Of a stretch of DNA of 64,000 nucleotides, positions 1 to 64,000 are shown piece after piece; positions within the stretch are counted from its first letter, which is position 1, and each line of letters opens with the position of its first letter. The stretch covers positions 6,572,001 through 6,636,000 of the forward strand of contig CDRNST010000436.1 in assembly GCA_977016875.1 (NCBI GenBank). The letters are read 5' to 3'. A program made the position numbers and the translations under genes. The stretch is from Pavona decussata. Taxonomy: Eukaryota. The notes under the pieces are model-generated. The model was not told where the DNA came from, did not search any database, and saw only the letters and a program-made list of their open reading frames with translations.

Positions 1-163
1 CTGTTTTTAGTTTCTTAGTGAAATTAAGTGGCTTTGCATTAGCATCACATTTCAGAATTATGTTGCACTATTCCCATCTGTGTACTAATTTTTTCAAAAA
101 AAAAATACAAATCTCACGTGTGCCCTTTGCCGTAAGCATGATTCTAAATCTCTCTTATCTCAG

Positions 164-2381
164 GTTATGAACCTCTAGATCTAGTTGAAGGTATGAAGAA
201 TTCTGCTTTTCTCACAAGAAGACAGTTGAGACATTTGTAGTTTCTGCATAGATGCATACAGTGGAACCTCTCGTTACGGACACCTCTATTAAAGACGTTC
301 ACCTTGTCCCTAAGAGACCAAAATCCATAAAAAGCCTACTTCTCTAAAACGGAGACCTCCATAAAAAGGACACCTATTCCTGTTCCCTTGGTGTCCTTAA
401 TAATGAAGTTTGACTGTACACTAATAAAGAAATAATGTGTCACTAACACACTAATAAAGAGATGATAAAAAATTGGAAAAATACAATTGACACTACAGCA
501 TAATTTAGGAACTTGTTTACTTGTTTATATAATTTTCGTATTTTTTTTCTTTGACAGTGGAGGATTCCAGTATGAATAAAGAACCTCATGAAGTTGTTCC
601 AAACCAAGCAGAGGATTTGGAGAGTGCTACATTAATACCAGAGCAGTCCAAAACTTCAGGCCAGGAAATTAACATCCAGATCTACCCTGACAACCAAGGC
701 ATCTCCCTTGTAACAAGAAACATTCTCTCCACTGATGTGGCTACCTTTTCATCACAAGTTCCTGCAATTTTAACAGAAGGTGATGCTGAAGATAGTGAAA
801 CACATTATCAGGTAACAAAATTAATATGATTTAGCTGTCTATAAACTGGGGGCTGAGGGTACTGTTCAGAACTTTTGGTGGGGTGCAGCTCAGTTCTCCA
901 AACCCTGACCCTTCTTCAGACCAAAATATATAATTTTCCAGTAATTCTTTTAAGACTAGGCCTCTAAAATTCATACCCGTTTTCAGACCTGATTATATAT
1001 AGCTATAGGGGAGTCCCTCCACTCCCTTGCCCCCACCTACTATAAGTTATAACCTTCTGACCATTGTGTGAGGGCTCAAATTTATTTTATTCATTTATCA
1101 TTGTCAGGTTGTTACCACAAGCTCGATGTTAAACCAGGGAGATGGTAGTGCTGCTCTAGATGTGCTGACTTCTTCTGCAGATTTTAGTAGGAACATGATT
1201 TTGACTGAACAGCAGCAGGTCTTACTGAGTGGAATGCTTGTACCTGGAGTGACGGCAAACCAGGCCATCCATATTAACATGACACATGATGCTAACTCCT
1301 GCATTGGTGTGGATGAAATGTCACAGGATGAGCAGGTTTCGAAAGATTTGTTTCTTTAACTTATAGTAATAAATCTAGCATTCTGAAAACAATCACGTTC
1401 CTAGAACACAACACTTTGTGGCTTTTAAGCTTCAAATCTTTCAACAATGTTCATTTACATGGGTTTGACAGGCTGCCACTTGAGCATTATCTTATCCGTG
1501 GTAGAAAACCTATTCAGGATTGTATCAAGATCTTAACAGCTAGGATTTTATAGGATCCTAATGCAGATGTAGAATACATTTTGTATGCTAAAATTATTAT
1601 TTGTCTTTTATTGCTCTCAGTTTCTATCAGCCAATAGAAACTAGAAGTTTACTGTCTGATTATTAAATAGCATTATATGCTGGGTGTGACCTTTGAGAAT
1701 CTTGTTATGTTTTACTGACAGCATCCTACAATATGTTCAAGATCTTGAGAAAGTAACTCTAGATTTATGCTATTAATTACAATCCTGCAAAAAAAGGTCC
1801 TACAGGGCCTGTGAGGAATTTATACAGCACAGGGTTGTATTGTGGATGGATGTGTTGATTTGTCTTGACAGGAGGAAGAAGAACAGTGTGTGACTAGCAA
1901 AGGTCATGCATGTCCCGTTCCTGACTGTAATGTGGTCTGCTCTAAAGCCTACAAATTAAAGCTACACATGCTTTCACACACGGGGGAAAGGCCCTACAAG
2001 GTACAGTGAACCTGAAACACATTTCCCTCCTTGTTACCCTTTACCAACAATGCCCTGTTAGGAGAAATTTTGACAAGTGAATAAGTAGTAGCAATGCAAT
2101 CGATGGAAGCAGAGGTGAAAGAAGAGACGAAAAGTGAGAAAAGAAAAAGCAAAAGTCATCTATTTTTTTTTTATTTCACATATTATTTATATCTTGAAAA
2201 GATAAAAACTCTTTAAATTTAGAAGAAAATTTACTTGTTTTACCACACATTGGAGGATATTACATAGTGATCAGATACATCAGTAAACTGTAAATATAAC
2301 AATTCTGTCTCCAGAGACTCAAACTTTTATTCGATTTAAGTCATTGAAAATGTATGCTATATTAGTTAAATATAAATACTA

Positions 2382-2423
<42 letters not shown>

Positions 2424-2800
2424 CGTAATAATAATAATAATAATATGTATAAGATTGACTTTTGTTATTAAATTTAGCAGAAAAACTAACGCGGAGAGAT
2501 TTCGACGTTTCGATGACATCCTGTCATCATTATCAAGAAAATGAAGAAAATTTACATAAGTAAGACTACAGACTATTGTTTTCAGTTTAGTTTTGTCTAC
2601 TTACTTATGTAAATTTTCTTCATTTTCTTGATAATGATGACAGGATGTCATCGAAATGTCGAAATCTCTCCGCGTTAGTTTTTCTGCTAAATAATAATAA
2701 TAATAATAATTAATTCACGTGCTATTTTAAGTTTCGCTTGGCTCACAGGTTAGGCTACGCGCCCTGTGGTGCTTTCTTATACTGTGCATACAGATAGTTC

Positions 2801-2842
<42 letters not shown>

Positions 2843-5800
2843 TTATCATTATTTTATGTAAGAACACTAAAATATAATAATATATTAATTATTTTATTAA
2901 TTAAAGTTCTTACATGTATGTTATCCATGGTTTCATGTCAGTGTCCTCATGAGGGCTGTCAATGGGCATTTACAACATCTTACAAATTGAAGAGGCACAT
3001 AAGAGGCCATACTGGAGAGAAGCCATTTCTAGTAAGTAGCAGTATAACAGAAAGGGGAAGGGGAAACCTCTTTGTACTTTTGCTGAAGCAAAACTCATCT
3101 GTAGTTTTCACACATTGGATATTTGTGCGACTATTAAACAATAACAATAATTTTTTTTTTAATTTTTCCTCCATTTCTCCATTAGATAATAATAATTACA
3201 ACAATTATATTTCTCTATTATATAATAATTACATTATAATATTACTGATAATAATTTGACAGTGCCCTCAGGAAGGATGTGGCAAGTGTTTTACCACTGC
3301 TTACAACTTGAAATCGCACATCAAAGCCCACTTCAAGCCCGACACCCATATGTGCAGGTATGAAGGTTGTGATAAGGCATTCCCCACTGCACACAAGTTG
3401 AAAGTTCATGAGAGAAGACACGAAACTGAAAATAAACTGTACAGATGTGAAATGGAAGGTTGTGACAAGGTGTTCTCTGCCCATGGAACTCTGAAAGCTC
3501 ACATGAAGACACACAGTGGACACAAACCCCACTTGTGTCCCGTTGTGGGATGTGAGAAGAGGTTTTCTAAAGCATCCAAGCTGAAGCTGCATCTAAGGTC
3601 TCATACAGGAGAGAGACCATATCATTGTGATGTTGAGGTACAGTGTTATCTATAGGCTTTCAGTCTCTGTTACATGCATCAGAAATCTCATCACTGGTAA
3701 AATGCTCTCCCAGAGAACCATGACTGTGTAAATTATATTTCATAATGAACATAATTATACTAATAATGTACCAGAGAGTATATTATCATCCTGAAATTAT
3801 AATGACATTTGAAACTATTCTAGAGTGAAAAGGAATATTGAGATTAACATCTGCAATGATGTGAATTGTGAATTCACCAAAAGAATGACCAGCTGCAGTT
3901 TTCATTGTAGCATTGGCTTCACAAAGACAGACATACATCCTCATAGTGTTTGTGTGGCACAGAAGGCCTGAACGACAGTTGCTACAACTTTGTTCACAGT
4001 GAACCTAAAATACAATAAACCTTAGCAAAAGTATAAATAAACACTAAAATACATTTAACATTTGTGTCCAAATGTTAACTTTTTTTACGATAGTACACTT
4101 GTACTAAACAGTGGCGCCTTTCTCCAGCGACGAAATCTTAACTTTTGTTTTAAACAAGCAGAACAGCAGATGATGGTTAATGGTACCAGTAATAACTGCA
4201 TGATCAGTTCTTGGAATCAGTGTTTTTAAATCTCCTTTGATTGGTGATTGGGCATCAGTTGTCTCTGCTTGGTTTCTCCTTAGGGTTGCGGCTGGTCATT
4301 TACAAGTTCATACAAACTTAGACGACACATGCGAAAACACACTGGTGAAAGGCCGTTTATCTGCAGTTATGATGGCTGTTGTAAATCTTTCACAAGATCA
4401 AGTCATTTGAAGACCCATATACTTGGTCATACCGGAGAAAAACCTTATGTGTGCCCAGTTGATGGTAAGGTTGTCTTAGGTTTGTTCTTTCAACATCTTG
4501 TCCCCATCACTCTGCTGACAAGCAGGTTTTCTGGTTAAAGGAAGTCATGAGACCTTTAGCTAGTGAACATGTGTAATGTAACTGTCTGCCTCAAGAAATT
4601 GCCAGTATCCTGAAGGCCAGAGGGAAGGTGCTGCTGAAGCCTTATTGTACGTTACAAAATGATACAACATCTGAATAATATTACATCAAAAGTTAGAAGT
4701 GCTATAATACTTGCTTTTCTTATATCTGTGTCACCAACATACAAAGGTTTGTATCTGCAGTCAAAGACTTCTATGCAGTGCCCACCTTGAACAGAAGTTA
4801 CAGGCAGTTGAAGGCAGTTGGAGGTTTAACAAAACCTATTTGACAGAATGAATCTGTTGTAATGACAAGAATTGTGGCTGATGACTTTTAGAAGAGGCTC
4901 TGACCTTATTCTAGACTTGCTGGCCTTAAAAGGTCTGCTATTTCGTTATTTTGAGAAGTCCTATACACTTTCTTTAAGGTTGTGACAAGGCATTCACTGC
5001 TGGGAGTAGTCTTAATGTACACATTTGTAAACACACTGGGGAAAAGCCATTCAAGTGTGACATTGATGGCTGTACCAAGAACTATACAACAGCTGCAAAC
5101 CTTAGGGCTCACCAGAAACGACATGGAATTAAGGCTGTAGTTGGTAAGATTCATTATTATCAGTTAGAAAATAGGGTGGAGATGGTAACATAATGTAATA
5201 ACAATTTTATTTATTTAGCCTAAAATAAATTACATACCGGTAGATTTATTATTTAATTTTTTTTGCCATACTTTAGAATACAAAATAATGGTGAGGAAAC
5301 CTAAAAGAAACCACAAGCCTTATTAACACTTACTTGTAGCTTCCCCTGCAAATTACAAGATTGAATTGATGGACAAACAAGATCTAGAACATAAATTATT
5401 GATTAATCTTAGCCTTAGGATTGCCAGTTCATTACCTTTTGGAGTTCATTCCTTGGTCAAAACAGCTCCGATAAACTCAAAAACAGATTACAGATTTTGT
5501 ACAATAAAAAATTGTATTTTATGTGAATGTGTCAACTTCAGATAATATTGATCATTTAGGACTTGCATATCTCGTGATCTGATTCTACATGACTGTACTT
5601 TCCCTGAACTCCTTGTTCACCTGTTTCTTTACTCTTGTTTTTTTCTTTCTGTTAGGTTTCATTGATGTCTATTACAAATCTTTGTTTTTATCTTGCAGTG
5701 GATTTCAGTGATTCACCCCATGGTGACATTACAACAGAACTTGGCACTGTGAGCTGTGGGAGCACTACTAGTGAAGCTGAACCAGAGGTCATGTACACCA

Positions 5801-7543
5801 CAATAGGGGCTTTCCATGCAGGTAATTTTAACTTGGAGGATGCTGCACGCCTTACTTCAGTTGGTGTTCATTTACCATCATCATCAACTACCCTGTGTGC
5901 CCTGGTGACCTCAACAGGGCATCCATTAGTGTCACCATCTACTGAACTTGTGTTGGATACAGAAAAGAAACAACCAGAGGATGGAGAAATCAAAACTACT
6001 TCATCAGAAAATCAAGTGCCAGTTTCGGTTCATCAAGAGCAGTTTGTTACAGGGTGCTTAGAAAACAATACAAAAATGGATGTTACAGAGTATGTTGTGA
6101 GATGTGCTGGTGATGAACAAGATACAATAATTACACAAAGTAACCAGGGAAGGGCGGATGTGGTTGGAGGAGCAGTTTTACAAGGAGGCAAGCTCGGTGG
6201 CAGCTTTGATTTATGCATTACCAGCATGATGAGTCATATAACAAGTGAAGAAGGCCAAGATGGTGCTGGACATTCTGTAACAAAAACTGTACAACCAAGC
6301 ATTACAGCATCAGGCTCTAGTAAGAGGTCAAGGACTCTTGACTTCAGAGATGTTCACCCTGAAGATCAGTTTGCTCCACCTGCTGTCATATTCCAGGTTT
6401 GCTGAATGACTCTTACATTCGGTTTTCTGCATCAGATGTAATTGAGTGAAGCTTCTTTCACTCTGTTTAGAGCTATTTACAAAAGAAGCAGTGATATTAT
6501 AAGTGTTTAAAGCCAGGATTTGAATATATGAAATATTTGTTAATGTGCTCGCAGTGGCCAAAATGGCACAGCCGGGCTTTTGAGTCGGCCACTGTCATGC
6601 TAGAAGGTACAGAATCCATGACATTAAATCAGGACTGTACTAAAATAGTTAATTTATTTTGTTTAAAAAAAAACCCTTACTTAATGTGCACCATGATTGG
6701 TGGACAGCTGTCATTAATATAACTTTATAGCTAAACAGAATTAAAATAATAATATTTTGTTATTATTATTGCTAGACACTATTTCTTCAGACAGCCTGTC
6801 CTAGGTAAGAAGACCAGGAATTCAAGAAAAGTACAGTCGAACCTCCTTATTACAGACCCCAAAGGGCAGGAATAAGTGTCCGTATTATAGAGGTGTCCAT
6901 TTTAGAGAAGTAGGCTTTATATGGATTTCGGTCTCTCAGGGACCAAGTGAACTGTCCGTATTATAGAGGTGTCCATAAGGAGAGTTTCCACTGTATTACC
7001 ATCCCCTATTCTCTGTAGTAATGCTTTAGAATTTTGTAATCTCTGCATGCAACTCGCAGCGTAACTAATATCCCCATTGTTTAATTAGTTACAATACTTA
7101 GGACAATAATCTGTTGATGCTAAGTTTCTGAGGATGCAGTTTGTTGTTTTCAGGATGAAATCAAATCCTCAGATACTGAAAATGAAGCTGAAGTCGTAGT
7201 AAGTCATGTCCAACAATCCCCTGAGGGAATTTCTGTAGTGCAACTTCCCAAAGAAACAGTGCAGATCAAGTTACCCCAGGGATTAACTACTGAATCAGGA
7301 GTAACTATGGTTCATGCACCAGAAGTGGAACATATGGAGGTCGATGTAAGTGGGAACCATAATATCGCTACTGATAGTCCACTGGAACCCATTTCATCAC
7401 TGCCAGATGAGACCGAGGAAGGACGCGGTCTGGTCAAGACTGATCTATCACCATATATGGACAATCACAGCTCTTCAGAGCAAGATGAGAGCAATGGAGA
7501 TACTTATCCAGAAAGTACAATAAATTTGCAAGATCTGCGATGA
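164..7543 (+). CDS. ZXDC: ZXD-family (ZXDA/B/C-like) C2H2 zinc-finger transcription factor, 5' part outside window
   Basis: Exons read by hand with GT-AG sites in consistent phase: 164-190, 558-811, 1108-1335, 1872-2000, 2942-3031, 3263-3637, 4284-4464, 4979-5143, 5699-6396, 7154-7543 (TGA). They encode ten tandem CxxxxC..H..H fingers with TGEKP/TGERP linkers and a C-terminal STINLQDLR, as in ZXD proteins. Confidence 0.88.
259..416. mobile_element. Tc1/mariner-pogo-type MITE (CAGT termini, TA TSD)
   Basis: ta|CAGTGGAACCTC ... GAAGTTTGACTG|ta with internal GGACACC repeats; related to 6834-6993 and 26276-26878. Confidence 0.65.
2385..2445. repeat. (TAA)n microsatellite (others at ~2803-2842, 10690-10757, 21967-22000, 35550-35593, 36374-36422, 47580-47643)
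   Basis: Direct trinucleotide repeat visible in sequence. Confidence 0.95.
2472..2692. mobile_element. Inverted pair of Penelope-like element ends with minimal hammerhead-ribozyme motif
   Basis: Arms 2472-2564 and 2600-2692 are reverse complements (93 bp, 1 mismatch). Each carries TTTC-TTGATAA-T-GATGAC-aggat-GTCATC-GAAA(C/T)GTC-GAAA. The pair sits among (TAA)n tracts. Confidence 0.65.
6834..6993. mobile_element. Tc1/mariner-pogo-type MITE
   Basis: ta|CAGTCGAACCTCCTTA ... TAAGGAGAGTTTCCACTG|ta; internal GTCCGTATTATAGAGGTGTCCAT repeated twice. Confidence 0.7.
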
Positions 7544-8054
7544 TAATGATGATGTAGGAAAAGAACAGATGTAACAGATCCGTATACTAATTCAAGTATA
7601 ATTTGCTAATTTATATGGTATAGCAATGTGTAGTGTTTGGAGAGCGAGGACACATGTGACCTCCCCCGGCGACGAGGTTTAAGTATTCCCACTATTGCAA
7701 CAGAAGAACTCTGTTTCAACAGCCAATACGCCTCTGGTTGGCACATTAAATCAATCGATGTCGTAGTTAACGCGAAACATCGCTGTAACTTATCTTGTTA
7801 ATGTTTGCAATAATTTGACCCACACAAGGTAATCCAGAATCCAATCAATTATTTTAAGATTCGATAAGGGAGTCCAAGAAAACGTAGTACAATCGCAGTT
7901 TTTCAAGCGTAATAAATACCTTGGTTAATGTGTAACCTTTGGATTGACTTTCAGACAAGTGCCTGCATTCACCCTCAAAATGCGGACTCTGAAATCTGAA
8001 AAATAGAACCCAGGTTGTTACTTAGTTTTTCTGTTTTCTACAATGGCGAAAATG

Positions 8055-8177
8055 TAGCCTGTTTAGTTGGCGGTGTTATTGTCTACGCGGCATCCTGGCG
8101 TAAGCCGCGAGAAAAAACAAATCACCATTTTCCCCGACTTGTGCCTTCGCGCAATATCATGCCAGCTACGCGGGTTC
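8055..8177. mobile_element. Degenerate short TIR element (TAGCCTG...-type mini-element)
   Basis: TAGCCTGTTTAGTTGGCGG at left versus GCCAGCTACGCGGGTT at right form an imperfect inverted repeat. Confidence 0.45.
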
Positions 8178-9495
8178 TATTAAATGTCTAGACTAGATAA
8201 GCTACAAAAACGTAAGAAGTTCCCCCTTATGGTTGCATTTCAAACTAAAAGGTGTAAATGTGATAGATTACTAAGATATAACCGACCAAACAAGACGTGC
8301 CTTAGAAAGTAACATTCCTATCGTAACTATATCAATTGAGAGATCCAACTGTTTTGTGTACTGTTTTTCCAGATTTCCAACCCTGGTCGTCTTTTTACTC
8401 AGTCGTAAGCGCAGAAAATGCAAAACTATTTTATTTGGAATTTTTGTTTATTACTGAATTTTCGAATACAGGAATTAGTTTGTGCTGCTTGAGGAAGTTG
8501 TGACACAAAAAAATATTAATGATTTCTTGGTAATCTATTTTCAGTTAACTGTCGTGTAGGTCTTTATAGTAGCAATGGACTCAGTAATATTTTGCTTCTG
8601 AGGCAAAAAACGGTTGTGAAACAGCAACAGGAAATGTGTTTCATTAAACCTAACAATTTTGACTCCTCGTATTGCGCTTGTCAATTCCACAATCAGCATA
8701 ATGATAAAACCCTGTCTTGCAAGAAAGTGGTCACTTTCAGTGTTTTTTTTCCTCCGTCGTCGTTTCGTGGGAAAGAGAAACGAAACAAATTAACCGAAAT
8801 CATTTACCTTTTTTAGCCTGCGAAAGCAAAAGGCTTCTGTTCTTACAGGCTTTACTTTGCTGACGTCAAACGTTTATCCGTTTGCGACAGCTGTGCAGTC
8901 CTGCACGGTTTACGCTCTCCTCTTTTCCCTTCAGTTTTTTCTTTGTTTTTAACAGACGTCAACTTCCTTCCAATAAGAATTTTAGAAATTTCCATTTTTT
9001 TTTTCTTCTCAGTAATCTACATTCCTTTACCTGAACACAATCATTCACTAATCAGTTACAGGTTTCGAGAATTTGAGAGTCACACCCCTGTTGCATCATG
9101 TTACAACTTGCCTTTTGACTCGATAACAACCAGTTGTTTTCCCAGTGGGTTTCTCGCTTCTCAGTATCATATCGTCTATTCACGGGGATCATGCAAGGGT
9201 CTGTTTGTACCCTTTCTAAACAATGTCACGATAATTTATGTAGCTGATTACCTGGTGTTACTGGGCCTATTGAAGAAACCACAATTTTGCGTGTAACTGC
9301 AACGTGGGTCTATCCATGCACTGTGGCCGGTTAAAGTTAAAAAGCCTGGGCGCGAGAGCTTCAGGTAAACTAATATGGTCAGCGGCCTCTTACCATAGAG
9401 GCACTTTGGTACGAGTAAATGAAGTGTCATTACAGCATAATGCAATTATTGTCGATTTCGTCGAAGCTACAAGCTATTCATTAAAGTCTCTTAAA

Positions 9496-10689
9496 ATGGG
9501 ATCAGAAGTGGACTGTTCTGGTGTTTCGAGAGCGGTTTGGCTAGTAAAGGTAACAAAGTTAATGATACCTAAGAAGCTGTTTACATTCGGTGTTTAATTA
9601 ACAGAGAGAAAAATGAAAATCGTTGTTATGAAAGGAAACTTGACAGCTGCCCGCAGACTGTTAGCGGAAGTCTTTTTTGATACTAGATCTGATTCGATTC
9701 TTCCTTCCATTAAGGTCCCCAAATATTTGTCCAACATTTGGATGACGAATACTGATGCGTCTGGCATTGTAGGGACTCTTCAAATAACCAAGTAAGTATT
9801 CAGAAGCTTTTCTTATCCAACTTCTTTCTTGTCCTCTTCCCATCCAGGACTGCATACATTGAACTTTTTATTTGGGTCATTAACGGTGGTTGTATTAAGG
9901 AGCTGGGAGGGTTATATACGACAGAATCTGGAAGTCACTGTTTTCCCTTTTGTGTTTTTGATGTATTGTGTTATATGATATCTAAACCCAATTTATGTTA
10001 ATTTGTCTACAGCAATCCTCAAAGGAATGAGGTAATTACTTTTCTTATTATTTATTTTTGCTAAGAGACCCTAAGATGTAACACTCTGGGCATTTGTGTA
10101 ACAAAATCAAAGTCATAATAATAATAATAATCATCATCATCATGTAAACGGGATATGTCCATCCACACTGACAGAGATAAAAGCCAACAGACCAGACATT
10201 GTTATGAAGGACAGCCAAGAAAAGACATTAGCAATCATTGATGGGGCTGTACTTTCTGAGTATAACACCTCTGTGAAAGTTGTAGAGTAGTTGTCAAACT
10301 ACAAAGATCTTGAGAAATAAGTAGGTATTATGGGGTATGAAGACTGAAACAAATGCCAGTGGTTATGGGAACTTTAGAACTTGTCAACAAAGGGCCTGGA
10401 GAAGTTCGTCAGTTGTAAACCAGGCAACATTAATATCTGGGAAGTACTTGGAACAGCCCACATATTATGCAGAGTACTTTCAATAAAGTAACATCTTCCA
10501 AATAGTGCCTCATGTCCATAGTTGGACATGGCCCTACTGGATGTAAAACAGGATGCAAAAACAGAATTTTCATATTAATAATGATAATGGTAATGATAAT
10601 GGTGATGATGATGATGAGGTACATGTGAAAACAGGCCTCTTTGCCAAATGTAAAGTCAAATAATTTTAAGCAAAAATTAACACAATCAG

Positions 10690-10756
<67 letters not shown>

Positions 10757-11888
10757 TTATGTACCTCCAAGTTCTTACACCTACTAATAAAAAGTGGCAT
10801 GCTAGTTTACAAGGAGAAATATATTCTCATTTTAGTTTGATGATTTCAGGTTGCATTTAACCTGTCAGAAGCATTGGCAAACAAAGAAGACCAAACATTA
10901 GCCAGCAAAGAAGAGAAAAACAAAGACGAGAAAGCCTCAACAAATAGAGGGACTAAAGATGATATCAAGGTTCCGAGGGATTACAAGATGGTTTTGTCCA
11001 AAGTTGAGCAGTCCATAGGAGTCTTCTCAGAGGGCCCAGAAGGTACAATAACAATATATAAGTAGCACATATGTTGCGTACAATTGTAGTTTCTTTTTCC
11101 AAATCTTTTATATGTTGTAAGCAAAAAGCTGAAAATACATGTACTTTTCTTTAAGTGCTGCTTGCTGTTTTGCATCCCCTTAAGCCTTTTATCCAGAAGA
11201 TTGATTGGCATTTGTGCTTCATAAGGAGGGACCAACAAAAAATCAACTGGGGAAAGATATTGCCTAGATTTGTTGCCAGACAGTCAGAATCAGAGTTACT
11301 TCATTCAAATGAATTTGACCAGTGGCAGATCTTCCTCTCTCCATCAGTTACTGTATGGTGAGAAGTCGGAAAATTGTTAACAAAAAGTTATTATTAACTT
11401 TTTCAAGTGAGGATGTTTATGCGGGCCTGAACAGAAATGTATTTTGGCCTGGAAAATACTCATTGTTTCATGTTTTAGCTAATTACATGCATTTTCATTA
11501 GCCTCAGCAGATGAACATGAAGAAAAGTCTTCTAAAAGTGAGTTCAAAATATATGTGCAGTGCTGTACAAGGCACTTTTGTGTAAATTATATTTATGATC
11601 AGCTAATTACTGATTTATTGCTCAATATTTGGTGTTGGTGGGTGGGGGAGGGGGGGGGGGGCAATTGGGCCATATTTTATGGGAATGAAGGCTTTGTGGT
11701 AGGAGCAGTGTCTGTGAGAGCTAGTGTACACCATTTGATGTCGATGTATTGCTTAATGTTTCACCTCTACAGAAAAAAATAGTCTATACATGGTCCTGTT
11801 TTAACAAGTGTTTATTCTGGAGATATACCTGAGGACAAAAATCTTTCCTTGTTTCCATAGATTTATTATATGCTTGAGTATCATTATC

Positions 11889-11944
<56 letters not shown>

Positions 11945-14900
11945 TGTCTGACTGACTGACTGTTTGATTGATCCTTTTCAGCTCAACTAACCATTGAAGG
12001 AGTAGTTGTTCAAAAGGCAGACTGTCGTCCCACACAACCAAGTGCTGATTATTTATTGTTAAAAAAGTAGGAGAATTTTAATAAAATTAATGTCTATCCC
12101 TCCCAATAACTAGCCTATTTAACAATCATGCGCCAAAGGTGAAGTAAATATTGGTGAACATTCCCCGAGACAAAACAGAAACATCAATCAATCGCTAAGC
12201 AGCCATTTTGAAAATCAATGCTCCACTATAATCGCCTTGCGCGAGGTGATTATAGCAGGATTTGACACAATTTTCTACCAATCAACAGAATTTCTATAAT
12301 CACCCGAGTTATATTATACTAATCAAAATAATTGCATTTTGTGGGAAATAGATGGTATCCTAAGTTGATAAGGCAAGATTAATATCAAGTATTGCCCTTT
12401 GTTGATTTTCATTAAGTTTGTTTCACTTTGTCTTCACTTTAACCCATGCCTAAGACCCTGCAGGAAGAAATACTTGGATTTCCCAAAGTTACACATACAG
12501 CTCCAAATTAACAGTTCTTGGTGAACATGTCTGGGAAAGAGTTCTTGTTTTATACAATCAGTTTGTGACTATTGGTATTTATTATTCTTGTTAACAGACG
12601 AACAATTTTGAACAAAAGCAAGGCTGGTCGGCAGGCCAAACAAGTTGACCGTGTTATTTCTAATTACAGACCAGTCAGCGATCATAAGATGAATGTAAGT
12701 ACTTTGTGCAATATTTTTTGGAAGTTCACTGCTATTTAATTTGACAGGTGTGATTATTGCCCCATTTAGCTGTTTCCTCCTTTTATTTTTTCACGTTCAT
12801 CCCCATGGTTTTTTCCATTACGATTCTGCAGATTTGTTCAGATTTCAGATTTTTTTAATTATGCACTATTTCAATAGTTTACTACAAAAGGAGATTACGA
12901 TACATCACAAAAGTAACATAAAGACAACATTAGACTACATAAATGATGAAAGGTAAAATGTGCGTAGAGACCAAAGGAGCTTAGGCTTTCGAGTTTGTCA
13001 CTGCCATGTACAGCTAAATGGCGTATAACATGCAACTAACTAAGTAGCCCAAAGCAAAAGACAAGAAAATTAAGAGTGCATAAAATCATAGTACAACTTT
13101 TACATAAAAAAACAATAGAAATTATAATTAATAGTGAGGGCAGAGAAAAAAAATACTCATTGGGTATTTAAAAGATACAATTTGTATTGCTTGTAGAGGC
13201 TATTATATGGGAGTTTTATTTTAATTTAGAGGGAATTTTTCCCAAATTTTAGACCCAGCAAATGCAAAAGTGGCAGTTCCGTAATTATTCCCTATCCTCA
13301 GCCGATGAAAATTAAGGTTCGATACAAATCTGGTGTTGTAGCTATGAACTTCAGAGGCCCTTTGAAAATCATAGGGACGTTAGTAGTATTTTTAGTAATT
13401 TTATGTGTGAAAAGGGCCACCTTAAATTTGTAAATGTTTTCAAGTGTAAGAATACCTAAGAGAGTTAAGTATGGCATAGCATTGCCCCTACTATAAGCAA
13501 AAAACATGCTATGCACACATTTGTAAATGCTGCTGTTTTTATCTGTATGCACACACAAGACAGATTACCAAACATTTTAAGTGACAATGTCATAAAGAAG
13601 CTGATCTCAAGTTATTCAACTCTGGTACATGACTCTTTGTTAGTTCCATGTTTCATCTCTCACTACATGAAAGATGCAGCCTACAGAGGCTCAATCCTTT
13701 GGAATACTGTGATCATCAAACATAATGGCTTGACAAATAGGACTCAATACAGCCACCTTAGGTGGAAGCTTAAATTTTTAGCCATTGACAATGATTTTTA
13801 TTTCAAGGTGACATCTCCATCCACTTGTTTTTGTTTATGTCCATACTTGTTTTTTTATTGACATTGTTGATTTCTTATTTGTTATAGTTTTATTGATATT
13901 TAGTTTTCAACACAAACAACCTCACAACCTTTTTGGTTTTGAAAATTGATCGTATTAAAATAAAGACTATCTATCCATCCATCCATCCATCCATCCATCT
14001 ATCTATCTATCTGGTTTCCATTAAACATGTCATCATCACAATCATCATCATCATTATTGTCATCATCTATATTGTCGTAATCATCATAATCATCTTTTTC
14101 ATCATTCTTATTGCTGCCCATATCCATCCTCTTTCATTGTACAACAGCCATTATGTCATACTTATTTGTTCCAAAGAAGAACTTAACTTCAAGTGCACCA
14201 ATTAACTCACTGCAGTAAATGGCATGAACATTGTTTTTAGATTGAACACGAAAAGAAAAAGAAAGAAGAAGGAAAGAGAGCTCGTGAAGATGAGGTTGTT
14301 GTGAAAGCTTTATTGTTTAAAGCATTTGAAAGGCACCAGTACTACAACTTGAAGGACCTCATTAGTATAACAAAACAGCCAGTGGTAAGAACTGTGTATT
14401 GTTAAGGGTGGTGGGGCCATACTATGCTTTTAATGACTGAGTAGGAGGGCTGAACAGAAGAATATTTCACTTGATGCAATGTTATAAGCATTTTTATCAC
14501 ACCGCTCTTTTTATGCTTCATTCAATGTGGAAATAAGAAAAAGGTCTTGCTGCATTCTCCATGAATGGCAGATTAGCTCATGTAAACCCATTTGGCCACG
14601 TACAAAAGTGGGTTGACACGAGTGCACTAGCAGGGTTTGAATTTTGTGTTACTTTAATATATGTTATGTCATTATAAAGGAAATGAAGGGAGATGTAAAG
14701 AATCGACCATAAGGGGACACAGTAAACATCTGAGCCTGGGTTCGAATCCCATCTGGGGCTCAGATTTTTTCTGTGTCCTCTTATGGTCGATTCTTTACAT
14801 CTCCCTCTATTTCCTTTATAATACTAATATCAGTGGCATAGGTTAGTTATGTCGTTACTGTTAAAATTAGTTTGATGTAAATACAGAACTCAATTAAACC

Positions 14901-15251
14901 TATGTCATGCTGAACTGGATATCTACTGTATAATGATTAATTTGTTTAAATAAATAAAGTAAAGGTTATTTCTTTTTATTTCCAATTCACTCTCAGTATT
15001 GCGTTGTTCGATTTGTCCTGTTTTCAAGTCTTTATTTTCTTCAAAGTGAAACACTTATTGTTTTAACATGACAATCAGTTTTTGTTTAATTATCTTCTCT
15101 TTTAATATTTCAGGCATATCTAAAAGGAATATTAAAAGAAATTGGACATTATAACACAAAAAACCCACACAAGAACATGTGGGAGTTGAAACCGGAGTAC
15201 AGACATTACAGCAGCAAGAACGATGAGGGAGGGGAGGGAACAAGTTCTTGA
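9496..15251 (+). CDS. GTF2F2: General transcription factor IIF subunit 2 (TFIIF-beta/RAP30)
   Basis: Exons 9496-9549, 9715-9791, 10013-10031, 10850-11042, 11982-12066, 12598-12694, 14241-14384, 15114-15251 join in frame: MGSEVDCSGVSRAVWLVK/VPKYLS..W; EGVVVQKADCRP; LFKAFERHQYYNLKDL..ITKQPV/AYLKGILKEIG..NPHKNMWELKPEYRHY. These are hallmark RAP30 motifs. Confidence 0.95.
10150..10560 (+). mobile_element. 3' fragment of R4/Dong-like non-LTR retrotransposon (restriction-like endonuclease domain), degenerate
   Basis: Translates (with stops/frameshifts) to IHTDREIKANRPDIV.KD..EKT..IID.AV.SEYNTSVK.VE.LSNYKDL..WGMKT...PVV.GTL, the PD..D REL motif. Flanked by TAA/CAT repeats. Confidence 0.7.
11889..11941. 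repeat. (GATT)n microsatellite just upstream of a GTF2F2 acceptor
   Basis: Direct tetranucleotide repeat. Confidence 0.95.
13080..13520 (-). mobile_element. 3' fragment of CR1/L2-type LINE, followed on + by another LINE 3' fragment (~13510-13900)
   Basis: Minus strand reads MFFAYSR..AMPY...LGILTLENIYKFKVALFTHKI...NYGTATFAFAGSKIW. Plus-strand piece reads L.VP.F...YMK...YRGSILWN. Both are typical LINE ORF2 C-termini. Confidence 0.65.
14671..14822. repeat. Palindrome built from two tRNA-derived SINE-like halves
   Basis: ATTATAAAGGAAATGAAGGGAGATGTAAAGAATCGACCATAAG... and its reverse complement flank a central B-box-like GGGTTCGAATCCC. Confidence 0.6.
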
Positions 15252-15973
15252 GACGCGGCAGGCCTGGAGCAGTCTGTGAATCGCTAATGAACTTCAGAAG
15301 ATCAAAATTTCGAAATTTTATCTCAGTAATGTAACACACCCGAAAGAAGGAGAAAGGCAAAGATTTTGTTATTATTTTGAATAAGTTCCCCCGCAATGGC
15401 GGTCAGGTTTTAAAATCCGGGATTGAACGTGTAAAATCAAACACTCAAACTAGTGTTAGTAGTTGTGTGGGGGTTTGTTTCTGAGAGTCAGTACAGAAAA
15501 CTTGACTGTTTTATTTTACTGCGCTTAAGGACCATCTTATGGCCATCAAATAGAAAAAGAGCTTTTTAATGAAAAATAAAGGAACACCGTTTTACTCGCT
15601 TTTTTCTTTTATCTTATTTTATGATGTAAGTCCGTTTCTGTAAACTGGCCCTAAGAATTTCTGCAACAACTGGTGGTATTCGAACGCCGGAAATAATTAA
15701 CCTGAGTATCAGGCCTTCCTAAGGGGAGGGGGGAGACATTATCACCCGAGGTAAAAGATAATAATAATAATAAAAATAATAATCATCATCATCATCATCA
15801 TCATCATCAGAGTATTTCGAAGCACAACAGAGCCATTGTCTAGCACAGTTTTTTATAATAATATTCAATATACGATCAAGCCGTGCGTAATGGTAGTCTT
15901 GGAACGTTAATAGAAGACGGTTTGAAAGTAAGTACATCAAGGAGAAGTTTTCTTATTTTTCAGCTACTTCTAA

Positions 15974-16268
15974 AGCCGTCGTTACACGTTGAAACTTTTA
16001 GCTGAAGCTTGTGTGCAACGGCGCTGCGAAACAAGTTTCAGCAGGTGTTGCACTGTGTAACATGGTCGGTTTCGCGAAACTATTTCGATCTTCCGTTGCG
16101 AGACAAGTTTCGCGGCAAGTGGAACCGCTTTCTACTTCTGCAACGGCTCCCAACGGTCGCAATGGTGAAAATACAAGAGTTTCTCCGCGTAACACTACTT
16201 CGTGAAACTGGTCTCTTTCGCCATTGCACACAAGTTTCGGCTAAAAGTTTCAACGCGTAACGGCGGCT
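15974..16268. mobile_element. PIF/Harbinger-type MITE
   Basis: About 50 bp TIRs (AGCCGTCGTTACACGTTGAAACTTTTAGC.. / ..GCTAAAAGTTTCAACGCGTAACGGCGGCT) with TAA on both flanks (15971-15973, 16269-16271). Confidence 0.8.
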
Positions 16269-16559
16269 TAACGTTTCAAGAAGTAAGGCGGATAAGAACT
16301 CTCTTACTAAGAACAATATACCGGATATCCGCCCCCCCCCCCCCCATTTTGTTTTTCTTTAAACGCAACAACTGTTGTCGTGCAACATCGCTCCTGGTGT
16401 AATAAGAAATGGAAATCTCTCTTTTGTCACGATTGGCTGTTGTTAAATCCCAGAAAATTTGTAGCAAGTAATCTGTTATTGATTTCAATGGTCTTTAATT
16501 GGTTGTTTACTTTAAATTTGTATCGTAACGCTCTTATACGTATCATAAGGCTCTTATAC

Positions 16560-19520
16560 CTCCAGGAATACCAAAAGAGGACAAAACTGAGAACTTTTGT
16601 AACCGCAGTTGATTATTAGCTCTTATTAGTTTATCCCTTGTGTTACGCAACTGGCACATGAGATTCACGAGATTCACCGAATAGGCAGTAAGATATATTC
16701 AGTTGCGAAGAATTATATCCCACCCACTGGAATTTAGTTGTTGCTAAAATTCGTTTTGCAAAGGTCACTTACGATGCGAAAATTAATCAAGTTCTCTATG
16801 ATCCTTCGACCTCTGCTAAAAAATGGTGGGGCATAGTCAAATCAAGCATTATTCTGTTATTCCTACTATTTCTGATGATGGCAACCTTATTTCTGATCCT
16901 TAAGAGAAAGCTGATTTTTTAATCGCTATTTTGCAAGTCAGGCCTCTATTCCAGGTTCCGATCCGCAATCGTTCCTTCTCTGGTCCATTGCTCCGGGCCT
17001 AACTTTATCGGCTTCGATTTTAGCTGATGAAGTTCTAGTTTATAATTTGCTGTCATCAGTCAACATTGCTAAGGCTTGCGGCTGTGACGGGATAAGCAAC
17101 AGATTAATTAAACTCTGTTCCGAAGGGCTTTGTGTTGCATTCACGCGTTTCATAAATTAGCCGTGGTCAATTTCCAAGTGCTTGGAAGCTAGCGAACGTC
17201 CTACCTCATTTTAAGAAAGAAGATAGGCAACTTAAGTCGAACTAACGTGCTGTATCATTGTTATCCTCCCTGTCTAAAATTTGCCAAAAGGTTGTCTTTA
17301 TCCATTTGTATAATTTCCTCGTTGTTTTTTTTTTTTTTTTTTTTTTTAAGTTTCAGTCTGGTTTTCATCCAGGTGACTCCACTGTCATGCAACTTGTCTA
17401 TATTGTTCACAGTATTTACCAAGCTTTCGAGAGGGGTCAGGAAGTTAGATCTGTCTTTCTTGATTTTTCTAAGGCATTCGACAACGTTTGGCACCGTGGT
17501 CTTCTGGCTAAGCTTAGCTCTCTCGGAGTTCAGGGTAATTTATTGGATTGGTTTCTATCTTACAAATAGAAAACAGAGGGTAAAAATTGATGGTGTCAGT
17601 TCTGACTGGTGTAAAATTGAAGCTGGCGTGCCTCAGAACTCGGTCCTTGGACCACTTTTGTTTTTGATTTATATTAATGATTTACCGAGTTCAGTTGGAT
17701 CTAGTTGCTTCTTATTTGCTAATGACTGTTTTTTACTGAACTTAGTTCATTCTCCTGTTTCTTGTGCTAATGCTCTTAATGATGACCTGGCGTTTTATAT
17801 CTTCATGGACTAATCAGTGGTTGGTTACTTTGAATGCATCTAAGACCAAGTCGATCGGATCTTTTTAACTAAACCGACGCGTAAAACCCGACCATCCGCC
17901 TTTGTTTCTCGCCCACGATCATCTTGGTGTTACATTAAATTTTCATCCAGCCTCTCTTGGCGTCTTCACATTTTGAAGATCCACAAGAAGGCATATAGAA
18001 AACTAAATTTACTTAAACCTCTAAAGTATAAGTTAAGTCGTTTTACCCTTGATGTTTTATATAAGGCACTTGTGCAGTCTTCTTTATAGATTGCTGATGT
18101 TGTATGGGACGGCTGTTTGGTTGGTGATAGCGACTTGCTGAAAAGTCTACAGCTTGAAGGAGCTCGAGTGGTTACTGGGGCTATTAAAGGTACAAGTAGG
18201 GATTGCTTTTTGTGCGATACTTCTTGGGCTAAGCTTATAGTCTTAGACGGAAAATTCACAAGTAATTAGAGAGATTTAGTATCGCGTTTACATGGAACGG
18301 CAAACGTCACCTTGCTGTTTCACGTTTCACGTAAAATAGCGTGAGTCTTTTGACTTTAGCTTCGCCTGTGTTTAGCTTTTGCGAGTTTCGATGAAGCTGT
18401 TTTCCGATTCACTGTGGTGAGTTCAAGAAGAAAAGTGAGGTAAGGAGTGAGTTATGAAGGATTTTTAAACATGAAACTTAATTTGCCCTAGTATGACTTG
18501 TAGGAAAAATTATTGGGGTACTTGTTTTCAACAATTAACTACTTATATGCGTGCGAAAAAAGGAAGAAATACTTACGTAGTTCTCACCATGGGTCATAAA
18601 AAGATCCATGTTCTCACGTAGACGGCAAACGCGAAATATCCTGTTTTCACGTAGAAACGGCAACCGGCAACCGCGAAAAATGGCGGGAAAATCGTGGTCA
18701 CGTGGTCATTTTTGCCGTTCGTGTTTCACGTATACGCGCTTACGCGATTCTAAATCTGTATAAGTTGGTTTACAAGCTAGCACCTCCTTACTTATTTGAT
18801 CTTTGTCTTAGCGCAGTTAGTATGAGGTCAAGCCTGTATAGCCTTCATTCCTCCAGAAATTTAGTTTGTCCTTCGAACGGACAGAAAGGCATAAGAATTT
18901 CTTTCTGTTTTCTGCGACACAGCTATGGAATAATCTGCCTTTAGAACTTGGATTGTAAGCATAATCTTCTTGCTTATTTAATTTGGTGTCTCATCTTGTA
19001 ATCCCCTGTATTATATAGGTAATCGTTTTGATTCTGTTAATCACTCTCGCCTTAGATGTAACAATAGTACCCTTAATCACGACCTTTTCATTAGAAATTG
19101 TGTTGTTTCTCCGGCTTGCCCTCACTGCAACGCACTGTCCAATGTATTGCTGCTCATCTTATTGCTTTATTTACCTCTGCTGCCCACTTACTGGGAGATA
19201 AATGGATTCTGGCTTCGGACAAGAAAAACTGCGGATTGAATGTTTTCTGTTTGGTTCTCCGGATTTGCAATTTCAGTCGAATGTTTGTTTATTCCAGCAA
19301 GTTCAGTCATTTATTTCCCATTCATCTCGTTTTTCTTAGTTTAGCTTTGAAGTTTTCTTTTTTTTTTTTTAACTTATTGTGCTAGTGTTAGCCCTGTAAA
19401 TTAGTCCATCTCTGCCGTGTGTTTTTGCTGGTTAGTTGATCCGATGTAAGCTCTCTCGATTAGCACTTAGTTGCTTTTAGGGGAAATGTCGTGTTCAAAT
19501 ATTGTTTGCCGAATAAAAAT
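16560..19520 (+). mobile_element. Degenerate CR1/L2-group LINE (reverse transcriptase pseudogene)
   Basis: Broken ORF2 with KACGCDGIS, FPSAWKLANVLP, FQSGFHPGDST, FLDFSKAFDNVWH, GVPQNSVLGPLLFLIYINDL and LFANDC (YADD equivalent). Stops and frameshifts throughout; interrupted by a MITE. Outer limits are approximate. Confidence 0.88.
18267..18762. mobile_element. MITE nested in the LINE
   Basis: TAGAGAGATTTAGTATCGCGT.. at left and ..ACGCGATTCTAAATCTGTATA at right; internal ACGGCAAAC repeats. The LINE frame (..RRKIHK / YKLVYKLAPPYL) resumes after it. Confidence 0.7.
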
Positions 19521-19994
19521 AGGCCCTTCGCTTGCACCAATCACAGCGCAGCGCATTGTGTGGGACGCGGTATTTCTTTTAATACGTTCAGCGCTTGTGG
19601 AAAAAATTAGTTGAGCTTAGCCTTGGCAGATTCAATAAACACCACCAGAACCAGAAGATCAGTACAGTGTTAAATCTGTCCCATAACAAATTATTTTTTA
19701 TTTGAGATCAACGTAAGCCTGTATGGTCCTGAATGAAATCTTCGGTAACGTGAATGATTTTATGATTTGCATTTTGCCAAGTAATGTGAGGCCTTTCCAG
19801 CCCTAACCCTTTAACATATCCCTTAAAGATTTCCCGATTGATTCGAAGTTCAACTTTTAGAAAAGTAAACTGTTGTAGGTAAAATGCCCCTCCAGATTTG
19901 ATGGATTTTTTAATCCACAGTTGTCCCCAGTTCTAAGCTAGTTGGTGCTTTATTTCCGAGTAGAAGCGCTTCCTTTTTATCTTGTTAAACCATC

Positions 19995-20540
19995 AGTTTC
20001 AAGTTTCAAGTTTCAAGTTCAGTTACTCAAAAATGTTAACATAAAAATTCAAGGACAACACTAACCCGCAAGTAGCTAGAGCTAATCTAGGCGGGTAGTG
20101 CCGAGAAGATTAATTTACAAGAATTAATTACAGTTTAAAGAGATTTATATACAATTTGTCAGTGAGCCATACAAACATTGAAAAACAGAAAGAAAAGAAA
20201 ATAAGTGAACATATGAAGAAAAGAGATATAAATTGCTATACTCTAAATAGATTGATTTAGTTACGATCATGTTGAAACTTTCAGTTTTGAAAACTCAGAT
20301 ATAAGAGTAGGAATGCCAACATAATCAATATGGAATAACAGGTCTTGCATTTTCCTCTTAAAGCTGTGCTTGGGTAATTTTCGAAGTTCTAAGGGAATAC
20401 TGTTCCACATTTTAGCCCCAAGTCGAGAAAAAGATTTAGATTGTTGGTTTAGTCTCGAATATTTAATGTGGTAGTTACCAGTTGAGGAGAATCTCGTATG
20501 ATAATTTGGTCTCTCTTGAAAAGTAAAAGTATCAGAGTAT
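19995..20540 (-). mobile_element. L2-type LINE 3' end with (CTTGAAA)n tail
   Basis: Minus strand encodes HTRFSSTGNYHIKYSRLNQQSKSFSRLGAKMWNSIP..LRKLPK.SFK; CTAGATTAGC stem region and tandem tail. The same tail occurs on + at ~39170-39245 and ~42170-42270. Confidence 0.7.
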
Positions 20541-20574
20541 CTGCCGAATGAGAGTTTGACAGGACTGTTTATCG

Positions 20575-20838
20575 CGAACGAATGATCTCATATCGTCGGA
20601 AAATTACATTGTCATCAAGGACAGTAAAAAAAAGACGTTAGCAATCATTGATGTGGCTGTATTTTCTGAGTATAACACCTCTGTGAAAGTTGTAGAAAAG
20701 TTGTCAAACTACAAAGATCTTGAGAAATAAGTAGGTTACGGGGTATGAAGACTGAAGCAATGCCAGTGGGTATAGGAACTTTAGAACTTGTCAACAAAGG
20801 ACGTGGAGAAGTTCATCAGTTGTAAACCAGGCAACACC
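20575..20838 (+). mobile_element. Second R4/Dong-like REL-domain fragment
   Basis: Closely similar to 10195-10430 (e.g. shared GAGTATAACACCTCTGTGAAAGTTGTAGA..GTTGTCAAACTACAAAGATCTTGAGAAATAAGTAGG). Confidence 0.7.
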
Positions 20839-20872
20839 AATAATACCCAATTTTATGCATTGAGAACCTTTA

Positions 20873-21966
20873 TTTCCGACCTTCCTGGTGGGCGGCACCG
20901 ACACAGCGGCAAAACGCAATGCGCATGTGCCAACCACTGAACTTCCGGTCGGTGTTGTATTTCCGGTTAGCTATTAAAACCTATTGCGTAAACAAAAAAC
21001 TCCCGTCGCGCGAAGTTTAAAAACAAAACTCAAGAGTTACGAAACAAACTTAAGCAAAAAAGTTGTTTTCCTGGTGAGTAAATTTATTTTGCTGTTTTCA
21101 AACCTTTGCACCAAGGGGTTTGGTGCTTGCACCAAGTGCGAAAACCATGCTCGAAGATGCGACTTTCTCGCGCTTGTGAAGAAAAGTTTTGTTGTCCGTG
21201 GTTGTTGTTGTCCTGTTGTTAAAATGTTGTTCCTCGCAAGACGAGAAGTGTGGTAAAAGTTTAGATAAACGAAAATGCGGAGGCCGTCATTACTTCTTGA
21301 CACCTCAGTTAGCCAGGGCCGCTGAACTTCCAGTTGGTTCGATAGTTTGCCGGGTTCACTGGGACGAAACAACCGGTGTTCGGTTACTCAGGAAAACTAC
21401 TCTCGAGCTCTCCACAAAAACGGGATACCTTCTCGACTTTATGCCGTGCTGGACGCTGTTGGAAAGGCAGGTAATGTTCCTTATCGTCCGGGAACAAGGT
21501 GCTGCAACAAATGTGCTGAGAATGTCGACCAAGAAGAAAAGTTTACCACGTATGCAGAATATAAGCCGAAAGAGGCCCAATTTCGGTTCTGGGTTGTGCA
21601 TAATTTTCCAGTGGATGTGCAGCAGGTGTGCTTGCAAGAACCACCGTGATAAAATAAAAGTACCGGATCCTGTAGTAAAGGAGCAATAAATTGCACTACA
21701 AATAATATAAAGAGCAAGGCTAATTTCACAGTCAGAGAAATATATTTTTCCTTTCCAATATTTCAAACGGCACGGCCTTTCTTCATCAAACATACCCTGC
21801 CTTGCTCTTTATATTATTTGTTCCATAATTTTTAAGTTTGCCTTTTACTTTCACATACAAAGATAACTTCATGATTATTAACGTTGCTAAGTTTGCAACC
21901 CCAAATAGTAACCCTTAATAAAGTAAACGCATTTTTCCCCAATTATTGTATATATTTAGCAAAAGA

Positions 21967-22003
<37 letters not shown>

Positions 22004-24216
22004 GAGATTGTAGAATAGTGCTTCCAAATCAGGACACCTGGAGTACAATACAAACTTCTTTTGGAGTTGTGAAAGTCAAATTGTCATGGAGATGTCCTAG
22101 TAGAAAGACATGTATAGAACAGCATTGAAACTGTTTTCAAAGCCTCATCAGGTCAGTTTAACTACACAACTACTTGAACAAAAAAGAAAAAAAAGAATCC
22201 CAGTAATATAATAGAGATATTTCAGTAACAGTATTTCTACCAAACATCCTTCTGAAGGATTACACTGATCATCAACATGTATATTTCACTATAAAAATAA
22301 GCAATATCAATATTGTAATTTTTTTTTTTCATCTGCTAGAGGAGAACAAATGTAACTTATACAAAGGCACCCCCAACCCCAGAGGGAATGAAATTAAGCC
22401 CCAGTATGAATATGCATATTCTGATCACAATTTAAATATGTGGATAATATAATTATCCTCCACATATTTCTTATGTTACTAGTTGTGAGAGTTTATTTAA
22501 ACATCTTGATGGAGTATGTGGTGACCATTAGTTTCTACTTATAAAGATAAAAAGTTCTGCATCCCTTCTTCGTTATTTTTTTCCAAACATTCATTTGATT
22601 ACCTGGTAGAGAGATTCCAGAGAGCATTGCACCAACACCATGAAGGCAACATTGCACTTGCACTGTACACACCCTCAGAGATGGAAAAGTTTGCAGAGAA
22701 AAATGCACCTGGTCTTTTTAATCTTATTCTACACTATAATTGGATTCTTGGATCATAATCAAAATATTATTTTGCGAGATGATCCAAGAATGTGTGATGA
22801 GCATCGTGTATTACAAGAAAAGAGAACAGTTGATTTATTGCATATCATAGCATATTTCTGGTAATCTTGATTTACACAATACTTTCTTTTAAGCTGACTT
22901 GACTTGTCTCAGGTATATTTATTTTCCTTGCCTAATGCATATGAGGAACACTCCTAAGTTGGAATAAACATGTTTATCAACCATAACAGCAGAAAAATCT
23001 AGAATCTACCTATACTAAGATTGCACATTTGATTCTTCTTTCACCATGAGGTTTCCACATACAGAATATACTACTATCATATGAAACCCCTGAAATGAAA
23101 TAAACAAGAAAAATTTAATTATTTTCTTACATTTTTACTTACAGTGTATATAAAAAGGGGGCTACAAATAATATTTATTATTATTATTTCAGGTCACAGA
23201 AGACACATTTAATGCATGAGGAAGAAGGATTATTTATTCAGCAACATGGGGCATCCAGAGATGTGATAAATTCTGCCAGAAGTTTAGGCTTCAGCACCAA
23301 TCCAATCTTTTTCTTAGTTATCATTTTTTACCTTGGGCAAATTTAGGCTTTTGCACAAATTATGCTAGCATTTTTTCGATCATTTTGGTGAAGTAAAAGC
23401 ACCAACCATTATTCGAGCATTTCAGTGGCATTTTCCATTTTTTGAGAGAGAGAAAGAGAAAAATTAAAATAAAATGACAAATCATTTTAAATGAAACGTC
23501 AAGTAGCCTGCTTGGGTCAAAACTTGGCGTCGCGAACAGAAGCAGACGCTTTTCACCAACTTATTTCGCAACAAGAACTTTTTTCAGCCATACTTGCACG
23601 CATGTTTTAACATTAGCTTCAGGTTAAATGCTTTGGTGACCATAATTTTCAAAGTTTGAAGTCATTCATTTACCAGACAAGATGACTGAGTGAAAGGCTT
23701 TGCGTCGTTGCTTATAATAACATTTGAAACAGATAGACCTTGCGTCTTCCTTTGGTCTAATTAATAAAAAAATATATAAATGAGAATTTGTAACAGCAGT
23801 CTTTCCAAGAACATTCCATGTGTTGAAGAACGGACAAATTGCAATAGTAGCTATAGAGCTAGGTGTTAAAACACGATTCACCAACCGACAAAATATTCAT
23901 AACTTGGGCTGAAATGGCGGGCGAACACGCATAGAATCACATTTTTGGACGTTTTTTAAAAGATAATCAGTACCACTCGACTTCAGAATCAATCATTGTA
24001 AGAAATTATGGTGAGCTTACCTTTTCTTTATCATTGGTCCACTTCATCTTTAACATTTGGTTAATGATCCACAGCAGGAAAGTTTTCAAAAAACTTCAAC
24101 AGATCAAAACATAACCCTAACCGGAAAGCGTGATCTCGACCGGAAATGCCAAAAATTGGCGCATGCGTAGACGTTTTGCCGCTGTGTTGGCGGCACCCAA
24201 CGTGCGAATGCGGAAA
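20873..24216 (+). mobile_element. Internally deleted DNA transposon bounded by ~100 bp imperfect inverted repeats, carrying a decayed DUF6589/Academ-like gene
   Basis: Left 20873-20970 versus reverse complement of 24117-24216 share TTTCCG, TGGG, ACACAGCGGCAAAACG, CGCATG.GCCAA, TTCCGGTCG and TTTCCGGTTAG in the same order and similar spacing. Spliced coding relics lie inside. Confidence 0.65.
21147..23300 (+). pseudogene. Decayed intron-containing transposase-like gene (Cys-rich N-terminus plus DUF6589-associated helical region)
   Basis: 21147-~21590: MLEDATFSRL*RKVLLSVVVVVLLLKCC..ELPVGSIVCRVHWDE [frameshift] NNRCS..IPSRLYAVLD..RPGTRCCNKC. 22610-22860 spliced (TG|gt..ag|G) to 23193-23300: EKNAPGLFNLIL..RTVDLLHIIAYF/WSQKTHLMHEEEGLFIQQHGASRDVINSARSLGFST. 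The family call is from motif memory, not a search. Confidence 0.55.
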
Positions 24217-24286
24217 ACCTTGTTCCCAGGATCCTCTGTTTTCCTCCTTCGAGAATGGAAGAGCGATGACCCTGGGAACAAGGTTG
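24215..24286. mobile_element. Short hairpin mini-element (AACCTTGTTCCCAGG...CCTGGGAACAAGGTT)
   Basis: Perfect 15 bp inverted repeat. The 9 bp flanks GAATGCGGA / GAATAAGGC match at 6 of 9 positions. Confidence 0.75.
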
Positions 24287-24427
24287 GAATAAGGCGGGTT
24301 CTTCGACGTCATCGGCCATCTGAACGTCAGTCTTGTGGAGTCCGCCATTTTGTTTCCTTGGAGCTTTGTTGGGTCAAAGATTTTCAAGCCTTTAGCTGTA
24401 GAAAACTATTATTACCTTAGTTTGAAG

Positions 24428-25295
24428 ATGTCCTGGCAAGCTTATGTAGATACCAACTTGTTGGGGACGGGAAAAGTTCAGAAGGCCGCCATATTTGGAT
24501 TAGATGGTTCACAATGGGCAACTAGCGCTGGATTTACGGTAAGATTCGTGTTAGACTGAGTTTTTTGAAAAAAATTACTGAACCTATGTTGCTCGTTATA
24601 AGGTTAATCTTATATTACATCGCCCAGAATCTTTCGCGACATTTACTTACAGTACCATAATCTGATAGACGCGGTATTGGTTGGCAACCGTTGGGACTAC
24701 CCGATTCTTTTGTGTGCGACAACTTTATGCAAGTTTCGATCCGAAATTAGCAAACTTTAACAAAAATTGCGACTAGTTCTACTAGTGGACTACTGAGAAA
24801 CAAAAGTAGGTCGCTCGTAAATTCGCAAAACGTATGCGCTGTTGGCCACTTTTGGATCATTTTCCGGCTCTATTGCCTGTGTGCTGGCCTGATTAAGTTT
24901 TCAATTGTAGTTCCTGTGGACAACTTATAAAAGTCCCAAATGCGTCACAACATTCTGGGCGATGAATATTGTGCCCAGATATCAATTCAGCAATATTACA
25001 GCTAGATTTGATCTGGTGATAGGTATCCAAGCAAGAAGCAGTGGAGGTCATAAAGAGTTTGAAAGATGGAAGTGTCGCAGGCAAGACCATTTCGGGAACC
25101 AAATACATGATGCTGCGAAACGACCCGGAAAAGAAAGCGGCCTACTTGAAAATGAAAGAGAAGGGTGGTTTTTGTGCCATTCTTACCAATAAGGCCCTTA
25201 TTTTGGGCGGCTACGACGAAAGTGCTGGTGGAGCTGGAAATTGCAACCAAGTTGTGGAAAGTTTAGCAGAATATCTCGTCGGCACAGGGTTTTAA
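24428..25295 (+). CDS. Profilin
   Basis: Exons 24428-24538 and 25023-25295: MSWQAYVDTNLLGTGKVQKAAIFGLDGSQWATSAGFT/VSKQEA...GTKYMMLR...NCNQVVESLAEYLVGTGF*, a classic profilin N- and C-terminus. Confidence 0.95.
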
Positions 25296-26275
25296 TTTTC
25301 TCAGAGATTTGTACTCTGTCAGAACACACACAAAACAAATGTTCATGACACGATGTTTGGTTTGATCACATGCAAGGTTTCCCATAATAGTTTTAAAATT
25401 TTGGCCAATGTTTGTGGTTTGTGATCTTCCTTATCTAGAAACACTGCAAGTATCTTAGGTGAAGAAACTAACATTGTTTTGTATGTTTTTGCAAGTTGAT
25501 GATCACTTTAAAAACTTTTATTCCTAGTAAATAAAACTTGGAAGCTTTGTTCCCAGTGAATGATTTTATATAACGTGATACTGCTAACCCTAACATCAAA
25601 GGAAATTCAGTTGTCCATTGGGCAGCATTTAATTTTTGAAGCTGAAGATGTCCTGGAGTAATATTTCGGTGACAAATAATTATCTTTTCTAAGGGATGTT
25701 ACCAGCTAATGTGTTCAGTTTTTCTATACAAACTGTCAATTTAGTTTATTAAAGACCAAGGTACTATTTCCCTGTATTTCAAACCCAGGCCCCAGCTAGA
25801 GATCACTCACACACAATAGAAATTCACAAATAAACCATTTCTGATACATGAATTTTAAAATTCTAGGTCCACTGAGGCTTGGAGAAATAGAACAACAGAA
25901 ATTTCATTGAGGTTCAGAGATGAATAATTAATTTATTTCGTTTTATTCCCCCAAACCTCGTAGCCAAGCTAGAATTTTAAATATATACCGGAAATGGTCC
26001 ATTGGACTTGATCTTTTGGATAAAGTTATGGATTCTTTAAAGATTTGTTTAATGACTGGGACAAGGTGTATGTAATGTTGCTGGTGGATTGTGAACTCCA
26101 TAAGATACATTTGATATGGCATAGCTGTTGCCGAGTGATTTTCCATAACCAACAAAAATAAGATTGTGAGGCACTATTGTTTTATTTTGTTCACTTCATG
26201 AGTTGCTTAAGAACTCTAACTGGATACATTCGTAGCACATCTGGGGTATGGCATACTTCTGACAAAATCTGGATA

Positions 26276-26878
26276 CAGTGGAACCTCGATTTAACGAACC
26301 TCTATTTAACGAAGTCCTCGATATAACGAACAATGTCCCGGCTAAAGTTACAGTGAAATGTATGGAATAGAACCTTGATATAGATAAATAGATAGTTTAT
26401 TAAAAACTGCATCGCAGCCAAAGGCTGAATCGCGCAATGATCGATATAACAAATTCTTCGATATAACGAACATAATCCGGAAGCCCAAACGTAAAATCTA
26501 CCTCGATATAACGAATTACAATGTCAACAGGCGACAGAAGATAAACGCTGAACAGATCAACACTCTGAAAGTGTCGTTTTTTTGTAAACAAAAGCTGCGC
26601 GTCTGCTTAAAAGTGAAAATAATTGCTACTAATAGCCACCATGCTTAATGAATTGCATCTCAAAACGCGGCACTTCTGGGTGATGAAAATTGCATTGAAT
26701 TGCGTGACAGAAGTCACCTGTGTTGAAAATCAATCATTAACTATGACCTCAATATAACAAACATTTTGGTCATTACCCCTCAAGTTCATTATGCGGAGGT
26801 TTTTGATATAACGAACCCTCGATTTAACAGACAAATTTGGCCGGTCCCCAGCTACTTCGTTAAATCGAGGTTCCACTG
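26276..26878. mobile_element. Tc1/mariner-pogo (Tigger-like) MITE
   Basis: ta|CAGTGGAACCTCGATTTAACGAA ... TTCGTTAAATCGAGGTTCCACTG|ta (23 bp perfect TIR); internal GATATAACGAA repeats. Confidence 0.9.
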
Positions 26879-28418
26879 TATCTTTCATGCAGGAATGACC
26901 CTTGCCATAATTTGGCCACTTGCCTCAAAACCTCTACCTAGGTTGGTTCTCATCCCATAAAAAAGTACTTCGATATATGGGTCACATGACATGCTTACAC
27001 GTTATGCAATCATTCATAGCTGTCATTTGTGCATCCTCACACATATCTTACTCCTGATACCAATAAAACACTAACAAGTTTATTGGTTGATATTGGTTCT
27101 TACTATTTACAATCAGAATTTCAATCCCTTTTTAAATATTTTTACTCCTACAGCAACAGCTAACAGTAATTTACACCAGTAAAAGAGCTCAACCTAAGTT
27201 ACTATTTTTACTACTTGGTGAGGCAAATGGAAAAGTCTAAAATGTCACCCAAAATTAAATCTGCATTCAGTATTATTTATGAAAAAAGGAACACCCAGGT
27301 GGCACTAGGCATACACTACAAAGTTAAACCTTCTAGAATCTAATCCAGTTGTATTACGTTCACTGTCTGATGCGTATATCTTACTGACGTAGATACATAA
27401 GTCAAAATGAAAGATGAAAAAAAGTCTTTTAGACCAAGTTATCTTCACTAAAGGTTATGCACAATATATCTATTTTACTACATTTTCATTGCAAGTTCTA
27501 CAATGGAACTTTTATTTCATTTTGTTCAGAGCCCCGGTTAAGGTTTTTCGATCTGAACCATCTGAGTTCGAATTCTCTCAAATTAGCCCCTTCCAATATA
27601 GGACCCTCCAGCATCCTTCTAAAATTTACTAAATGTATCTTAAGCAGGATTTTATGGAAACCTTTGAGCTTCAACTTTCTTGGCAGCCCTTGACTATGTA
27701 CATTTCAGTTAGTATCTGGTAATAAAACCCTAAATTTCAAGATTTCATTAAAAGGAAAATGAACAAGCAACAAAAATACACCTCAGTTTTACAGGACACA
27801 ATGAGGTCATGGATATTACTTTTCGCACTGAACAATCCAAGAGTGATCAAAGTTCAGCTTACTTGTAATAACAACAATGGATAACAATTAAATTAGTCAT
27901 CAAGTTATTCTTGCACACTGGTCCACGTAGACTTACATTACAGAGAATATGAAAAAAGTTTGATCTGCCACAATAATTATTATGTTTTAATATGAAATAT
28001 CTGCATGCCTAAAATACATGTACATATCTGGTAAACAAGATACCTTTTCCTAATACACTAATAAGACTATGAATGACAATAAAGCAAAAAACCAGCTTAT
28101 GATACCTACACTTGTGAACATGGTCTAGCAAAAAGACTTACAAAACCTAAGAATAAATAATTCATGGTAGCATTTTTAGCAGGATTGAAAATTTTTTGCA
28201 ACCTGTGAAAGACACTAACACATGAAAACAGGACCACTGTTGCTACATCATGTTTAATTATTAGAAGTACAGAGTCTAAAGGGATCAGAAAGTGAAAGGA
28301 CTTTGATCTGAAGCTTGATTCATGTAAGGAGATAACAGGAACATCTTTCTTATGAATCCTGGTAGTCCTACACTGTAGAGGGCTGCTTATTCTTTCAAGC
28401 TACCAAAACAAGACTGAA

Positions 28419-31400
28419 TTAAACTGTCAGAGAGTTGGAGGCTACACTAGCAGAAGTTGACGCAATAAGAGGAGTTGTTTCATCAGCATCCTGAGTTGTT
28501 TCTTCTGATTGTCCATCAGTTCTGTGAGCTCTGTTCCTTCGTCTTTTGTCGTTTAATACAGGTCGTTTGCATACTGGGCAGGTGCGCTTTCCTTCTGTCA
28601 ACCATGGGTCCACACACTTGCAGTGATATGCTTCAAACAACAACCAAACAATCAGTCAACAAACCTCTATGACATTCAAACTACTCAAAACATTTCTCAA
28701 ACATAGTCAAAATAAAAAATTCATGACCTGGTACAGTAACTTAAACCACCGATGGTTAAAATTAAGTAAGGACAAAGGATCAGTTTCCTGTTGCGGTATG
28801 TCACCCTTTATGTGACAAATTTAGTGTTGACATGTGGTTATGACAATGATTTGGTGTCCCCTCACTGGATGTTACAAGGTGTAATACCAGGACCATGAGG
28901 CCATGTCTCCTGTCTCCAAGACTAAATCATCACTTATACCCAAACAACAACCAAACAATCAGTCAACAAACCTCTATGACATTCAAACTACTCAAAACAT
29001 TTCTCAAACATAGTCAAAACAAAAATATTCATGACCTGGTACTTAAACCATTTTCCATTGTAGAAGGATACAGTTAGGACCTACCATGCTCACACGGAAG
29101 TATTCGTAGTCTTTCACCATCTTTATATTCCTCCAAACATATGGCACAAACATCATAGTAATCATCACCTAGATAGGAATTTATCAAGTGATCAACAGGG
29201 ATTTCAGTGATGGCCACATACTGCCAATGCAAACCTGGAAAATGTACAGCCTGTGAAGTGCTTTCACCTGCCTGCTTTGATCTTTTTTTATTTACTACTA
29301 AAAGTAAACTCTTGGCCTGCGGACACCTTGCTATTATGGACACCCTGATAATACGGACAGAAGCTAAATCCACAGCAAAAATAGAGTACAGACATTTGAC
29401 TGAATTAATTTTCGCTATTACGGACTCTCACATTTAAGGACACTAACTCGCAGTTCCAAGGGTGTCTGCAATAAAGGGAGTTGACTGTACTTGTTTATTG
29501 CCCTACCACTCAAAACAAACCTGATCAAACCTCCAAATAAAACAAATTTTGCCCAATAGTAACAAACAGGAGTCAGAACAACTAATTTGAGTGATAAAAC
29601 ATCATTGCACTAGGTGAAGTTGTAACACCACACACACATTCACTGTGGTCAAATTTGATTTTGGTCTAAAATCAGTGAAACCAGTTTGACTTTTTTTTTA
29701 ACAAATATTGCTCCAGATAATAATTTATTGTAATGATGCTACACTAAGGACTTTCAAACCACAAGCAAAATATATTAAACCACAACATGGACAGTGTGTT
29801 GTAAACACATCCAATAACTAAATGGTTCCCCTTTGCTTCAGAGGTACATGAACCATTGTGTTAAAATGCAGACCAGATAATAACATTCATGCTGAAACTG
29901 ACCTTTTTTAAACTTTTTTGTAGGAATCTTTTTCAGATTTGTTGGTGACAGCCTGTTACGTCGCTGCTCTAAGTAATGCCTGTAGTAACGACTTATCTGT
30001 AAATTCCAAACACAATGACAAAAAGCAGGCAAGATTAAAGTAACAATCAAGTAACATTTTTGAGCCTTTATTGTACACTAGTTGTTTGAAGAAATCCTAT
30101 AATTGAATGTGACTCTCCTGAATGTATTACTTACAACAATGCCCTTTGAAAGGTCACTCAGGTTTAACAACTTAATTAATGAATGAAACACTTACCATAA
30201 ACATTGCCATTAAGATAAAGCAAATTCCCACAATGATAGCAAAGGGAATCATGTAGAATTCATAGTCCCATAATGGAGGGAATTCCTGTGCATTGATTAT
30301 GATTCTGCTATGACTGTAAGAATAAAAACACCAAATGTTTAGATTGCTTTATAATGACAACTATTCTACGGTATATGAACTGTTTAAGCATGTTGTAAAA
30401 TTAATGTCTTTAGCTTTTGTAGTTGTGGAATAGACAAGTCCATGGACTTAAAAAAGGCCCATTAATTTTCGTTAAGCTATTGGTTTCAAAGAAATATAAG
30501 CACTGTACATGTATCTTATCAGTGACCACAAAAAAAGCAGGATTGTTTGTGGAACAAAAGTACACTCTTTTCTTTCACCAGGTTACAGCAACTAACTTAA
30601 ATCAAGAACAATGAAAACCATTAAAACATTATTCAAAGTGACTTACGTATTGCTTTTAAAATCATTATTTTCCAAGACAACACCAGTTCTCTAAAGACAA
30701 ATGCATATCAAAAAGTTAATGTTTCAAGCAGTTAACAAGTACATAGATCTAAAAAAAAAAGCTGGCTATTTTGACAGTTTAAAACTTGATAGTAAAAATG
30801 TCAAATAAATGAGGCTATAATAAATAATAAATTTGATGAATCTCTCTCTTCTCTTTTAAATCATACTTAAGTCTTGCTAATGTTGCTATTTAGGCATACA
30901 AAGTTCTTTCTATGAAGTTTTAGGACCTCTCATTTACTAGGAGTGTAGTCATGCAGTTGTTCCTGTTTATATTTTCTGCTGCAATTTTCAACGTGTTCCC
31001 TTACCTTTCCGACATACACCACCGGAATGGTAACTGCTGACAAAAGAACAAACAAACAAGTAATTCAAAATGAAGTTTTAAACTTACTACTAACAGTGTA
31101 TAGGAGCACTTAAACTGTGAATGTTCAATGTAGATAACCCTGTTCAATCAACAATGTCTCTAAAAGAAATTAGACTCTGATATTCTTAACAACCCTTAGT
31201 CAAAGGCTTTCCAACCCATTTTATGTTGAAAAGTTACCATTTTTAAAACCCTCATTCTCTCAAGCTCTTTTATCTCAACATTTCGGCAAAGAGTCAAGAC
31301 AAGGTGGTGGGTTCCAGGCAGTCACTTTAGCAACCGGAGTTTTGGGAATGGTTGCCTGGCATCTTATATGGAAACATCCATTGTTTTAAAAACATTTTGG

Positions 31401-32426
31401 AGCACTGTTATAAATTTAAATCAAGTTCAAGTTCACTTATTCACACCCATTCAAATAACAATAAAAAACAACAACAACAACATCTTTTATTCATAAATAA
31501 ATTTTGCTATGAATACTTGCCTGAATCTGAGTCCCCACCAATTGTTTGAACTTCATTTGAATCTAAACTCCTGATTATAGCAGCATCAAAACCTCCTTCT
31601 GTAGCCATAACAGCCTATTTTTGACAGTGGCAAACATGAAAATATACCCTGTTCTACAGATACAACAACCTGGTATGTTTTAAACATGAAATGCAAGGTT
31701 TACAAGTACATATTACTACTTAAATGAATGCTAGGCTAGATAGACTTGATTCACAACAACAATAGACTCCATAATAATATTATCCACATCTAAGCCATTG
31801 TTGGGTGAATTATTGCAATTTGGATGCGGTACAGACAACAAGGACAACAAACCAACACAGTCTAAAAAATAAAGGTGATTGCACTGACTTTACTTAAAAC
31901 TAGCTTATATTATTATTTCATAAACCCTGTAAAAAGCTGGTTTAACTACTTCGTAATCTATGGATACATGTAAATTTAGAAGTAAAACAATGCTCTTGAC
32001 TGACTTCACTGGTTGTCAGTGTCAGGGAAATCAAGAGTAACAGATTATTGACCACAATCAGAACCTATGCAGCTGACTGTTGCATTACTTACATGTAGCT
32101 CAAATTTGCTTTGATTCAACATACATCAAGCTACAGCGTAACCTACCTTAGTATCAAATTCACAACCTTGAGCATCAATAAGAAGAAACCACTTGCCACT
32201 GTATCCTGAACTGTTGTAGCTACTTTGTGGTTTTACTGCACTACATGCTTCATTAGGTGTACGATGGCCGTCAAGCGTACTTGGGCTCCATGGCTCTGCC
32301 AAGACTACAACACCCTAAAACAATATAAAAAGACCCGTCAAACAGGTTGCCAATAGGAACATTGCTGGCAAATGCAACTTTTCAATTAGTGACAAATGCA
32401 CTGGTATACTCAGAAAACGAAAATGT

Positions 32427-32458
<32 letters not shown>

Positions 32459-35400
32459 CCCCCACGGAAGACCATTGGAAATTCCGAGGGGGAGGGGGGG
32501 TTAAAGGGCAGTAATTTCCGAGAGGTAGGGGGGTTTCGTGGGGAACTAGTTTTCCAAAGGGTCACGAACCATGTACAAAACATTGAAAGCAACACACGAT
32601 CGATCTGAAGCACAAAAACAAATTTACATGCGTTGTTTTGAAACAAAAGCAGTGAAAACGATGAATCATTCTGGAAAAAGTCATATTGGTAGAAGTGTTG
32701 TCTGGTTAATCCTTCTGATAAGCGAAAGTAACGGCGGCGTGACAGGTTTTTTTTCTTTGAAGTTCGACTTCGCGGCGCGATCATATCAATCAGCCTCATA
32801 TCATGCCGAGCATGGCTGTGACTTCACAATCGTTTGAAAATTGAGGTTTGAAATAAATAAAAGCCCTCTTTACTTGTATTGTAGCATCAAATGAGTGAGA
32901 TTAAAAGGTTTCTGAACAAAGCGACTTTTTTGATGAGCATGGCCTTTCGCATTTCCACAGGTTAGTTTGCGGTTGAAATCTATTTCTGACACGGCGAAAT
33001 GTACAACGGGCCTGCAAGCGCGCTTATTTATTTATTTCCCACGGAAAATTATTTTTCTGCGGCCAAAAAACGTGTAATTTCTTCAATGCAATCTTTCACA
33101 AAAAAGATTTCTGGAAGAAAGAGAAAAGATTCTGCAGAGATCTTTCCATCCAGTGAATATTGATGTACATTGCAGCATAGTTAATTGAGGGACTGGTTAT
33201 GAAACTTTGCCATGAAAACAATGGTGCTGCAGTTTATGTTGGAAGGGCCGCGACCGTGCACAATCCTTTGTTTTAACTGTTCAGACCACAGCTGAATATC
33301 TTAGCAGGAACGTTTCTATTGGTCAGTTGCTCCAACACATTTCAAAATCTATTGTAGTTTGTGCACGGTCAAGGCCAAAAACGCTAACAAAAACATATAA
33401 CAAAGGAGTTTGTCAAGCTTCATAACCATTGCCTTTTATTAACTATGATTGCAGTCACTGAATCAAATGCACAACTTTTTCGATGTATGCAAATTTTGTT
33501 CAAGATTGAATCCCATGGGACGTGAAACAGCCACGTTTATTTGATAAAAACGTGACATAAAACGTCAAAAACACAAACTTTTTTCTTTCTCGAATTCATT
33601 TCATTCACGAACTCGGTGCAGAGATAACTATTTGTATTAAGTGCCGAGACGCAATTGCCACGGCCGGACTAATTAATTTTGAAGTTTTGAAGGGAGAACC
33701 TTTTGAAACTGTTCTCAAAGGCAGCTTATAATATTAATTCTTGTGCATGCAGCCAGTTTTCGACTGGGTTTTCAAAGTTCTTCAAATTCTACTTGATAAA
33801 TAAAAAACCCAGCATCGTATATTCAATGTGCAACTTATATTCATAGCCGTTTCTTCGCGGTATTTAATAAGCAAACGTTTTTCTGCAGAGGTCATTACAA
33901 AAATGGAATTTGCAAGGCCGTCGTAATTTTAGGTGAAAAAGAAAAGTTGTAACGTGATAGAGATAATTTCTTAAGCGCTCGAGAAAGTTATAGACATAAA
34001 CTACGCAACAACAAAGAATACGACCGTGTCTTTTGACGAAAAAAAAATTGACCATTTTAGAGTTCTATCCAATTTTTTCCGGATATAGTTTAAGCAAAAG
34101 GATAAACAAGTAAAATAGCGCAGTGTTGTAAATAGCTGAACTAGAGTTGTCGACGTTGCTTCAATAATAAAAAAATTGATCGTAATAGTGTGAGTAGTCA
34201 ATTTTCTTAGTCTAAATGGATTTTGAACTTCCGAGGGTTTCATGGAAGAGGTGTCTAAAAACCGGGAAATTCCGGAGGGGTGGGGGGGTCATCATAAACC
34301 CTCTGGAACGGAAATTCCGAGGGGGTGGGGGGGTTAAAATAAAAATGTCTTCCGTGGGAGGGGTATGGATATTTTCTGGAACCACACAATCTTAGTTATC
34401 CTAACAGGAGGGAAACCTATGACCTTCCAATATTATAACTAGTTTGGATGCTCAACCACTGAGCTACAGGTTAAAGTGACAAACATCAGGCTACACACTG
34501 TTGGGTTTTTGTTGTTTTGATTACTCACACTTTTCACTCAAATAAATCTTCTTATAGTAATGTCAAGAGGAGCAGCTGTTGTATAAATTTTAACAGTAAC
34601 TAGCAACACGAGAACTACTCAACATAGGATTGTGTTTGATTGAATGGTAACATTTCAGCAATCCACATACAAGCTCAAAAAATAAAACCATCTTGTGCAG
34701 CGTCATAAACAGACACACAGGGGAGTACTATGCAATTAATATCAAACAAAATCAGCAACCAACCAACCATTTATTTTGCCACACACTTCAACATAATTAT
34801 TGCTATTTTTTTATTACAAGAGACATCACTTTTGAAAGTGCATTGCTCAGGGTGTCAAGGGATACACCCTGGCACTGGGCACCCGGGCACTGGGCAAATT
34901 AACCATCTGTAAACACAACTTTAACATCTCAACCAACTTTTTCAATAAAACAACACACTCAAAGTCAACTCTTGTCACCAACTTTAATAGGCCTTATCAC
35001 GGTTTTCGACGCCATTTTGACAGGTAGACAAACTCGCCTGAAATAACAGTGTTTGTATGGGAATCCGATGTCAAATAATTTTCATAAAACATAGCTTCTG
35101 AAAAATTCATGAATTGGAAACTTTTGGAACTAGGGAAAGGATTTTAAGAAAAAAATTGGAGGGATCTAGCTGTGCCAGAAAGCGCCAAGTCGTGTTTTGA
35201 ACTTTCCATACATTTCCCTGTATTTTTTCCCGTGAACTATTTTTAGTAGCAGTTCACGGCTTATTCGCTATACAGACAAATGTATGGAAAGTTCAAAACA
35301 CGACTGGACGCTTTCTGGCACAGCTACATCCCTCAATTTTTTTTACTTAAAATCGTTTTCCTAGTGCCAAAAGTTTCTAATTCATGAATTTTTCAGATGC

Positions 35401-35549
35401 GATGTTTTTTGAAAATTATTTGACATCGGATTTCCATACAAACACTGTTATTTCAGAAGTGTTTGCCTACTCGTCAAAATGGCGTCGAAAACCGTGGTAA
35501 GGCCTATTGGTATGTGAAAACCCATTTTGATTGGACGTACCAATAAAGC

Positions 35550-35597
<48 letters not shown>

Positions 35598-36370
35598 TCT
35601 TGCCTGCTTGTTCAAATCTTATTCTCAAACTCATTAATAATTCATGCAGTCAAAAGCCAATAAATGACCTCCATTTCGGTCAGGTGGATGAATCTTGATA
35701 CCCCAATGAAACACCAGATGAAACACCACCAGGTTTTCATCTGAGATGAAACATGTTTTTCATCTGAGATCAAACATTTGCATTTTAATGAGATTAACTT
35801 CTTATTGTTTCATTTGAGAAGACATGTCAAAAACTTGGGCTTCGTGCTTTATCACGGGTTCCAAATACCTCGAAACAGATGAAAGCACTCGGCCTGCGGC
35901 CTCGTGCTTTCATCTGTTTCTCAGTATTTGGAACCCGTGATAAAGCACTCGCCCTCGTTTTTGATATATTACATGAAACCTCCAGTAACTTTACCTGTAT
36001 ATGCGTTCCAGACTCAATCCTAGTACCAAAGTTTGCCCATCCATAATCATAGCAGTCAAACAAAATGGTATTGTTTAGCAGCTGTAAGAAGAAAAAAAAA
36101 ATAAACAACAAGTCAAAAAAATAATAAACAAGAAAAGATCGTAAATGCACTCTTCCCCCTAAAGAGATGCATCCCTTTTACATGTACATAATAGCCACTA
36201 AAACTCAGCTGGGCCAGTAAACCTTAACAAAATGTTCAGCTGCAAGAGACTGGAATGCCCTAGCTGAAGGATATTCGTAAACTTGAAACTCTGTCACAAT
36301 AATTATTAAGAGCTAAACTACAGACAATTTTACAACTAGATCCTTCAACTAAGTTATATAAGAAATAATT

Positions 36371-36425
<55 letters not shown>

Positions 36426-37532
36426 TATTTATATAGCGCGATTTACAGCGATGTCCAATCGCGCTTTACAATTATAGCAAAAAAATTTCATTGCACCATA
36501 AAATACTGAATAAAAAAAAAAAAAAACGAAAATTACATTAACATATTTACGTCTAATATTTCTAATGTACAAAATGTCTTAATGTGGTATTTAATTCTAT
36601 GGAAAAACTTTCCTAAAGTAAATAGTATAGTAAACAAGATGCCTATACTGGCATTTACGCGAGATGCTGTGGCTAATTCATTTATTCCAACTGTATGCTT
36701 CACCGATTGATAACACTATCCTTGCTAATGGAATATTTTGAGTCATGAAGATCACGTTATGTTGTTTCCCTTGTGTTACACTACTAAGGGTCTCACCGGA
36801 AATTTTGGAAATTCCATTACGATAACGTAACCTTCTCAATGACCTCTTTTAAGTCTCCCATCGTGGTTCGGGACTGTCAAAGAAAGCACGATTCCTTTGC
36901 CAGGAACTCTCCAATTTCCACCGTTTTAGATGTCGAGTGCTTCTTAGAAGTTATTCTTTCGATTTACCGCTTCAAAATGGTGAAATTTCCGTTTGAAAAC
37001 GGCACACTTGAGTCCACAACATGTTAACAATATGGCGCTACAATTTAATCCGGTTTTAATGAATAAATCAAATGATGCATTGACGTCACACAGGTAGGGG
37101 TGAGTGGGTCCCCTCCCTCGCAAAATAAGCGACAAGAATGGATTTTGATTGGCCTGCTTCTGTTGAAGACAATCAGAACAATACTTCCCGAGAAGGAGAG
37201 GAGAGAGTTTAATGAATGTACAGATTTGTGGCTACTACGAAGAGAGAGAGAGAAAAAAAAAAAAAATCGACCCGTTTTTAGACACGGTATGCCCCTCAGG
37301 GCGTCCCCCGTAATTATTATTAATAGTAGCTTTGGGAAAAAAAGATACTTGTAAAGATTTACAGAAAGGGAGCTTTCAAAGTCTTCTTTGAACACTGTGA
37401 CTCTACAAATGATTATCATAACCAGCTTACCACACAAACTTCATTTGGATCATCTCTGTAACAATAACCAACTGTAATACACAACCACAGGAACAATATT
37501 CCCTTAGGAATCCACAGGCTTTGCGCTTTCAT
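28419..37532 (-). CDS. RNF13: PA-TM-RING E3 ubiquitin ligase (RNF13/RNF167-like)
   Basis: Minus-strand exons 37532-37431, 36081-35995, 32314-32147, 31614-31521 (GC donor), 31036-31005, 30690-30647, 30313-30196, 29996-29903, 29168-29085, 28630-28419. Signal peptide; PA domain (GCEFDTK, GFDAAII, IPVVYVG); TM ([17 protein letters not shown]); RING-H2 [33 protein letters not shown]; ETTPLI dileucine motif. Confidence 0.92.
28634..29042. repeat. ~100 bp direct duplication inside the last RNF13-like intron
   Basis: CAAACAACAACCAAACAATCAGTCAACAAACCTCTATGACATTC...TTCATGACCTGGTAC at ~28634-28733 and ~28941-29042. Confidence 0.9.
32425..34387. mobile_element. ~1.96 kb non-autonomous DNA transposon
   Basis: TIRs GTGTGGTTCCAGAAAATATCCATACCC / GGGTATGGATATTTTCTGGAACCACAC with AAT on both flanks; subterminal GGAAATTCCG(G)AGGGG repeats; no intact ORF. 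Confidence 0.88.
34986..35508. mobile_element. Foldback MITE with ~230 bp arms
   Basis: AATAGGCCTTATCACGGTTTTCGACGCCATTTTGAC... is mirrored by ...GTCAAAATGGCGTCGAAAACCGTGGTAAGGCCTATT, with a short central spacer. Confidence 0.9.
35844..35948. repeat. Hairpin repeat (~45 bp stem)
   Basis: GTGCTTTATCACGGGTTCCAAATAC..GAAACAGATGAAAGCAC - loop - GTGCTTTCATCTGTTTC..GTATTTGGAACCCGTGATAAAGCAC. Confidence 0.85.
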
Positions 37533-38929
37533 GGTATGAATTTAACTGAAACAAGAAAATGTGTCAAGAAAATTATTATTGTGATATCATAATATACACA
37601 TTTTACTGTTATAGTAACACGAAACAGTTCAAATCTCACCTTACTAGCTACAGTACATACATACATACACACGTACATACTTTTTTGTGAAAAAACCAAC
37701 TGCTCGCTATCATACCATGATGATAATCTTACTTACTTCGATCAAAAAAATAACACTGGATACTTGTGCTGAATGTCACGTCCGCAGTGATGCAATAAAA
37801 TGTTTCACATTTCATCTTGTCATGCCAGTTTGGCAAACAAACGACGAACACGCGCGTCAGCACGAGAAAATCACGCGAACTTTATAAGCAAAGACTTCCA
37901 ATCACAAGGACCAGAGTCAACAGAATTAAAACAAACATAGGTGAAAACCAATTGATTCAAAGAACAACAGTGCTGTTTCTGTATTTCTTCAGCCTTAACT
38001 ATACTTTAACAAATTAAATGAACTTCCTCGTATTCTTGTTGCTGGTTTTATACGTATTTAATATGAAAAAGAAAGGGTACGGAAGCTGGCAACGAATATT
38101 TATACGTTGTATTCTGTAAATATATGAATAAGGAAAAACACAAACGTCAAAAGACCCACATCAGAGAACGTAAAATTTCTCTTCATGCATTTACAGTATC
38201 GTCCACCATGTCGCAAGTTTAGACGCAATCCAATCGTTCTTGTATTTGTAACGCAGCAACAACAGGACACTGGACAACTTTCTGAGCAGTTTTACTGTGG
38301 GAAGATTCTCGTTAACTCCATTGCTTCATGATCGCCCACGAGGAATTGAATTGAAAGCTTACTTCAGGTTATTAAGTACGTTCCTTTCGGGCATTTTCCA
38401 GCAGCTGATAGACTGACTTTCAGTTTCCAGCAGACCCGCAATGTGTTTAAAAGATGCTACACCACCAATAACGAAGTAATATCTACCTACCTTAACATTT
38501 ACTTGTTTTAAAAACGCTGCATGGTGTTTTTAGCAGAATTCTTCCTGCTAAAATATCACTTTTACTTCGTTCCTCAGTGTTTGTTATGGCGCCCCTGCAA
38601 GTTCAGGTGTTTCTCGTTTCTCTTTTCCCTATTTGGTAATGGACCTTATGACGTAACACGAGGAACCTCTTTTCAAAAGCCCATTATTGACAAAGACCAT
38701 AATTAGGGGCTCTGGAGAACTATTTAAAAGATACCTATATACCTAATTTCAGAACGTCGACTGAAAAACAAAGAAACAGACAATATCAGCGTCATTTTTC
38801 CATCTACATCTACAAGGATAATTTGTAATGGGATACACCCATCAGCCTCAAATATAAAAGGAAAATAAAGAACTAAAATCACTGTCTGAATGAAAAAAGA
38901 ATTGAGAAGAGTCTTGAATGCCTCACTGA

Positions 38930-39655
38930 GACTCACCGACATTTGGTTGGACTGTTACTTCAGCCGGAAATGAGTTCCACTCTGGTAGTTCTGGCATAAA
39001 AACTGAAATTGTAGGTATTACTCGCAGGGGTTAATTGTGTGAATCCCTTGGGATCGTATTGCCTAGTTATTTTCTGCTTCGGTATAACATGTTCAGGAAT
39101 CTGAGGGGCTATCTTCCCATTAACAGCTTTATAAAAGGCTTCATAATATCAATCTTTGACTGGCGGGCCCTCCTAGATTAGCTTGGCTATTTGCGGGCCA
39201 GTCCAATGTATCAATGTATCAAGTATAAATCAAAGAATAAAGTTGTTGTAAAAGGTGATGAGCCAGGCTTCCTTCCGACGGACGTTCCAGGGAGGACCAC
39301 TTTAGCTCGTTTTAGAGGTGGGTCACAGACCCCGGTGTGCGGTACTGAACAACGTTTAACAAAACAAGTGGCTCATTGTTGCACTCCTTTGTTGTTCATT
39401 TATCCCCCTGACACGACTTTTTACACACATCTCATCCTTAATATGTCGTAATTTATTGTAATTTGCAGTAGTATAAATCCACTTGTTGAACTTGTCCATT
39501 AATTTGCTTGTGTATACGGATCCCCTACACTACTCACATTTTTAAGATGGGGTCTTCTAACGAGTAGTAGGCATTTTTATTTCTCTCTATACATTGACGC
39601 AGGTTCCTTCTAATAAATCCCAGGGAGCGGTTAGCCTTGCTGATAATGCCAGCCG
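38930..39655 (-). mobile_element. Degenerate LINE C-terminal fragment interrupted by an L2 tail and other insertion
   Basis: Minus strand reads IISKANRSLGFIRRNLRQC...AYYSL..PHL...DPYT (39480-39655) and NTYNFSFYARTT (near 38980-39030). Confidence 0.6.
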
Positions 39656-40194
39656 GTGACAGAGTGTTCCACTTGAGGTCCAATAGACAGTTTCAATCCC
39701 AGATATTTATGGTGTTGCACTGGCACAGGTAGCGAACCTCTGATTGTACATGGGTAGCTTCAGTATCGGCTGATATGAACGCGATACTGTTAGAGGGCCT
39801 GTGACTGGCTTTTCACTTTGGATTACTTGTACCATCAAACCCTGTTATTTTAAGAAGGTTGATTTAACTAAGGAAAATTTATAGGGCGGGAGCCACTGAG
39901 AAAACTGCCCGTAATAATGAGAGGTCTGTATTAAGCAGGGATCGACTGCACTCCCAGAACAAAATCTTTGTTTAGTACGCGTGACCATGTATGTCAAACA
40001 AATACCTTAACAAACCAACATGACTTGCCTAGAATCAGACCACAAAAAAGAACTGTTTGCACAATCATGTAACAAGATAGACGCAACTCTTTCAGTTGAT
40101 GCCTTAGCCAGTCAACAACATGCTATTTTCTCGGCACCGGTTGCATGCTCTTGCCTGGGTTCTGATGGGTTTGAATGTTTGATTTTATCAATTT

Positions 40195-40310
40195 TTCGAC
40201 TCGCTCTCAAGAAGGGCTAACGCTCGAAACGTCAGCATTTGAATTCCTCTTTGGGATGGCTAAATTACCTTACTAACTCTGTTGATAAAACCAAACATTC
40301 GTTTCTCAAC
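40195..40310 (+). mobile_element. Penelope-like element end with degenerate hammerhead motif (related pieces at ~55215-55295 and ~62245-62350)
   Basis: GCT-CTCAAGA-A-GGGC-taac-GCTC-GAAACGTC-AGC followed by ...GTTGATAAAACCAAA, which recurs at ~62280. Confidence 0.6.
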
Positions 40311-40821
40311 CGACTGACGGAGCACCTGAAGTTCTTTGCCTTGTTATTGGTTGGATCGTTCGTGTTTCTTGCGACCTTTCGAGATACAGAAGGGGGAAGT
40401 AAATTGCTGGTGAGCGCATTCACTTAACATTTTTGTTCTACCAGTTGAACAGAAAATTGTACAGGTAAAACTTAGTTGTTTGAAAGGCACTTTTAGCTCC
40501 GGCCACTGGGAGGTCCTACGTTTGGGAACAAAATTAACCTACAAGAATAAGATCTTTATTATACAAATCGATGCGCCCTTTTGGGTACAAGACAGAGAAC
40601 ATATTCTGAAGTCCACTCTTTCCACATCGCTGGTTCATTGTGATCATTCGTAAGTGGCGATTACAAAGTTTTTAATTCACATCTTTTATGAAGACTTGTC
40701 TATATACATGTGATTCACATATTAAAAAAACAAACAAACTATTTATACATAAAATTGTGATAACTTATTAAACACGGATTGTTCCGCTTTCCAGGCTGGG
40801 TATGAAAGATGTTTACTGTTG

Positions 40822-43800
40822 TTAATGATCCAAGACTTTGAAAAAGTACTGCACCTGAAAATACAACAGAATAGCCATAACAGAGTCAGGATCAATTTCT
40901 GAAGCACATGGTGGACAAAAAATTCTAATAGAGTCTGCAGTTTTGGTCAGAAACATTGCTAAGCAGCAGTTGCACATTATACACTGACTAGACTACTGAA
41001 CGATAAGAACGCACATGCAGTATTTTGATTGGTTACCTACTGCAGTCAAGAAAACCTGTTGTTATTGTGACCTTACTGGCCGGTACACCATCACCGCTTG
41101 ACTAGAGCCCGGTTTATCATTCTAAAAACGTATGTACACCACATCAAAAATTAAATACAACAATTGTTATTGTTTAACGTTAGATAAGTTGCCAGAAAGT
41201 GCTAAACGTCATCAAACAATCACTTCCACACTGCTAAAAGTTGACCACAACGTTTGGCCGAAGGTAAAATATTTAAGCTGCGGCTTAACGTTCTAAAATT
41301 ATTGTACAACATTTGTTGGTTCACTGACAATAAGTTGAGTACCCAATGTTAGATGATGATCGACAAACATTTTTTGGGGTGTAGAAGACATGGATAACTT
41401 TTTTTGTCTGATGAATGTTTATAGAGTGACGTAAAATAACGTTTAGCCTACACACGTCCAACGTTGTTATACAATAACATTGGAACGTTTTTACGGCCAA
41501 CAAAACTGTTGGTCAAACATCGTTTAGCCGTTGCTTAAGCCTTTTCTACATAATTTTTGATTTCCTCTAAAACTTTATGTTGGCCTGCAATCCGTTTCAA
41601 CTAGTCAATCAACATATAACAACTACAAAAAGGTGGAGCACCAACCTCGATAAGTCCATCCTCAGGTAGATCAGTGCAATGCACTGCGTTCCTGATCTTA
41701 TCTTTGCCAAACAACGCTCTTAATGTTCCTGGCCGAAGATGGCGAGCGATTTCCTGGTGTGGAAAACACAAAGTCGTTAGTGTTGATAGACGTTTTCATG
41801 TACAGAAACGTCAGAAAAGAAACGTTAAACAAATAAATAGTTGAAAACTGAAAAAGAAACTGCAGGAATTTTACAAGAATGGATACATAAAATACTGCAC
41901 AAGACTGAAAAGGATCACAAATTTTTGTTGCATAGGAATGCCAATGAAATAATCCACTCAGTAAGCTTTTAATATTGGCAATGATGCCGGACACCTCAAA
42001 ATGTTCATAACTATTGCTTTCAATATGTCTTGTTTAATGCCTGAACAAGCAATTGACCATTCGATCCAATGTTCGTTTTTGTTTGGGTTAAATGAGTGAT
42101 TAAGTTTCAAAGACTTTGCATTGCATTTTATAACGCCTTCAATTAGTAATTCGTGTATGTATGTCCTTAACACTGCCTGCCTAGATTAGCTTGCTATTTG
42201 CAGACGGTGTTCATTGTCAGTAACTTTTTGGAAAACTTAATAAACTTGAAACTTGAAACTTGAACTTGCATAAATAAATGAAGAAGCTCTCATCTAATAT
42301 ACTGACAAAGTGCCCACACAGGCCACTTTGTGCAATTCTTCCCTTATCTCCCCTCCCTTTTCTAGACAGCTTACAGGATCAGCTGGACCAACAAAGTCCC
42401 TGAATGTGACAGGAGCATCAGGAGCTCTGATCTCCATAGCCAGACATGGGCCACAGCACAGTTCTTCAACCATACTCTGAAAGGAAACAAAAAATAATCA
42501 AAATAAAAACCTTGAAACACAAAGCTAACCAAACCTAGTCAGGACTAAATCGAGGTTGATGTGAGGACTCCATAAACAACAAACTCAAATTGCATTATTA
42601 GAACTGAGTTGCAGAGGGGTATGTTATTAGCCAGTATTAACTTTACACTGTAATATTATTATGTACTACATCCAGTACTCTGGTTTGTTTTTTTTATCTT
42701 TGTACTGCATCAACTGCCTTAGATGAGGGCCTCAAACAAGCTAACAAAAAACATAATTTTCTTGTAAACTACAAAGGTAACTAAAAGTATTAAGAATATT
42801 ACAGTTAAACATCTTACAAGTAACCACTCAACATATTAGTACTAAAGGAAAGGCCTCAACAATACTGATTTCACTGACCTTGTATTCATTTACAACACCT
42901 TTGTACACTTCATGAAATTCTTCTGCATTGGCTCTTTCAAGATGGAACTAAACATGTAATCAAAAAATTAATTTACACTCGGTAACCTTGTGCTCGTTGT
43001 TAACAAAAGGAACAAGGAGTTGAGACAATGAATTTCTTCACCTAAAACAGCCACAATCAGCTGTAGTAATGCAAGCTGTTCCTCTATTCTCTCAGGGAGA
43101 AGGTGAGACTTATGCAAAAGTGATGGGATATTTATCAGAAATTTTGAAACAAACCCCTTTAGAAGAGGTATAAGAAGTTCCTCGTTTTGTTGGCAAGGTT
43201 CAAGTTCATTTTCACCACTAAGAGAAACCAATTTTGACGAGTGGTTCACAATTCCTGTCACATTTCTTCAGATATCACATGATGGTTTTCTTGGATTTAA
43301 ACACCTTAACTGGTACCAAACCACAATTTTTTTACTTTTAAGAGGTACAAAAACACCCTTAGAAACTATCATTATGGGAGTCCCCTATGGGAGCCATAGC
43401 CATGCAGAATCCTGAGTGTGTAGAAACATGATGCATTGGAGGGGGAAAAATCAACTAACATAGTCATACATGTATTATTAAGCTGCAGTATATTAAAGAA
43501 ATGAATTTACTACTGTGGAACTCCACTCCATAAATACAACCACCTTGTTGCTACGACAATGTTTTGTGGCACAATCTCATAAACTTACCATCTGAAGAGC
43601 AGAAACTTCAAAACCCTTGCTGGTTATGGCTGAGATGATTTTTCCAGTGAGACCTAAAGGAGTGATTATAATTCAGCCATTCTAATTTACTCCCTGTGGA
43701 GGCTAGATATGCTAGACAAATGCATTTTTTTCATTTTTTGAGACACTGATCATTTTCCTAAATAATGTACTTAATCTGTGTTCTACCTGAAGTTCCCACA

Positions 43801-46800
43801 ATTTTCCACTAGTGAATATGTAGTTAGACACTTTTTAACTCGTGAATGCGCGTAGCGCAATGAACGAGTTATAGTGATAGTTGACTGTGGACTTGGTTGG
43901 TTAGTTGGTCGGTCGGTCGGTCGGTTTTGTCGTTAACTTTCGGGCGTGCGCAGTGAATGAGTTTTAAATTCAATTAGTGGAAAAAACACGTGAACATTTG
44001 TTGTTCACGGCGCATCAGGAAATTCTTATTCAATATGTAAGGAAATAATTTGACGATCATTTAGTGCAAGAATGGAGATTTTTCGTTCAATCTGAGCAAA
44101 GTTACAAGTTTTTTCAGTTTTTCAGAAAGTCCGGGGTCGTAAACTCAATTAGTGAAAAAAAAAAACGTGAAAATTTTTTTCACGACGCGTCAGAATTCTC
44201 TCATAATTTCATTCTGTAGAGAATAATTTGACAATCATTTTAGTGTAAGAATGGAGATTTTTCGTTGAATCTGAGCAGTTATAGGTTTTTTTCGTTTTTT
44301 CTGCAAAGTGCGGTTTCTTTTAAGAATTAAAAATAATTTAATCAAAAATAATTTAATTTGTCAGTTTTCACGCGAAAGCGGAACGTGCCATGTCACGCAT
44401 CATTAACGTCGTAAACAACATTATGCAAATTTCTGGTGAAATGAACACTTTAAGATCTTGTCAGCTTTCATAGAGGTTTCAAAGGGAAAAATGTTTCATT
44501 TTCGAAATTTACAACTGGTAATTTATGGGAAAGCAAAAGGACGCGGTCGATAAATAATTCTTATTTAGCAAGAGCTTGTCATAGTTCATTACTTTTACTT
44601 GAGGATTGCGTGGACTGAACCCCAAAGGGAAAATTTCACGCATTTATGTCGGGCATGAAATGTAATGCGATACTTTGTTGAACAGATTTCCCTTTGTGAG
44701 ATCGGCTTGCCCTACTGTAATTTTGTAATTTTAATTCCCAAAAAAACTTCACTTGCCCATCGGGCAAGTGATGGGCAGAATCCACTAGCCCGATCGCAAA
44801 ATCCAGTGGCCCCGGACTATCGGGGACACGAATTTGCATGACGTAGCTGCACATGGCGTGCTTCTATGAACTTTGAATAAAAAAAACATGTGATTTTTTT
44901 TTAATCGGCGCATCAGAATAATCTTATTCAATCTGTAGAGAATAGTTTGACAATCATTTTTATAGTACAAGAATGGTTATTTTTCGTTACATAATCGGGC
45001 AAAGATATAATTTCTTTTAGATTTCAAGGAAGTTTCCGTAGCCGTCTAAATTTCAATTACTATGTGTCATCTGCATTCACGAGTTGGCTCACAGGAGCCT
45101 TTGATTGGTACTTATTTTTAGCACCCTTGTTTTTGTCATGAATTTTTCTCACTTTTGTAAACTGCCTTAGAATTTCTGGATTTTGGTGCCATATAAAGTG
45201 TAAATGTAATATGGTAAGTTGTCAATTATAAGAAACTGAGACCCAAAAATAAATGGCAGGAGGGGGGGGGGGGGGGGAGTTGGTACTCCTCAAGATTGCA
45301 GGTGCAAGTGTAGAGCTCACCTTTTTAGACCCTTATGCATGCAGTATAAGACTGATATATGACTGTGCAATTTTACTACCCAATTTCAGAACTAACACTG
45401 CCCTTCATCAAGCCAAAATTACAAAACATATAGACATATATTTATTTAATAGCTGTTACCTTCAATAATGGCATGAGGTTTAATTATGCACAATGTGCAA
45501 TCTGAGAAGGTAGCAGTGTTTTTACCACTAAATGTTTTACCACCAAAGAAAAAATCAACTTCCTGTAACAGAGAGAAAGAGAAAGAAAAAGAAAAAAAAA
45601 ACATGTTATTTGACTGTATTAACCCTCTATCTCACCAAATGGGGACACCAAACAAACTGCAATTTGGTGCCTGTGATTTCAATTTTACATACAACAGTAT
45701 AACCGGTTTAAACTAATATAAATGACAAATGAGGTGGTAATGCGGATGAAATGATTAAAAATAATCTTTTACATTAGTTCATCCAATATTATTGCCAATT
45801 GACATTATTGAACCTTGTTATTCTAGCAGGACATGCAACACATTTTCAACTACGTTACAAAAAGGAGAAACAAACCTTGCTTCTGCAACATGAAAATTTG
45901 TGATTTGCTTTGGTGGAATACATGCACAACAAAAAATCACTGACAACTTGTCATGCAACAGTTTTTGCATGACAAGCTGCACAAAAATTGTTGCCTCTGA
46001 CCCTATTAGTAATGGCCTTCAGTGTTTAATAAACTTGTTTTCTGGAAAACTCTCAATGACATACAGATCAACACCTCTTCCCCATCAATAAGTGCTGTTC
46101 ATTAATTAAATAAATATATCAGAGGAGGAAATGCAGCTGGATATCAATTAAACCATTTCATTTTGTCAAAATGAATAAGATAAAACTGCATCACAGAATC
46201 TTACTCTTTGAGCTGACGCCGGTGAATCTGAGCCATGAGCAGCATTCTTTGTATTGTCTAAATGGAGATTAAAATATATAACAATCAGTCATTTCAGATC
46301 AAGAAATTCTAATAATTGCTGATTTCAATTTATGTGATTTCTGTAAAAAAAAAAAATAAATAACATTTCCCTACCTGTGCCAAACTTGGCTCTGATAGAC
46401 ACTGGAGCTTTGTTCCTTGCTGTAGCTGAGTCTGTTGGTCCTAACAATGTTCGCCACTTTTCAATAGCATTTGGGCCCTTCAGTTCCATGGCAACAACTG
46501 GACCACTTTTGACAAACTCCACCAAGTAACTTGGAAAGAGTCAAAATAATAATTATATTTATTTAATGCACCTTTCCCCTAAACTTCAAAACTTAATTTA
46601 AGAGTGGCATTTTCTTCTGCTGTAATTATAGTTAAGGGAACAATCTTACAGTGACTGACAGATCATAGATTAAATAAAGAAAGCAACAAAGTGGTTTAAA
46701 ATCTGCCAATCTTCCTGTACAAACATAACCACTGAGCTAAACATACTTTTTCTCTTGAGAGACATGCATTACAATGTTTGATGGCAGTAAAAAATGTAAT

Positions 46801-47577
46801 TGGTTCTGGTTTGACTTTTGGCTTTCACATATTATTGAAAGATACAGTAAATATAGGAATATCCAATACAGTGACTGTGATGTAAGTGTGCAGGAGGTAG
46901 TTGTCTGTCATGACACAAATAACATTGTACATTCATGTAAACTGTGTTTCTTCCTCCTTGTCCTTTTTCACTTTTTCTCTGTCTTTCTATCTTTAATAAC
47001 AACTGCGAATTATTTTGATTTTTGCTATGAATGCTATTAATAATAATTAATAGTATTCATAGCAAAAATGATTATACTGGTATGTGTAATTTAAATATTT
47101 GGAAAATAATTCTAACATTTCTGTAAAGTATTTGAATGCGTGAGTTGAATAAAATTTACTTGAATTGTGATGGGGCCGCCAAACTTGAACCATGAACACT
47201 GTTATCATGTCTGGAAAGTTATGTGACATGACAGGTAAACCTGAGTCAGGGCTAGACAAATTAATAATAGTTATAATAGTGCACACCATACTTACTTGAA
47301 AAAAGGTTTTCCTTGGTGTTCAGCATAAAACTTTGAGGCCTGATCACTAGGTTGTAAAATTGCAAGTAAAAGAAGTTAGAATACATGTTATTTGACATCT
47401 GTACATGTCTTTAATGAACATATACCATAAAATACCAGAATCTTGTTTGAAATAGCGAAATGTGATATGTATTAACATTAACAGTTATATTTATGTGTCA
47501 TAATTCCGATATATTTGTACGTAATCAATGACCCGCCTTGTAATTCAGTTTATGCTGCAGAAAGGTTGAATAAACGA

Positions 47578-47645
<68 letters not shown>

Positions 47646-49713
47646 CACAGGATAGAAACTCACGCTGAGAGCCAGACCATTTTAGCTTGACAAATATGGA
47701 AGCCTCCCTGATGGATCATGTCAATTATACTCCCTACACAAAGTACATGTAAAAAGTGTTAATGTTTAATTCAGCACCCTCTCCAACAAAAATGTGTAAA
47801 ATAATAACCTACCCATCTGTGAGACAGCATCTGGCTTTATCATAGCTAGTGTTCTGGTAAAAATAACAATCAATCAATCTTTTTTCATTAATAAAGAAAA
47901 CTTCAAAAAATCCACATCAATATCTAATTGTCAAAACTAAATAAGACAACTCACTTCTCATTTACGCTTTTCAGAAGGTTTGAAGTACGTTGATCAGCAT
48001 AATCTGTTATTGTCAACTGTAAAAACATAAACAATAAAAGTAAAAACAATCAGTTACTAATTTGCTGCACTGAGAAAACAGGTTTATCCAGTGGATAGCA
48101 CTAAAATCCAAGCTTTGTGCAACAACTCATTATCCAGCTGACAGCAGTTTTACTAGTTTGGCAAATAGGCATAAACACTGGTTAATTACATCTGCTCTTT
48201 AAATAACTGGTGCTAGATGTATATTTCTAAGAAGAGGATGTCAGAAGTGGGTCTATTAAAGATGGAATTTTTCATTTTACTCACACACCCTCAAAATGAA
48301 AAAAAAGAAGAAGCATTTTTAGGCTAATTAATTTACAGGCTTCATAAACTGATTTTACAGCACCCATGAAATAGAATGTAGACCTGTTTCACAGGTTTTG
48401 TAAAACCACACCACTAAAATTAAAAAAAATAATGAATTAAGTTAACTTAGTATGAGTTGTATTACCTGACGAGAATGAATGTGAATAATAGCTCCAATGG
48501 AAAGATGATGAAGTTGAAGGCCGTCTATCACTGACCGTTTCAGAAAAAGACGCCGATTCTTGATGTCGTACTGGAAGAAAGGTCAAAAGATTTTTTATTT
48601 AGAAATAGCAAAAATAACAATGATTTGTTAAGACACGGAAAACCAGTGAACCTCTCATCATCGGTTGCAGATGTTAAGCTATTGGCCTTGCGTCCTTACT
48701 TTGTACTAAACAAAATGCAAGCAGGCCATGATTGGAACTGGTTTGTCATTTTAGCGTCTTAACCTGTTTGAATGACCTGATCAAACCTAGCAAACAGAAA
48801 ATTGTGTCACAAGCAGTGACTGACATTAAGCATGATGAAACTACAAGAAAACACAGCTGCCATAAGTTAGGGTGATGATATCACAAGGGATGCGTTTTTT
48901 ACTGATATTATTATACATCTGATTGGTTGAAACTTTGAAGCTACAGTAGAACCATTCTAATTCAAATTCGGTTAACTCAAACTACCTGCTACCTGTTAGC
49001 TTGAACATTATCCGATTTCCCCCGGATTTTACCCCATTTTTTTCAGCCATTTACTATCAGCTAACCTGAACTTCAGGTTAACTAGAACTCCTAGCTAACT
49101 CAAACTAAGTTTACTTTCCCTTGACTCAAATTTACCACCTGGCAAACCTCAAAAGATCGGAATATAGCTGATTGATTGGACGTGTTTAATGGTAAGCTTA
49201 TTAGGGACCTTTAGATATAATATGAGTATGAGTACAACTTTCAAACCAGTCATATTCCTTGGACTCTTGCTCTTTCCTGTTGCTTAACAGTAGATAAAGG
49301 GACTGCATAAGAACGGGAATGGTGTGACAAGTGGCTGTATATTAATCACGCCAACTAAATTTGAAAAGTTGTACTCAAGATCAGAACCGTATGTACACTT
49401 AGCTTAATGCAGTTGTAACCTTTTTTAAGGAGCTGGTGGGCATACAGGGGTTTCGTTATAGACAAAATCAGTTCTCTGAATTGAAAATGATTTACAATAA
49501 ATACAGTATAACAAACTTGCTTACCATCTCAACAGACAAGTCACTGGGATAGTAAAGAAGCTGGTATTTTCTCGTCAGTGAAGCCAGAGAGTCGTACCAT
49601 TCCGCCAAAAACGCATACCGTTCATCTGAAGCAGCCTGTCAATATAGAAATATGTAATCAAGTTATCTCACATTTACTTGATAGAAAAGAAAGACGGAAA
49701 ACTAGCTTACCAT
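40822..49713 (-). CDS. NME7: Nucleoside diphosphate kinase 7 (DM10 domain plus two NDK domains)
   Basis: Exons 49713-49711 (ATG only), 49635-49525, 48570-48466, 48016-47955, 47853-47813, 47733-47664, 47346-47296, 46529-46375, 46257-46205, 45562-45460, 43653-43589, 42947-42879, 42476-42375, 41753-41646, 40854-40822. Motifs: FLAEWYD, TLAMIKPDA, NAAHGSDS, TLCIIKPHA, GPADPEIARHLRPGTLRA, NAVHCTDLPEDG, EVQYFFKVLDH*. Confidence 0.96.
43832..45113 (+). mobile_element. Non-autonomous Helentron (HINE/DINE-1-like) element
   Basis: 5' T-run, subterminal IR AACTCGTGAATGC with a nearby partial inverse (..ACGAGTT), (GGTC)n microsatellite, internal ~140 bp sub-repeats, then 3' GCATTCACGAGTT followed by a GGCTC-acag-GAGCC stem-loop and a T-rich end. 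Confidence 0.75.
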
Positions 49714-49877
49714 AGCGAAATTTGACGAGCTAAAACCAGCCTGCAAGTTTGGATCAGGCGCTTCTGTTGTTTTTAGCAACGAGAGGGCCTCGTTTCTATG
49801 CATCACCAACTTGGTTCCAGTCTGCTGCAGCCGCATAAATCACACGCCTGTTCGAAATTGGCCTGTTTGTTTAATTT
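49714..49877. promoter_or_regulatory. Compact bidirectional promoter/5'UTR region between NME7 and HMT with an RFX X-box-like motif
   Basis: Divergent start codons are separated by 164 bp; GTTGTT-TTT-AGCAAC at 49766-49780 fits the X-box pattern. Confidence 0.6.
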
Positions 49878-52800
49878 ATGGCAAGTACACAATACTATCC
49901 TGAATATCTTGTGTTAGATGGAGGTTTAGCAACAGAATTAATCAGAGCTGGATTTGATATTAATGTACGTCCTTTAGCATGACCCTGTCAACCGAACTAG
50001 TGAATTTATGGTGACATACTATTGTGTGTATTTTATTTTCTCAGGACGATCCACTATGGAGCGCAAGAATTCTTGTCGAAAATCCAGAGGCTATCAAATC
50101 TGTTCATAAAAGGTTATGTCTGTATATAAATCGCCATAGATTTTTCAGTAACAACAGACTCGATTCCCTGATAGAATGTTGGTCTAGTGTTGTTCTTGCA
50201 CCGAACTGCTAACAAATTGCACTATAAATTAAAGGCTAAAATGTATATGAAAAAGTGATTTTCATTTTTCAGTTTCCTTCAAAGTGGAGCAAATGTTGTA
50301 ATAACCGCCACTTATCAGGTAAGCCAGAAATGTCTTTCGTTTGGGAAATAATTATTTTTGATACTTTCAAGTATTATTTGAATCCTTGTGTTTGATTTTT
50401 AGGCCAGTTTAGGGGGCCTTTTACACCACTGTGGTCTTGAAAAGAGTGAGGCCTTAACAGTAATTCACAAGGCTGTTGAAATAGCACAAGATGCTTGTAA
50501 TGAAATATGCAGGTAATAATAATAAATATTATTTATTTAAGGTGCAACCAATTGAGCAGTACTAGTTAATGCAGATATAAATGTTAAACGCCCTGCTAGC
50601 TGAGGGGGGTGAATAGGAGTATGTAAATCCGCTGTTCCGCTAAAATTAATGGCTGAATCCGTTGATCCCTTAAAAAAAATCAACTAAATCTGTATCTGCA
50701 AATTGTTTGCCGCATTAGATGATACACGAGATACAAAGCGACTTCGGTATCGGAGTTGCCTTGTGTGATATTGTGTTTTAGCATTGAGCTCGAGGATGAC
50801 TATCAACGAACTATTTATGTAACCAACGTCTGTATTGAAACAAAATCTTGCAGATACTAGAAAAAAGAGCAATTTTGAACTTCCTAACAACCAAAATCCA
50901 AAATCCGGGCCCCAAAACTGGATAAAACCGTGATCCGCTGTGATCATAGGATCCGCATATCCATTAAAATTTCGCTCTGAATCCAGAATCCGGGCTAAAA
51001 TATTTACCAAATCCGCCGATCCGTAGACCTATTCACCCCCCTCCTAGCTGCTGATGGACACATCTCCTTTCAGTCATCTCTTAAGCTGATGTTGGGAACT
51101 GATGTTTATGCATTGACTAGTGCATAAATTGAATGCTGGAATGATGGAACCCCTTGGCATTATGCCTGAGAATAATTGTGAAAATATTCATGGAATATTG
51201 TATGTGTTTTATGTGACTATTACTGATCTTTAGTTTCTTGTAGTTCCAATAAAATTCCAGAGAATATATTTTTGGTATAATTTCATGGCGGCACATTTAC
51301 AGTTCAAATCCAAGAAACCAAAGGAGACTGCTTGTAGCTGGATCAGTAGGGCCATATGGAGCCTGTCAGCATGATGGATCTGAATATACCGGAAAATATG
51401 TTGACAACATGACAATACAGGTAAATATGAAGACTGCAAAACTAACAAAACTGCATCAATTTGGCAATAAATTGAGAGTTGAAAAGGGGTGGAAGTTCAG
51501 ATCATGTATCACAGAAATAGATGAATCATTTCAATCTATTGTAAATGTGATTCCCAATTTTTGGTTGGTCACTATGAAGTAACCTTTCATAACAATTGTG
51601 CACGTGAAGAAAAACCTTCCCTTCTTCCCAAAACACGGAAATTCGCAAGTCTCAAAAAAGACGTAAACTAAACCTAAAACTGATCAAATAAAATTTTCAC
51701 CTCATTGCAAACAAACTCCTTTATTGCAGGAACTTATGAACTGGCACAGGCCCAGAGTGGAAGCCTTGCTTCAAGCTGGAGCTGATATCCTTGCTCTGGA
51801 GACCATCCCTGCTCTGGTTTGTCTCACATTCAAATATCTTCTCTTGTTACCCCTTCCCCTTTCACTCACTCATCAAAATGCAGGGAGAAAGAGGGGAGAG
51901 CTGAATTTCCAGCTTTTTGTACTTTGAAAACCTGCAACGATTTTCAGACAAGTTAACTTCCAGGGAAAAAATTCAGAAAATTTTATTTTAAGCACCACTT
52001 TAAAAATTGCTGTTCACACCCTCTCCTCTAAAGCTTCCTCAAGATCTTCCCTCAACTCCTTTACTCTTGCCACCCCTCCCCCCCACTACCCCACAGCTCC
52101 CTCTGATAAGAAAAAGTAACAAATTATGGACTCCCAGAAAGCAGAATCCCTTAGCCACTGCTCCTGGAGCTAATAAGACGGTGGAGCAGTCAAATGCAAA
52201 AGCAGTAAGTGAAAAATGAATTGCAATACTATAGGAAATGGGCACCAGCACTTCTCTCCTCTTTCATTCAGCTCATGCTGATCTTCCTTTCCACCTCAAA
52301 ATCTAAACACCTGGAATAGTCCAAAGACAACTCCCCACAATGGAACACTTAAGATACCCATGAGGGATAACTTTGTACAGCGAGACTGACTGTGAAAGGC
52401 TCACCCATAACCTCCCAACAGGCAAATCTTGTTTATGGTCAATCTGGCAACACCCAACTATCACTGTAAAACTTTGTACAGGACTATTATATGAAGACTG
52501 TAGAAGGAATCACCAACCCAATGCAAGGCTGTATTATTTGTAGATCTTTAGTTCTTGCTATATTTGCATCTTTCCTTCTGTAGAAAGAGGCAGAGGCTTT
52601 GATTCAGCTTCTGAAAGAATTTCCCACTGCAAAAGCTTGGCTATCTTTGTCATGCCAGGTGAGAGCAAGATTCTTGTTTGCTTTTGTCTTAGATCTATCT
52701 GCCTTGTAATAGTTTTTAAGTGGTTCCAGCTTAATCACCCTTCACTTTGCTTGGCGGTTTGATAATTTTAGGATGGAAGTCACACTTGCCATGGAGAACT

Positions 52801-54516
52801 GTTCTGTGATGTCCTCAAAGTTGTCAACCAGTCAGCACAGGTAAGTAAAATAATATATTCAAAAAGTACTTCAGTGTTCCCAACCAAATTGCATTTTGTA
52901 TTGTTCCATCAACATTTCCAAATTCCAATTCGTATTGGAGAGTGTTCCCAAATAGTGCTCTGCGCTAAATACATTGACTTAAATAAAATGAAAGAAAATA
53001 CCTGTTTTCATTGGTAATTTGTATGTTGGTTATTGATTCTTTTTCTCTTCTAGATTGTTGCTGTGGGTGTGAACTGTATCTCTCCAATATTTGTGAAGGT
53101 TTGCATCTGATATAAACCATTAAATGTTGGTCCTTGTAAGGATTATATTATTTTGGAAAACAAATTTTGTTTTCCAAAAGAATATAATCCTTACAAGGGC
53201 CATGAGGGCCACCTGTTTTCACTATCTATATTTTCATGTTCTGATTACTGATTACTTTCACCTCCACCCCACAAGGGCCATGGCTCCTTGAATAGTGAGC
53301 AAAAATTATAAATCTTGCTTTGCATGGTTTTGGGAGGGGAAGGTAGTGCATCATTATCGTTCCCAGTTCTCTACCCTACCAAGGGGTGTGCTCACAGGCT
53401 TCATGGTCACAAAGGCCACCGCCAGCAAATTCTGTCCAAAGGAAGCTTGTAGACGGCTTCAACTTACAAGTTTGACATTTTATTATTTTGTGTTCATGGC
53501 ACCATTGCCTGATAGTGTTCATCCAGTCTTTATTGCAGAGCATCAAAGGCAAAGTTGATCTGCCTTTTGTTGTTTATCCCAACAGTGGTGAAAAGTGGAA
53601 AGATGGAAAGTGAGTGACTAGCTATGTTTACCGTCAGTTTACTTGATGGTGCTTTTTTGTAAAATATGTAACAGGAAAAGTTGCACATTATTAAGGTTTT
53701 ATTCTCATAGTGAGAGTTAGCATTTTTAATGCTGTTAAATGCAATTGAACTAAGTTAACAACAAAGAAAAGTTGGCATTCATTGGGCGGTCAGCAGCTCT
53801 TGGTAGAAAGCGCATGTGCAGAGCACTGCATCATGGTTGCGTTTAAGCGTGGCAGACTTTGTGGAGTTTCTGGTTGGTTCGTCTCGGTTTTTCTGCCCCT
53901 CCCCCCTTGTTTTCCCCTTTTCCACTCCTTACACAGTGTGATGAGTGTCCAGATGACTGGGCGTGGGTGCTCATGGCTGGGTTGCGGGGATTGCCAGCCA
54001 TGGGAGCGTGTTACTGTCTAGGGCCGGCTGGTCACAGTGGAGGCCCCTGGCACTTCCTGGGCACCCTTCTTCCACTCAGCTTAATGCTGTTGTTAACCTG
54101 GTTTATCATAACTCTATCATGGTTTTAGAAAACAGTCAATTTAGATACTAGACTTGGTATCAGATTTAGACTTCCTTCTAAATTCCTCTCTTCTTTAGAT
54201 GGGACTGCAGTGGGGCTGTACAGTTTTCCAGTTATGTTGAGGAATGGATTGAAGCTGGTGCTCACTGGATTGGTAAGTTTGACTCATTGATGCACAGCTG
54301 GTGCTTTTCATCAGGCTTTCTATTGTTACCATTTAAATCTGAGGAGGCTTTTGGTTATTGTTTCTACTGTGTTGAGCCTAAAATTCAAAGCGAAGTAAAC
54401 ATACTAGAACTGATTCATATTTGTCCTGTTGGTACTGATTTGTAGGAGGATGCTGCCGCACACAGCCAAGGGATATAGAAAACATACGAGAAATAGTGGA
54501 CAGACATGGACAGTGA
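49878..54516 (+). CDS. Homocysteine S-methyltransferase (mmuM/HMT type)
   Basis: Exons 49878-49964, 50045-50112, 50273-50318, 50403-50512, 51303-51420, 51730-51816, 52584-52658, 52772-52840, 53054-53098, 53527-53609, 54199-54272, 54446-54516. Motifs LDGGLATEL, DPLWSA, TATYQ, AGSVGPYGA..DGSEYTG, LETIP, GVNC, VYPNSGE, IGGCCRT (Zn-binding cysteines). Confidence 0.94.
50602..51043. mobile_element. MITE with 16 bp perfect TIR and apparent 6 bp TSD
   Basis: ctagct|GAGGGGGGTGAATAGG ... CCTATTCACCCCCCTC|ctagct; internal ATCCG repeats. Confidence 0.85.
53129..53201. repeat. Near-perfect 73 bp palindrome in an HMT intron
   Basis: GGTCCTTGTAAGGATTATATTATTTTGGAAAACAAA-T-TTTGTTTTCCAAAAGAATATAATCCTTACAAGGGCC. 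Confidence 0.9.
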
Positions 54517-54721
54517 TCAAACAAAACCAGCTTCAAATTGGATTGTATAGTTTTTCACAAAACTTTGACCAAAAAAACAATGCTTTAAATGATGTATCTT
54601 ACTACACTGTGAGAACTAAATAACAATAACAAAAAAAAAAACAGTGAAGCGCTTAGTTAAAAAACCACTTTCATATACGTGTCAAGATTTATGTATATAA
54701 GGCTTGCGCAGTCTGTCACAT

Positions 54722-54887
54722 TATTTAGTAAAATAAGTCACCCTCTCCAATTTGATTGGTCAATAAAATGGCCCATTACTAGTCACACAAATTTTTCCTA
54801 AATTTGCCACAAAAAGTGGGGTGACTGTGTCAATGGGCCATTTTTAATGACCAATCAAATTGGAGAGGGTGACATATTTTACCAAAT
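54722..54887. repeat. Inverted repeat (~55 bp arms) downstream of HMT
   Basis: GTAAAATAAGTCACCCTCTCCAATTTGATTGGTCAATAAAATGGCCCATT versus AATGGGCCATTTTTAATGACCAATCAAATTGGAGAGGGTGACATATTTTAC. Confidence 0.85.
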
Positions 54888-55845
54888 GATTGCTCCAAAT
54901 AGAAAAATAATATCTGAGCAGGAGTGTTATCTGTGTATCAACAAAGAAGCTAAAACCATGAATTACACTTTGGACGGTTGGAAACAAAAGAGAAATTTTG
55001 AAAGTACTTGGCTCTGGTTCATGCTTTCTACATTAATTTCTTTCTTGTATTCATGTATTGGTGCAAATGCTGTCATGTTCTATAACAGTATAATAACAGT
55101 TTTACCTTCACTGTGCTGAATGTATCACAATTTGCAAGTGCTAAATGAAAATGTGCTGTCGTAATTTCCCAATACCAACAAAGGGGTAATGAATGTGTAT
55201 ATCTCTTGTTGGTGCACTCAGTGGATAAAGCCAAAGATTTGTTTCCACTCCCTCAATGATGCAGCTCCACAGTTTCTTCAGAAACTAACCCCCTCATTTG
55301 TTGCTGGTGTACAACAAAAATATCACGACAACGACACAAAGTAGTAGTTTTACCTTTAATTCAAATTTCTTCAGTTGCCAGAATACCAGCTGCAACAATA
55401 ATAAAATAATTATTGTCCAGCAATGCCTGTACCAGACAAGAATACTGCAAGCTGTTTATTTAAAAATAAACTTGTTTCACACAATATCTGAATATATTAA
55501 AATGATGTTATCTTGTAAATAGTGCCCAATAACATAAAATATGTTTTGATTTTTTTGAAACCTGTCTACTGCATTCCAAAGTGCCGTAAACCCTCTGAGA
55601 ATATTTTGAGTGCAGTGTGATGTAGTATATATTTAGAAATGTGAATTATAATTTTGCATTTTCCGTTTTCAATAAAAACAATCACTGTTACAAACTGAAA
55701 TGAGGTTGCATAACCTACACATCAGATCCTGAAAACAACGTATTCCAATTAACAGTAGTTAGTGTCTGTCCAATTAATGACAACTCCTTTTGAAGGGTAC
55801 CACTGCAAGATTTTCCAGGAAGTGTGAATACCGAAGAGACTTGTT

Positions 55846-62120
<6,275 letters not shown>

Positions 62121-62989
62121 CTGAAAAAAAGTTTTAGTTTAGTTAACCTTGTCTATTTCAAGACAAGACACAAAGCTATATTTAGTTTTATCAACTGGGT
62201 TGTTAAGGTAATTTGACCACTGTACAAAATTTAAGAACCTGAATTACTTTATGGTGGCCAAATTTCCTTCTCTACACAGTTGATAAAACCAAATATTCAT
62301 TTGCATTCCCGACCCACCAATGCAGCACCACAATTCCCTTAGAAACTTATTCTGTTATTTGATACAGAATGTGCTCAGTTTCCAATCAAAAACTTTTGGT
62401 TGCACTTAGCAACTTGTACCAAATAATGTAACATTTTTGAAAAAAAAAACTGAGTGCTTTGTTACACTAAAATAATCCCAAAAGGTGATTTTATCTTGTT
62501 TGGGTGCTGAAAGTTTCATGGACAAAACAATAGTAATATTATTGTAGACACTAGGCCTGCTGTACAGATATTGGACAGCATACCCTTGTACTAGGGTTGC
62601 AAAGGTAAAAAATTATATCAATATTTTTGCTCATTACATTCGTGAGAAAATAATTTCTCTTGGCCCAAAATACAAATTGGCTGAGAAAGGAAAAAAATGT
62701 AGTAGTTGCAAAGTTCCGTGGTTGGATACTGGGCAACATACTGTAGCTAATCAATGGCCAGCTCAGATTATTCCTTTTACTTGACTATTCCATTATTGAA
62801 CAATATTGATTTTACAGGTAATTTGTCTGATTTTACCATAGCTGCTATGAACGATGTAAATTATCTTTTGATTTACTTTATTTAATTTAATTTTTTTTTT
62901 GTTGTTGTTGTTATTTTGCTTTGTTTTTCTTGTCTATTATATCTCCTAGCACATTTTTCTCTGTTTTGTTTCATTCATCAGTAAAGACC

Positions 62990-64000
62990 AGGCGTGCGTT
63001 TCTCAAAACTCCCGAGAACTTCTCGGGCCCGAAAAGCTCCCCGTAAAGCTCCCGAAAATGCTCTCTGGTGTTTCTCAAAGCGCACGAAATTTTCGGGCCC
63101 GAGAAAAGTCACGTAATTTTACCCGATAATTTTCGGGTGCTAGAAAGCTCCCGAAATGCGTTTTCGGGAATGCTTTTTTCAGTTAAATGGTTGTATTGCG
63201 TTACTATTATCAAAAAAAAAAGTTATCCAAAACGAGAGTTTGAGTTAATTGACAGATACTGGGCTAGACTCAAGCTAAAAATGTTTAAAAACCAAGAGAA
63301 AATTTCTGAAAATCTCACAGGTTTACATGCGTTAGTGCGCGCAAGAACTTCGTATAGATGAACTTAAAGATTTTGTTGATTTCAGTAAATTTACGAAGGT
63401 AACTCTTACAAATCAGGTATTTTCAGTTGAACTTTCAAAGAATGACGACCGACAAGGCAAAAGAAGTGAAATTCGTACTTAAAAAACTTGATTTTTGAGA
63501 TTATGGACCAAATAAAGACAGTTTGATAGTGTCCTCAGCGGTTCGCATATTGCCGAGTTTGATAGTGTGGTTAAATTTTATATTTTAAGTGTATAACGGA
63601 CAATTAATTCTGTCTCTTTTAACGTAAATCGGGTGAGACGAAGCTCAACTTCAAAACCTACAAATGTAGTCAAATGTTTTCAAACTGAAATTGGCCTATT
63701 TACTCGCCGAGATTGCGAAAACTGTAACTGATTCATGGCGCTCGATTTCGTGCTTTAAGAATTATTAAAGGTCAACTTAAGCTTATTTTATTGTAAAATA
63801 GAAAGCTTTCACTAAGGATATAAGTCTTCATATAGTGGACAGCATTGGCCTAAGTTTTGTGTTGACTTAGAACATCTCGATCGCTTTAATCACGAACCGC
63901 AACCGAAGGCCTCATTCAAACAGTTATTACCACTCCCCGTTTGTGCATGCATCCATGGTGCATGGTAAGTAAGCGCTAGCTTAAGACACAGGCTACTGAA
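62990..64000. mobile_element. Left part of a DNA transposon/MITE, probably running out of the window
   Basis: GC-rich start GCGTTTCTCAAAACTCCCGAGAACTTCTCGGGCCCGAAAAGCTCCC with repeated CGGGCCCGA and AAAGCTCCCG units; no matching right end in the window. Confidence 0.45.

Follow-up and report, generated by a model that had tools for sequence, protein, structure and literature searches.

A 3.3-kb coral repeat, very probably an internal-deletion derivative of an 8.3-kb DDE transposon with RING-finger and deubiquitinase domains

Ds of Ac, KP and other deleted P elements keep their termini and 5' coding exons and have lost the catalytic part. hAT elements are characterised by an 8-bp target-site duplication (TSD), a BED finger and a C-terminal hAT dimerisation domain; Mutator-like elements (MULEs) typically make 9-bp (9-11-bp) TSDs, often with extra zinc-finger or protease domains, and among them are elements with PHD/RING-like fingers (Rehavkus) or with cysteine proteases that they have captured; a helicase and an XPG nuclease define the two Academ lineages, the transposase of which we take to be the protein family DUF6589. 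The AcademH lineage makes 9-10-bp TSDs, as given in PMC10045372 (citing Kojima 2020). A viral-tegument-like deubiquitinase (VTD) with a catalytic Cys and an Asp-x-His signature was described for Helentrons and herpesviruses, there on the RepHel protein (PMC9741609).

The window analysed is a stretch of 64,000 nucleotides of the coral Pavona decussata (contig CDRNST010000436.1, positions 6,572,001 to 6,636,000, forward strand). Positions 20900-24188 of the window (3,289 bp) are one member of a repeat family, and are, at a probability of about 0.9, non-autonomous and derived by internal deletion from an 8.3-kb cut-and-paste (DDE) transposon; the features are collected in Table 1. The initial annotation had set the ends at 20873 and 24216, which is corrected here: left-end BLAST matches in the genome start at 20899/20900 (20 of 20), the alignments of all 12 genome copies compared span 20900-24188, and contigs that come from other insertion sites part from the window at 20897-20900 and 24187-24190. 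The terminal inverted repeat (TIR) is 17 nt long, one mismatch at the tip and 16 nt perfectly complementary; together with the duplicated target it makes up inverted arms (20889-20916 / 24172-24199) of 86% complementarity. Arm-versus-arm alignment retains the CGCATG block and the TTCCGG motifs over ca. 85-100 nt, so that the inverted termini with conserved blocks, as first reported, are real. The exact count of ACACAGCGGCAAAACG in the window is two, one on each strand (control: 3 of 100 shuffles give two matches at ≤3 mismatches). Elsewhere in the genome the two termini are found paired, and such pairs have TSDs of their own: a 9-bp direct duplication, different in sequence at each site, was found in 10 of the 11 family copies checked, the window copy having its own (Table 1); one copy (L003) has no TSD.

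Table 1. Coordinates of the element and its parts in the window
Feature	Position	Strand	Evidence
Left TSD copy, GGCGGCACC	20891..20899		same 9 nt repeated after right end
Whole element, non-autonomous deletion derivative (probable)	20900..24188	+	BLAST ends of 12 copies, contig loose ends
Left TIR, 17-nt core; imperfect similarity (CGCATG, TTCCGG) to ca. 20985	20900..20916	+	arm alignment, copy comparison
Subterminal region, putative 5' untranslated exon; GT donor 21074-21075	20917..21073	+	reads CTG/GTGAGT
First coding exon relic: ATG, stop, hydrophobic run, Zn-binding N-terminal domain	21147..21585	+	tblastn, nucleotide and family alignments
Exon relic, first half of helical pre-core region; donor GT 22861-22862	22580..22860	+	ORFs, homology to L010/P0080/P0058
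Exon relic SQKTHL...GFST, ended by internal deletion; acceptor AG 23191-23192	23193..23305	+	homology to L010 3581-3696
Deletion junction	23305..23307		alignment to L010; junction split in both 8.3-kb copies
Right subterminal region, tentative minus-strand first exon; donor 24021/24020	24021..24188	-	two CT..AC joints, run X2
Right TIR	24172..24188	-	arm alignment, copy comparison
Right TSD copy, GGCGGCACC	24189..24197		copy comparison

Two full-length copies, L009 (8,332 bp) and L010 (8,342 bp), share the termini of the window copy, the extreme ends being identical, and have their own TSDs and an extra 4.2 kb; full-length copies lie at C95:151460-159801 and on C25. The window copy lacks 4,236 bp (L010 3697-7932), which hold what remains of the pre-core exon together with the DDE core, RING finger and VTD deubiquitinase; the catalytic core, the absence of which had been noticed at the outset, is present in the two longer copies. 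The window copy still has both its termini, the 5' region and coding exons one to three. The deletion junction is common to at least 17 genome copies of 92-100% identity, and along most of its length this 3.3-kb subfamily differs by 8-24% from today's full-length copies. The first description of the locus, which saw in it a DNA transposon of a poorly described family, reduced by deletion, is borne out. As in Ds- and KP-type derivatives, the deletion has taken the catalytic part and spared both termini and the 5' coding exons, and the subfamily outnumbers its autonomous parent (at least 17 vs 2), presumably by amplification in trans; the divergence from the full-length copies, with identical extreme termini, distinguishes it from them. 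The 3.3-kb copies would presumably move in trans by means of the transposase of full-length copies recognising the shared termini, and integration would make staggered cuts 9 bp apart. Recent activity of the family is indicated by junction-region copies with identities of up to 100% and by an intact core exon that is identical in the two full-length copies.

Searches were run on separate exons and not on one joined protein chain; the sense-strand exon model and the start codon are putative, by homology to predicted proteins. The first-exon relic is 93% and 85% identical to the L010 exon in two frames (tblastn), its 3' end (21585) being approximate; ATG is at 21147, TGA at 21177-21179 and a hydrophobic run at 21186-21221, and the Cys/His positions of the following Zn-binding domain are conserved in the family alignment. 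CpG-type lesions had been proposed for two sites. This holds for the W codon of F-W-S-Q-K, which is CGG (R) in intact copies (CGG>TGG, C>T), but not for the TGA, which replaces AGA (AGA>TGA). Two lesions were overlooked at first, a frame-shifting 13-bp deletion at 21367/21368 and ca. 32 extra nucleotides at 22736-22767 that break the frame; a joint 22735>22768 is present in another copy (contigs). These lesions are common to the 3.3-kb subfamily, so that they were inherited from its master copy and did not arise by local decay. In the pre-core relic (5' end provisional) lie the ORFs 22627-22758 and 22640-22864, homologous to L010 2788-3237. The exon ending TTC TG/GT at 22860, joined to the exon from 23193, reads F-W-S-Q-K; this splice has the support of two proteins from Nematostella, P0080 and P0058, both with ...AYFRSQK... 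across the join. As for the proposed first-exon donor at 21073/21074, the GT stands in the sequence and has a mirror image in the right arm, but contigs of probable RNA runs read through it. With the core lost and a stop codon and frameshifts in what is left, the window copy cannot make transposase; taken alone, it is an ordinary dead transposon.

That the peptides are what is left of a host gene, domesticated and present in a single copy, as the label 'uncharacterized protein' on relatives in Nematostella, Ptychodera, Lingula and Branchiostoma might lead one to think, is extremely improbable and is refuted for the window locus: the core exon has 81 matches in this genome, the copies are flanked by TIRs and TSDs, and the window copy is broken by the stop, the frameshifts and the 4.2-kb deletion. 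Some distant relatives may be domesticated.

The autonomous element has one multi-exon gene of ca. 1,250 codons. Its predicted product begins with a short hydrophobic N-terminus and a Zn-binding domain of ca. 100 residues (presumed to bind the element ends), followed by the helical pre-core region, an RNase-H-like DDE core split by a large all-helical insertion domain, with a predicted catalytic triad in the motifs DD-x-H, G-D-W-P and V-E-x-x-H-S, and a C-terminal part with a RING finger and then the VTD deubiquitinase with its catalytic Cys and Asp-x-His. The 368-codon exon is intact in L009 and L010 and is reported as 100% identical between them. The fold was obtained from an intronless, unspliced relative in the same genome, L019, which is ca. 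30% identical and is not the window family's own protein: its AlphaFold model (mean pLDDT 85) shows an RNase-H-like fold whose acidic residues sit on strand 1, after strand 4 and on the helix that comes next. In L010, the C-terminal ORF can be aligned to both the RING finger and the VTD domain of L019 (E 6e-8 and 9e-8, respectively) and keeps GSNAC and D-S-H; the papain-like VTD fold with catalytic Cys and Asp-x-His, the signature as described in PMC9741609, belongs to the full-length copies only, the window copy having lost it in the deletion. The cargo or fused domain that had been suspected is thereby accounted for. Here the fusion partners of the VTD are a DDE transposase and a RING finger, which is a new domain combination; the link between VTD and mobile elements is widened from Helentrons to cut-and-paste elements, and the combination suggests an element that edits ubiquitin marks while it transposes. 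L019 and L020 form a second family of the clade, which likewise has 9-bp TSDs, and a similar TIR ending GCGCATG.

The hydrophobic N-terminus, remarked on earlier as odd for a transposase, proved to be a real and conserved oddity: in at least five diverged coral families a signal-peptide-like run, conserved in character and not in sequence, stands in every case immediately behind the open frame's first Met, next to a Zn domain that is only 39-59% identical among those families or has a different Cys pattern (L019). Hemichordate and amphioxus orthologues are without the run. The run as a translated 3' polypyrimidine tract of an intron was considered and rejected as the main reading; the tract is G/T-rich, the frame from Met through the run to the Zn domain is open in five diverged families, and a stop lies just upstream of the Met. 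It is tentatively proposed, as a doubtful possibility, that in corals the clade gained and kept an N-terminal signal-anchor, giving a membrane-tethered (ER/nuclear-envelope) DDE transposase with RING E3 ligase and deubiquitinase, and that the whole clade would then be an undescribed third Academ-like lineage or a new superfamily manipulating host ubiquitin signalling in place of a helicase or nuclease. The signal-anchor-like N-terminus is directly testable.

The clade was found in cnidarians, a sponge, amphioxus, a hemichordate and a brachiopod; it is metazoan-wide and has no covering Pfam model, public annotations reading "uncharacterized protein", and with a profile of the clade, repeats and genes could be annotated better in the genomes of many marine invertebrates. 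The DUF6589/Academ label given to it initially was sustained in part. In its favour, 28 of the 30 named neighbours of L019 by ESM Atlas features are DUF6589 at 0.96-0.97 (P0080: 0.88), and the 9-bp TSD is that of AcademH. The order of motifs in PF20231 is also shared, namely a helix-turn region ending G-x-S, the first Asp pair, G-D, and E followed by H and R, with DD-x-H in the clade vs DN-x-D and GDWP vs GGDQ. Against it, Pfam has no family-level match to the window and L010 exons, 7 homologues, 10 long homologues, 6 intronless relatives or an alignment of 29 members, the only hits being weak RING matches, one weak Herpes_teg_N and one weak DUF6589. The last (17.7 bits, one sponge protein among the 29 family members) covers the second-Asp region; no exon, homologue or member among the 29 reaches the gathering threshold of DUF6589 (PF20231, 27 bits), so that the HMMER check proposed with the label came out negative. 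The model works in this genome, with at least 104 matches elsewhere. Comparison by hhalign was insignificant: probability 0.9% for the family of the 368-codon exon vs DUF6589 C-terminal halves, and 0.24% for the full-length family vs a 33-sequence DUF6589 alignment; the top path, though insignificant, aligns exactly the helix-plus-first-Asp register described in the initial annotation. The family HMM found nothing below E 0.1 in 13 DUF6589 ORFs of this genome (hmmsearch).

A helicase partner gene, likewise suggested, was not found as an ORF or a tblastn match in L009, L010 or L019-L025, and no XPG Pfam match occurs in any of the 29 members. In the same genome 8 DUF6589 loci have an adjacent helicase ORF and so look like AcademH, copies of this kind lying for instance at C252:336271, C231:152459 and C208:74908; at these loci one boundary is visible (L014 3635 / L015 328), and by language-model features they are the nearest named relatives of the clade. 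The clade resembles AcademH in cut-and-paste movement with TIRs, in 9-10-bp TSDs (9 bp in two families here), in occurrence in animals and in a large transposase outside the classical Pfam transposase models. It differs in having no superfamily-2 helicase and no XPG nuclease in an 8.3-kb element, in the fusion of RING finger and VTD deubiquitinase to the transposase, and in the insignificant sequence and profile similarity to DUF6589. AcademX, with a 3-4-bp TSD and a fused XPG nuclease, differs in both characters. The likeliest placement, at about even odds, is a helicase-less and XPG-less lineage related to DUF6589/Academ transposases.

The same observations may be read as a separate, unnamed superfamily of the hAT/P/Transib-like structural class, its likeness to DUF6589/Academ reflecting only shared ancient ancestry. 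The insignificant sequence and profile comparisons and the unique accessory set (RING finger and VTD, neither helicase nor XPG) would suit this, as would the best solved-structure matches, which are Hermes (hAT) and the P element (6dww/4d1q, 6pe2/6p5a; rmsd 6-8 Å, identity 8-11%). The ESM neighbours, the weak DUF6589 match of one member and a TSD length equal to that of AcademH argue the other way, and this reading is considered possible, though not expected. From hAT itself the clade departs in a TSD of 9 vs 8 bp and in having no BED, THAP or hAT dimerisation domain; the general fold alone is shared. Membership in the Mutator superfamily would explain the 9-bp TSD in two families, the DDE core with an insertion domain and, as in some MULEs, the extra finger and protease domains; however, neither MULE nor Transposase_mut, FAR1/SWIM or a related Pfam model matched any exon or any of the 29 members at E up to 1, and language-model features place only DUF6589 among the nearest named families, which makes it distinctly unlikely.

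The window copy lies directly upstream of a profilin gene, with ca. 110 bp between its right arm and the 5' region of profilin, which is highly covered; given this position in the proximal promoter, the family may be generating regulatory variation in this coral today. None of the runs recorded as RNA contains the element. Contigs of four runs whose kind was guessed gave no sense-strand splice joint and two low-depth minus-strand GT-AG joints from the right arm, 23088>24020 and 23756>24021 (run X2, only guessed to be RNA), by which the right arm may tentatively be taken as a minus-strand first exon. The arms might accordingly be host promoter modules (ETS-like TTCCGG, NRF1-like GCGCATGCG) driving convergent transcripts beside profilin: both have promoter-like motifs and an inward GT donor ca. 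170 nt from the tip, the minus-strand joints begin in the right arm, and the profilin 5' region is close by. As a stand-alone explanation this is refuted, and its chance is negligible, since it is the entire 3.3-kb unit, not the arms alone, that recurs at many unrelated loci (92-100% identity), with the same sharp ends and with a 9-bp duplication that differs from site to site; arms active as promoters would fit, and are expected for, transposon ends.

The inverted repeat claimed for this element by the initial annotation is real: a repeat search of the window gave arms at 20889–20916 and 24172–24199 (28 nt, 86% complementary), the 16-mer ACACAGCGGCAAAACG was found exactly twice in the window, once per strand, and, with the right arm reverse-complemented and aligned to the left, blocks are conserved over ~85–100 nt (16-mer, CGCATG.GCCAA, TTCCGG motifs). 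The 28-nt arms really are a 17-nt terminal inverted repeat (TIR) plus the duplicated target. Twenty left-end matches elsewhere in the 602-Mb genome all start at window 20899/20900, and the fetched copies (n = 12) align from 20899/20900 to 24187–24189; public-run contigs diverge into unrelated sequence at 20897–20900 and 24187–24190, as copies inserted elsewhere should. Direct duplications of 9 bp, each locus with its own sequence, flanked 10 of 11 copies examined; no duplication was found at the ends of the remaining family copy, L003. The termini do co-occur as pairs at other loci of the genome, the opposite of what the initial annotation had named as refuting, and a non-autonomous transposon had been correctly observed.

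Features of the window and of the full-length copy L010
Feature	Position	Strand	Basis
Element, GACACAG... to ...CTGTGTT	20900–24188	+	junction sequences of copies
Direct repeat GGCGGCACC, flanking the element	20891–20899 and 24189–24197		junction sequences
Profilin gene	24431–25295	+	exons MSWQAYVDTNL... and ...ISGTKYMMLRNDPEKK...
N-terminal exon	L010 722–1282	+	open frame
Helical region quoted in the initial annotation	L010 ~3090–3237 and 3603–3839	+	open frames
Frame containing LLDDFHN	L010 4054–4476	+	open frame
368-codon frame with PGDWP and EKKVEIWHS	L010 4702–5808	+	open frame
426-codon frame, RING-like C-x-H...C-x2-C, further on GSNAC...D-S-H	L010 6318–7598	+	open frame

Most copies are ~3.3 kb like the window copy and 94–98% identical across the full length. 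Two are long, L009 (contig C25, 8,332 bp) and L010 (contig C95, 8,342 bp); their first and last 30 nt agree with those of the 3.3-kb copies, and each has its own 9-bp duplication. Their extra 4,236 bp (L010 3697–7932) lie exactly at window junction 23305/23307, and the earlier interpretation as a deletion derivative was right. A 221-nt probe spanning the junction was matched in full length at 17 places of the genome (92–100% identity) and split into two halves solely in the two long copies; therefore, a single deletion event made a master copy, which was later spread by transposition. Derivative and present long copies have the same termini and 8–24% internal divergence.

The frame of the window copy starts with ATG at 21147; codon 11 is TGA (21177–21179), AGA in L009 and L010. 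This is an A>T change and no CpG transition; the description of the lesions as CpG-type holds for the codon across the splice (TGG in the window copy vs CGG in the long copies). Further frame breaks are a 13-bp deletion at 21367/21368 and ~32 extra nt at 22736–22767. Because the other 3.3-kb copies carry the same stop, W codon and frameshift, these lesions were already in the master copy and do not reflect local decay. The predicted splice 22860→23193 is supported by canonical GT/AG at both sites and by the Nematostella homologues P0080 and P0058, which read ...AYFRSQK... across the join.

Single exons, database proteins or intronless relatives were used as queries, each as a separate chain. 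No family-level Pfam match was obtained with any exon or homologue. The 368-codon exon (word-index search) gave 85 relatives, a Pfam domain being found in 0 of 85; P0080 (exhaustive search) gave 537 at E up to 1e-3; named relatives: Nematostella, Porites, Oscarella, Branchiostoma, Ptychodera, Lingula. Intronless relatives within the same genome have open frames of ~1,060–1,100 codons. One of them, L019:3292–6504 (1,071 residues), was folded with a 75-sequence alignment (mean pLDDT 85, pTM 0.73). The model places D145/D146 on the first long strand, D302 after strand 297–301 and E536 on helix 533–545, which as predicted is the expected layout D, D, insertion domain, E. The C-terminal ORF of L010 matched the RING finger and viral-tegument-like deubiquitinase (VTD) parts of L019 (E 6e-8 and 9e-8) and retains the Cys and Asp-x-His motif that defines VTD enzymes (PMC9741609). 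The clade is a metazoan-wide DDE transposase without Pfam coverage, with a RING finger and a VTD deubiquitinase. PMC9741609 reports VTDs mainly from Helentrons; here the VTD is fused to a DDE transposase and a RING finger; this is a concrete case of the cnidarian VTDs fused to transposon-associated domains that are mentioned in the same paper.

In proteins P0340, P0341, P0346 and P0348 of related coral assemblies, the N-terminal Zn-domain exon is fused directly to the VTD start; these are other deletion derivatives, therefore a different non-autonomous form retaining the deubiquitinase, and one cluster of such proteins has 115 member sequences. The P0058 gene model opens with part of a RecQ-like helicase (residues 1–57, SPLYSLINDQ), to which the pre-core region of the transposase family is fused; this start may reflect either a chimeric gene model or a helicase located nearby in Nematostella.

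The Pfam DUF6589 model (PF20231) performs well in the Pavona decussata genome, with at least 104 matches, none of them at loci of this transposon family; a sub-threshold match was obtained in 1 of 29 family members (sponge protein, 17.7 bits, E 0.0016, second-Asp region), and none was found with the family HMM against DUF6589 ORFs. Comparison of family alignments with DUF6589 alignments (hhalign) gave probabilities of 0.9% and 0.24%, below significance; the best path, likewise below significance, set the segment with the G-F-S helix and LLDDFH against the corresponding part of DUF6589, which includes DN-x-D; this is the resemblance noted initially. ESM Atlas: DUF6589 clusters were nearest to L019 residues 1–600 (28 of 30 named matches, 0.96–0.97, 217–220 of 256 features shared); P0080 – DUF6589 at 0.88. 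A distant link to DUF6589 is favoured by the ESM Atlas neighbours and the expected register of the hhalign path; the Pfam, hhalign and HMM scores speak against a detectable one. Probably the family is distantly related to DUF6589 proteins without belonging to the Pfam family itself; the proposed DUF6589/Academ label is reasonable as a guess at the superfamily, yet unproven.

We connect DUF6589 with Academ by inference, from helicase neighbours, the definition of AcademH and abundance in rust fungi. At eight fetched loci (L014, L015, L016, L026, L029, L031, L032, L033) a genuine DUF6589 ORF, above the Pfam threshold, is adjoined by a Helicase_C/RecQ-like ORF, the arrangement that an AcademH element should have. 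Academ cores were in 2017 without a Pfam model and most abundant in rust fungi (PMC5751038); DUF6589 is now reported enriched in rust fungi. In the passage of PMC10045372 citing Kojima 2020, a helicase is the defining feature of AcademH, which makes duplications of 9–10 bp, while AcademX has XPG and duplications of 3–4 bp. Duplications of 9 bp were found in two families of the present clade, that of the window and L019/L020 (TIR of 27 nt, likewise ending GCGCATG). Mutator elements also make 9-bp duplications; a MULE domain was undetected in family members (Pfam). Neither helicase nor XPG is encoded in the clade's elements searched, which therefore fit neither lineage as described in that passage: the duplication length matches AcademH (9 vs 9–10 bp) but the helicase is absent, and AcademX differs in both length (9 vs 3–4 bp) and XPG.

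The signal-peptide-like run noticed at window 21186–21221 is no accident of the window copy, the same start pattern being present in diverged coral families. The first exon of L010 gave 54 relatives; on alignment, families 53–59% identical in the adjacent domain all start alike: Met, a short basic stretch, 12–16 strongly hydrophobic residues (Kyte–Doolittle 12-mer maxima 2.3–3.6), a small-residue motif and the domain's first Cys. The run, with a stop a few codons before Met, was also found in L024 and L025 (43%- and 39%-identical coral families) and in exon 1 of the distant family of L019 (L019:1792–2139); across families its hydrophobic character is kept and the residues themselves are variable. 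The Ptychodera and Branchiostoma proteins have no such run and start directly at the Zn domain. AlphaFold predicts a separate low-confidence helix (pLDDT about 46–66), then a confident ~100-residue domain (pLDDT 85–97), for the model of which no solved-structure counterpart was found. Cleavage of the run as a signal would misroute a protein with RING, deubiquitinase and transposase parts; the positive charges that follow the run in L024 and L025 make it conceivable that the run anchors the protein N-terminally in a membrane, most of the chain facing cytosol or nucleoplasm. Judged from sequence, this transposase has in corals a conserved, signal-anchor-like start.

Four public runs were examined, none on record as RNA; word depth in X2 was >1,000-fold over the profilin 5' region, and this run is therefore probably RNA. 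The profilin start codon (24431) lies ~240 bp beyond the right end of the element, and profilin 5' coverage starts near 24296, ~110 bp downstream of the element; the transposon therefore lies in the proximal promoter of profilin. The suggested non-coding first exon with donor 21073|21074 was left unconfirmed, contigs of the four runs reading through the donor. Two CT..AC joints in X2 (23088>24020 and 23756>24021) are tentatively taken as minus-strand GT–AG introns whose donor is 168 nt in from the right end (first exon 24021–24188); its mirror image is the unused-looking plus-strand donor, 174 nt in from the left end. Each arm has TTCCGG and GCGCATGCG-type motifs, and the two may work as promoters that face inward, each with a first exon; joint depths of just 3–7 make this reading tentative.

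Nearby repeats: a third, partial inner-TIR motif (GCAAAACG, then TGCGC, then TTTCCGG), without terminal ACACAGCG, lies in the profilin gene region at 24825–24855 (+), possibly as the remnant of a related element. Just past the element, ahead of profilin, a 29-nt inverted repeat (24216–24285, 83% complementary, 12-nt loop) was found. The element's intron contains a perfect 23-nt inverted repeat with a 78-nt spacer (21698–21821); depth is much higher over the adjoining 21632–21682, and many contigs exit the element at 21682, which suggests a separate small repeat nested or shared here. A segment of ~75 nt in the 3' non-coding part (23344–23420) recurs without the remaining element at ~11 further genome loci (82–86% identity) and may be common to another small repeat. 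Upstream of the element, an ORF at 20267–20410 (−) with a ...WNSIPLELRKLPK... motif resembles the C-terminal tail of a LINE reverse-transcriptase ORF and is probably an old retrotransposon fragment.
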